Part shown: positions 1 through 64,000 of the stretch, piece by piece
Position numbering within the stretch: the stretch's first letter is position 1
Layout: every line of letters begins with the position of its first letter
NCBI GenBank assembly: GCA_963514005.1
Contig: OY740798.1
Coordinates: forward strand, 32,612,001-32,676,000
Direction of reading: 5' to 3'
Source of the DNA: Raja brachyura
Lineage: Eukaryota
DNA: 64,000 nucleotides
The notes under the pieces: generated by a model
The model's input: only the letters and a program-made list of their open reading frames with translations
The model's database searches: none
What the model was told of the DNA's origin: nothing
Translations under genes and position numbers: made by a program

Positions 1-141
1 CTCCAAAGACGTACAGTTTGTAGGTTAATTGGATTCAATAAAACTTGTAAATTGTGAAGTGTGTAGGATAGTATTAGTGTACCGGGGGTCAGCGCGATCT
101 TGGCGAACCGAAGGGCCTGTTTCCGTGATGCATCTCTAAAG
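1..141 (+). mobile_element. HE1-type SINE (3' part)
   Basis: CTCCAAAGACGTACAG...CCGAAGGGCCTGTTTCC...TCTCTAAA. Confidence 0.8.
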
Positions 142-780
142 TCCACAGATTGTAGGTAACAAATGAGCCCCAGGGCTTTTGGGAGAGGATGGGAGAGAGA
201 GACGCATGGAGAAACAAGGGGTCTTCAGACAAGAGAACTGCACACCTTGCCTCCACCCTGTCCCTCTAAACCTGCCCATGCAAGCAGCATAACAGTGAAA
301 TACATCTGAAATCTTATTTCCCCTATGGTGCCACCTTTAGAGTTTAACCGAAGTGGTTTGATTCCACCTATGATTAGATTTATATTTATCTCACTATCAT
401 TGGGCCGTGGTGATTAAAGTGCTTCACTGAAATAAAAGTTAAAAGCCCAGTGGTCGTATCAATTATGTGTTAGGCCAAGGGATCCTATGAGATTGACCAA
501 TTCTGGTGGTCCCATGGTCTGAATCTTATCTGGCTCATTCAGGACTCCCAATATCTTTGCATGGTTTCAAAAAAAGCCACTGGGAACATGATAATTTGAT
601 ATTTTGTTTGAAGATGAAAATTTAAACTGCATTTTGTTTTCTCTTCCCCGTCGAGTGTGCCAATAGTGATAATCGCTCTCAAGGGCCCCTCTATTTCATT
701 TGGGGTTGGAAATGGAAAGCTCTGCCGCACTCTATTCATTTGCACTTGGTGACCATAGATTGTGTCTTTTGGTTTGACAG

Positions 781-875
781 AGAAGGCCAAAGTCCGTCTA
801 AACGTGAACAACCTCACCAAGCGGAGCATGGCAACTGACTCCATCCTCTCGTCCACTACTGCAAGTAACAAGAGG
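781..875 (+). CDS. PPP1R12C: MYPT exon (E)[31 protein letters not shown]
   Basis: ttttggtttgacag acceptor, gtacgt donor; 95 nt, phase 1 to 0; fits the next exons. Confidence 0.75.
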
Positions 876-3800
876 GTACGTAACTAGCAAGGCGAGGAAC
901 TGACTGATGTTTGAACTTTGGAATGTGCACCACCATCATCTGATCTAGCTTTTTCTTTAAACTCCCAGTCGAGCCAGAATCTGGGGGAATGGTAATTGGT
1001 TTGGCTCTCCCATTGAAGATTTGGCATTTTCTTTTCATTTGTAGATCAAACAAAAAAACGGAGTTACTAGAAATGCTGCCTTGTTTACTATGAAGAATGC
1101 AGCTTGCTTTCTGTTGAAGGGATGTAAGGATTTTTTGCTGCAAAGTGTGCTGCACTGTGGTTGGTCAATGGAGGCTGCGGTGGACAGGTTGTGCAGTGTT
1201 TATCTTTTGAGGGCTGTTGCATTTCAAGAAATTCTGCATTGCTTCCTGTGGTGCTGTTTGCTGTGGATTTCACTTCCTGCTTCTGAATGCAAGGGGTGTC
1301 ATCCTGCTTGCTTTCTATTGTGTAGCTGCTGCAGATTCGCTGTTGTAAAACTATACTGTATTGCTTTGCAAAGCATGCTGCATTTTTGCTGTTCAGTGAT
1401 ATGTGGTTTGAAGGGTAATTCATTTTGCAGTTAATACTGTACATTTGCTGTTGCTATGCTTGCTTCTGCCATCAATGTTGCATTGTTATGTGTTGCAGTT
1501 AGGTGGCATTTTTGCAAGAAATGTAGTGACATGTTTCACTCTGCAGGCGGTTGCAATGTTCTGATGAATTGTATTGTTCAAATGGTAGGTGCAGTCTTAA
1601 CCCTTTGTGAGAGATGCCTTTTAGCAAGGAGCGCTTTCAGAGCTGCTCCTGCTTGCCGAACATAAATTTTACTGAGGAAACTAAGCCGTTGTTTGCTGTA
1701 CGATGCACTGGTGTTTTTGTTTCTCTGTGTACCCTTTTAAGAAGGTTGCTTTTTCAGGATTGCTGCGTGATTCTACTGCGTCGTTTGTGTTGCAGTGTTT
1801 TCCCTAGCAACTGGAATGAAGTAAAGCTGTGGGTTTGCCTTAGATAGTCTTACATTGCAGGGCTCCATGCCTGTGACGTCACTACTTTTCTGGGACTGTC
1901 CAATGTCTAACTTTACACTTTGAAGAATAACAATAGGGGCCCCTTCTAATCTGACCTGGGTCTTGCATTTTTCACTCGCCTCATAGAGTTCTTAGAACGT
2001 GGTGAATCAGATGAACACTTTGAAGTAAGATCATTATTAAATTAAAGAAGCTTATTTGTTTCTCGTCTTACAGAACGAGACTTGCAGACTTCCCAAGCTT
2101 AGTTGTCAAAACTGGCCAGCACCTCCCACTTATAGTCTTAGCTGAAATGGAAAATAACCATATAACAATTACAGCACGGAAACATCTAAATCTTGATCTT
2201 TACTTTCTCTTCATATGGAGGACATGGTTTCCTGACCTATCAATCTATCCTGCTGTCCCAAACCTCGAAGAGCAGATATTCTCTGCGTTACTTTTGCTTT
2301 TAACCCCGGCTGAACTCTGATTTATAATGATCGTTGTAAAGATAGGTAGGTCCAAGTGGTAGTGGGGGATTTGAGAGAAAATGACAAGGTCAGCTCCATT
2401 GTCTCTGATGAAGAGACGATACCCAATGTAACATTGGTGACATAGTGGCGCTGGAGTAGAGTTGTTGCCTTACAGCACCAGAGACCAAGGTTCAATCCTG
2501 ATTACAAGTGTTGTCTGTACAGAGTTTGTGGGTTTTCTCCAGATGCTCCGGTTTCCTCCCACATTCCAAAGACGTGCAGGTTTGTAGGTTAATTGATTTC
2601 TGTAAATTGTACATTGTCGCTCGGTGGAGCATAGTGCTTGTGTACGGGGTGATCATTGGTTGGCGTGGACTCATTGGGCCGAAGTGCCTGTTTCCACGCT
2701 GTATTTCTAAAGTCTAAAGGTCAACTTCCTGGAATAATTTGCAAGGTTAACGATTTTTGACTGTAAGATAAACACATTTAAATATAACTCTGCATAAAAA
2801 TGATCAAAAAGTGAAGCCTGAAATTGTTTAAATGCAAAGCATGATTATTATTACATTTTGTCCTATTCTGAGGGATATGGTATTTCCCTCTCCTGCGTTA
2901 ATGCTGCGATATTATTGAAGGATTTCCTGCTGTCATTGCCACTGAGTTCTCTTGCCATGCTTATTGTATTGTTCCTTTTTTGGAATGCTGCATTATTTAC
3001 TCTTAAGGTGAGCATCAAAATGACTTCCAAATGATGTTTTCTCATTGCAGTTAATGCCAAGCCACTCACGTTTGGTGGACTTCTAGTGCTGCATTATTGC
3101 TATCTAGTGCTGCATTACTGCTAGTTATGAGAAGCTGATTTTTTTTCAAAGACCAGCAAAGATGCTGCATTATTTCCTGGTGTAAAGTTTACTTTACTAG
3201 TCTGTGTTGTGGGGGTTGCACCATTGTTTTTGGTTTCAGGTAGAATTTTAATTTTCTGGGTTTTGTGTTTAAGGTAGTGTTTTAATTTTCAGGGTTACCT
3301 GAAACCCATGCTGCATAATTTGGATATGAAGGGCTCTGCATTGCTTCTCACAAGGAGTTCTGTATTGCCTCCTTAACATTTCTTGTGAAAGGTGCAGCTT
3401 TCATTGTATGAAGAGACATTTCCAGTGCTGTCTGCTGTCTTGTTTTTATTTGTTGTGTGTTTTATTGGTTCTGCGAAGAATGTTGTGGTGTAGTTTGTGA
3501 AGCATGCCACGTTGAATCTTTTTGAGGATGGTGTCTCGGGAGAAGTGTTTTCACTTGTGAAGAGTATTGTGTTGACTCTCGGTGTTGAGTACCACATTGT
3601 CTCTATATAAAGCATGCTGCATTGAGTGGACTGTTGCATCAGTTCTTGTGTAGGGTGTGCAATCATGCAGTGTTGTCACTTTTATGTGTGGAGTGTCTCA
3701 CTAGGATAGATATTGAATACAATTCAATATCTATTGAATAGATATTGAAACAATGACTGCAGTGAAAATTGCAGGATATTTTTCATGTGGCATGCAGTAT

Positions 3801-6800
3801 TGTTTCCTGGGATAATTACTGCAATGCATTTTGGTGATGAGCCCTGCACTCCGGGATGAAGAATGTTGTGGTCTTTGTGCAGATTGCTGTGTTTTCTTGA
3901 AATACTGAATAAAGCTAATTAGTTGCTACCTGTGAAGGTCCCAAACTGGTGAAGAATGTTGTGGCGTTTCCAGAGTGGGTAACTTGTGAAGCCTGCTTTG
4001 CTTTATTTTCTGAAGAACACTGGACCATTCTGCTGAAAAGTCTTTAACCATTTCTGATCAAGGATACAGGTTTGATTATTGTGCCTTGTTGTTTCTGATT
4101 ACTGTAAAGAGGGCTCATTTATTTCCATCGAAGGGTGCTTTGTTAATTTTCGTAAAGATTTCTGCTTTGTTTGCAGTGAAGAAAGCTGAATTTCATCTTG
4201 CAAAGATCTTATCTAGAATGCTACAATGATCACATGAAATGTACCCCATTGAGTCCTATGAAGAGCACTGCTTCGTTGCTTGTGAGGAGTGTAGTGTTCT
4301 TCCAATGAAGAATGCCACATTGGTTGTTATGAAGAATTCTGCATTGTTTCTTGTGAGGAGTGGTGTTGTCTACAGTAATGAGTGTTGTGTTGTTTCTGGA
4401 GCTGAAAACGATAAAGGTTATTATGAAGGTTATTATTATTTCAATGTGCAGAATGCTGTGAGGTCCTTGTGATGAGAACTGCTATATTATTTGTGAATAG
4501 TGCTCTGTTGCTTCATGAATTGAAGAATGCTGTGTTGGATCTCAAAATAATGCAGCTCATTTTCTAGTAAGAGGGCTGCTTTATGCATTATCATATATTG
4601 GGTAACTTTTAACCCTTTCATGCCGAGTCTGCTCTGAATTTAAATCATAGCTTTGCAGGTGTCCAAGTAATATTTAAAGAAAGTTCTATTTCTCAGACTC
4701 TGTAATCTTGCATTTAGCATCTGCTTTCCCATGAGTTGGAAATCACAACAGCTCCATGTAGCTGTGAAATTTTATTTAGCAAGAAAACTATTTTTGCAGC
4801 ACTGAAAATTGATGAAGTAAGAGTTTCCTCAGCCCCTTTAACAACATTTTACTCTGAAGCTCTGTCTCACCACCACAATCTCCCACTTCTGTGGCCCCAC
4901 CACTACTGATGTGCAAAGCACCACTGCTCACAGCCACCACAACATCCAACATTTATACGGACAGGAAAAATTTGGAGCACACGCACTGGTAGGCATGGAC
5001 GAGTTGGGCCGAAGGGCATGTTTCATGCTGTATGACCTTTGCTCTTGCCCATCCCCACCTTGTGCCTCAAATTTCAACTTTGTACTCTTGAGCTGTCCCT
5101 CCATTCTATGATCATCAACAAGATATGGATAAGATAATGGGAGTAAGCCCTGACGGCGACACTGTATGAGTGGCTTGTTTGCATAACATTTGGATGGTCT
5201 TTCAGTCTGGGCTCACACTGTGCAAGAAATGAAGCAAAACATTTATAATGAATGTGGACTGTTAAAAGACAAAGAAACTCTGCTCTGCTAGTTTTTCTGG
5301 GTTTTCCATCACAGCTCCCCAATAATTGGCAGGATCCACGATTCTATGGGCAGGGGTGTCATCGTCAGATTATCACACTGTGAATCTCTGTCCATTAACA
5401 AATCAACTGTGACCTTATCAAAAAAGTATTGTAAGTGCACCTCAAATAGGATTGGCTAATACTTTAAGATCCACACATCTGTTTAAGGCACCATATTCCA
5501 TCCATTGTATTATTGGACATTCCTCTGACAAGCAGTAGATATTTTAAGAACACTGTCTATTACAATAATTGTATAGTTTACGCTGTCCTATTGTATGGCA
5601 TCAGTTTCTCCCTGGTGATGAATGTAGTGGATTTAATCAGTGTTTGCGGGTGATACTCTGGACAGTATTCATTTTCCCACTTTCCACAAATGGTGATCCA
5701 GATAGAAATGGGAGCTTGCTTAACATTTCCTGTCATGAAACTTTGATTGAAATCAGTCATTACCTTCCATGAGAATCAAAGCTCCATTGAACATCATCCC
5801 AGCAGTTTCAATTCCCTGGTTTAGTTAGACATTGGCTGATGAACGTTACAGTGATATAGATGGTTTAATTTATTGACAGCATGGTCTACTGTGGACTGAA
5901 TTGATTATTCATTTATATTAAGGCCATGTAGAACAAGGATGTTTTTCCTCTTTGCTCTTTTGTGCCTGTCATTCTTTCTCTATCACTCTCATCTGACTTT
6001 CTTTTTCTCCTCTTGCTCTTCCTTTGACTACAGTTTGACTTCATTACTCCTTTCCTACCTTTTTGTCAGTCAAGTGACCCAAAGTCATGGCGACAGGGTC
6101 TACGCAAAACCGGCATTGTCTTGGTCGCCAAAAGAGGTCAAAAAGCAGCGGTGAGCTTCTTGCATGTTGAGATTACCATTCTCGCTGGAGCTTTTGGTGT
6201 GCTGCATGAGCACGTGGTTTATTTTGCATTCATCTCTGTTAGTCATCCTCTCTATTTCAAACTCTCTGGTTTTAGATAAGCAATTTCAGAAGAGGCAGTC
6301 TAATGTTTGAGGCAACAGAAAGTCTAGAATGCAGTCTGTTCATGCTGTACATTGTCATTGATACCCTGCAGCCTTTACCGCTTAATATCTGTTCAGAAAA
6401 TTGCTTTGAGACACAAGACATCTCGGGGGGTGGTCGAGGATGGGTAGATGTGTATTAGGCTTATATTCTGTCGTGTGGACGTGATTGTGTTGTTGAAATG
6501 AGAAAGGATGTGACCTCACTGAAAACAAGAATTGCTTTTGTTGGGTACCAACGTTGGAAAAGAGGTTAATGGCTCACTGCCTTTTTAAATTAGATTGGAT
6601 GTTTTGAGGATACTTGAGGGTACTATTTTGTATTGGAAACATAGAATGTTCAAGAGAATGAGTGGCTCCTGAGTTCCAACTGGCTGGTCCCTAAAAATGT
6701 GTCTGAAGGTTTACAGACATAATTTTGTCTCTAGTGCTCCCGACTCACTCTCTCCCTTAGATATTGCGTCACTACAACCTAATTTCACTAATTCTCACTT

Positions 6801-9800
6801 TCCCAATTCTGAAAATGAGCTTCTACCACTTTCATGTACAAGATGTCATGAGGTTTCAATGTGCCTGAATTCCTTTGAAACTTTGCTGAGCCACTGCATG
6901 CCCCCTTTTTTTTAACCATAGAGATATTTCCATCTTCTGCAGTGTCTATAACTGGGTGACACACAAAAAATATCAACTGACACTATCAAAGATGCCCCTT
7001 CTAAAATGTGATGCTCTCGGTTCCAGGTGAAGCTAGGCTGGAGCTTTGTGCAAGGCCATTGTTAATACCTGAGATCGGCTCTCTCTCAACTATTATTTGT
7101 TTGCTGATAATGTCAACATTATTCATAGGAAGCAGGCACTGTCCCACCCTACTCCCACTCTCATTCCCACACCAATCCATCCCCTCCTTTGTAAACGACT
7201 ACTGTGCTCGTATGCTCATAGTGTTTATCCTTCAGATTTCACATTATTTTGTGCTTAGCTACTCTACACATCTGCCATGACTTGGCCCAACTTCACAAAT
7301 TACCCATATCTCTGTCTGTGGCCTTTTATTCTGTTATTTATGGCTATTCTTCAAGAGATTTGTTATTATCAGAAAATTAATGCAATTTTGATTCTGTTCC
7401 AAGTTTCAAATCCTTCTGAACATTGTGAACGGCAGTGACCCAAACACACGTCTCTCAGGCATGTCACTAATAACCTACCAGTAGAAATAATCCAGAAGCA
7501 ATGAAAGTTAATATTCAGACTTGTCCAAGCACGGAGCCAATGCTTAATAATGAGCAACTGCGAGTCTCAGGAAACATTTAAACTGCATTCAAGTGGGGAT
7601 GTTTGTGCTCTTTGCCTATATCTGATTGCCTAGTTAAAACACACAGATTTGTAGTTTGATGTTAATTCCTATTAGTGCCCTGATGGACTCTTTTACCATT
7701 CAGCCCTACTTGATGCATATTCTTTCCTCTGTCTGCTTTTGGTTTGTGTTTCCACTTGCTGTCTGATTCGTGTGTGTACCTCTTAGTCCATAGTTAGTGC
7801 AATTTCCTCCTTGGTCCCTGATTGGTGCGTATTCTCTCTCTATTCCTGAATTCCTCTGCTGCCGCTAACTGGTATTGGTTCCTTCCCTCTCCTTCTCATC
7901 CCAATAGAGTTTGCGTTCATCTTTGAAGCTCTAGTTTCTGTGCCTTAACTCCAAGACCTCAAGTTGCCAATTGAACATTTTTACTTTTTACACTCAAACA
8001 TTTGCACACATTTGCATCGACTCCCCCTGGGGAATGTCCAGTTATGAACATGAAGTGGCTGTAATAACTGTCAGATTCAATAGCAGCGTAGCTGCACAAC
8101 GACCCTGACAAAGAATTGTTAATTATTGGGGCAAGACTTCCTTTGTTAGCCATTCAGAGCAAAGTTGTGGAAGCCTTCTGAAACATCAGTCTTTGACTTC
8201 ACTTGAATTGTTAAAATATATTTCTGCCGTATTCATGATATGGTCACCACAGTTTGACCAGAGGGAAACTTTAATGCCTTATTTAATAATTAATAATTTG
8301 TTTTTGTTTAGAGCTTAGCTGCGGCTTGCTCGTGAATTTTGCTGCTTTTTCAGCTTCATTTCCAGAGGTTGTTGTCATCGGTTTGCTGTTCTCTCAACAT
8401 GGAAAGGCTGAGAGACAACAGCAACTGAAATTGTAGATGTTGCAAATCTGTGGAAAAAAAAGCAGAAGTTGCTGGAAATGGTCCTGGCAGGTCAAGGTGC
8501 ATGTGGATGATGGTTGTGATGGAAGACCATCAACCTCAAACTTCATCACCATTTCTCTCTCCACAAACGCTGCCTGTCCTGCTGAGATATTTTTCCAGTC
8601 ATTTCTATGGCAGAGGATGTTTTAGACTGCTCTCACCTTTGTTGTCAAAAGGAGGGAGGTAAGTCCCTCCTCTGCCAGCCAGCTTCTCTTTTTGGTTGGT
8701 TATGCTATTAGTTGCATAGCTGCATGCCTTTTCTATAGGTTGCAAGGCAGCTCAATTATAAGATCATGCCTGGAAATGGCACTAGAGATGGTGGCTCTCA
8801 CATTTGACCTTGGACAACAGGTAAGAGGTACTTGTGTAGGAAGGAACTGGAGATGCTGGTTTAAACTGAAGATAGATACAAAAAACTGGAGTAACTCAGC
8901 AGTTCAGACATCTCTGGTGAAAAGGTAAAGGTGATGTTATGGGTCGAGATCCGTCTTCGGGGTCTGAAGAAGGGTCTCGACCCAGAACGTCACCTACAGT
9001 GCCCTCCATAATGTCTGGTACAGATTTGAGATTTGTAATAAAAAAAATCACATGTGGTTAAAGTGCACAATGTCTGATTCTAATGAAGGCCATTTTTATA
9101 CATTTTGGTTTCACTATGTAGGAATTACAATGATGTTTATACATAGCCCCAGCCCCCCCCCCATTTCAGGGCACCAGAATGTTTGGAACACATGGCTTCA
9201 CAGGTGTTTGTATTTGCTCAGTTTTTTTCAGGATTTTTTCAAAGCTAACAAATGGTTAATCCTTAAGTGGCCGAGTCAATCACCTGATCTGAAATCAATT
9301 GAGCTTGACTTTTATATGCTGAAGAGAAAACTAAAGGGGACTAGCCCCCAAAACAAGCATAAGTTAAAGATGGCTGCAATACTGGCCTGACAGAGCATCA
9401 TCAGAGAAGACAGCCAGCAACTGGTGATGTCCGTGAATCGCAGACTTCAAGCAGTCATTGCATGCAAAGGATATGCAACAAAATACTAAGCATGACTACT
9501 TTCATTTACATGACATTGCTGTGTCCCAAACATTATGGTGCCCTGAAATGGGGCACCATAATGTATAAACACCGCTGTAATTTCTACATGGTGAAACCAA
9601 AATGTATAAAAATGGCCTTTATTCAAATCTGCCAATTTGCACTTTAAACACATGCAATTTTTTCGATTACAAATCTCAAATTGTGAAGTACAGAGGCAAA
9701 TAAATAAATGTTGGGTCTTTGTCCCAGACATTATGGAGGGCACTGTATGTAAACCAGTATCTGCAGTTCCCTTCTACACAAGAGTTTGCAGGCATTGTGT

Positions 9801-12800
9801 AAAGTTTTGCTTTCTGCATCTTTTTGCGTTCGACCAAAGGTTCGCTAAATTGACTCCTGGGATGAAATGTTTATTCAGTATAAGTATTGGAATGGACATG
9901 TAGTTTAGATAACTGAGTTGTGTTGATTGAAAAACTAAATTTAAAAGTGACGAATCAGAGTAAATGCTGTTTATTCGGCTTGGAGGCACTAACATTGGGG
10001 GCAGTGGCTTCACATGGGAGACGAGCCAAATTATGTTGTCCCTTTCATATTTAAAGATGCAGGTTGAAAAGAGTTTTGAATTTTAAGGGATTCTGTGAGT
10101 TCTGGAATGGAACAGGTAAGTGGAGTTGAGGTCAAGGTTCAGCCATGATTATACTGAAAGATGAAGCAGGATGGAGGGACTGGTAAATCTTCCAGCCCTA
10201 CTCGCGGTATATTCTTATGCTGTATTAAAGTAAGCTTGGTCTCTCCTCCACCTTTGAAGGCACTGAGAGGTAAGCCCCCTAACTCTGCCAGCTTTTTATT
10301 TTGTCATTAAGCTTTAGCAGGATATTTATCTGTTCCATTGATTTCCACTTAAGTTTGAGGCGACTCAGTTATGGGTGAATGTGTCCCATCATTTGATAAA
10401 GTGTTTCCTCTCCATGCCCAGTTTTCAGGCTCCCCCGTCAAAACAGCAGCTGTCGAAGAGGAGAAGAAGGAGCAGCAGTCCCCAGCAGCGTGGCGCACTG
10501 CCCTACGCAAAACAGGAAGCTACGGAGCCCTCAACAACTTGCAGCCACCACCAGAGGAGCAGAGAGGGAAAGAGACAGGAATTGTCCGCTCAGCATCTAG
10601 TCCCAAACTGACTCTGGCTGAATCCAAGGAGAAGGTTTGTGAGAGAAATGTTTAGGAGCATTGCTCGAGAGGGAAACTCAATCAGTTCTGTAGTTAGTAC
10701 TGGTAGGTAGGACAAAAAATGCTAGAGTAACTCAGCGGAACAGGCAGCATCTCTGGAGAGAAGAAAAGGGTGATGTTTCGGGCCGAGACCCTTCTTCAGA
10801 CTGGTTAGGGATAAGGGAAACGAGAGATATAGACGGTGATGTGGAGAAATAAAGAACAATGAATGAAGGATGTGCAAAAAAGTCATGATTAAAGCAAATA
10901 GGTCATTGTTAGCTGTTTGTAGGGTGAAAATAACAAGCTAGTGTGACTTGGGTGGGGAGGATAGCGAGAGAGGGAATGCCGGGGCTACCTGAAGTGAGAG
11001 AAATCAATTCTCATACTGTTGGGCTGAAAGCTGCCCAAGCAAAATATGAGATGTTGTTCCTCCAATTTGCATTTAGTCTCACTCTGACAATGGAGGAGAC
11101 CGAGGACAGAAAGGTCTGTGTAGGAATGGGAAGGAGAATTAAAGTGTCGAGCAACCAGGAGATCAAGTAGGTTCAGGTGGGCTGAGCGAAAGTGTTCCGT
11201 GAAACGATTGTCCAGTCTGCGTTTGGTTTCGCCGATGTATAAGAGTCCATAAGTGAACAATGGATACAGTAGATGAGGTTGGAGGAGGTGCAAGTGAACC
11301 TCTGCCTAACCTGGAAGGACTGTCGGGGTCCCTGCACAGAGTCAAGGGAGGAGGTATAGCGACAGATGTTGCATCTTCTGCGGTTGGAAGGTACCTGGGG
11401 AGGGGGTGGTTTGGATGGGAAGGGATGTGTTAGCCAGGGAGTTGTGGAGGGAACGGTCTCTGCCGAAGGCGGAAAGTGGTGGAGATGGGAAAATGTGGCT
11501 AGTTGTGGGATCCCGTTGGAGGTGGCGGAAATTTCGGAGGATTATGTGTTGTATGCAACGGTTGATGGGGTGGAAGGTAAAGATTAGGAGGACTCTGTTG
11601 CGAGTAGGGGAGGGAGAGCAAGGGCGGAGCTGCGAGCTACCAAGGAGACACAAGTGAGGGCCTCATCTATGATGAGAGAGTGGAACCCCCATTCCCTAAA
11701 GAATGAGGACATCGTGGATGTCCTATTATGGAACACCTCATCTTGGGTGCAGATGTGGCATAGATGCAGGAATTGGGAGTAGGGGATAGAATCTTTGCAC
11801 AAAGCAAGGTGGGAAGAACTGTAGACAAGATAGTTGTGTGAGTCAGTGGGTTAGTAATAACATCAGTCATTAGTCTATTTCCTGTGATGAGTTCTGCATG
11901 GGTGCAGGAGGTAGCGCCGATGCAGTCATCAATATAACAGATATAAAGTTTGGGGATAGGGCCCTGCCCCTGTCCCATCCTGGGAAAAAGGTTCTGACTC
12001 TCTATCCAATCTATGCCTTTCATTATTTTATATACTTCTATCTGGTTTCCGATGTTCCAGAGAAAAGAGAAAGCCACAATAGAAAGTGGTTCATTCATGC
12101 ATCATGTGCTGGGCCTTGTGTAACACAATCCCCACTTAACAAAGACTTTGTTAGCTTGCATTGAACAAATGGTTTAATTCACGTAGACAGTTGCCTTTCA
12201 ATTACTTGGTTAGATAGTGGGTTAAAAACTGTTAAAGAAGGAACTGCAGATGCTGGAGAATCGAGGGTACACAAAAGGCTGGAGAAACTCAGCGGGTGCA
12301 GCAGCATCTAAGGAGCGAAGGAGATAGGCGACGTTTCGGGTCGAGACCTTCAGACGTTAAAAACTGTGTTCTGCACCTAATTTGGAAATGTTTACTGGTT
12401 GATGTAAAAAGTTTTGGTCGACCAAAATAGTTGGGACATCCAGCTGCAACTGACCCATTGCGTAAATAGTGCAAAGAACTTTAATGGGGCAGCAGCAGAA
12501 CAGAATTACTGCATTTCTTTGGTAGTTTCTGGTAAAATTCAAGGACACTTTTTCCGTCTTTATCTGTCTCTCGGTTACAGTGCCCTCCATAATGTTTGGG
12601 ACAAAGACCCGTCATTTATTTATTTGCCTCTGTACTCCACAATTTGAGATTTGTAATAAAAAAAAATCACATGTCGTTAAAGTGCACATTGTCATATTTT
12701 AATAAAAGCAATTTTTATACATTTTGGTTTTACCATGTAGAAATTACAGCAGTTTTTATACACAGTCCCCCCCATTTCAGGGCACCACAATGTTTGGGAC

Positions 12801-15800
12801 ACAGTAATGTAATGTAAATGAAAGTAGTCATGTTTAGTATAATGTTGCATATCCTTTGCATGCAATGACTGCTTGAAGTCTGCGATTCATGGACATCACC
12901 AGTTGCTGGGTGTCTTATCTGATTATGCACTGCCAGGCCTGCATTGCAGCTATCTTTAGCTTATGCTTGCTTTGGGGGCTAGTCCCCCTCAGTTTTCCTC
13001 TTCAGCGTATAAAAGGCATGCTCAATTGGGTTCAGATCGGGTAATTGACTTGGCCACTTAAGAATTGACCATTTTTTAGCTTTGAAAAACTCCTTTGTTG
13101 CTTTAGCAGTATGTTTGGGATCATTGTCTTGCTGTAGAATGAACCGCCGGCCAATTAGTTTTGAGGCATTTGTTTGAATTTGAGCAGATAGGATGTGTCT
13201 ATACACTTCAGAATTCATAATGCTACTACCATCAGCAGTTGTATCATAATTGAAGATAAGTGAGCCAGTACCTTCAGCAGCCATACATGCCCAGGCCATA
13301 ACACCCCCACCACTGTGTTTCACAGATGAGGTGGTGTGCTTTGGATTTTGGGCAGTTCCTTCTCTCCTCCTTACTTTGCTCTTGCCATCACTCTGATATA
13401 AGTTAATCTTCGTCTCATCTGTCCACAAGACCTTTTTCCAGAACTGTGGTTGCTCTTTTAAGTACTTCTTGGCAAACTGTAATCTGGCCATCCTATTTTT
13501 TCGGCTAACCAGTAGTTTGCGTCTTGCAGTGTAGTCTCTGTATTTCTGTTCATAAAGTCTTCTGCGGACAGTGGTCATTAACAAATCCACACATGACTCC
13601 TGAAGAGTGATTCTGATCTGTCGGACAGATGTTTAGGGATTTATCTTTATTATAGAGAGAATTCTTCTGGCATGAGCTGTGGAGGTCTTCCTTGGCCTGC
13701 CAGTTCCTTTGCAATTAGTAAGCTCACCAGTGCTCTCTTTCATCTTAATGATGATCCAAACAGTTAATTTTGGTAAGCCTAAGGTTTGGCTGATGTCTCT
13801 AACAGTTTTATTCTTGTTTCTCAGTCTTATGATGGCTTCTTTGACTTTCATTGGCACAACTTTGATCCTCATGTTGATAAACAGCAATAAAAGTGTCCAA
13901 AGGTGATGGAAAGACTGGAGGAAAGACTAGGTGCTGAGAGCTCTCTTATACCTGCATTAAGGAGGCAATTAAACACACCTGAGCAATTACAAACACATGT
14001 GAAGCCATGTGTCCCAAACATTATGGTGCCCTGAAATAGGGGGAACTATATATAAACACAACTGTAATTTCTACATCTAAAATGTATAACAATGGCTTTT
14101 AATAAAATCTGACAATGTGCACTTTAACCACATGTGATTTTCTTTCTATTACAAATCTCAAATTGTGGAGTACAGGGGCAAATAAATAAATGATGGGTCT
14201 TTGGCCCAAACATTATGGAGGGCACTGTAGAATTGAACTTTATTGCACAGCGTGGCTGGCTGTTGTGTCGATTGTAGACTGTGCAGACTTCATTCTTCAC
14301 TTGTTGCTTGCCTTTCAGGAGAAAGAACCTCGATTAGCCCGTGTTCCACCCACTCCAACAAGGAAGCTCTTCACTATTGGAGATACAAATGAGGTCAAAT
14401 CCAGGTAGGGAAACAAACTAGGAAATAGTTCACTGGACTAATAGTTTTTGTTTGATATCTGAAATGATAGTTAGCAAACAGCTGCCAGTAAATGTTTATA
14501 CTCACAGTGATCTGGGATTCATGTGACACCAGTGAGGCCATAGAATCTGAATAATGAATGGCTTTGGCCAGGGGAAATTAGTTCCACACTCTGTAAAGTA
14601 GGAACATAAAAGCAACCTTCAGTCTTGAACATCTGATGCTAAGTTTGCGTTTGCGTTGGTTCACCGGGGCACTTTCAAAACGACTCGATAATGTTTCCTC
14701 TCGGTTTGCTCTGGAGTTCCACTGTACCTGAAACAGTGTGCCACATCTTTCTTCAGGCCCTGCTGCTTCCTATGTGCGAACCTTGCTTCTTCTTGCAGTG
14801 ATTCTACAGCCCCGTTGGCTCGCAGTGCCTCCTACTCAAGGCAGCGGGAGGATGACTCTGGCAATCCACTGGGCAGCCTGGCGCGGAGTTCATCCTACAC
14901 TCGCCGACAGACAGAGTTGGACAGCAACAAAAGGGATAAGGACCTCAGCAACACCGTGCCGACTTCCTCTGGCGTCTCCATCGCGGCAGTGTCTGGTTAT
15001 CCAAAGAGGTTCGTAGATAGCGTGTGTTAAAATCGTCAGCCGCGAGATAATGTGAAGAGGACTTGTTTATGTTTCCAGTGGGAACTATAAAGGAGTTGAG
15101 CTCAGGTGCTGATGTCACTCCTTTTGGATTGTTTAATCTATTCCTTCCACCTTAAATGTTCATTGTGAGATTTCTGCCCTGTATATCTCTGGATATAAAG
15201 TATCGTGCTCGCTCACTTAGTTCCGATGGCAAATTATCAGTCGGTCACTTCAGGTTATTGGCAGAAATGATCGGAGGTTTATTAGCATTCAAGTCCCATT
15301 CTTGGCCTTGAGGATACAAAGCAGGTTGGCACAGAAACCCATGCAGGGGTGCTGCATTGATGAGGCTCTGTTTGTCAGATTTTAAGTTCCTGACAGTTCA
15401 GGAGGATATTTAACATCCCACATCATTAACTGGAAATTCTGAACGTTACAGTGTCCTGGACAATATTTCTCTCTTCATTGATTTCACAAAATATACATCA
15501 GTAACTGATTGTTCATTTCTTTGTGAATTCTTGAATCTTTAGTTGCTGTGTTTTCTGTCCAAACAAATGGGACTATGTTGCAGATTTATTAGGCTTGCAC
15601 TTTGGGTTGTGTAGGAAGGAACTGCAGATGCTGGTTTATATCAAAGATAGACACAAAAAGCTTGAGTAACTCAACATGCAAGCAGCATCTCTGGAGAAAA
15701 GGGATAGGTGACGTTTTGGGTCGAGACCCTTCTTCAGACCCAGACTCAGAGCACTTTGGGTTGCTCTACAGAAAAACATTATAAAAGTTCTTGATGTATG

Positions 15801-18800
15801 ACGACCACAATATTAAACTGGAGAAGGATGTATATGTGACAAATGTCAGTGCAGCGAACATGTATGTGCCGGCAACGTTTTGCTTGAGAAAAATGCCAGT
15901 TGACATTGGGTATGTTTGTAAGTGCAAGTGAGCTATAGAGTGAAATGTAAAGAAGAGTTTTTGAGAGGAAAACTCAGTGTAAATGACTAATCCACAAAAT
16001 GGCTTCACAACATCGTAAAATAAAGTATAGTGTGGCAGACTAAGATGAATGGTAACGCTGTTTGGCTGGTGTTCATGTAAAGTGGCATTTATAGAAGCAA
16101 TGGGGCAGACTGTGGAAAATATGCTCACACTGACGATAACCTATTTAAATCTGTGTCATTGAACAATCCACTGAGAGCTGCCTCATATCTCAGGAACTGT
16201 GATCTCTTGGTCACTGGTATTTCTCTAGATATTATCTGAGCCCCTTGACCCTGGGATCTAAAGGAGTAAGAAGCAAGGGAGATTGTTACCGTTCATGGAG
16301 CAGGTTATTTTTAATCTGGGCCAGTATAAACACTGTTTACTCTGCTTCTGGCTAGGGTGTATTTGGCAATTTATAGTTGAACTTTGAAGAATTGTGTTTG
16401 GGCAGCTGTTAGTGAAAACTCTCCATTGTCTTCTCTGTAATACTACCTAACTCTCCTGATCTCCTAGCAAATAACCATGTGGTACACTACCGATCCCGCA
16501 TGTCATGCCTGTAAGATGTGCATATCTTTGTAGTAAATAAGTAGATGGAACAATGGCAGGATGCATCGCCGTGTTTCAGTAAGAAATTAATCAGAAAACC
16601 AGTGGATATTCGGAAACAAGAAATGAAGCCAAGTGTTCAGATAGTTTATGCCTCGGTGTGTAAAAAAAAAAACCCTTTCCAGCCTCATAGCCAGGTGGCG
16701 ACACGTAACGTTGCTGCCTTACAGCGCCAGAGACCTGGGTTCAATTCTGACAATGAGTGCTGTCTGTACGGAGTTTGTACATTCTCCCTGTGGGCCACAA
16801 GTGTCTTCCCCGGGTGCTCCCACACTTCAAAGATGTACAGATTTGTAGGTTAATTGGCTTCGGTAAAAATTGTAAATTCTCCTTAGTGTGTAGGATAGTG
16901 CAAGTGCACGGGGATCGCTGGTTGGTGCGGACTCATGGGTCAGAGCTTGTTTCTGCGCTGTATCTCTGAACTAAGCTAGGTGGAATCTGAGAAATGGAAA
17001 TGATTTTCAGGCATAAATTGTATTCCTGGATCTATGTATTTCCGTATCTCATCTGTATGGTGTCACTGCCTTAATGTAGGGTTGATCTATAGAGGAGTGC
17101 AGAATGGTCTGCAGTGACATCAAGAGACAGAGCACAAGTATTGCACATTGCTAACACATGGGTAGGATCATCTTCACTTTTAAAAGAAATGGGGTGGTCA
17201 ATGCTAAGGTCCCAGATAGACGACCATTCCATTCCACTGTAGCCTTATTTTACAAGCATGTGAAATAGGAGCAGAAATGGGTGGAACCATGTTGTTCTTG
17301 GCCTCCAAGTTGAAGAATATACAATTTTTCCAACATAGATTTTTAGATAAATTTGTTGAATTCATTCATCTCCTTCTTCATCTTTCCTCCATTGTCGTCA
17401 TCCAAATCAGCTTCAACCAATTAGGTCGAATGTCAAAGGTTCAAACTAGACTACCAATTAGAATGGTCAGACTCCGATTGGATGTGTTGGGCTCAACATG
17501 TTGCAAATGGTGGTTTAGGGAATGGTTCCAAGAAGATAAGAAGAGGAGACCGACATGGAATTGTAGTGGAACTCATCGTTGCTGTGCCTGCCACATTCTT
17601 GAACCCTACTGTGCTGTGTCAAGACATTCTCACTGGTATAGCTCCAACAGAAACTGTAGCCGAGGAGATGGGGAATGGGTGTACAGTTCTACTGTGGCAG
17701 TAGAACGTTTGAACACCGCTGAGATCATTAGTGAGTAGTGGCAAATGTGAGCTGCATACACTGAAGGTGTTGTCACAGCACTCATTTGAGCAGCTGAGCA
17801 TCTTCCTGTCGGGGCAAAGTTCAAATGAACCCTCTGGACAGCGCTGAGTCACCTCAAAGTCAGCTGCTCAAGAATCAACCTGATGGAATGGGTCTGTACA
17901 ATACCTGAGCACAGCAAGTGGCGTTAGAGGCAGGCCATCTGACAACCTTTGGCCTGACCTTTGCTTGATGATGGGTCTTGTAATGATGGGGATCACGGTG
18001 ATCAAGGCCACTGGATGGACATAAGAGGACAAAGTCATCGATTAGTGCGAACACCAAGTTACAATGCTCGGTTAGAGTACGTTTGAATGGGGCCCTCTGA
18101 AGAAGTAGCCGGGGAAATTAAAGTCAATTTGAAGCAACCAATGTAATGAATAATGCCAAAAATATTAAGCCTGATGATGGACTGGGAGAGTGAAATTAAA
18201 AAGAATCTCGAGGTGTCACCTTTTTCTAAAACAAATAGAAAACATTCAGATGAATTCTTGGACTAATTTAATTGGTTTTCATGCATGATGTAGCCTATGT
18301 TTATTTTTATTTCTCTCTCTGTTGTTGTTTCAGATTGCCAGTATGTGGAGTTCTTTCTCTTTTCAAAGGATTTATTTTCCTTTGATTTGAAAGATATTAT
18401 ATGCTGGCAGTGGTACAGAGATTATTCAGCCTCGTCAGCGCATAGGCCGATTTGAAACGCCTAAGAGAGAACCATTTTGAGAGTGTAGATTGCAAGATCT
18501 ATTTCTTATGGTCGTAGTGCCTAAAACTAAGGGGCACAGGTTTAAATTGAGAGGAAATTGGGAGAACAGATGGGTACATTTTTCATACCAGTAGTCAGTA
18601 TCTGGATTGAGCTGCCAGAGGTGGTGGTTGACTCAGGAATAGTAACAACATTTAAGAGGCATCTTCGCAGGGATATGGAACTAAATGTAGGAAAATTGGA
18701 TTAGTATTCAAAGGCATCATAGTTGGCATATACATAATGAACAAAGGGCCTGTTTCTATGCTCTACAACTCTACAGCACTAGAAATGTCATTGGTGAATC

Positions 18801-21800
18801 AAATAGTGTTCCAAATAGCTCAACGAATGCCATCAATAATATTATCGGAACCTTTATTGAATGTTAATGTGTGACCTTCCACAACATTCAGCTGGTTTGA
18901 AGATGACTTTTGTTTATCTTTGCTGTGATCCAATACTAGCGCATAAAATTTAAAAAGAATGCGAGATGTCGTACATCTAAAATAAAAATAAAAAATTCTA
19001 TAAAGGCTCCACAGGTCAGGCAGCATCTGAGGAAAGAAAACAGAGAGACATTAATGAGACATTGCAAAAGTTTTGACAGATATGTGATGCTTGATGTAGC
19101 AATTCTCAAGTGATGTTATTCATAAGATGCTCAGTCAAAGGTATAAGCTGAATTACTTTCATGTTGCATTTAAAATTTGTGCACTTGAACAGCCCTTGAT
19201 GTTGGATATAAATGAGATGGTATCACTTCAGCCATGCTTTAGTATTCATACTCAAGAGTTTTGAAAATTTTATAACTCAGTTGATAATTTCTGCCAAGAA
19301 TGCAACTAATGGCGCTTTAAGTTCTCATTGAAATAGAGTCATAGGATTTACAATGGCCAAATGTTTTCAAAGTTCATTTGACATTTTTTTTCTCCCCATG
19401 GCTCAGTAGTTTTTAAATATAAACCAAATTAAATGCTTTTTCTTTGCAGAAAATCATTTTATTGCCTTCAAATATTCTCACTTTATTGTGTGCTCTTTTT
19501 CTTTCCTTCATCCATTATTCTTAATTTTCACCCCTCTCCCTTTCTCTCCAATGCTCCTAATCTTCATCTGATCGTCTCGCTTTCCTTTTCTCTCTTTCTC
19601 CATCTCTTCTTCCTCTGTGAAGTGCACACTGATAATGACACTATTTGCACAAAAGAATCACTTAACTTCAAAAGAAGCTCACACCGAGAGCCCCGTTACC
19701 TTTTTTTCGTGGGAGGGGGAGTTTTCTAGAAATATATCAAAGGCTAATACTTGGCATTCTCTGAGTTTTGGGAAAAGATATGCCTTTGTTTCTGCATTTG
19801 CAGATTTAAAGATGTTCGTCAGTTGGCTGTTTTGCTGGGAAAATTAAAAATCTTCCATAATATCTTCAGAACTTTCCAAAGCAGTACAGAAAATGGTTAC
19901 ATGCAGTGAGCATCCAGACAAAACTGATGTTGCTTGAGGGAGAAATGTTGGCTGGTTCAAGAGGAACATTTTATGATTTTATTTGGATGCTAGCATTAAA
20001 TGATTTACACTTGTACAACAATATTAATATATTATTAAAGATTACTGTTCATAATCAGCATCTCCCTGTCTCAGAAAGTGCTCTACATTAATGACTATCT
20101 CTTTAGACTTTAGAGATACAGTGAGGAAACAGGCCCATTGGCTTACGGAGTCGGCACCGACCAGCGATCACCCTGTCCACTAACCTGGACATGCTAGGGA
20201 CAATTTTTACAACTTACCGAAGCCAATTAACCTATAAACCTGTACATCTTTGGAGTGTGGGAGGAAACCAGTGCACCTGAAGAAAATATGCATTCACGGG
20301 AAGAATGTACAAACACCCTTAATCAGGATCGAACCCGGGTTTCTGGCGCTGTAAGGCAGCAACTGTACCATTGCGACACTGTTCTGTTCCTTCTCAAAAT
20401 CAGCCTCCACCACGGATTGATTTTAATTATTTGTTAACTAATGTTAAGTTAATGGATAAAATAGTTTTAATATAGGTATTTATTAACGTGGTATATTTAG
20501 GTGAAATATAATCACGTCAATGAAATATACATCAAATTTGTTTTCTGGTGGCTTTATGTATAATTTTTTCAGTTATGTTACTGTGCTGTAACATACTTCT
20601 GTCATTCTGGTGGATTTAGTGCCTCTACTGGATACGTATTGCTCTTAGATCTGAATCTGCTCTGCAATTATATTAACATATTTACATTTAATCAGCAGAT
20701 TAATATAATAGCCTAACCCAGTAATCATCTTTGCACACTGTATTAATTGTCACTTACTAGCCTCTACACTAGCTGCAAAGGTTCACGCAGTTACTGTGCC
20801 TGCCTTAGTTATATTACTTGCACTTTCATGTGTTTCCCCATGTTTCTATATGTAACATGCACTTTAATATATTGTACTGAGATTTCATATGCTTCAACAT
20901 GGCATTTTGTATATGCTTAAGTGAATGTACTGTGTGCCCGTCTGTGAATATTGCGTAACAGATCGCTGCTTTATACTTGTCCTTCTATCTTTATATATAC
21001 AGCCTATAAGTTCACGTATTTACTATGCTGTTCTCTTCCTGCATGTTTGCACATTGTTCTGCTGCTTCACTAGTCACTTACACCTGAAAATGATAGGCCG
21101 CAGTTATAGTGCACAAGACTTCAGACTTCGTTCCAGAACAATGTCACCCTCCAGCCATAAGGTTATTAACTCTGACGCTGCTTCTGCCAGCATCACCAAT
21201 TTTATAAGGTACTGATCATATTGGCTTCTCTCGACATTTTGTACTGTAAGTTGCTCTGCTATGTGTAAGCAGCATTGGGTACTTTGATTCCTGGTCCAAT
21301 TCTTCCAGGTGACGATGGGGTAATAACGAAATCGGTCAGTAACTGGATGAGTAAGAAATCACATAATTTGTCATGTATAAAACCATGGTCCTGATTTTAA
21401 ACAGTGCAAACTGAGATGTAGCAGTCAACCACCTGCACAGTTTTGGACACATGCCTTGAGTCAGAGCACTGGTGATGCAGTCATTCATAATATGCCTTTG
21501 ATTGGATCACTCTGGAGAGATGGCATCATGCTGTTCTCTAACAATAAGCAAATTGTTGAATATTACTTTTTAACCTTGACCCAGAGGAAATAAAACTTAG
21601 AAGGAAGTTATTTTTGCTTCCAAGAGGGAATCACATTCAGCTGAAGAGAGAGAGGAACTTGGATGAAGGCATTTGGAGGAGGTTGTAATCAATGTGTTAA
21701 CATATTTAGGAGAATTCTGGGGAGGATTGTACTTGAGAATTTGAATTGGATCAGGCATCTGATATGTTTGTTAACAAATTCCTCTTGGGTTTTGAGATTA

Positions 21801-24800
21801 GGTCCCAGTGATGAAAACAAATGGTAATTTAAATTTTCCTATTGGGTTTCAGGGATAGTTCTTTGTTTCATCTGACCTGTTCCCAAGTTGGTTGTTCCCA
21901 ATAAATCTCTTTTCTCCTCATACTTTCCTTGCAGTGCATCTTTTGCAAGAAGACAGGAGGGTCTTGCCAGTAGTTCTGTCCCAGGATCTGTTACTACGAT
22001 GTCTAGCACAAGCTCCTCCTCCAATCCTCCCAGTAATCGGGGCCTGACAGCAGGGGACAGTTACACAAGTCGGTAAGACCATCTCGGCCATCTTGAGCTC
22101 ATAATTTTGTCACTCAAGGGAGCAGCCTCTGCTCCACCGTGTCCTTGCATCTGATTTTGAATATGTCACCTTCAGGGTTAGCATTGAAATTAACATACCA
22201 ACTTCTTTCTTCATCTCTACCTGATGAAGACAGAAGGTTCTTTGATCAAAGATTACTCAAACATAGAACAAAGTTCCAAGAGGTTTTAGTGGAAACAGAA
22301 GTTCAAGGATCATTGTGAACCACGGAAATAGAATTTGCAACGAGGCACTGCGGAATTAGAATTGGCCAAAAATTCTTTCTCTTTTCCATAAGTTCCATTA
22401 TAGCCTTTGAGACCTTAGAGGAGGGCAATACAAGGTATGGACAGATGACATGTCGGGTTGGGGCCTTCTTCAGACTGGCTTCTGCTATACTGTACTGTGT
22501 AATGGAACAACTCTCAGATTTACTTTGTTCCTTCATATCCTTCAGTTCCCAGGCTCGAAACCAAGCAGGAAATGGAGCAGAGAAAGAGAGTACGCAAGGC
22601 ACTGGTTATGGCACTGAGAATCGTGAGAGACGCAGGTACCAGATACAAATGAAATGCTCAAACGATGCAATCAACTTCAAAATGACCCACTTGCACAACA
22701 TGTAGATGTGCTGTATATTGTATCACTCTTAAAAAGTTGCAGTGCTGGAGTAACTCAACAGGTCAGGCAGCATCATTGGAGAAATGGATAGGTGGCGTTT
22801 TGGGTTGGGACCCTTTTTCAGTGTTAAGAGACTGTTATTCTTGCTTGTGATATATGTTCTTGGACACAACTGTAGATATGTTGGTTAGTAGGTTTGCAGA
22901 CAACACCGATTGCTGGAGTTGAGGAAGGCTGTCAAAGTATACAGCAGGTTTTAGGTCAGCTATGGAAATGGCTATAATATCATTGCATGGTGTAAGCAAT
23001 TATATTATCAATATTGAATTTGAATCAGACAGGTGATAATTTATCCTTCACAGATCATGACAGGTTTATGTCACATTGAAAACCACTTATAATTTATACA
23101 AGGATGTGCAGTTTAGTGACCAATTCGTGAAGATAAAAAAAGTTACAACTTAATTTTTATTCCAATATGCCGTACATTGTTTTGAGCTGGTAACTTGAAT
23201 TTGGGTTGGGGCTGTATCAGTTTGAGGCATATGTCTGCTTGAACAGCAGAATTGACTTGCAGAAGTTACTCACAGACTTCATAGCTGTGGCTTCCTTCCA
23301 TAGAAACATAGAAAATAGGTGCAGGAGTAGGCCATTCGGCCCTTCGAGCCAGCACCACCATTCAATATGATCATGACTGATCATCCAATATCAGTACCCC
23401 GTTCCTGCTTTCTCCTCATACCCCTTGAATCCTTCAGCTTTAAGAGCTATATCCAACTCTCTCGTGAATATATCCAATTAATTGGTCTCCACTGCCTTCT
23501 GTGGCAGAATTCCACAGATGAATAACTCTCTGGGTGAAAAAGTTTTTCCTCATCTCAGTCCTATATGGCCTACCCCTTATTCTTAAACTGTTACCCATGG
23601 TTCTGGACCCCCAACATCGGGAACTTCCAAGGTACGGTGATATATCTTTGGGTGTAATGTAGATCAGCTCTTACGAATGGTGCCATTAATAGAGATTATT
23701 CTCTGCCTTATTTCCTGCTCAGATCCTACCTCACTCCAGTTCGTGATGAGGAAGCTGAAGCACAAAGGAAGGCGCGTTCACGACACGCCCGCCAGTCTCG
23801 CAGGTCCACACAGGTGAGATTAAGAGTTCACTGCAGTTCATCCTCTGCAAAATAATGCACTCCAATATCACCTATTTGCGTGTTCACTGTTGAAAACTGG
23901 AATATCAGGAATTTTGAATTGGTTGCTCGATGGTAAGGTGGAAATGATTTTTCTCCAATAAACTTAAAAACTGATATTGGATATGGTGTCTAAGCAGTTG
24001 AGGTTTGTCCATGGTGTATGTTTAATGGAGGTTTATATGCTCCAAATATATTGGGTTCAGCCACCCTTCGCCACCATTTCACTCATCTTGCTTTAAACGT
24101 TTGAATCTTTGGAGGGCACGTCCTCAGTACAAGAAACCTCTGATAATCCAGCACATTCCAGAACTGTGGTGGTGCCAGATGGGTAAATTTTCCACATGAC
24201 AGGATGTAACTCAATTTTAATTCCCTTTTGCTGCATGTTACACTGTATCATCATGAATCCGAGTGAACCACGTAAGCTTAGAGAATACATGGCAACTGGG
24301 GTTTCAGTGAGTTGGAATGGATTTCTTAATAATCAGACAGTGGATTATTGGAGTTTAATTGTATTATGGAATGACCATGTGAATGGACATCTTTAAAAAG
24401 ACATTTGGCCTTTTTTTCCAATGATTAGTGGGACATTCAATGTTCTTTCTTGCCCTCCATCCCCATTTCCCCTTCTTACACAAACCGCTCCTGACTGGTT
24501 TAGGACATTATTTCTCCTAATCTTCATATTTTTGATGTAGGGTGTAACACTTACAGACCTCCAAGAGGCTGAGAAAACAATTGGAGTGCAACGCGAGAAG
24601 AAAGCTGCAGAACAGGAGAAGGAGAAAGAGAAAGAGAAAGAAAAAGAAAAGGAAGAGAAAGAAGAAACTAAAGACATTGCTTCAAAATACAGATATAGCA
24701 GGAGCAGTCAGGATGAGGTGAGATGATTGGCTGTGGACAGCATTGGTACCTGTAATACTTTGATTCATAGTTTTATCTCCCCAGCATGGATCCTAGTGAC

Positions 24801-27800
24801 AGAGCAACACTCCAAACTGGCCCTAACACATACCAAATGTGACCAGCATTGTTCCTGTACACGCTGAATTACCTCGGATACAGGTTAAATTCAGCCTTCC
24901 TTTTATTCATTCTTTTCAATCCTGTGAATGATGTTGACCTGCTCATTCCTTTTAACGGCACCTCTGCAGAATACCCCAACGTCTGTGCACGTTTGCAGAC
25001 CTAAAATCTGCATACCCCCCCCCCCCCCCCCGATTTAAATTGATGCATTATTGGTAGTCCTTTTATTTATATTCAAGTTATTGAAGAAACTATTATAAAG
25101 CTTCAGGTATAACGTAAGGTTATAACAGGTCATTTTAAAATGCTGTTGACAGTTCTGCTATCCCCCACTCTTCGCTTCCTGTTGATGTAATCTCTGTGGA
25201 TCTTTGACAACTTTCAGATTATGTCATTCGGAACTTTATCACTTCTTCGCTTGCACGGTTCCCAAAACGTTGTCCCTTATTGAATCTTTTGAAAAATAGC
25301 AGAAGGAAAATTAAGGGAAATACAATTGTTGTGAGAGAAGTCTTAAAATGAGAGCTTGGCCATTCCAGATTCATGATGAGAAACATTGCTGCCCACACAA
25401 ATATAGTAGAAATCCAATGTTGATGGTGATTCTATCTCAAAACCTCCAAGAAACACAGTTCAAAGGTGGATAGAGTTCAGATGCAGAGCTGCCACACTGT
25501 GCTTGATCAAAGGAGTTATTGGTCTCCTCTTCATTGTTTTCAGAACATATTTAAATTAGTGAATAGATTTCATAGTAAAATATTAAGAACTCTTCACTAT
25601 GATAAATGGCGTACTTTTTTTCCAGTCTGAAGGGTACTGATCCAAAATGTCACCTGTCCATTCCCTCCGTAGATGCTGCCTGACCTGCCGAGTTTTGCTT
25701 AAGATTGCAGCATCTACAGTCTCTTGTGACTTAATTTTTCTCTGCTTTACATTTTCTGAACCTTGATCATTGACTCTCTGGCACACATTTTATCACACTT
25801 TACATCTCTCATCATACATGCACTCTGCATAATGCAATGTTCTCCCCCTTGTATTCTTGCCCATGAGCCATGCTTGTGATTCTGTGTTTTTGGTGTCTAT
25901 TTAAATGTGCATGCTGTGTCTCAAAGTGCCATTATTTAGTCACTCCCTATGGTGCTGTCTAATGCAGGAGAAGAACTGGCGTTCACGATTAGCCAATCTA
26001 CAGAAAGCAGATCTGTTGGGTCTAACCTCCTATTCCTCAGATTCCAGTCGTTCAACTGTCCCCAGCTACACCTGCCACAATGCCGTGCAGCCGCTCGACA
26101 ACAAAGGTATTGACAAACTTCTTATAGGAGTATGCTCATTTTCAACTTGCTGCTACTTCTAAACCTGTTGTATTGAACTTTAGTGTATGAAGGATCTCTC
26201 TCATTTCAAAGCATTTGCTATAAAGAGAAATCAATGCTGGGCAGAACTTGCTGTGTCAATGAGTAAAAACAGCCGCAGTATAAGTTAGTCATCAATATGG
26301 GAAGGTCCTATAAACTTTGGCTCATGACCAAAACAATTGAGAGTTTATTAATAGCCTTAATATACATGTACTTGGATCACTATCATCTGATACCTTTTGA
26401 GCAAGGGATGGAAGAGAGATGTATCCAAATCGGAGTGCTCAATCTCCTGTGGAATTCCCCTGGTGCTGGAGGCATTTTGTGCACCAAAAATTAGAGATTG
26501 TTAGCCTTAATATTCTTGGACTTGAATATGTATTAAATCCATAGCACTAGGTCACCTTTTGGCCAATTAAATTCTCTGCCTGGAGTTTGTGTAGCATTGT
26601 TCCACCTCTGAATCATCCATGCTGGATATTATTATATAGAAATAGCTGTAAAGAGGCAATGTTCCGTGATTAAAATGTTACGGTTGTGGTGTTAATAAAT
26701 ATTTACCAATCCCTGGTTGATTTATTCTGACTGGAATGACTCAGAATACAACCTGTACTGTACTTAGAGCAGATAAAGATATTTACAGAATCTTGTTTAC
26801 AGAAGCAATTGTTTTCATATTGTTTACAGAAGCAATAATTGGCCTTGACTCTTAATTAGAGGGACAGCATCCACTGACTCCAGCAGGTTGCAGACTCATC
26901 TGTGATCATCCCCATCATGGAACAGCTTGTTCCTACTCAAACATGAAGGATGACTATTTGATTATAGAAAACCTAAGTTGTTTTCTGCACCTGAGCACAT
27001 GTCTTTATCTTTAGGTGAAGACCATTGTCACTGAGTGTGTCTGTGGTCCCCATAACATCGCAATGAATGTGCTTCTGGGACAGAGAAAGGCTGTCATGGG
27101 GGGAGAGGGGTGCTGTAACTGGGTACCAATTTTCTTTGGATGGTTTGTAATATCACTAGATATTGCATTACTCTGGGTCTTCCTTGTTAACATGCAGGAT
27201 GCTATTTACCTCTGAGCCCGAGATCTATTGCATTGTGCTTGTTGTTTATGGTTGACATGGGATATCTTTGAGGGAAGCTTGCAGTTGGGTGCTGAGCGTG
27301 TGTGGATGTTGAATGCTGACCATTTCTGAACAACTAATCACAGTTTAGATCTGTCCTACAGAATCAGAGAAAGCTAAAGAAGAGGAGAAGGAATCAGATG
27401 ATTCTTCTTTCAGAAGGTCTGGTACAAGAGACCGGAGACGGCCGAGGGGGAAGCGAAGATCAACAGGAGTGCATTCCCTATCACAAGATGTAAGTACTCT
27501 GGATACTCAAGTGAATTTTAGACTGTCAATTACCCTGTTCAAAGACAGGGTTTCTCCAGCAAGCTACGGCCAACGAACTAATAATCACAAATCATTGCAG
27601 TCATTTACGCTGTAATCACTTTTATTTTATCATTGACGTGGTGGAGATATACATGGAGTACTGTGCAGTTCTGGTCATTAAGCTGGATAGCATGCAAAAG
27701 AGATTCAGCAGGATAGAGGATCCAAAAGTTAGTTGGCTTAATGTGAGAGATTTCAAAGGGACCTCAGGGGCAATTTTTTCACTCGGCAGGTAGTCCGTAT

Positions 27801-30800
27801 CTGAAAAGAACTGCCAGAGGAAGCTACAGAAGTAGATACAATTGGGTTTTAAATGATATATTTGGACAGATATGGATAGGAAGGGTTTAGAAGGCAATGA
27901 GCCAAATCCAAGCATTTATCAGAGTCAAGTATAGCAACTTGGTCATCATGGACAAAGTCAGCCAAAAGGCTTGTTTCTGTGCTTCTTCTTTCGTGTGGCG
28001 TGCACAGCCTAAAGTTGTTGGACAACTTGTTCTATTTGATCTTCCATTTGTGCACGGCGAGTTGATTGAATTAGTCGAAACAGGTTGGACCACGTGAAGG
28101 TTGCAATCTTCAACCCTGTTTCTGTGCTGTACAGCTCAATGACTCTTAATGATTTTATCTGAGGAGCTGGCTGTAATCTGAGAATATAGAAGTTGAATTA
28201 GCATCAGGAAGAAATAGTCTGCTAAATTGGGCTGGGGGGGGCAGGCAAGGGCAACAGTTAGATACTTTTGCTGCTTAATTCTGAAGAGCACTCAGTGGCA
28301 AGGAAAATAAAATGAATACACAGCATGTTTGAACTGAAAGTGAATATACAGAATACTCTGGTTATTGTTGCAGACAATGGCAAATACCTTTTGGTGCATC
28401 CACGTTTCTAGATGAACACTTAGGTTAAGAAACTGATCACGTTTGTACAGTAGTCACTAATGTGTTTTCCAATGGTTCATTGGTGCTTTATCACATGTAG
28501 CAATGTACAGTGAAATTCATATTTGTAAACTATTCAGTACAAGCATCGCTTTTCATAAGCACTTGGATACATCTTAGATAAGCACCTCAGAAGCAATACA
28601 AGTATACAGAGGCGCCAGATTTGGTACCATTTTCAAGTCCCAGTTGTTGTAAATGCAGGGTTCTTGACCAGACCACGAAGGCCTGTTGTCCAAGTGGCAT
28701 TGCACAGTTGGCGCGGTGTCCTTTGCCACGCCTCCACCACTGTAGGCCGTGTTCACCGTTGAGGCAGTGGACTCTCTCCTGCAGCTGATCTACTTACCAG
28801 CCCCCCAGTCAGACTCCTTCCTTTGATGTGCGGGCGGGCCAGGCCTTCCGGGTAGGTTTCCTGTTCAGTCCTCGGCGGGATAGCCAGGGCTGCTGGTGGG
28901 TCTGGCCACGGCTTGCAGGGATTATCCCACATCATTTTGATCTGTGGTATAAGCTAGGCTGCAAATATCTCGTTGTTCAAAATAGTTGAGGAACTTCGAA
29001 GTCTCAACACAGTTAGTGGATAAATTAAAGGCAAGGTGTGGCTAGTAAAGTGGCAGTAGAAATGTATCAAATATGGAAATTGACAATCTTGACGGATAGG
29101 AGAGCTTGACAACTTAAAATAAAAATGAAGCCATTGAATCATACGTTTAATTTTGTTTGTGAATATTCACTTTCGGTATCTAAAAATTAAAAATCAGACA
29201 AATTTAAAGGTTAAAAGTGGCATATTTCAATTTCAAAATTATGTTTACCAATTACAAATATCACTGGGATCAATTTTCTTGTAGCTCTGAGTCTTAAAAG
29301 CCCACTCTAAATTATAATTAGCACATCATTTTGAATGCACCAGTGAAAGACTGCTGCAGTTGGGGAAATGTCATTATTTTCCAGTTGAGATATTAAATAA
29401 AGGCTGTATGTTCATGTGGACAAAACATATCTATGATGTTACGTATGGTGTTTCATAGCCAGCATGCAAAAAAGATACTCAAAAGTCATAAGGAATGGGA
29501 ATAGAAATAGGTCATTCTGCCCATCAAGTCTACTCTGCCATTAAATCATGGCTGATCTATCTCTCCCTCCTAAACCCCATTCTCCTGCCTTCTCCCCATA
29601 ACCTCTGATACCTGTACTAATCAAGAATCTATCTATCTCTACCTTTAAAATATCCATTGACGGCCTCCACAGCCTCCTGTGGCAAAGAATTCCACAGAAT
29701 CACCACCCACTGACTAAGAAATTTATCCTCGTCTCTTTCCTAAAAGAACGTCCTTTAATTCTGAGGCTATGACCTCTAGTTCTAGACTCTCCCACTAATG
29801 GAAACATCCACTCTATCCAAGCCTTTCATTATTCTGTATATTTCAATCAGGTTTCCCCCCCCCTCATTTTTCTGAACTCCTGTGAGTACATGCCCAGTGT
29901 CAACTAACACTCATCATAGGTTAACCTACTCATTCCTGGGATCATTCTTGTAAACCTCCTCTGGACCCTCTCCAGAGCCAGCATATCCTTCTTCATATAT
30001 GGTGCCAAAAATTGCTCACAATATTCCAAATGCCACCTTACAGCGTCTTGTAGAGCCTCAACATTACATCCCTGTTTTTGTACATAAGCCCTCTTGAAAT
30101 AAATGGCAGGATTGCGTTTGCTTTCCTTCCTACCGATTCGACATGCAGATTAACTGTTTGGGAATCCTGCACCAGCACTCCCAAGTCCCTTTGCACCTCC
30201 AATTTCTGGATTATCTCCCCATTTAGAAAATAATCTCAGCCTTAATTCCTACCACCAAAATGCATGACTCCACACTTTGCTACACTATATTCCAACAGCC
30301 ACATAGCCTTCAATCCCCAAATCATTAATATACAATGTGAAGACTAGCAGCCCCAGCACCGACCCTTGCGGAACTCCACTAGTCACTGGTAGCCAACCAG
30401 AAAAAGCCCCCTTTATTGCCACTATTTGTCTCGAGTCTCAAATAAATTGAGTTAGAAACCAAGCAAAACTGGAAGAAAGAATGTGAAATGCACCATTGTA
30501 AATACTTGAGGAAAACAATGTAATCTGAAAGAACCTTAGCACCTGAAAGAGTAGGGAACATAAGAGAATGCTGACACAAGTTCTTCAGGATATGCCTATA
30601 CTATTCTGCAGAGATACTGCCTGACCCGTTGAGTAACTCATGTATTTTGTGTATTTTTATAAAAGAATGCTGACAGGATTAAATGAAGTAGTGGGGAATA
30701 AGGAAACTCCTGTGAAGCATTAATACATAAAATAGACACAAAGTGTTGGAGTAACTCAGCGGGTCAGGCATCATCTCTGGAGAAAAAGGATGGGTGACGT

Positions 30801-33800
30801 TTCGGGTCAGGACCCTTCTCGAAACGTCATCCATCCTTTTTCTTCATTGATGCTGTTTTTCCCCACAGAGTTACTCCAGCACTTTGTGTTTAACTATGGT
30901 ATAAACCTGCATCTGCAGTTCTTTGTTTCTACATTTAAGCATTAATAAATGTTGGGCTAATGGCGCCTTAGATGTAGATTCAATATTATTATACATGTAG
31001 GAATGCAGTTCCGACAATCGTACTTTATCTTTCTTACTGGTGCTTACCAACAATATTCTCCAGTCACTTCTATCAAAGGCTGTCAACTGTGTCTCAGTGG
31101 AGTGCTTTCTCTTACAGCTGAAAAATCAGTTCCCACTACGTTTGTAAACTAAAGGGAATAAACATTGTCTGGATAAATGAGCTAATTGGATGGGGTAATA
31201 ACAAGGCTGCACTTGCAGACCATGTTTCTAAATCTCTGATGCAGTCCATGGCGGATCTATCGTATCGCATCGTATGGGTAAGACAGTTCTGGCAATGGAT
31301 TGTGGCCTTATTCTAGAATGTTCCTCTGTTTAAACAACTTCTCTTTTTCCAGGATGAGAATGACCAAGATCAGTCAGATGGTGAGGATGTGGTGGGATCA
31401 CAGAAGAGACAGGTATGCATTTGTGAATGGGATGGGACTGACGTATGATGAAAGAATGGGTTGACTGGGTTGTATTCGCTTATAGAAACATATAAAATCC
31501 TTAGAGGATTGGACAGGGTAGATGCAGGAAAATTGTTCCAGATGTTGGGGTAGTCCAGAACCAGGGGTTACTGTCTAAGAATAAGGGGTATGTCATTTAG
31601 GACTAAGATGGGGAAAAACATTTTCACTCAGAGTTGTGAAGCTGTGGAATTTTCTGCCACAGAAGGCAGTGGAGGCCAATTCATTGGCTGTACTCAAGAG
31701 AGTTAGATATAGCTCTTAGGGCTAACGGAATCAAGGGATATGGGGAAAAAGCCCGAATAGGGTACTGATTTTGGATGATCAGCCATGATCATATTGAATG
31801 GCGGTGCTGGCTCGAAGTGCCTACTCCTGCATCTATGTTCTATGTGCCTATGAATCCCCCACTCTGTAACCCAGGTCTAACATAACTCATTAAGTAAAAG
31901 GAAAACGTGACAGGTAGCATCCACAGGTAGGGAAATGGTTAACATTTCAGTTTGATGATTTTGTATCAGAATTTGGAAAAGTAAAGAGATATTATGATTT
32001 AAGATGCACAGAAGAAGAGATCACAGCAAAAGGCCTATTTGCCTGGAAAGGAATGATGCTTCAAGGGAGGACAGGGTGGTAATAGATAGAGAATGAAAAG
32101 GTCTGTCTGTATATGATGACATGGTTGATTTTTTTAAAACTTTTTTTTGCAGACTGATAATCTGTCAAGGTAAGGAGTCTTGTCTTCCATTTTCCATCCT
32201 GTGCTAGCCATGATTGATTCAGTCCCCACTGAGCAATACCAGATACTCTCTCTCGCAGGGGTCACCAGCTAATTTACTCTTCCTAAGTTGAGGTGGCCTG
32301 AGGCTAACTGCGGATTCCCTACTGGTACCCTGGGTGAGATCCACTAACTTATCACAGTAGCTGGATTAAACATGGGGTGGGGTGCTTGGGTATGGGGCTC
32401 TAGACTTGATCATCATTATTTCGGTAAATTTGTTTCAGTTTGAATGCCTCATACCATGTCGAACTGTGTATTTGACCACTTCTTTCTGAAATCTGTAGAC
32501 TATTATGGTGGCCATTTTACAAACTTGTAAACTCATGATGGTGATTGAATTTATTTTATTAGGAATAACGATCGGGTGAAATTGTATAACGGGTCTGTGA
32601 ATGAATGGGTTCACATAATTTTTTAAATGTTGAGTGTTTATCTGCTGGCTACACATAATTGGGAGATTTTCTACCAATACTCTAGGTGACATTGATCTTT
32701 ATAATAAAGCTGCAGAATCTTTTAACCAATTAAGTAGATTGAAAGGGTGAGTGGAACGAGCAGTCAAGTCCATTAAAAAAAAGTCCTCATCGTTAACTTT
32801 AATCCCTACTCACTGATGCCATCCTATTTGTGAATATGGTCTGAAATTAAGCATACGGTTCTCAAGAGTGGGGTTACATTTGATATCATGATGAACTCTG
32901 ACCAAATATCTGCACCATTGCTACGTCTCCCATTCCTGGACTACTTCCCTCTGTTCTTCATTGCTTCTCGATTTTCAGATCATTCAAAACTATGCTGCCT
33001 CTATCCCAAGTTTAAGCAAGCCGTGTTCACCCTGTGCTGTTGATCCATATTTGCTGCTTAAACAATATCTCAATGTTCAAATATTTGTCTGTGTTTCTGT
33101 ATCCCTCCTAAGTGTTTCCAGCCAACAATATTTTGGGATATCTGTTCTCTTTCTGCCAGTTTGAATAGTCTCCCCATCCCCCATTTTAATCATGTCATCA
33201 TTGATAAACAGGCCTCAAGCAGTGAGATCCTGCGTTTGGAGTCCCCCCCCCCCCCCCCCTATATCTCTTGGGATTTTCCTCTTTTTAGTACTCCTTGAAG
33301 CCCACAGCTTTGATCAACCATTGGATCTTTTAGACAGGTACATGGATAGGACAGGTATAGGGAGATATGGTCCAAATGCAAGCAAGTGGGGCAAGTATCG
33401 ATGGGACATGTTAGCCAGAGTGGGCCGAAGGGCCTGTTTCCACACTGCATTACTCTATAACTATGACTTTATCTAATACCGTATCAGGCTCAACCATTAA
33501 TGTGTTTGATTGGACTACAAAGATGCAACTTGAGGCATTTGTTTTTATATTGTTTAAACATAGAAAATAGGTGCAGGAGTAGGCCATTCAGCCCTTCAAG
33601 CCAGCATCACCATCCAATATGATCATAGCTGATCATCCAGAATCAGTACCCTGTTCCCGCTTTCTCCCCATATCCCTTGATTCCATTAGCCATAAGATTA
33701 TATTCAACCCTCTCTGGAATAAATTCAGTGAATTGGCCTCCATATCTTCTGTGGCAGAGAATTCCACAGATTCACAACTCTCTGGCTGAAAAAGTTTTTC

Positions 33801-36800
33801 CTCATCTCAGTTCTAAATTGTCTACCCCTTATTCTTAAACTGTGATCCCTGGTTCTGGACTCCCCCAACATGGGGAACATCTTTCCTGCATCTAGCCTGT
33901 CCAATCCCTAAAGGATGTTATATGTTTCTAAAACATCCCCACTCATCCTTCTAAATTCTAGTGTTTACAAGCCCAGTCAATCCATTCTTTCATCATATGT
34001 CAGTCTTGCCATCCCGGGAATTAACCTGGTGAACTATGCTGTACTTCCTCAATAGCAAAAATGTCCTTCCTCAAATTAGGAGACCAAAACTGCACACAAT
34101 ACTCCAGGTGCGGTCTCACCAGTGCCCTGTACGACTGCAGTAGGACCTCTTTGCTCCTATACTCAAATCCTCTCGCTATGAAGGCCAACATGCCATTAGC
34201 TTTCTTCACTGCCTGCCGTACCTGCATGCTTACTTTCAGTGATTGATGTACAAGGACACCTAGGTCTCGTTGCACCTCCCCTTTTCCTAATCTGACACCA
34301 TTCAGATAATAATCTGCCACCTGTTCTTGACACCAAAGTGAATAACCTCACATTTATCCACATTATACTGCAACTGTCCACTCACCCAACCTATCCAAGT
34401 CACCATGCAGCCTCATAGCACCTCCTCGCAGCTAACACTGCCACCCAGCTTTGTGTTATCCACAAACTTGGTGATGTTACATTTAATTCCTTTGTCTAAA
34501 TCATTAATATTGTAAATAACTGGGGTCCCAGCACTGACCCTTGCGGCACCCCACTAGTCACTGCCAGCCATTCTGAAAAGGACCCGTTAATTCTTACTCT
34601 TTGCTTATTGTCTGCTAACCAGTTCTCTATCCATGTCAATACCCTAACCCTAATACCATGTGCTCCCATTTTGCACACTAAGTGTATTTAGTGAATTGTA
34701 AGTAGTTGTTTTTGCATATGTGTTAACTTTAGTTACAGAGAAGATATCTCAACAAGAAGTCAAGGGAACCAATCAAACAGAGGAATGAGCTATTCGGACA
34801 CAAGCCTACATTCTGTACGGGCTAGTCGGCTCGAGAGTGACAGTGACAAACAAGGCTACAGAAAGGTACATTTTAAATTACGGTTCTCGTTCAGGAGGTA
34901 GTGTTTAAATTGCATTGTTGCCACATGGCTTCCCATCGCTGATGTCCCCTGATTGTTTTTTTTCAACTGAGATTCTCCTATACCAATAATGACTAACACT
35001 TAATCAGCAAAGTGGAATCCTTACCAACATTCCACCTCTGCAGCTCCTTTCAATTGTTCCAACCCAGCATTCTACTAACTCTCCTGTTTGCCCTCTCTTA
35101 ATGTTACAATTTACATGTACCACCACCTAATTTCCCCAAAATGCAAGCCTTTGAATATCTCAATCAATTGATGCTTTCCCTAGTTCTCACATTTACTCAT
35201 ACCTTCCTTCACTCTATTTACACCATCTCTCCTAATTCCCCATTTAATATTGTCTATCCAAATTCAATAATTTACTAATTCCTTCCTCTAATTCCTTGAA
35301 TACCTAAAAGCCTTATTTAATTCTGGGGAGGGAATGCACATTCCCTCCGCTGATGCTGCCTGACCTATTGAGTTACTCCAGCACTTTGTTGTACATTGGA
35401 TCTGGTCTGTCTATCTATGGGGTTCTTGATGTAAAGGTTACGTTGAGGTTCATTTTATCTTCCTCTGTAGTTGTATGAAGAACTTCAGAGAGAGAATGTC
35501 CAGCTGCAGGACCAACTGCAAGAGATGCAGATGAAGATTTCACACACTAAATTGGAGTTGGAGAAGGCCACACAGGTAAGCAGTTTTTAAACAGTCCTCG
35601 TGTAATGCATTCTTGAGTGTAGGTATAAGTAATGGGATTAATATACTGTGGAGACAAATTTAAAGACAAACACCAGAGCTTAGGGTCCCACGATCAGCAA
35701 TGAGTTTTTTTGTATTATTTTGGGGGATTATCATTTATCTATCAACACTATTTCACTGGGTGTCATATCTGATCTTTACCCTTTGATGGGAATCTATTAC
35801 CTGCAGCGCTTATTCACTCAGTTATTTCAGAACAGCTTCATTTTCTGAGAGAGCACAGGGTGCAGTGATATGGGAAGTGGTGGCAAGAAGGTGCATCACT
35901 CTAAGATGAGGGGGATGTGCCATCCGCAATAAGCTGCAACTAGAGCTGTCTGGGAAGATATGATTAAATGGATGGAGTTTCTTCAATAAAATAGCCACCC
36001 TCCCAGATGAGGAACATCGATGTACTGCAATGTCATATCTGTAACACAGAGATAAACTTCAGTTAATCACACAAGATGTTTTCTTATTCTAAAACATCAC
36101 TCTATAATGCTGTACAAGCAACCCAACATCAAGCATGGCATTTCACCGTCTTTGCAACTCTCACGAATGGAAGGTGGGGCCATGATATCTTACTATCCAG
36201 CTCTTCCACTTGATCAATAAAGCACATTGACCAGTAACATTGACAAACCTTAGGAAAATGGTTAGCTCTTTAATCAATGTCTTCATGATGCAGGCATTGA
36301 AGCTACCTGTAACTGTAGAAAGGGAAAAATGAAAGCTGGAGGGGGCTCACCATATCTGAAGTCATTAACTTCAATTAAAGGACTCACCCAGGACTGCCAC
36401 TCCATGGTCCCCACTGGAGAGAGTCATGCCAGGTGGTGAATCTGCCGGCCAGTACCTGTTCTTCTACTCTTTTCTCACTCTTCCATGAAGTTGGTTCTTA
36501 ATTGGACTATGGTGCCAATAGGCAACTAACTACACCTCTATGCGACATTGATGGCTATTGAAGTGGTCTCCCGGTAACATCTCACAGATTCTGTGCTTTT
36601 CCTCAGTATGTTTCTGTAGGGCTTCCTGAGAACAGTTGACAAGGTCACAGAGAAGGGATCAATCTACTTTCCATCTCACTCCACTTACCACAAGCAACAA
36701 GCTATGGGGAGCTGGTAGAATTGGAACAGGGTATAGTGGGTGGAGTACAAGTTGAAGTTGATAAGCTTGCTCTGGAATCCTCAGATGCTTTGTACTAGCA

Positions 36801-39800
36801 AAGGTGCTACAAAGCACATATCTAGTTTCCAAGCACCATCTGTCACCAAGATATTTCCAAGCACGAAAAGAACCCAGAATAATCTGACAACCTCTTTGAA
36901 GGAGATCCTTCTACATCAGTGCAGTTTTCCATGACCTTTCAGAGTTCCGGAAGAGGTTTTTAAGTGCAATTTATGAGAAGATACCATCAGGAGTAACTAA
37001 TGCTCTATGAATTAACCAATCCTCTTGGGACAGTTGTTTTAACTCCAAAGAGGATAGGAGCAGACAATATTTTGAAGCAAGGCCTTTTGGAGCAAAGCCT
37101 ATGTTAACAATGGCCTTGCAGCTGTTTGAAAGCAGGTGGTCAGTCACCCATTAGTCTGATCTTTTCATGTAGCTATAATACTAATGTGGCTGGTTCCGTT
37201 AAGTTTCTTGTCAAAGGTGACCCATAGGATGCTGATGGTGGAGAGTTAAGCAATGTTATGGCATTGAACACATCAAGGGAAGATGGTGAGATTTTATAAT
37301 TTTGGAGGTTGCCTCTGCCTGGCCTCTCGTGGATGAATGCCACCTAGCAGCCCATGCCTAATTATTGACTATTCATAGAGATTAACTGCATAATTCGTTA
37401 ATGCCCCACCAATCATTGTTGGGGATGTATTTTCCCTGGAGTTGCCCACTTCCCTGAGCTACTTATTGTCCACCGCCATTCGTTGTATCAATTGTAGGCT
37501 GGTCTTGCTGTACTGCATGCATAGACTCCTGTATCACAATTTTCCCTGGCTGGCACTAATTTTTATGTATGTCTGGTGTTTCTCCTGCCGTGTTTTTCTA
37601 CATTAATTGTACCAGCGTTGATCCTGACATAATTGCAATGCTGCATTTGAGGATTCGCTGGGCCCTATGGTTAAAGCTGAGGGTGTAGTTATATTTAAGC
37701 TGCTGATGGTCCATATCCCCTCCTAGATGCCTTTTTTTCCCCCAACTCCAAAACTGCTCAGAATCTATCCCATTTAGTACCTGGGAATTTAATTTCCACA
37801 AGGACTATCTAGTGATAACTCCTGCCAATGTCATCACGTGCAGATTTCACCTGGTGCATCTGGAATAGATGACAAGGATAAGACCAAATAAGTTTATTCT
37901 TTTGTGTTGGCTTGGACTAGTCAATGCTGTGCTACCAAGACACTTTTGATGATGTGTATTAGTCTCTCAAAGTACATTATTTTCTCTTGCTACCGACAAT
38001 AAACCTTTCCAAGTGTTTCACAATGTGGTGGAGGACGTACAGGTGCTAATCAGATATCCTCGCCCATGTTTGACCTGATGTCATGACTTCATAGGATCTG
38101 AGGTCAATATTGAGGATTTTCCAGCTATTCTCTCCTGCCTATGTACCACTATCACCGACGCAAGTCTGTCCTACCCATGGGCCAGGTTATACCCAGGGAT
38201 TATGATGGAGAAACCAGAATTATGGCCAAGATTTGATTCTGTGCATACAACTATGTAAGGTTGTTGCTTAACAACTCTGTGAATTGAATGCATTCAGCAC
38301 CTAGGCTGATGTTTTTTTAAACCTTGCTTTCTGTGATTTTCTTCATGAAGGCATACACAAAATATGTTAAGTATCTCTGCCCTTTCTATATTCGCTGATT
38401 TTTTTTCCTTATTGTCCAAGGCCCATTTTAACTTTTGCTAACCTTTTCTGCTGACAATCAATAGAGGCTTTGTCAGTTTTTTATTTGTTTCTCGCTAAAT
38501 TACTTTCATTTCTATCTTCCCAGCCAGAGCAGTATGAGTCTTTCTTTTGTTTCTCTCACTTATGAGGAATACATTTTTGTAAACTCTGTCAATTCTTCTA
38601 GAATAAACCATTGCTTGTCTACTGCTGTACATTTGAATGAGGTTTCTCAATCTTTCAGTCAGTCCATGTCTCACACCTTAATTATTTGCTTTGTTTAGAT
38701 TCAAAACCCTAGTTTCAATTGAATAGTCATTTTAAGTCATTGCACAAAATTGTATTACACAAAATGCTGGAGTAACTCAGCGGGATAGGCAGCATCGCTG
38801 GAGAGAGGGAATGGGTGACGTTTCGAGTTGAGACCCTTCTTCAGACTGGTGAAGGTCTGAAGAAGGGTCTCGACCCAAAACATCACCCACCCATTCTTTC
38901 TCTCCAGTGATGCTGCCTGTCCCGTTGAGATACTCCAGCATTTTGTATCTACCTTTGGTTTAAACCAGCAGTACCTTGCAACATATGTATCACATGATCA
39001 CATGAAACTCATTTATAAATTAATCCTGTCCTACAACTAGTTTGATGTTATCAGATTATGCATAGATTAACATTATCCTTATTTATATTTTCCTTATTGT
39101 ATGCACTGCTTTTGAATTAATACCACTCCATACATCAATTGGGAAACAATACACAATGTTTTCAACTTTATTTCTTACCTCCATCTAAATTGACTTAATT
39201 TCTTAATTTTCTGAACTAAGCCCCTTTCTAGCCACTGCCTTACCCCAATTTTATCAAGACTTGTTTTTTATTTTGCCCATCTTTTCTAAAATACAAACAT
39301 CTTGGGATAATTATTTCCCAATCTTGGTTACTTTGCAAACACATGTCAACTTCGGCTATTATTTTTGCCATTAAATCAGCTATCTTTTCATAAATGCTGT
39401 GGGCAATTTTACACTGACCACCCGATTTATCCTTTCAGCTTAGCCACAAGAAAGTCATTTTAGTGAAAGTTATGGAACCACGTTACCCATTTGTCAACAT
39501 TACAATAGAAAGACTTACAGTTGGAAAGTAGAAACAAGGAACTGCAGATGCTGATTTACAAAAAAGGGCAAAGCGCTGGAGTAACCCCAGTATCTCTGGA
39601 GAAAATGGATGTGACGTTTTGGGCTCTGGCCCGAAAAATCACCTAGCCAGAGATGCAGCCTGAGCCGCTGAGTTACTCCAGCACGTTGTGAACTTTAAGG
39701 TTGGAAATCTCATTTAAATAGAAATGTTTTGGCTAATTTAAACCTAATAGATTGAATGGCCACTCTGCCCCTACACGTTTTCATCAAACAGTGAGACAAG

Positions 39801-42800
39801 TATCACAGAGTAGATCCCTCGTCCTGATAAAGCATGCCAAGCTGATAGTTCTTCATTTATCTACGTCATCAATTATTAATATACAACCAGTTCTCAAACT
39901 ATATCATGGCATTGTCTGGTCCTACCATCTGATACAAATTGAGCTCTCACATTCCATAATAAAGCAACAGTAGTCATCACTCCAACATATCAACTGTAGT
40001 ATCATCTGTGTCGTAAATTATTGTCACATGTACTGAGGTTATGAAAAGCTTTGTTTTACATGGTATCCAAACCAATACTATACATTAATACAATCAAGTC
40101 AGCCTCCTCCAAAAGAGAAAAGGTGAAGGGACAGAGTGCCTATAATTCTCAGCATAAAGTATATGATAAATTAAGGCCAATTCGTCCCTGGCCTTGTGTA
40201 ATATGCAACATCCTCACGCTCCTTTGCCCTGTAATAAATTGACAGCATTATACCCCCTCATATACTGTAATAATTTAACAGCATTTTCTGGCCGGTGCCA
40301 AATTTACACAAAACCCACCGCAGAAGGATATCTGTCATTACCTGCTCAGTTCAGGGCCAATTGGAGATGGACATTTGCCAGCAATGGCATTTATCACATG
40401 CAAACAAACAGAATCTCTGCCCGCACATCCTTTGATAGATCAACAATCCTCACACTCTGCTGTCCTTCAATGAATTAACTATGGTCCCCGTCATGAACCG
40501 TAATAAAATCAACAACACTCCCTGCTCTCCAACAATATATCAAGAGCCTTCTTACAAAACTGACACCAGTCTGTGCCCTCATACTACTTGTGCATTGTTA
40601 CAAGGCAATGGAACTCACCCCATTGTTCTCGCAAGCTGTAATAAATCCATTGCCCTTGTGGCCCCTGCACCCTTTTAAATATCAACTGTATCCTCACACT
40701 CTCTTGCTCTGCTATAAATCAACAGCATTTCCAACTCTAACTTGGTAGTGAATTGATTGGACACCCTGCTCTCAGACTTTCCCACCGCATTAGAAATTGG
40801 CACCTTCTGCTCCCACGGTTTACAACAAACCAAGAACAATTGTTACTTTCAATCTGTGCCCTCTGTCTTCAAATATTAAATCAACGAGAACTTCTGACTT
40901 CAGGTTTTATTATAAATAACACTCCATGCTAAACCAACAAACTCTGCAATTTTGCTCTGTAATAGTTCAATCTTTGCCCTTGCATTCTGTAATAAATCAA
41001 ATAGCACCTTTGCCCCTTGTACGGTGTAATAAATTGACAGCATACTGTCCCCTCACACCCCAATTCTCCGCACTCTCACTCGGTAACGAGTTGACAGTAG
41101 AGTCATGCTTTGTAATACATAGAACAGGGCGGCACAGGAACAGGCCCATCAGCCCACAATGTTTGTGCTGAACATGATGCCAAGTTAACCTGTGTAGGAA
41201 AGAACTGCAGATGCTGGTTTAAATTGAAGGTAGGCACAAAATGCTGGAGTAACTCAGCGGGACAGGCGGCATCTCTAGAGCGAAGGAATGGGCGATGTTT
41301 CGGGTCGAGACCAAGACCAACGTCAGCCATTCCTTCTCTCCAGAGATGCTGCCTATCCCATCAAGTTAACCTAATCTTCTCTGCCCGCATGTGATCCATT
41401 GACCTCCATTCCTTGCATATACATAAATCAACAATGTTCGAGACACATTCAATTATCCTGTATTAAATAGATATTGAGGAAGGAAATGTAATCATTATCT
41501 GGTCTGACCAATGTGTGACCGCAGTCCACAGCCCCATCAGTGGATGATTCTGAACGGCCTCCTCAGTCTAAGGGCAATTAGAACATTGGCAAGTGATGCC
41601 ACATCACTCATACAAATAATAAAATTGATCCTGTAATATGTCATCAGCCCTCTCCCTGTCCTTGCGCTCCTGCACCCTGTAACAGATCAACGACACCCTC
41701 TTCCCTCCTGCCGTTAAATAAATCTGCAAATCTTTGCTCTCATACTTGTGCATCAAGCAAGGAGTCAACTGTGATTATTGCTCTTCCACCCAATAATAAA
41801 TCACTTTTCTCTGCTCCCTTGTCTTGTAATAAATCCACTGCAATCTCTATCCTTGCACTCCTGCAGGCTGGTATAAAGCAATGGCATTCTGTGCCCTCAC
41901 CCTGTAATATACATTAATAAAATTCTACCATCACACACCCCTCACCCTGTAATAAATTAACACTAGTAAAATGAGAGAACTCTCTGCCCTCAGACCTTCT
42001 CACCCTATAATAAATAAAGTTTCCTTCCACACCCTGCAATAAATTAACTGTAATCGTTACTCTCCTGCTCTGTAGCAAATCAGCAGCACTCCCTTCCCTC
42101 ATGCCCAGCGACAAATCAAGAACAATTGTTGCCCTCGCATTCTGAAATGAATTAAATGCAGTCTCCCCTCTTGATTAAATCAACAAGGATTTCTGCCCTC
42201 GGGCTTTGTTACAAACAGCACGTTCTTCCCCTACACCCCATGCCAAATCAACCATAACCTCTGCCCCCTTGTTCAGTAATAAACCAGGAGCAACTTTCAA
42301 TATTGTGTGTTACAATAAATCAACAGCAATCTCTGACTTCACACCCTGTTATAAAACTTAACAACACTCTAACTATGATACACTAACCGCATCATATGCC
42401 TCCTTTGTAATAAATACAATGTTGTATTCACTCACTTTTACTCAGTAATTGAATACAAATAAAATAATTGGAAGGAAATCTATCATCAATACCGGTTCTG
42501 GATATTTGCAACAGGGAGCTACACCTTTACTGGTGGCCGATTCTGAACTGTTCCTCAGTTCAGGGGCAATTAGCAGAGGGCAACTGTCGGTGATACAAAC
42601 AAATAAAATCTTTGCTCAAGTGCTGGAATGAATCATCAGCACTCTCTGGCCTCGCGTTCCTGTACCCTATAGTACATCAACACCAACCTCTGCCCTCTTC
42701 CCTTAAAACAAGTATGTCCTCTCTTCGCGCTCACAACAGCATGGAATGGACTGTAATGTTTGCTCACTTGGCCTTCCACTGAAATCTCTGCCCTCACACT

Positions 42801-45800
42801 CCTGCAAACTCCAAAGCACAAGACCTCCAAGTCCTCGCAACCTGTAATAAATTCACTGCAATTTCTGCCCTCACATCTTTGATTACATCAACAGAACTCA
42901 GCCACCATGCTCCGTTATCTTATATAATATCAAATCCACTTTCTGCTATTTAACTCTGCAGTCAATTGACAGGATTCTCTGGCATCAGGCCTCCTTGTCC
43001 CATAATAAATTAACAGCATCTGCCCATGCCGTTAATCAATGTAATCTTATCTATCCTGCCCTGTAATAAATCAACAACACTGCCTGCCCTCGTGCCCAAT
43101 AATGATTCAAGAACAATCCTTGCCCTTGTGTTCCACAGTGAATTAAATGCACTAGCAGCCTGTATTAAAGCAACATCAGCCTCTGCCCTGATACCCTATA
43201 ATAAGTCAAGAGCACTTAGTACAACATGTAGGAAAGAACTGCAGATGCTGGTGTATTCTAAAGATAAACACAAATGCTGGAGTAACAGCGTTGTTCCAAC
43301 CTATTTGTCTTCTCCATAAATGCTGCCTGACCCACTGTTATTCCAGCATTTTGTGTTCATCTTCAGTACTTCATATAACTTGACACCATTCTCCACCGTC
43401 ATACCTTGTAATAACGATGGTACATTTCGCTCCACACTGTAATAAATGGATTTCACTCTCCGCCTCATTTTTGGTAATGTTAACAGCACACCCATCTTCA
43501 CACACTCATACCTTACAATCTACAACATTTTCTGCCTTCAGCACATTTTTCTGTCACACTCCAATTTGTAATAAGTCAACACTCCTTTGTCTTTAAATAT
43601 ACCCAGCAAATATTACACCAGCAGCAGCTTTCAACCTTCCCCAGTGTTAAAATTATACTATTGTTATCCCTCACACTCCCGACCCTGCATTAAATCAGGA
43701 TTTTACACCAGTCGTCACCAATCTGTAGTATATTACCTGCACACTGCTATGTCAACAGAACTATGCCTTCAAAGTTGCATTTCATATTAAACTAATTACA
43801 CTATTCTCAAACACACGTTCAATCGTAAATTGGCAACAATCAGTCTACACACATGCCCACTTTAAATGCAGATGGCTCTGCTCAAGTCTCAGTAATGCAA
43901 AATGACATAATACTCCATCCATCTTTGTCTCTTTTGGTTTGATAGATGCAAGAAAGATTTGCAGACAGGACTGCCCATCTGGAGATGGAGAAAAAAGTGA
44001 GTAGAGGATCGGCAAATTAAATGGAGAAGTACAGAACACTGGTATTTTTAAGAACACTGTTTTTTACAACACTGTAACAGTCAATAGATTGGTGATAAGA
44101 TAGGTTATATAGTCACCTCTGTTACTCAGTAAAGAAAATGTATTTAGAGACAGAGTTCATTTAAAAGATAGAAGGAAAGGCAAACTCCAGCAACCTCCCC
44201 ATGCAAACAGGGTAATTGTCCCCAGAAAAAAATATGCGGTTGCATATAAATTTTGTGCATGATTGCAATCTCCAATTATTTCCAGTAAGGTGGTCTCTAA
44301 CACCTAACTGAGAGCAGAATTGCACAACCATTTCAGATTTGACATTGTACATCACTTTTTAAGGATCTGCATAGATTGTTGGATATTTCTGGGAATGAAC
44401 ACCAAATGATTAATAGAGTTGGAAATAGGCACAACAATGGATAATATTGACAGTGGACTCAGGGAATAGTAGGAAATTTAGTGTATAAAACAGACTAACT
44501 GGTGATGTAAGAAAGCAGAATTCCTTCTAAATTTCTGACCCACATATCATGCTGCGAATCTTTGCAAGGATTCTTTTTGTATTAAAAGATGGTAATAGAA
44601 CATGTCATCCAAAACTGAATGGAGAAGTGTTTGCTTATAGTCACCAAGTTAGCACATTTGCCATTTTACCCAAAAATACCCATATTGTCAGGGGGCCTAT
44701 ACTTTAAAACAATGTTGTGGGAAAATAGTTAAAAGTTCTTGAAATATGATGGTGGCAATGATTGTGTTGATATTAAAGCTAAAGTGAAGGCATGGATAGA
44801 GTAGTTTGTAAGATATAAAGCAAGGAGCAGGTACATTTTTCTTACATTGTCAAAGGTATTTGCTTCAATCTTGTATTTCCCCATAATTATTGGAGATGGG
44901 GGCTACATTTGTTTTAATTTTGCTGTTTTCAACAATTAAGATGCTTGGCAAACTAAGGAAAACATATTGGATATGTAGATAGATCACAGTGCAGTTAAGT
45001 GCATAGAGAGTAAATGCACTAAATAATATTGTTCTGCTAGTGGATGTTTTTTAATACTTTTACAATCTGGCAACAGATTGATAGAGATCTACAGAAAATT
45101 ATTCCTCAGCAACTAAAAAAGACCACAAAAGGATTAATGCCTTTTATGTTTTAGGATACAAACATTAAAACAAATAATTAATGTTGAATTGGAAAATAAA
45201 TTGGTACACCAATTAAAATATGTACATGTTTGGGCATACTGTCAGAGGATGGAAGAATAGGAAAAATACTGAGCAGACACAGTAGACATCAACAATGTTA
45301 TCTCATAAAGAATGGAATGAGCTGCCGGAGGTAGTTGGGGCAGGTATCACAACATCTAAGAAACATTTAGACGGGTCTATGGATAGGAAAGGTTTAGAGG
45401 GATATGGGCCAAACGCAGGCAGGCATTGTAGATGGTGCATGTTGGTCAGCGTGGGCAAGTTGTGCCAAAGGCCTGTTACCATGCTGTAAGATTATTTTCA
45501 GCTATTAGAGAGTTTTAAATGAAAGTTTAGAGACAGTAAATTATGATTTTTTTTAAAACTAGTAGGCACATCAATAACAGGTTGTGTAAAAGGGATAATC
45601 AAAAGAAGAACAATGTGCGATGTTAAAAGGATGGAATATGTGTTTAACTGGATCCTAATATAGAAGGAAATTGGATGTGTTTTTTTTTAAATTAAAGTAA
45701 TGTACAATAGTATAAACCAAAAATAACATAATACATGTACCACTTCTTGTTTTAAACTTTAATAGGAAAGTAACAGAAGGAAGAAAAAGAGAAATAGAGA

Positions 45801-46873
45801 AAGTTAGATAAAATAGCAAGTACATGAAAAAGTGAAAAGAAAAAGCCCGTAAAGACGTAGAGCACGAGGAAGAATAAAAGAATGAAAAATAAAAATAAGA
45901 TAAGATAAAAGGGACGTACCTACTTCATATCTTTACACACCCCTCACCAGGTCCTGAAACTGTTTATTTCCAGAGTTGTGTTGCACCCTATGCTTGTAAT
46001 AAGTCGATAAGCTAGGACGAATTTGGATGTGTTTTAAGTGCATGATATATATAAATGTCATGGCATATTAACTAGAGATGATATTAGGATAGTTTTTGCC
46101 GAGTAGTTGTTTTTCCAGTAATCCGATATGTTGACTTTACAAAACATTACATGACACTGTACTCGCATTGAATTGCTTTAATAGGAACGGAAAGCTTTAG
46201 AAAGAAGAATCTCAGAACTTGAGGAAGAACTGAAGGTATGAAGTCTTTTAGTTTTTCAATGCCTGAACTATACTTTATGTAAAGCAAACATTGTTCTATT
46301 AGTGATGGGTAACCTTATTCAAGCACAGATGATCCTAAGGGGCTTTAAACTGGACTTAATGTTGGAATGTTTTCACCACGAACAAGGGGAGATAACTGTA
46401 AAATAAGGGGCTGTTCATTTACAACTGAGGCGAGCAGAAATTTCCTCTATCGGAGGACAATAGACAATAGGTGCAGGATTAGGCTATTTGGCTCTTCAAG
46501 CCAGCACCGTCATTCAATGGAGGGTAGTGAATCTCTTCAATTCTCTGCACCAGAAGGTGATGGTGGTCAGATAATTACATAAAAGGTAGGGATAGATAAA
46601 TATTTGAATATCAAAGAATGACGGTTATGGGGATTTTTTAAGGAGAGAGGAGGACAGCAAAGATTAGCCATGGTCACACTGAATGGCAGGGCAGGTTTGA
46701 TGGGGGTGGTTACACTCTGCTTTTCTCCTATGCTTGTGTGCAATGGACAAGACTAAACATGAGAGTTGTTTTAACTATCTATTCAGGTTTTAACAGATTT
46801 GAGAGCTGACAACCAGAGACTGAAAGATGAAAATGGTGCACTGATTCGTGTCATCAGCAAACTCTCCAAGTAA
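781..46873 (+). CDS. PPP1R12C: Spliced CDS (3' part; 5' ankyrin exons lie upstream of the window) of protein phosphatase 1 regulatory subunit 12, most likely 12C (MBS85)
   Basis: 19 GT-AG exons join in compatible phases into a MYPT-family protein: [67 protein letters not shown], and C-terminal [21 protein letters not shown]. Paralogue choice (12C over 12A/12B) rests on recalled diagnostic segments [34 protein letters not shown] and a 17-codon QERFA exon. Family is certain; paralogue is less so. Confidence 0.8.
1080..1850. repeat. Degenerate minisatellite of about 24 bp (block 1)
   Basis: Recurrent TGAAGAATGCTGCATTGTTT-like units, strong T/G skew. Confidence 0.55.
2436..2719 (+). mobile_element. 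HE1-type tRNA-derived V-SINE
   Basis: tRNA-like head (B box GGTTCAATCC), CTCCGGTTTCCTCCCAC core, CR1-like tail. Confidence 0.88.
2860..4600. repeat. Degenerate minisatellite of about 24 bp (block 2), consensus near TGTGAAGAATGCTGCATTGTTTCT
   Basis: TGA(A/G)GA at 4259, 4283, 4306, 4330, 4354 (spacing 24, 23, 24, 24). Confidence 0.65.
6070..6150 (+). CDS. PPP1R12C: Probable cassette exon [27 protein letters not shown]
   Basis: Long pyrimidine tract, cag acceptor, gtgag donor; 81 nt, phase 0-0; contains the MYPT WRxxLRKTG motif. Confidence 0.75.
8833..9780. mobile_element. Palindromic Penelope-derived short element interrupted by a Tc1 derivative
   Basis: Arms TGTGTAGGAAGGAACTG...GGTTTA and TAAACCAG...CAGTTCCCTTCTACACA are inverted; centre has two opposed hammerhead-like cores. 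Confidence 0.7.
8997..9745 (+). mobile_element. Internally deleted non-autonomous Tc1 of the same family
   Basis: TA flanks, both TIRs, only the transposase C-terminus ([13 protein letters not shown]...) retained. Confidence 0.92.
10422..10634 (+). CDS. PPP1R12C: Exon FSGSPVK...[16 protein letters not shown]...[16 protein letters not shown]
   Basis: cag acceptor, gtttgt donor; 213 nt; conserved [14 protein letters not shown] and RSASSP motifs. Confidence 0.92.
10710..11950 (-). mobile_element. 5'-truncated Penelope-like retroelement (RT thumb, GIY-YIG endonuclease, terminal hammerhead-bearing repeat)
   Basis: Frameshifted minus-strand ORFs: [13 protein letters not shown] (RT thumb) and [18 protein letters not shown]...VARHFN...[17 protein letters not shown] (GIY-YIG); hammerhead-like core at about 10770-10800. 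Confidence 0.88.
12237..12355 (-). mobile_element. Penelope-derived short element, single arm
   Basis: GGAACTGCAGATGCTGG...CTCAGCGGG...GACGTTTCGGGTCGAGACC. Confidence 0.7.
12578..14227 (-). mobile_element. Full-length but inactivated Tc1 (DD34E-type) DNA transposon with long IR/DR-type inverted repeats
   Basis: TA at both ends; CAGTGCCCTCCATAATG termini; about 220-bp TIRs with inner direct repeats; transposase fragments [28 protein letters not shown] broken by stops and frameshifts. Confidence 0.95.
14319..14404 (+). CDS. PPP1R12C: Exon [28 protein letters not shown]
   Basis: ctttcag acceptor, gtaggg donor; 86 nt, phase 0 to 2. Confidence 0.88.
14799..15008 (+). CDS. PPP1R12C: Exon [15 protein letters not shown]...[11 protein letters not shown]...GYPK
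   Basis: cttcttgcag acceptor in frame, gttcgt donor; 210 nt, phase 2-2; RSSSYTRR is a MYPT motif. Confidence 0.85.
15609..15740 (-). mobile_element. Penelope-derived short element, single arm
   Basis: Same family; ends GACGTTTTGGGTCGAGACCCTTCTTCAGAC. Confidence 0.75.
16694..16976 (+). mobile_element. HE1-type SINE
   Basis: Homologous to 2436-2719. Confidence 0.85.
18440..18775 (+). mobile_element. Degraded CR1 3' end
   Basis: GGGGCACAGGTTTAAA...GAGCTGCCAGAGG...AAGGGCCTGTTTCTATGCT. Confidence 0.65.
20101..20380 (-). mobile_element. HE1-type SINE
   Basis: Reverse complement of the same family (GATCGAACCCGGG...CGCTGTAAGGCAGCAAC). Confidence 0.85.
21074..21208 (+). CDS. PPP1R12C: Putative central cassette exon [44 protein letters not shown]
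   Basis: cttcactag acceptor, gtactg donor; 135 nt, phase 2-2, open frame, at the position of the MYPT central-insert exons. Confidence 0.55.
21935..22072 (+). CDS. PPP1R12C: Exon [45 protein letters not shown]
   Basis: tttccttgcag acceptor, gtaag donor; 138 nt, phase 2-2; resembles MYPT1 SFGRRQDDLISSSVPS. Confidence 0.88.
22546..22635 (+). CDS. PPP1R12C: Exon [29 protein letters not shown]
   Basis: ccttcag acceptor, gtacca donor; 90 nt, phase 2-2; ends in RERR, leading into RSYLTP. Confidence 0.85.
23300..23625 (-). mobile_element. CR1 LINE 3' end
   Basis: CATAGAAACATAGAAAATAGGTGCAGGAGTAGGCCATTCGGCCC tail matching the one at 57967. Confidence 0.88.
23723..23813 (+). CDS. PPP1R12C: Exon [30 protein letters not shown] (inhibitory phosphosite, MYPT1 T696 equivalent)
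   Basis: Highly conserved MYPT inhibitory motif; ctcag acceptor, gtgag donor; 91 nt. Confidence 0.97.
24541..24717 (+). CDS. PPP1R12C: Exon [15 protein letters not shown]...EKEKEK...SQDE
   Basis: tgtag acceptor, gtgag donor; 177 nt; conserved [12 protein letters not shown]. Confidence 0.95.
25968..26106 (+). CDS. PPP1R12C: Exon [24 protein letters not shown]...PLDNK
   Basis: tgcag acceptor, gtattg donor; 139 nt, phase 0 to 1. Confidence 0.85.
27362..27489 (+). CDS. PPP1R12C: Exon [11 protein letters not shown]...[21 protein letters not shown] (MYPT1 T853-equivalent site)
   Basis: cctacag acceptor, gtaagt donor; 128 nt, phase 1 to 0; RRRPRxKRRSTGV motif. Confidence 0.93.
27984..28116 (-). 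mobile_element. 133-bp short retroposon with a 5' HDV-like ribozyme and a (GAA)n 3' tail, inserted in a CR1 3' tail
   Basis: Flanked by the 12-bp direct repeat TGTTTCTGTGCT (27972-27983 and 28117-28128); minus-strand end ...GCACGCCACACGAAAGAAGA; a second partial copy lies at 55550-55629. Confidence 0.8.
28064..28116 (-). ncRNA. Minimal HDV/CPEB3-like self-cleaving ribozyme (predicted)
   Basis: Minus strand GGGUUGA A GAUUGCA ACC UUCACGU GGU CCAACCU GU UUCGA CUAA UUCAAUC fits the nested double pseudoknot order P1-J1/2-P2-P3-L3-P3'-P1'-P1.1-(P4)-J4/2-P2'. Confidence 0.75.
29487..30430 (-). mobile_element. CR1 LINE 3' fragment
   Basis: Homologous to 33557-34680 (GGAACTCCACTAGTCAC; CR1 3' UTR). 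Confidence 0.85.
30731..30933. mobile_element. Palindromic Penelope-derived short element
   Basis: Inverted arms around GGTGACGTTTCGGG...CGAAACGTCATCC. Confidence 0.7.
31353..31412 (+). CDS. PPP1R12C: Exon [20 protein letters not shown]
   Basis: ctttttccag acceptor, gtatg donor; 60 nt, phase 0-0; acidic like the MYPT1 equivalent. Confidence 0.85.
31430..31850 (+). mobile_element. CR1 LINE 3' end
   Basis: Reverse complement of the above tails; ends TTCTATGT. Confidence 0.85.
32153..32169 (+). CDS. PPP1R12C: 17-nt microexon TDNLS(S/R)
   Basis: ttttttttgcag acceptor, gtaag donor; needed to shift phase 0 to phase 2 for the next exon. Confidence 0.8.
33557..34680 (-). mobile_element. CR1 LINE 3' fragment
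   Basis: [16 protein letters not shown] and [15 protein letters not shown]; same tail. Confidence 0.92.
34733..34865 (+). CDS. PPP1R12C: Exon [11 protein letters not shown]...[15 protein letters not shown]
   Basis: tttag acceptor (second in-frame acceptor would start the exon at 34739), gtaca donor; phase 2 to 0; resembles MYPT1 SRLEKDDSTDFKK. Confidence 0.8.
35471..35575 (+). CDS. PPP1R12C: Coiled-coil exon [35 protein letters not shown]
   Basis: ctgtag acceptor, gtaag donor; 105 nt; conserved LYE...LEKATQ. Confidence 0.95.
37090..38280 (-). mobile_element. Old degraded non-LTR retrotransposon remnant (clade uncertain)
   Basis: Resembles from memory a common elasmobranch LINE; no intact ORF. 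Confidence 0.35.
38757..38970. mobile_element. Palindromic Penelope-derived short element with two opposed hammerhead-like cores
   Basis: GAGACCCTTCTTCAGAC...GTCTGAAGAAGGGTCTC centre with about 90-bp inverted arms. Confidence 0.78.
39527..39690. mobile_element. Collapsed palindromic Penelope-derived element
   Basis: Same arms, degenerate centre. Confidence 0.6.
41191..41365. mobile_element. Collapsed palindromic Penelope-derived element
   Basis: TGTGTAGGAAAGAACTGCAGATGCTGG arm plus inverted CCATTCCTTCTCTCCAGAGATGCTGCC. Confidence 0.7.
43227..43365. mobile_element. Penelope-derived element remnant
   Basis: Same arm sequences, centre deleted. Confidence 0.6.
43946..43996 (+). CDS. PPP1R12C: Exon [17 protein letters not shown]
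   Basis: gatag acceptor, gtgagt donor; 51 nt; conserved QERFADR. Confidence 0.92.
45305..45490 (+). mobile_element. CR1 3' end
   Basis: ATGGAATGAGCTGCCGGAGG...GGTTTAGAGGGATATGGGCCAAACGCAGG. Confidence 0.7.
46185..46235 (+). CDS. PPP1R12C: Exon [17 protein letters not shown]
   Basis: aatag acceptor, gtatg donor; 51 nt. Confidence 0.95.
46310..46730 (+). mobile_element. Degraded CR1 3' end in the last intron
   Basis: AAAATAAGGGG...GGTAGTGAATCT...GATTAGCCATG...GAATGGCAGGGCAGG. Confidence 0.6.
46787..46873 (+). CDS. PPP1R12C: Terminal coding exon [28 protein letters not shown] (leucine zipper)
   Basis: ttcag acceptor; canonical MYPT C-terminus; TAA at 46871-46873. Confidence 0.97.
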
Positions 46874-49800
46874 CTGGTCTTCACGTCAACACTTGCACAA
46901 AGCTTTCTGGAGTGATGGAATGTACTGCCACTGGTCTCCATGCCCAGACGCTTGCCTCACCCTTTCTATAGAGGGATTGCTATTCAAGCCACGACTATTG
47001 CTATTACAGCAGCACTTGGACTGCCATCCCTGGGTAATTTGGAAAGGCATGTTCATTGAAATCTGTATAAATGATGCTCGTAACCGGTACCTATATAGCC
47101 ACACCACAGAGGAACAGCAATTCTGTGAGGAATAGTTATAAATGGGAGCCCACGGTCTTTGATGATGACAACTGTCCCAATCACCACACAGGACCACTCT
47201 TCATTCATGTGACTTTGATGACAAAACAGCACTTTGCTTCGTTATTAATACATGACGAGTTGAAGAAATTGACACATCATTGGTCAGATTGGAGAGATGG
47301 AGTGGAAAGTTGTGCTTAACAGGTTCTTCATTTTGGGTTGTTTAACAAGGGAATGGAACAGAAAAATACACATGCATTTGTTTTAATTAGTCCATTATTA
47401 TTTTGATCTTGAAAATATGCAAAGCCTCACCAGTTCCTCCATTGTGCATGGAACTTATTGTCGAGTTACTGACCTCTGCAGACTGTTTTACAGGATTGTG
47501 ACTTAGGAATTAGTTAAGGCTTCACCCTCTCACACAATATTCGGTGCCCCCAAACGCGAGTCGTACTTACTTTCATGACCAAACTTGCGAATATTTTAAC
47601 TGGTTCCAAGATACTGCTGCTTGTAGAAGGGAAGATACAAAAGGAAAGTACCAATAAGAAATTATTTCCAGCAGGAATGGATGGAGCCCAGGTAGTGGAT
47701 ATATATGCAAGGTGCACTTTAAAAAATGGCTCTAACACCCAAGTCATTGTTATTTGGGTATAACCTTGCAGAGGATTGTACAAGCAACAATGGAGAGATC
47801 CTGAATGGTTGGTACAGTCACGAGGGGCAGACAGAGGTACTTTTAATTCCTGATCTGGCCAAACTTAATGGAGGAAATAAAAAAGGGCAAAAACTACACG
47901 TAATGCTAGTGTAAATTTATCATAAAATTGGCACGTCATTTTTGTTCAGTTGAAATTTCTCTAATATTCTCTGCCTTCCCTTAAGTTGCTGACATTTCAT
48001 TCCCCTCATCTCCAACTATTTTGACGCATGTGCCTAAATTTATTTCTTTTTCCTCCTCTCATTAGCTCCCCTATTGCCAAATAAAAACCAAAGTATGTGT
48101 GTTTACGTTGAGGCAATATAGTTTACAGATCTCCATATTGTACAGCTTACCGTACTGGCTCTGATATAAAAGCCCTAAACGAAGCTAACTGTACAACATG
48201 GTTTTTTGATTTGTTATGACTCAGAGAAAGATTTATATTTTTGTGACACTTTGGAAATATCCCAGAACACAATGGTTATTGTTAAAGGCGTAGGAAACTT
48301 AGTGTATTAACAATATGCTTTGAGTAATGGCTGAAGAGAGAATGTAGACTGGGGCATCTGGAAAACACAGTTCCTCTCTTTGAAAAATACCATGAAAACT
48401 AAGTTTCCACCAAATTCACTGGAATCAGCAAGTGGATATGGGACCACTTTCTCTTTCACCAGGAGCTTCATCCAACGGTCTTTGAATGCTGCAGAGTTTT
48501 AGTCTACAGTGTACATCCAGCTCCTTAAATGGAACTTGAACCAAAATAAGTGTAGGAAAAACTGCAGATGCTGGTTTATACCAAAGATCAGCACAAAATG
48601 TTGGAGTAACTCAGCAGGTCGGGCAGCATCTCTTGTATGAAGACAAAGGAATAGATGATGTGAAGAAGGTTTCTTGACCTGGAACAGAAACTGCCTTACT
48701 TTCCAAGTTACTACAGCATTTTGTGTCTATTTTAAACAAAACAACTGTGGCAAGAGTTGTACTCTAATTTGAGAAAAACCAACAGGAAATATTAATTTTG
48801 GTGTTCATTCTTTCCTTTTTGTATGGAAGACTTTAATGGCCAATTTTCAAAATCAATCAAAACATTGGGGGGGCGGGGGGGGTGGTTCCTTCAATACTAC
48901 CATGGACCTCATCTTGCGTGCACTTAAGTAATGAATGCAGTGACTTGACCAAAACTATTGCAAACCCCGGGCCAGCTCTACCCAGATCAAAAGTTGCATT
49001 ATTTACGAAAACATTATCAAATTGCAGGATCGGATGCATTAATCACTAAAAATTAAATGTTTGAATGGCCATGATGACAGTGAATGCTATTGCAGGGCTT
49101 TTTGATAAAGGTGGTCATGCCTCTCATTGTTTCAGCAGGTTTTTATTTTGTAGTCATTGTCGTGACTTTCCCATATTGCTTGTGATAATTATCTGAGTAA
49201 ATGCCATATATTCCACAAAAAACTCTCTTACTGCAAGCAAAATGTTAACCATTGAACCAAAGGACGACTTCAATAACACAAGAATTCCCTTGCACTGCTG
49301 TAGATTTATCTCATTTGTTAAGTTGCCATAGGAAATTAAAGTGACCTTTATGCCTCTGAGGATCAGATTCGAGATGTGGTCTATCACGAGGACTGGATAA
49401 TGCACTACCCAACTGTCCCACTGGTCTACACTACCCTAAGATTTTGAAATGCTGTTGAGGTTTTCTATAGCGTGCCCTGATCCATGACTCGTGCTTTGGC
49501 TGCTGGCTTTTCACTACAGGTCGGAAAATTCACCGTCCTTTCCCATGGTTCAAAAGTCTGCAATGAGATAGAGAGGTCGATTTGGCTGAAAGGTCCCATC
49601 GTTGTGATAGTGTTTAAGTTCAGGGAATATTGTTAATTAGCTCACCGTTTGTTAAATGCAGCATGGGATTCTCTACCAATTTTTTTTTTTTGCATACATT
49701 GAGACCGACAGGAGATGAAACAGCCAGATGCTGTTAACAGTTCTATTACAGAGATAGGTGAATCAGTAAGAGAGGTTTGATAATCATTGTGTAACTCATT

Positions 49801-50280
49801 TAAAGAGGTATAAAGAGGAAATAAATCACAATCATGAGGCAAGGAAGTTTGCCAAGAGTGGCTAACTTCCAGTTGGCTTAAAGTAAGCGGGTTATATTAT
49901 CTATGATTTTGCTATTTTTGTACTGATCGAAGGCAAATAGTTTTTATGTACTAGTTCAATATAGACTGAAACTACATACAGTGGCACTGTTATGGAGTAA
50001 GTAATGTCAGTAGGTGGAGGAGAGAATCACCAAAAGAATGGATGAAAATGTTTCCCATGTCGTACCTGGGTGGACCATTTGTGCAGAGATCTATGTTTAT
50101 ACATTTAAAGCCATTTGTCTCTTGAAATCCAAAATTCAGAATAGATCAGCACATTTGGAAAAGCTGAGGAGGAATGGGTTCAGGGCTTCCTTTATGCTAT
50201 GTGTATCGGGTTGGTGAACACTACACATACCGCATCACTCGTGCAATAAAGCTGAGTTTATCTTATATGCAATAATGTAT
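46874..50280 (+). other. Probable 3' UTR with candidate poly(A) signals
   Basis: Repeat-poor sequence after the stop; AATAAA at 47876, 48080 and 50245 (the last followed by a T/GT-rich tract). The true end cannot be determined from sequence alone. Confidence 0.4.
48550..48730. mobile_element. Penelope-derived element remnant in the probable 3' UTR
   Basis: GTGTAGGAAAAACTGCAGATGCTGGTTTA...GAGTAACTCAGC arm and partial inverted arm. Confidence 0.6.
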
Positions 50281-51769
50281 GTTACTTTTCTATAGGCTTG
50301 CCTGCAAATTGCACAAATTCGTATTGTATAAAAGCCACAGATGTGTTTGAAACCAGTTCTATATATTTCACCTGCCTTTCAAATGTAAACTATATATTCT
50401 TGTACATTTTTATGTTAATATTTAAAAGAAAATTGTGTCAGACTAATTCACATCAACCAATGGTTGGAAGTCAATTTGCTGTTGATAAAAATGAAGAGAC
50501 AAGCTTCGTTTGTGAAGTATCATAGTGACTTTCCATTGCAAGCTACATGGCTCTCAAGCTGTCCCTTCACCATCAAACTTCACCCTTCACTTTTATACTT
50601 GAGCTTTACTCAGGTTACTGAATTCCCACCAAGAGTCCTAATTCTCACACAGAATTCACTCTCAGGCATTATTCTCCCACTTAGTTCAAGGTTTGAAAAA
50701 TAAAACAATTGCCCCTCTCCTTCCCCCTCCCTCACCACTTGCTGAGATTAAGCTTCTTCACAATCTGGCTCAACCTGTTGGTTTGGTTGAAAACTTCCAT
50801 TGGGCCCTATTCCATACAGGTTGGTAAATGGGGGATGCAATAAATTGGGCACTCAAATACTCGAGTACTTCTATGTTCAGCGGAGGTACCATGACCATAA
50901 AAGCAAATGTTTCAAAAATATTGCACTTATACTTGATACGCCAGAGCCATGAGCCAGACTACCCTTCTGCCTTTTACACTAAAACTAAATCAAACCCAGG
51001 CAGAGGATATGGAGGTTCTCTCTTTAATAGGATGTGAGCGTCTCACCACTATCTATTAAGTTTTGGCACCTTATTTTGAAACCTGTTGGACAAGTGAAAA
51101 TGTATCTATTGAAATTTCGTTTTCAGTAAATGTATAACATTTGGAATTTGTTTCTGGTGCTATTTGGGCATTGCCACTTCAAGATGGCTCAGATGGAAAT
51201 GGAACTCCCCAAGCCATTTAGGCGAGAGCCGAATAGGGCACTTTTAAAAAGCTATTAAGATTTTGTTGAGTTAATCTATGCTGCATTTGACCCGGGAATA
51301 CATGATACTGATAGTAGGTGTAAAAGTGAAAATATATGCCAATCCCTGCACTGACATCCCTCACATTGATGAGCACAATAATGCACCAAAAATAAAAAGA
51401 TATATTTTACAAAAAAAATGCTGACCTGATGTAGCTATTTCTTTTGCTGCTTCCAAATTTTATGTTATGTTTACGCTTTGCGTAAAGCTATTTTTCTCCC
51501 AAAAGATGTATGCATGGAACTTATTTCAGTGAGGGAACTCTGAGAATTCTATGCTGTACATATCGAGGAACAAAAAGGTAGGAAATATATTAATATGGGG
51601 CAAATTTAACCAAAGTGCCATTCACTAATCATTGGTGGTCCAACATTGGTCCACAAATTACAGTGGTCCATTTGTCAATCACGTTCAAATTATTCTGTTA
51701 ACTCGCCCTTCCTATCTTTGATGCTGCCTGACCTGCCTAGTTACTCCTAACACTTTTGAGATTTTAGAG

Positions 51770-52940
51770 GGAACCATGCTGACCAAGATGCCCTATCCAA
51801 GATAGTCCCATTTGCCTGCATTTAGTCCATGTCCCTCTAAACCTTTCCTATCCATATACCTGTCCAAGTGTCTTTCAAATGTTGCTATTGTACCTGCCTC
51901 AACTACCTTCTCTGGCAGTTCATTCCATATACCCACTGTCTTCCGAGTGAAGATATTGCCCCTTGGGTTCCTATTAAATTATTCCCCTCTCACCTCAAAC
52001 ATAATGTTCTCTGGTTCCTGATTTCTCTAGCTTGGGTAAAAGACTGTGTTCACCCTATCTATTTCCGTCATGATTTTATACACTATTGCAAGTTCTTGCC
52101 ATTCATAATCATAGGAGTAGAATTAGGCCTTCGGCCCATCGAGTCGACTCCGCTATTCAATCATGGCTGATCTAACTTTCCCTCTTAACCCCATTCTCTC
52201 CATTTAATGGCCATTAATTTTCATCATGGGCACCAATTATACAATATGCTTTAACAATTGGGTTATCATCACATATAACATAGAACACTACAGTGCGGGA
52301 GCACTGACCATAATGGCAGTCACATCTCATCTGCCTCACATGGTTTGTCTAAATATCTCTTGAACATTGCTATCATATCTGATTCCAGTACTTCCTCTAG
52401 AAAACATGTTTGAGGCATTTATCACAATGCAACTAAAACAAATTGCCCAGCAATTCTCCTTTAAATTCCCCTCTTACCTTAAACGTGTGCCTTCTATTAT
52501 TTGACATTTCTACTCTGGGCTATAGACTCTGATTCCCTCCCTATTTATGCCTCTTAATTTTAGATATAGCTTTCAAGTCAGCCTTCACCCTCCTGCTCTC
52601 CAGATATAACAATACAGGTTTCAAGAGTAAAATTTTTTAAAATTGTCATATGTACCAAAAACAGAACAATGAAATTCTTCCTTGCAACAGCATAACATTG
52701 TATAACATACATATGTAGATAACACTGTACTCATTGATAAGAGTATTCGTTATAAAGGTTTGAACTTATACCAAGTACTCACCAATCCTGATAACATACT
52801 GGTGAATCTCTTACACACTCCAAAGCCTTGACATGCTTTCTGTAATATAGCAACCAAAAATGCACACAATACTCCAAATGCGGCCTAACTAAAGTTTCAT
52901 ACAGATGTAACATAACTTGCCAACTTTTATACTCAGTCTA
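51770..52940 (-). mobile_element. Cluster of degraded CR1 3' fragments
   Basis: CCCTCTAAACCTTTCCTATCCAT; TGCACACAATACTCCAAATGCGGCCT. Confidence 0.65.
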
Positions 52941-53379
52941 TCTGGTCATTAACACAGTAGGACTACCTGTACCTAAATAGGATGATGTTTAAACAACAGT
53001 GGCTCTACTGGAAAAGTACTTCATTTGTTGCGATTTGCTGTGGAATATCCTGGATGAGGAGCATTGCACAAGTCAAGCGTTCCTTCATATCTTAATTTCG
53101 GCCAAATCGCCACAGATTCAGTCTGCGCACTAAATCCGTGTACTTTTTAAACTGTTCCTCCTTAATAACTCAATTTCTGTTTGCAAGATTTATTGCTTTC
53201 TGCATGTTATTTTTAAAGAAAATATCAGGTACATTCTTAATTCGAACACACAGATTAATTTGCGATTGGGTAGTTTCGACCGAGTTGAAAATCGGGTTTC
53301 TCGTTTATGGAAATCGAAGTATTTTAGCTTTGAACAATGTTCAAATAACCTTATTATAATCAGACTTTAGACTCAATCA

Positions 53380-53760
53380 CTGCGTGAACAGACCGATTCA
53401 GGATATCAGACCAGGATAAAGCTGTGCGGTGTTCGGTTGCAAACTTGGAGATGGTTTACTGCGCACCGCTCTCAGCGATTCAACTCCCGGGCCATTCGCA
53501 TTGTTGCAATTTTATATTGTAAATAATGGTCGGGAAATGCCTTATAAGGCAGCGTGTGGACGGACTACCAGGGAAGTCTGAACTGCCTGCACTTCGACAG
53601 CAGTGAGCTGCGAGTAGCCATATACGGGCAAAGCGCAGCATTCACTAGAGAATCTCTCAGTTGCCACACAGCCCCACCGCGTGTTAGCCAGATGCTTCTG
53701 CAGGTACTGGACTAGCACGTTGGTGCCATGAAAGGCGTTTTCACAATAGCTCGGCGACAA
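53380..53760. promoter_or_regulatory. CpG-rich segment with CArG boxes (candidate SRF-responsive element)
   Basis: CCTTATAAGG at 53540-53549 with GGAA just upstream; CArG-like CCATATACGG at 53618-53627; locally high CpG. Confidence 0.45.
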
Positions 53761-54175
53761 AGAAATGCTGGTTTACAAAAAAAAAAGACTGGAGTAAGTC
53801 AGCGGGCCAAGCAGAATCTCAGGCTAGGTGGTCGAGGACCTTCTTCTTCAGAGTGATTCTCGTAGGGGGGAGAAAGCTGGAAAAGAGGTGGGGAGACAGG
53901 ATAAAGCCTAACAAGCGATAGGCGGATGCAGCCGAGGGAGCTTTGATTGGCAGATGGGTGGACTTAGCTGGAGATGAAAAGTAGACAAAAGGACGTCAGA
54001 TAGAGTGAAATGTAAAGCTGGAAGGAGATATATTGGTGGGTGGTGGGTGGGGGGTGGTCGGATAAGTGGAGCACAGGAAAGAGGAAAAAAAGGATGGGGT
54101 GGTACCCAAATTTGAAGAATTCAATGATCATACCATTGGGTTGTAAGCTACCCAAGTGGAAAAGTGTGTACCTCC
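53761..54175 (-). mobile_element. Penelope-like 3' remnant
   Basis: Minus-strand LFHLGSLQPNGMIIEF (GIY-YIG C-terminus) followed by the terminal repeat. Confidence 0.65.
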
Positions 54176-54319
54176 TCCTTTTCCCTTCCCAAACCCACAA
54201 GGCCCTCTAATACTCTTGCAAAGTTTGCAGGAAGAAAGGTTAGAATCCAGTGTCAAATCACCAATCCAAATTGACCCCCCCCCCCCCCCCCTTCCTTTGA
54301 CTATACCCATTAGAGTCGG

Positions 54320-54600
54320 AGCATAGAAAATGGCCCTTCAGCCCATTGAGACAATGCTGACCATCAAGCACCAACATTACACTTGTCTACGCAAATCCTA
54401 AGTTGTTCCCTATATTTCCACCGACCCCTCTCACCAACATATTAGGGGCATCGTGCTGTGTCCAATTACCCATCTGAATATCTTTAGGACGTGGAAACAA
54501 GTGCATCCAGAGGAAATCCAGGTGGTCAAAGGGAAAATGTGTAAATTCCGAACAGACAGCACTGGAGGTCTAAATCAAACCCTGACCACTGGAGCTGTGT
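54320..54600 (-). mobile_element. Degraded HE1-type SINE
   Basis: GGCCCTTCAGCCCA...ACAGACAGCAC...GGAGCTGTG. Confidence 0.55.
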
Positions 54601-54629
54601 CACACTTCATTTAAATCTACCAACCAATG

Positions 54630-54965
54630 GAAGCCTGGATAGAGAGGATGTTTCCACTAATGGGAGAATCTAGGACCAGAGGTCATGGGCTCAGAATTAA
54701 CAGACATTCTTTTAGGAAGGAGATATGGAGGAATTTATTTAGTTTGAGGGTCGTGAATCTGTGGAATTCATTGCCACAGAAGACTGTGAAGCCCAAGTCA
54801 ATCGATATTTTTAAGGCAGAGATAGATAGATTCTTGATTAGTACGGGTGTCAGGATTATGGGGAGAAGGCAGGGGAATGGGGTTGGGAGGAAGAGATAGA
54901 TCAGATATGGTTGAATGGCAGAGTAGACTTGATAGGTCAAATGGCCTAATTTTGCTTATCACTTA
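54630..54965 (+). mobile_element. CR1 3' end
   Basis: [19 protein letters not shown]...[11 protein letters not shown]. Confidence 0.85.
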
Positions 54966-55549
54966 TGAACAGACAACATTTGATATGAACACCAAGACTA
55001 CAAGAAAAAGTGGAAAGTTGCAGTTCCCTCTTTAATGTAATCCATATCATGTTGGGGTGATGACATTACTTGCAGAAAGCAGAATAGATGGAATGTGGAG
55101 TTTTACCAAGAAGATGAATTTAGGATTATTTAGCAAAACTACTGGGAGTACAAGGCGGAATCTAAGATGGAAGGGATGGCTATAGGCCGAGATTGGCACT
55201 CAAGGTGGTAAACAGAAACTGGCATGAATGGTGTAAGTGTGGACCCAGAGGGGACAACATGGAAACAAGATGGGCCACAGGACCTAGGATAAAATCCATC
55301 CAGCGGTTGGCTGAGGGTCAAAGTCCTGGTATGCCAGATTTGGGATCAGGATACGGACGATGATGATGGGAATCACAACAGGATGACGTGTATGGCAAAG
55401 TCTTGGCAGTGCATTCCAGATACTTACCATTCTCTGTGTAAAAAAATATACACACAACCCCACATGCCCTAAGGATTGAGGAGTGATTGGATAAATTGGA
55501 ACAAAAATGGTTTGTGAAAACCAACCTGAGTAAGTGGGCCAGGCGAGTA

Positions 55550-55629
55550 GCACAGCCTAAAGTTGTAGGACAACTTGTTCTATTTGATCTTCCGTTTGTG
55601 CACGTCGAGTTGATTGCATTAGTCGAAAC
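55550..55629 (-). mobile_element. Internal fragment of the same ribozyme-headed short retroposon
   Basis: About 80 bp nearly identical to 28002-28081; lacks the 5' half of the ribozyme and the tail. Confidence 0.75.
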
Positions 55630-56858
55630 TAGCATTCTCTGTTTTTGTTTCACCCTTGCAATAGCGCTTGAAATCAATAAATTCCTTTGGTTTTTATTTT
55701 GTAGATTCTTTATCAGTGGAACAGTTCTATAGCGAATCAGCAATAGCTAACATGGCAAGATCAAGGATTAGTGTGGTACAACTGTACATTCACAATACTG
55801 GTTGGAAAAGAATATCATTGCACATCAGAAACACAAGCAGAAAATTGTGTTTACCTCATTGCATGTTCCTTTCATTCAATAGGATCATGGTCGGTCACTT
55901 ATCTCTGTCATTTGAGGGAAGGCTATTCTCATCTCGGTCTTGAATGCTGACCTTTTATTTTGAGCCTGGCACAACCGAGCCATGGAACCGTCAACTACAG
56001 GCCTACCTTTTCAAGACCTGCAAGGTTTTTGTACATTTTAAGGATACTTCTCATTAATCTAAACTCAAGGCATAAGTGGCTCAGCCCCCAGATAGTAAAC
56101 CTGCCAATCAATCCGGTAGACATCTGCTGCGTTCCCTTTATTTAAGTCTGTTTTCCTTGGGTCAGAGACCAAACTTGTACACGATATTTGAGGAGCAAAT
56201 TCAATTGGGGCCCCGAGTAGTTGTCGCAAGATGTCATCTTGACAAAAAGGCCAACATCTTTCAGATTGCATGCTCTACCCAAATGTTAAATGTAAATGTT
56301 TGGCAATTTGTATACAAGGATATATGGCGAGCAATACAATATATTTTCATATGGCGAGTGATTGAAAAGTGCTGTGAACACGAGGTCTTTTCAATCACTC
56401 ACCATGTTAAAATACTCTGCATTTTTACTTAAAGAAAACCAAATCAGACAACCTCAATTTTCAAAATTCAGCCACATTCTTGACCATTCATTTAAGCTGC
56501 CTATATATGCTTGAGGTCTTCACTTCGTCCTCACACCCAGCTTCCTATCATATTCTGAACTTTTTTCGCCTCTTGCCTCCTCCTTTGACACACTCAACAC
56601 CCAACCCTTTCTCCTCCATCCCTTCATCATTTCCCCAACATTGACCCTTCTTTTCCTCCACCATTCTATAGACTCTCCTGTGGCTCTCTTTTGCCCATTA
56701 CTTCTATTTGTTAGTTGTATTCTACATACCTTCCACACAAGTACTATTGAGAAAATAGTACATGGAACAAACAGCAACTTCTCCTCCTCCACTGCTTCCT
56801 GTTACTATTGAGTGTTGACAGTTGCTGCAGTGGTGTTCCAACAATGCTGTCATTAATA

Positions 56859-59056
56859 CAGTGCCCTCCATAATGTTTGGGACAAAGACCCATTATTTAT
56901 TTATTTGCCTCTGTACTCCACAATTTAGAATATGTAATAGAAAAAAAAATCACATGTGGTTAATGTACACATTATCAAATTTTATCAAAGGCCATTTTTA
57001 TACATTTTGGTTTCACCATGTGGAAATTACGGCTGTGTTTATACATAGTCCCCCCATTTCAGGGCACCATAATGTGTGGGACACATGGCTCCACAGGTGT
57101 TTGTAATTGCTCAGGTGCATTTAATTGCCTCCTTAATGCAGGTACAAGAGAGCTCTCAGCACCTAGTCTTTCCATCACCTTTGGAAACTTTTATTGCTGT
57201 TTATCAACACGAGGATCAAAGTTGTGCCAATGAAAGTAAAAAATAAAAAAAAACATTATGAGACTGAGAAACAAGAATAAAACTGTTAGAGACATCAGCC
57301 AAACCTTAGGCTTACCAAAATCAACTGTATGGAACATAATTAAGTAGAAAGAGAGCACTGGTGAGTTTACTAATCGCAAAGGGACTGGCAGCCCAAGGAA
57401 GACCTCCACAGCTGATGACAGGAGAGTTCTCTCTATAATAAAGAAAAATCCCCAAACACCTGTCTGACAGATCAGAAACACTTTTCAGGAGTCAGGTGTG
57501 GATTTGCCAATGGCCACTGTCTGCTGAAGACTTCATGAACAGAAATACAGAGCTACACTGCAAGATGCAAACCACTGGTTAGCTGCAAAAATAGGATGGC
57601 CAAGTTACAGTTTGCCAAGAAGTACTTAAAAGAGTAACCACAGTTCTGGAAAAGATCTTGTGAACAGAAGAGATGAAGATTATATCAGAGTGTCTGAGTG
57701 ATGGCAAGAGCAAAGTATGGAGGAGAGCAGGAACTGCCCTAGATCCAAAGCACACCACCTCATCTGTGAAACACAGTGGTGGGGGTGTTATGGCCTGGGC
57801 ATTTATGGCTGCTGAAGGTACTGGCTCACTTATCTTCATCAATGATACAACTGCTGATGGTAGTTACATAATGAATTCTGAAGTGTATAGACACATCCTA
57901 TCTGCTCAAGTTCAAATAAATGACTCAAAACTCATTGGCCGACGGTTCATTCTGCAGCAAGACAATAGAAACATAGAAACATAGAAAATAGGTGCAGGAG
58001 TAGGCCATTCGGCCCTTCGAGCCTGCACCGCCATTCAATGTGATCATGGCTGATCATCCAACTCAGTATCCCATACCTGCCTTCTCTCCATACCCACTGA
58101 TCCCTTTAGCCACAAGTGCCACATCTAACGCCCTCTTAAATATAGCCAATGAACTGGCCTCAACTACCTTCTGTGGCAGAGAATTCCAGAGACTCACCAC
58201 TCTCTGTGTAAAGAATGTTTTCCTCATTTCGGTCCTAAAGGAATTCCCCCTTATCCTTAGACTGTGACCCCTTGTTCTGGACTCCCCCAACATCGGGAAC
58301 AATCTTCCAGCATCTAGCTTGTCCAACCCCTTAAGAATTTTGTAGGTTTCTATAAGATCCCCCCTCAATCTTCTAAATTCCATCGAGTACAAACCGAGTC
58401 TATCCAATCTTTCCTCATATGAAAGTCCTGACATCCCAGGAATCAGTCTGGTGAATCTTCTCTGTACCCCCTCTATGGCAAGGATGTCTTTCCTCAGATT
58501 TGGAGACCAAAACTGTACGCAGTACTCCAGGTGTGGCCTCACCAAAACCCTGTACAACTGCAGTAGAACCTCCCTGCTCCTATACTCAAATCCTTTCGAA
58601 TCCTTTCAAATCCCTGCTCCTATACTCAAATCCTACAATGATCCCAAACATACTGCTAAAGCAACAAAGGAGTTTTTCAAAGCTAAAAAATGGCCAATTC
58701 TTAAGTGGCCAAGTCAATCACCCGATCTGAACCCAATTGAGCATGCCTTTTATATGCTGAAGAGAAAACTGAAGGGGACTAGCCCCCAAAGCAAGCATAA
58801 GCTAAAGATGGCTGCAATACTGGCCTGGCAGAGCATCACCAGGGAAGACACCCAGCAACTGGTGATGTCCATGAATCGCAGACTTCAAGCAGTCATTGCA
58901 TGAAAAGCAACGCATATGCAACAAAATACCTTTATTAAAATACCAGATACCAGACTATGTGCACTTTCACCACATGTGATTTTTTTTCTACTTCAAATCT
59001 CAAATTGTGGAGTACAGAGGCAAATAAATAAATGATGGGTCTTATGGAGGGCACTG
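56859..59056 (+). mobile_element. Tc1 copy of the same family interrupted by a CR1 insertion
   Basis: CAGTGCCCTCC...GGAGGGCACTG termini; transposase fragments in ORFs 57673-57984 and the end of 58451-58903. Confidence 0.92.
57967..58634 (-). mobile_element. Young 5'-truncated CR1 (HER1-type) LINE nested in the Tc1
   Basis: Open 164-aa ORF2 C-terminus [15 protein letters not shown]...RGDLIETYKI; (TTTCTATG)n tail; ACAAT duplicated at the junctions. Confidence 0.93.
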
Positions 59057-59240
59057 ACACAAGTCACATGTGCTGGTGAAGGGAGATTATGACTGATGGA
59101 AACCAGGCTTTATACTGCCAGATACAAGGCTGTTACAGCACAACAATCACTCTGTTCAAGAAAAGGATCAGACAGTTACAAGACAGAAACTTCAGAATGG
59201 CAGGAGATGAAGTGAATGAGCAAGTTCATATGTTTAAGAA

Positions 59241-59432
59241 GGAAGATAGATAAAAATGCTGGAGAAACTCAGCGGGTGAGGCAGCATCTATGGAGCAAAG
59301 GAAAAGGTGACGTTTCGGGTCGAGACCCTTCTTCAGACTGATGTGGGGGTGGTAGGGACAGGAAGATGTGGGGGTGGGGGCCTCTTCCTTTCTTCTTCCC
59401 GCCCCCACCACCTCCTCATCAGTCTGAAGAAG
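59241..59432. mobile_element. Penelope-derived short element with partial inverted arm
   Basis: Arm with intact hammerhead core; TCTTCAGACTGATG...CATCAGTCTGAAGA inverted around a G-rich/C-rich spacer. Confidence 0.72.
59305..59338 (-). ncRNA. Minimal Penelope-type hammerhead ribozyme motif (intact core)
   Basis: Minus strand GU CUGAAGA A GGGUC UC GACCC GAA ACGU C AC: CUGANGA and GAAA boxes, helix II, palindromic ACGU, GUC cleavage triplet. Confidence 0.65.
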
Positions 59433-60394
59433 AGCAAGGTCATAAAGTGAGTTCATCAATATGTTGCGCATGTCATGCTTCCCTTTCTTGTATGTCTAAG
59501 ATCATGCCAATTCCAATCATTTTTGCTGCAATGTGAAAATAATGTAATTGGTAGCCATGATTGCCTTAGGTTCCTGCATTTGCTTCCACGATTGCCTGTT
59601 TGAAAATGTCATACAGGATACAGTAGAAACAAGACCCTGCAGCAAGTACCCTGACAGCTTGACATTTCAATTCAAAATGCTGGAGCTCAGGGTGCAACCA
59701 CCTGGAGGGCTTTAGGAGCAACTGATTGTGGTAGAAGAGGATTCAGATGGTGACCCAGATCTAAACGCTAAGGAGCCATGTTCTATCATCAGGGGAGGAT
59801 AGTACCTCCCTTCAGTGGCTCAGCACAGTAGCTTCCAGAAATGTACGGGCTTTGTAGGGCAAGGGCAGACTGTGAGTGATGTGACTACTAGGTGGTGATG
59901 TATGAAGAACTCCATATCTCCCAGGAGATTGCAATGCCAACAAAGTCAGAAGCAGTTCCAAGTTTAGTCAAGTCAAGAGAGTTTTCCTTCTCATTGCCGA
60001 GATCACAGAGAGCCTCGGGTTTCAAATGATGGATGCCACATGCTCAAGAGGCTTCAGCAGAAATGTGCCCTCCTCAACTCACAAAACAGAGCTTGTTCTG
60101 GTCAATTTGTTCACCGTCTCATTTCTGTGGGCTTAGAAGAGGGCTCTTAGAGGTTGTTATTTCCCGTAGAGGGTTTAAAAGAGAAGCAGGCGAATGGAGA
60201 TTGTGCACCTTATCACAGTGGCTTTAATTTTAGTCACACTTCCCCCCTTTACGATTATTTTATTAAAATAACATTGAAAACTGCAGAATTTAATATTTAA
60301 TAAGATTGATACATTCCTATCGCATGCATGCCCTCTGGTGGACAGTGTTAGAATCCTCATAGATCAGTAGAGTCATGCAATTAAACGGGGATGC

Positions 60395-61140
60395 CAAGAC
60401 ACTCACCTAAACAAGTCCTGTTTGCTCATGTTTGGCTCATATTCCTCAAACTTTTTCAATACCTGTACCTGTCCAAATGCATTTAAAAATGTTGCAACTG
60501 TAACTGCCTCTATAATTTCCTCTGGTAGCTTGTTCCATGTACACACCACTCTCCGATTGAAAAAACCTGCCCTTTAAATCCCCTCTCACCTTAAACATAT
60601 GCGCTCTAGTTTTAGACTCCCTACCCTGGGATAAAGACCAAATGCTGACCTTATCTATGCCCCTCCATTTCTATTAATTTCCATGAGTTCACAGTTGCAG
60701 ACTTTCTTGATAACTCAGTCCAGGCAACATTCTTGTGAATCCTTTCTACACCCTCTCCACATCAATCACATGCTTCCAGTTGGCAACCAGAATTGTACAT
60801 AACACTCAAAATTTGGTCTCATCAATGCCTTATACAGTTGTTACAACTCTTGATATACTGACCGATGAAAACATGCATGCCATATGCCTTGAATATAGTC
60901 ACAAATTGCTGGAGTAACTCAGCACGTCAGGCAGCATCCTTGGAGAAATGGAATAGGTGACCAATGCCATATGTCTTCCTCACCGCCCTGTCCACCCATG
61001 TCGCCACTTTAAGGGAACTATGAACTTGTACCTGTACCTTTGTTCATTCACTGTGGACATCGTGCCCTGGTTTAAAGCCCCAAAATGCATCACTTTGCAC
61101 TCATCCAAGTTAAATTCCATCTGCCATCCCTTTGTCAATT
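60395..61140 (-). mobile_element. Degraded CR1 fragments
   Basis: WQMEFNLDECKVMHFG on the minus strand; CR1 3' UTR motifs. Confidence 0.7.
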
Positions 61141-61575
61141 TTCCAGTTGAATGGAATAATGACACACGTTACATTTGGATGAGAGAAGCCCATTTTGCCC
61201 AGCAACATTCACTCATCCTGACCACCTCATTATGCACCCTACTGAGTACGTTACATGTGACCAGAATTTGCTGTGAAGCTGCTGTAAGTGTTTCTAATAA
61301 ACTGCAGCACGTGTTAAATTTCCATGTTTTGCTGTGTCAGTGCTTGTGATAGTCACCAAAAGTGTCCCAGAGATCTTCTCCCCACCATGTTCACAGGTAC
61401 CCTGCACTCTGGAGGGCTGGGATTACGAATGTTTCTGGCACACATTGCCGTCACCCTGCCTGGCACCAGAGCTTGGCCACCAGATGCAGTTCAACTACAT
61501 GGGCAGACTGGAAGAAGCTGCACTACTAAATGGTTGAGATAACTTTTGACAGATGCCAAAACCATGTACCCAGTT

Positions 61576-61822
61576 TAGCTTAGAGATACATTGTGGAAAC
61601 AGTCCCTTCAGCCCACCAAGTCCATGGTGACCTTGATCAACCATTCACACTAGTTCTATGTTAACCCGCTTTCTCATCCACTCGGTACACACGGGGGAAA
61701 TTTACAAAGGCCAAACTAGAGCACCTAGGGGAAAACCACGTGGTCATAGAGAAAGCATGTAAACTCCACACAGACAACTTGAGGTCAGGAGCCATATCGG
61801 GTCTCTTGTGCTGTGAGGCAAC
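61576..61822 (-). mobile_element. HE1-type SINE
   Basis: TAGAGATACA...CCCTTCAGCCCACC...AAACTCCACACAGAC...GCTGTGAGGCAAC. Confidence 0.75.
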
Positions 61823-62240
61823 AGCAGTATCAGCTGCACCACCCTTCTATAGGCTAAAGATTTTCAATGCTTCCAATCAACTCTACAATCAAAAATGACT
61901 TAAATTTAGTAGCCAGTCAAACCATTAAAAAAACTTACATTTTTATAACTTCCCATAATGCACTAGATACCATGTTAAAATATGTTTAAAACGTGTGGCT
62001 TTGCTCCCTCCATGAAGCTGTAAGACCGTTGTTGCAGTGAATGCTTCCACCACGCAGTCCTCCAAATCCACAGGCAGGATATGCAAACCCAAGAGGACAG
62101 ACATTGGAGAATTCAGTTCAGCAAAGTGCTTTCTGGACATTGTCAGCAGAACTCACCAAGCTCTGGCAGTTGTTGGCATTTACACCAGAAAATGTAGTGG
62201 TGTTCACTGCGAAACAGCCAGCATTGCTTACCAAGTCAAG

Positions 62241-62355
62241 CACAAAAAGCTGGAGTAACTCAGCGGGTCAGCCAGCATCTCTAGAGAAAAGTAATAGTTG
62301 ACGTTTCAGGTCGAGACCCTTCTTCAGACTGAGAGTCAGGGGAAAGGGAAACGAG
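62241..62355 (-). mobile_element. Penelope-derived short element, single arm
   Basis: GACGTTTCAGGTCGAGACCCTTCTTCAGACT core. Confidence 0.7.
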
Positions 62356-62899
62356 CAAGCTCACAGGTCAACGAAAATCCTACAATCACCGCAGATCTCC
62401 CTTCCACCACCATCTTATTGAATCAAAGGAGATTCACAGAGTGTAGTTTTGCATCAGTCGACTACAGTAATGATCTAAATACTAGTTTCATTTAGATTTT
62501 ATATTGTTAAGTACATCTAAGTTTGCTTCAAGAAAATAACACTGTGGTATATATATTGTTGAGGATATGTATGCAAAATTAATCCATTTGAAGGAGTGAA
62601 GGTGGATGTAATATTAGTGGGATACCTTTTATTAAGCAGGATTATAATTCAGGTATATGAAGTATTGTTATGAAAAGGGACAGATAAAATTGCCTGTGAT
62701 TACACCACGAATGAGGTTAGGAATAGGAGGATAAGGCAAATGTTTCCATGCATGAAGAGATTATGCAGGTGATCATTCAGCCTCCGATGTTTCACAGAAA
62801 CCAATTAAAATGAATACTTTGTCACATGTAACAAGTCACAGTGAAATTTTTCACTTGGAGACCCAAGGTATGAAAATGGCATCGAGATCGCAGTGCCTC

Positions 62900-64000
62900 G
62901 ATAAAGTCTCCAGCCATGTTCCCGATCCGCAGCCATGGCCCAACGGGATGCCTTCTCGTTATAAATACTGTCTAATCCAGGCCCTCAGAAATCCTCAAGT
63001 GTAGAAAGCATGCCCTTCTGCAGCCTCTGTACGATCGGCTTTGTTTGTGCTGGAAGGAAGGTGGTCCCACAAGACATGCGTGATGCTACCATCTAACACT
63101 CTTCAAGGGCAAGGGGGACCGCAGCGACTGTGATAATTACAGAGGGATCTAGCTGCTGAGTACCATGGACAAGGTTTTTGCGCAGGTAGTTCTCAACAGG
63201 CTTCAGGTGCTGGCTGACTGTGTGTACCCAGAATCCTAATGAGGCTTTAGAGCAGGCAGGTCCACCATCAACATGATCCTCTCAGGGCGACAGCTCCAGA
63301 AGTGCAGGAATCAGCAGAAACCACTCTACCTGGTGTTTATAGACCTCACCAAAGCCTTCGGCCTGGTGAGCTGAAAGGGACTGTTCCAACTGCTTGAGAA
63401 AATTGCCTGCCCTCCTAACGTCCGCAGCATTATCATCTCCTTTCACAAGAACATGAAAGGTACAGTTGTGTATGATGGATCCTCATCTGAGACCTTAGAA
63501 TCAACAGTGAAGCAAGGCTATACATTGGCACCAACGCTCTTCTGGATATTGTTCTCCCTGCTGATGACCTATGCCTTTGAGTCATCCCTGGATAGTGTCA
63601 GTCTACACATCAGGTCTGGTGGAAAGCGCTTCAACCTGGTTCGCTTGCATGCTAAAACAAAGGTGAAGGAGGTCCTCATCAGAGAAATGCTCTTCGCCGA
63701 TGATGCAACACTTGTATCCAGCACAGAGGAGAGTCTGCAGAGGCTCATTGACAATTTTGCCCATGCCTGCAAAGAGTTTGGACTCTCAATCAGCCTAAAA
63801 AAGACCAACGCCAGTGCGCAGAACATTAGCCACGCTCCTTGCATTAAAATCTGTGACCACATGCTAGAAGTGGTTGAGGATTTCACCTACATCCAATCTA
63901 GAATCTCCAACAACCTGTCTCTGGACACTGAATTCACCAGGTGAGTCGGGAAAGTGGCAGCCACCATAGCCAGGCTGGCTAAGAGGGTGTGGAAGAACAA
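62900..64000 (+). mobile_element. Degraded RTE-clade LINE reverse transcriptase region (runs off the window)
   Basis: NYRGI, GFRAGRST, LYLVFIDLTKAF, VKQGYTLAPTLF, REMLFADDA, FGLSISLKKT, with stops and frameshifts. Confidence 0.88.

What the first reader, a model, noticed from the sequence alone, without database searches (positions are those of the whole stretch)
27972..28128. Ribozyme-headed mini-retroposon: a 133-bp SINE-like element that starts at a minimal HDV/CPEB3-like ribozyme cleavage site
Seen: an insertion in a CR1 tail flanked by a 12-bp duplication (TGTTTCTGTGCT). On the minus strand it begins GGGUUGA|A|GAUUGCA|ACC|UUCACGU|GGU|CCAACCU|GU|UUCGA|CUAA|UUCAAUC and ends in a (GAA)n tail. 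Known: this is the HDV-family order. P1 has a G1-U wobble and 6 of 7 pairs, P3 is ACC/GGU, the L3 UUCACGU followed by GU after P1 matches the CPEB3 ribozyme as I recall it, the catalytic C sits in J4/2 (CUAA), P2 is GAUUGCA/U(G>U)CAAUC, and P4 is reduced to a few nucleotides as in minimal HDV-like ribozymes. HDV-like ribozymes process the 5' ends of R2, RTE and L1Tc elements and of their short derivatives (Drosophila SIDEs, trypanosome NARTc/SIDER). Inference: the 5' boundary equals the predicted G1 (1-2 nt ambiguity from CC microhomology) and there is no tRNA/Pol III head. The element may therefore cut itself out of read-through transcripts and be copied by a LINE, possibly RTE. I do not know of such a family described in cartilaginous fish, but could not search.
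Basis: partly seen in the sequence, partly recalled or inferred. Interest (0 to 1): 0.92.

Follow-up and report, generated by a model that had tools for sequence, protein, structure and literature searches.

The report
Ribozyme-headed mini-parasite of a Vingi retrotransposon
This is one copy of a very abundant 130-base jumping element made of just the two ends of a longer retrotransposon; it starts with what looks like a tiny self-cutting RNA enzyme, and its two ends appear to pair with each other, which may explain how such minimal parasites get copied.

Summary
The insert is a decayed copy of a family with at least 7,985 copies in this genome; 1,320 carry one identical, fully paired 54-nt HDV-like fold. 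I found the parent: a 3.1-kb single-ORF APE-RT LINE of Vingi-like architecture that shares the first ~79 and last ~28 nt, so the element is a bipartite internal-deletion derivative like R2 SIDEs and NARTc/RIME. Six Vingi-like families keep the fold with different stems: 90 of 90 pair cells, 11 of 15 columns changed on both sides; Rfam CPEB3/HDV models hit them below cut-off. New in my searches: ribozymes in Vingi-like elements, a P4-less one in an animal repeat, and complementarity between the segment behind the ribozyme and the 3' UTR in five to six of seven families (a blind seventh failed). Cleavage is untested; Repbase, Dfam, patents and three key papers were not seen.

The parts
28117..28128 (.). 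Target-site duplication, copy 5' of the element (its base 28117 sits where family copies have G1)
28064..28117 (-). 54-nt minimal HDV-like ribozyme fold (decayed in this copy): P1 28117-28111 with 28088-28082; J1/2 28110-28109; P2 28108-28102 with 28070-28064; P3 28101-28099 with 28091-28089; L3 28098-28092; GU 28081-28080; 5-nt remnant in place of P4 28079-28075; J4/2 28074-28071
28074..28074 (-). Predicted catalytic cytosine (first base of J4/2; C57 of CPEB3, C75 of HDV)
   Evidence: function inferred
28039..28063 (-). Rest of the LINE-derived 5' UTR (shared with the parent up to the deletion point)
28049..28056 (-). 5' arm of the end-to-end helix (8 bp with 27999-28006)
   Evidence: pair probabilities 0.82-0.99 in copy L002
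28019..28038 (-). Junction insert found only in the mini element: short duplication of the 5' UTR end plus an inverted copy of the 3' start, forming a hairpin
   Evidence: (table 5c)
27992..28018 (-). LINE-derived 3' end: last codons, the parent's stop codon (28011-28009) and 3' UTR
27999..28006 (-). 3' arm of the end-to-end helix
27984..27991 (-). (AAG)n microsatellite tail
27972..27983 (.). Target-site duplication, copy 3' of the element
27640..28146 (+). Host repeat interrupted by the insertion; CR1-type 3' end by recall; other copies at 51813-51979, 45378-45421, 60466-60594; ends approximate
   Evidence: clade label from my knowledge

Best explanation
The element is a non-autonomous, internally deleted derivative of a Vingi-like LINE. 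Shown: it consists of the parent's first ~79 nt and last ~28 nt plus tail, joined by a ~20-nt insert; it spread by retrotransposition (thousands of dispersed copies, target-site duplications, (AAG)n tail); its 5' end is G1 of a nested double pseudoknot that six related LINE families keep through compensatory change. Inferred: a copy is transcribed as part of a host RNA; the ribozyme cuts 5' of G1 and frees an RNA with the exact 5' end; the segment behind the ribozyme pairs with the 3' UTR, holding both ends together; Vingi protein supplied in trans binds the 3' end, nicks the target, primes on the (AAG)n tail and copies the RNA to G1. The window copy is a damaged passenger and probably cuts poorly or not at all.
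For: Parent: L231 matches element nt 9-71 at 95% and nt 100-137 three kb further on; 30 of 30 parent loci end in the element's tail; 23 of 30 loci fetched with the parent's 5' end carry the J4/2-P2 anchor; the element's TAG is the parent's stop codon. The same 5'-to-3' joint with the same insert is in contigs of three other organisms. 5' ends: G at G1 in 67 of 76 copies; duplication called in 64 of 76, ending within -2..+3 of G1 in 58 of 64; 21 of 26 copies fetched by the tail alone reach the P1 strand. Fold: 90 of 90 cognate pair cells against 306 of 450 for swapped strands, 11 of 15 columns with two-sided change, G1.U, L3 C and G, and the J4/2 C kept in all six families. Subfamily-level variants in the 54 nt fall on J1/2, a U.G to U-A pair and the free second base of J4/2. 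Independent models: RF02682 on L002 (E 0.31, only hit) and L307 (E 0.007), RF00622 CPEB3 on L325 (E 0.0008), L294 (E 0.008), L347 (E 0.09), RF00094 on L272 (E 8.5). End pairing: cognate duplex beats shuffles in 9 of 9 pairs with 30/35-nt windows (0-23 of 500); the 3'-terminal window is best or among the best 4 of about 600 windows in 5 of 6 single-locus elements.
Against: No cleavage or raw-read data: only contigs were served. All Rfam scores are below the curated cut-offs. In the mosquito ribozyme Agam-2-1 a 0-1-nt J1/2 left little or no activity (PMC4908430, passages); here it is 2 nt (0-2 nt across families). The P4 remnant could form a 2-bp UUCG hairpin that takes up the G of P1.1 and the catalytic C (sequence inspection). 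Plain folding gives no z-score signal (pseudoknots are not modelled). A 5' end at G1 also follows from an internal promoter. Only 7 of 29 metagenome loci with at least 150 nt upstream showed the ribozyme (one more by eye); the others were not checked one by one for truncation. End pairing: windows were fixed after I had seen the complementarity; it weakens with 45/45 windows (0-52 of 500), fails in single copy L125 (122 of 591 windows as good) and failed in the one blind family (390 and 232 of 500). No intact parent ORF was seen (longest open frame 456 aa among 139 copies) although the commonest mini form is young, so the protein source of the last burst is unknown. The clade name rests on architecture and recall; no labelled reference was found.
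Confidence: 0.8

Rival explanations
1. The 5' end is set by an internal promoter (as Pr77 of L1Tc); the pseudoknot is kept mainly as a protein-binding, protective or translation element, and the P4-less form of this family cleaves slowly or not at all.
For: L1Tc's first 77 nt are both promoter and ribozyme (PMC3383444, abstract start in listing; PMC8256844 passages). A protective role of the fold is stated for R2 templates (PMC13708176 passages). Short J1/2. G is among the extra bases seen between duplication and G1.
Against: The catalytic C, G1.U wobble and L3 U.G positions are kept in six families whose stems share little sequence; the commonest extra or adjacent base at -1 is T (41 of 76), not the G expected from a cap; no A/B box.
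Confidence: 0.15
2. The 5'-3' complementarity is incidental (composition, or a relic of how the ends arose) and has no role; bipartite derivatives arise simply because a ribozyme plus a 3' recognition site suffice.
For: Blind family G fails; copy L125 fails; family B's 5' segment pairs as well with family E's 3' end. R2/R1 hybrid SIDEs move with unrelated ends (PMC3414825 passages).
Against: Five families show 8-13-bp helices at the same place with unrelated sequences, better than shuffles and than ~600 internal windows.
Confidence: 0.4
3. The youngest burst was driven by another LINE (the second Vingi-like family or an unsampled one), not by the family from which the element derives.
For: Mini subfamily A is about 1% from its consensus in selected copies and has 1,320 identical heads, whereas parent copies are 87-92% alike with no intact ORF; the two LINE families end in a similar motif before the (AAG)n tail.
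Against: The second family shows no intact ORF around its C-terminus either (longest listed frame 421 aa); one lost or unassembled master would explain the pattern.
Confidence: 0.25
4. RTE-dependent or tRNA-derived SINE, as first guessed for the partner.
For: RTE elements have ribozymes, (microsatellite) tails and bipartite derivatives (PMC5786205 passages).
Against: The LINE sharing both ends and its relatives lack the N- and C-terminal motifs I recall for RTE and score best on PF14529; no tRNA gene.
Confidence: 0.04

Closest known systems
R2 SIDEs of Drosophila (Eickbush and Eickbush 2012, PMC3414825; passages read)
   Same: 5' HDV-like ribozyme joined to a LINE 3' end, with a middle of unclear origin; moved in trans; proposed release from co-transcripts.
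   Different: SIDEs are site-specific in rDNA, 529 bp for R2Dwi_SIDE, with a full-size ribozyme shown to cleave; this element is ~130 bp, dispersed, in thousands of copies, APE-LINE dependent, P4-less, untested.
NARTc, RIME and SIDER of trypanosomatids (L1Tc/ingi clade; PMC4035085 passages)
   Same: Short derivatives of an Ingi-group LINE headed by an HDV-like ribozyme; Ingi is the sister clade of Vingi.
   Different: Parents have RNase H (one search says Vingi lacks it; none detected here); 77-nt hallmark; protist hosts.
Vingi internal-deletion derivatives (Vingi-1_EE; SINE2-1_ACar), as summarised in PMC5786205
   Same: Bipartite non-autonomous elements of the same (inferred) clade.
   Different: [quoted passage not shown]
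Minimal (P4-less) HDV-like and theta ribozymes (bioRxiv 10.1101/2023.06.13.544163, passages)
   Same: P4 absent, short J1/2, catalytic C first in J4/2.
   Different: Reported almost only from phages, beside tRNAs; none reported from the human, mouse and protist genomes searched there. Here it heads an animal retroelement, and sister families have P4 regions of 18-40 nt.
Mammalian CPEB3 ribozyme (RF00622; PMC4836649 passages)
   Same: Same 7-nt L3, GU after P1 (one G-C plus U.U in P1.1), G1.U wobble, 4-nt J4/2 (identical in the older mini subfamily); the Rfam model hits a sister family at E 0.0008.
   Different: Single intronic locus with a full P4; different stems; homology against convergence is not decided.

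Membership tests
HDV-like ribozyme | Nested double pseudoknot P1, P2, P3 in HDV order | tested here: met
   90 of 90 pair cells in six families, 11 of 15 columns two-sided; the window copy has mismatches in P1 and P2.
HDV-like ribozyme | G1.U (or G-C) at the cleavage site, L3 U.G and C for P1.1, C first in J4/2 | tested here: met
   G1 in 67 of 76 copies, J4/2 C in 67 of 76 (losses are CpG-type changes in the older subfamily).
HDV-like ribozyme | Reaches a curated Rfam cut-off | tested here: not met
   16-33.7 bits against cut-offs of 35-50; none for the window copy.
HDV-like ribozyme | Mg-dependent self-cleavage 5' of G1, lost with C-to-U | not testable with these tools
   Bench assay; no raw RNA reads were served.
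Bipartite non-autonomous LINE (SIDE type) | 5' and 3' ends of one autonomous LINE, no ORF | tested here: met
Bipartite non-autonomous LINE (SIDE type) | Own amplification with target-site duplications and tail | tested here: met
Vingi clade (parent) | Compact single ORF with APE and RT, no RNase H | tested here: met
   Definition (parent copies are broken; intact relatives are ~1000-aa single ORFs).
Vingi clade (parent) | RT phylogeny groups it with named Vingi elements | not tested
   No labelled Vingi, Ingi or RTE sequence was returned; no tree was built.
SINE (Pol III, small-RNA head) | tRNA, 5S or 7SL head with internal A and B boxes | tested here: not met
Theta ribozyme | Phage location, mostly beside a tRNA 3' end | tested here: not met
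   Dispersed repeat of a 2.7-Gb genome; no tRNA.

The most novel reading that the evidence does not exclude
Vingi-like LINEs carry a two-part cis unit: a 5' HDV-like ribozyme that makes the end, and a helix between the segment behind it and the 3' UTR that closes the RNA into a panhandle needed for efficient full-length copying. This would explain why this clade spawns bipartite derivatives and why a 130-nt element outnumbers its parent many times over. Bolder add-on (about 0.15 on its own): the mammalian CPEB3 ribozyme is a domesticated head of such an element; Vingi traces exist in the human genome (PMC5753468 passages) and the CPEB3 model hits a sister family.
Probability: 0.45. Interest if true: 0.82.

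Novelty: new variant of a known kind. Interest (0 to 1): 0.64.

Why it matters
It adds Vingi-like LINEs to the ribozyme-headed clades and puts a P4-less HDV-like fold, so far tied to phages in the paper I read, at the head of a dispersed animal repeat with over a thousand identical copies: if active, sense-strand intronic copies would cut host pre-mRNAs, a genome-wide test of what intronic ribozymes do. The end-to-end pairing offers a testable answer to a stated open question (why only RTE, Ingi, Vingi and R2 make bipartite derivatives). Vingi-1 UTRs are already used to flank RNA templates in gene-writing platforms, so a ribozyme and a UTR-UTR helix in this clade bear on template design. It also gives a concrete candidate source for the CPEB3 ribozyme.

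Tried and rejected
Rfam on the window copy: snoRNA-type chance hits only. Single-strand folding: z-scores 0.3-1.0, uninformative for a pseudoknot. PF14529 search of the genome: the 30 best loci were a two-ORF element unrelated to the mini element, and 19 of 20 further loci were other LINEs; one (L125) led to the Vingi-like families. The first Vingi-like family found (L125) is not the parent: different head and 3' UTR. Catalytic-base swap control of my descriptor was uninformative, because an A before the C is read as a 5-nt J4/2 (55 hits with A, 52 with C). mis-assigned P2 of family G (89 of 90); corrected by hand and matched by the Rfam alignment; the family A row in both comes from L125. MAFFT alignment of ribozymes was out of register in P2, so no pair count was run on it. 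Viral contigs held no relative. Protein names gave no clade label. Run X19 (RNA on record) gave two small contigs; no evidence of transcription or ends. Runs under 5 shared words were not used except the four laid. Chimeras of the tail with another repeat showed no convincing duplication. Literature: searches listed no paper that describes a Vingi ribozyme, this family, or UTR-UTR pairing in a LINE; most were judged from listings only. Ruminski 2011, Kojima 2011 and Webb 2009 were not held; Riccitelli 2014, Repbase, Dfam, the cited patents and all supplements were not seen and may already describe some of this. Earlier scan findings: none.

Full report
Observation. My descriptor of the HDV topology finds it as the only site scoring 7 or more in the window, and 0 of 5000 shuffles pass; the descriptor was written with the element in view, so this shows specificity, not independent discovery. 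Rfam gives the window copy no ribozyme hit.

A family, and where it starts. The window lies in a 2.70-Gb assembly. A 30-letter pattern across the element-specific junction has 7,985 exact matches, with 0 for the reversed control; this is a lower bound. One 54-nt head occurs 1,320 times without a change. These copies were chosen by similarity; of the 26 fetched by the tail alone, 21 reach the first P1 strand. With four G, P1 has seven pairs opened by G.U, and P2 seven Watson-Crick pairs; 43 of 76 copies pass the strict descriptor. There are at least two subfamilies: A (44 copies, median 1.2% from consensus, biased to best hits) and B (26 copies, 6.2%). The window copy belongs to A and has lost G1 and pairs in P1 and P2.

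The parent. A Pfam search for the APE domain led to L125, a broken 3.1-kb single-ORF element with endonuclease, RT and a C-terminal cysteine motif, headed by a full HDV-like fold with a 40-nt P4 region; its 3' UTR differs from the mini element. A pattern joining the mini tail to an upstream CxxCG motif gave 29 matches, 5 of them a second LINE family whose stop codon is the TAG in the mini tail. All 30 loci of that family end in the tail, and L231 carries the mini head 3 kb upstream, followed by an ATG and an endonuclease frame; further 5' ends confirm it. The element is therefore the parent's first ~79 nt and last ~28 nt, joined by about 20 nt that are found nowhere else in seven parent loci except as a short duplication and an inverted copy of the 3' start. 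Contigs of runs X7, X11 and X14, three other organisms by their codes, show the same joint and insert, and heterogeneous flanks before the G run. Among 139 parent copies spanning one RT segment the longest open frame is 456 aa, so no active master was seen. Relatives are ~1000-aa single ORFs with PF14529, PF03372 and RVT_1 and no RNase H hit; this fits the description of Vingi in PMC13708176 (passages). The name also rests on recalled motifs; no labelled reference or tree backs it.

The ribozyme. Eighty metagenome loci related to these proteins were fetched. Of 33 with an N-terminal match, 29 had at least 150 nt upstream; 7 show the fold 130-220 nt before the match on the same strand, one more by eye (L335), and L347 has one on the other strand; the strict descriptor gave one low-scoring stray hit in 283 kb, both strands. 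Taking one head from each of six families (A, B, C, D, E, G; family G's P2 set by hand), all 90 pair cells of P1, P2 and P3 are paired, against 306 of 450 when strands are swapped between families; 11 of 15 columns change on both sides, and the P4 region runs from 5 nt (this family) to 40 nt. Rfam models, which I did not tune, agree below their cut-offs: RF02682 is the only hit on copy L002 and starts at G1 (E 0.31); RF00622 (CPEB3) hits L325 at E 0.0008, L294 and L347, and RF02682 hits L307 at E 0.007; L362, L305 and L335 gave no ribozyme hit, nor did L311 and L312. Within the mini family the subfamily-level variants of the head fall on J1/2, one wobble-to-Watson-Crick pair and the second base of J4/2. 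Against activity: PMC4908430 (passages) found little cleavage with a 0-1-nt J1/2 in another ribozyme, and the P4 remnant could mispair with the catalytic C.

End pairing. In copy L002 positions 62-69 pair with 112-119 at probabilities 0.82-0.99. In the parent these arms are 3 kb apart. I then saw complementarity at the same place in other families with unrelated sequence. With 30 nt behind P2 against the last 35 nt before the tail, the cognate duplex beats shuffles in 9 of 9 pairs from six families (0-23 of 500) and is the best of its row in 8 of 9; with 45/45 windows the range is 0-52 of 500 (a first run on single decayed copies gave 0-283 of 500). The 3'-terminal window is best or among the best 4 of about 600 in 5 of 6 single-locus elements; L125 fails. 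A seventh family, tested blind with 5' and 3' ends from different loci, fails (390 and 232 of 500). I count five families as supported, one as weak, one as negative.

Mechanism. Shown: structure, origin, amplification, 5' boundary, conserved fold. Inferred from R2 SIDEs and L1Tc (PMC3414825, PMC4035085, PMC6765202; passages): release from host read-through RNA by cleavage at G1, then target-primed reverse transcription by Vingi protein in trans. Inferred from my data alone: the end helix brings the 5' end to the priming complex or forms part of the protein's binding site. For a 130-nt RNA full-length copying is expected anyway, so clustering at G1 fixes the RNA's end but not how it is made; an internal promoter remains the main rival.

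Comparison and novelty. Ribozyme-headed internally deleted elements are known, and Vingi derivatives are known. PMC5786205 (passages) lists six ribozyme-bearing clades without Vingi and leaves open why few clades make bipartite elements. The theta-ribozyme preprint (passages) finds P4-less forms almost only in phages. Ten searches listed nothing on a Vingi ribozyme, this family or UTR-UTR pairing in a LINE, but Ruminski 2011, Kojima 2011, Webb 2009, Riccitelli 2014, Repbase, Dfam, patents and supplements were not seen; animal 'Ingi' elements in the first may include Vingi-like ones.

Noticed in passing
L012/L031 ~1600-1660, L032, L033, L035, L068: Another abundant repeat (2494 first-look candidates; DIRS-like by my recall, with a long frame downstream) carries the mini element's 3' tail at or near its end in 5 loci, joined at a short shared motif; no convincing target-site duplication. 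Possibly template switching or truncated insertions at that end.
   Followed up: partly
L125:532-3680 (G000:C29): A second, more abundant Vingi-like family (5314 candidates) with a full-size HDV-like head; six matches cover only its first ~115 nt and may be its own short derivatives.
   Followed up: partly
5' junctions of 76 copies: The base before G1 is T in 41 of 76 copies; target preference or a non-templated A on the cDNA; unexplained.
   Followed up: no
window 27414-27489 (+): Probable exon (AG before, GTAAGT after); the element would then lie antisense in an intron. Not verified.
   Followed up: no
L230:1421-1557: A young mini copy inserted, with a duplication, into a full-length copy of its own parent family.
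   Followed up: yes
L091-L120: A two-ORF LINE of the I/Nimb type (label recalled) with long open frames, up to 796 aa among these loci.
   Followed up: no
L347 (minus strand, 1487-1568): A family C ribozyme head facing away from the RT match of the locus; perhaps a separate short or inverted copy.
   Followed up: no
L231:3931-4330: The last ~300-400 nt of the parent have far higher contig depth in runs X7 and X11 than the body, with an opposite-strand joint to the head; may mark another derivative family.
   Followed up: no
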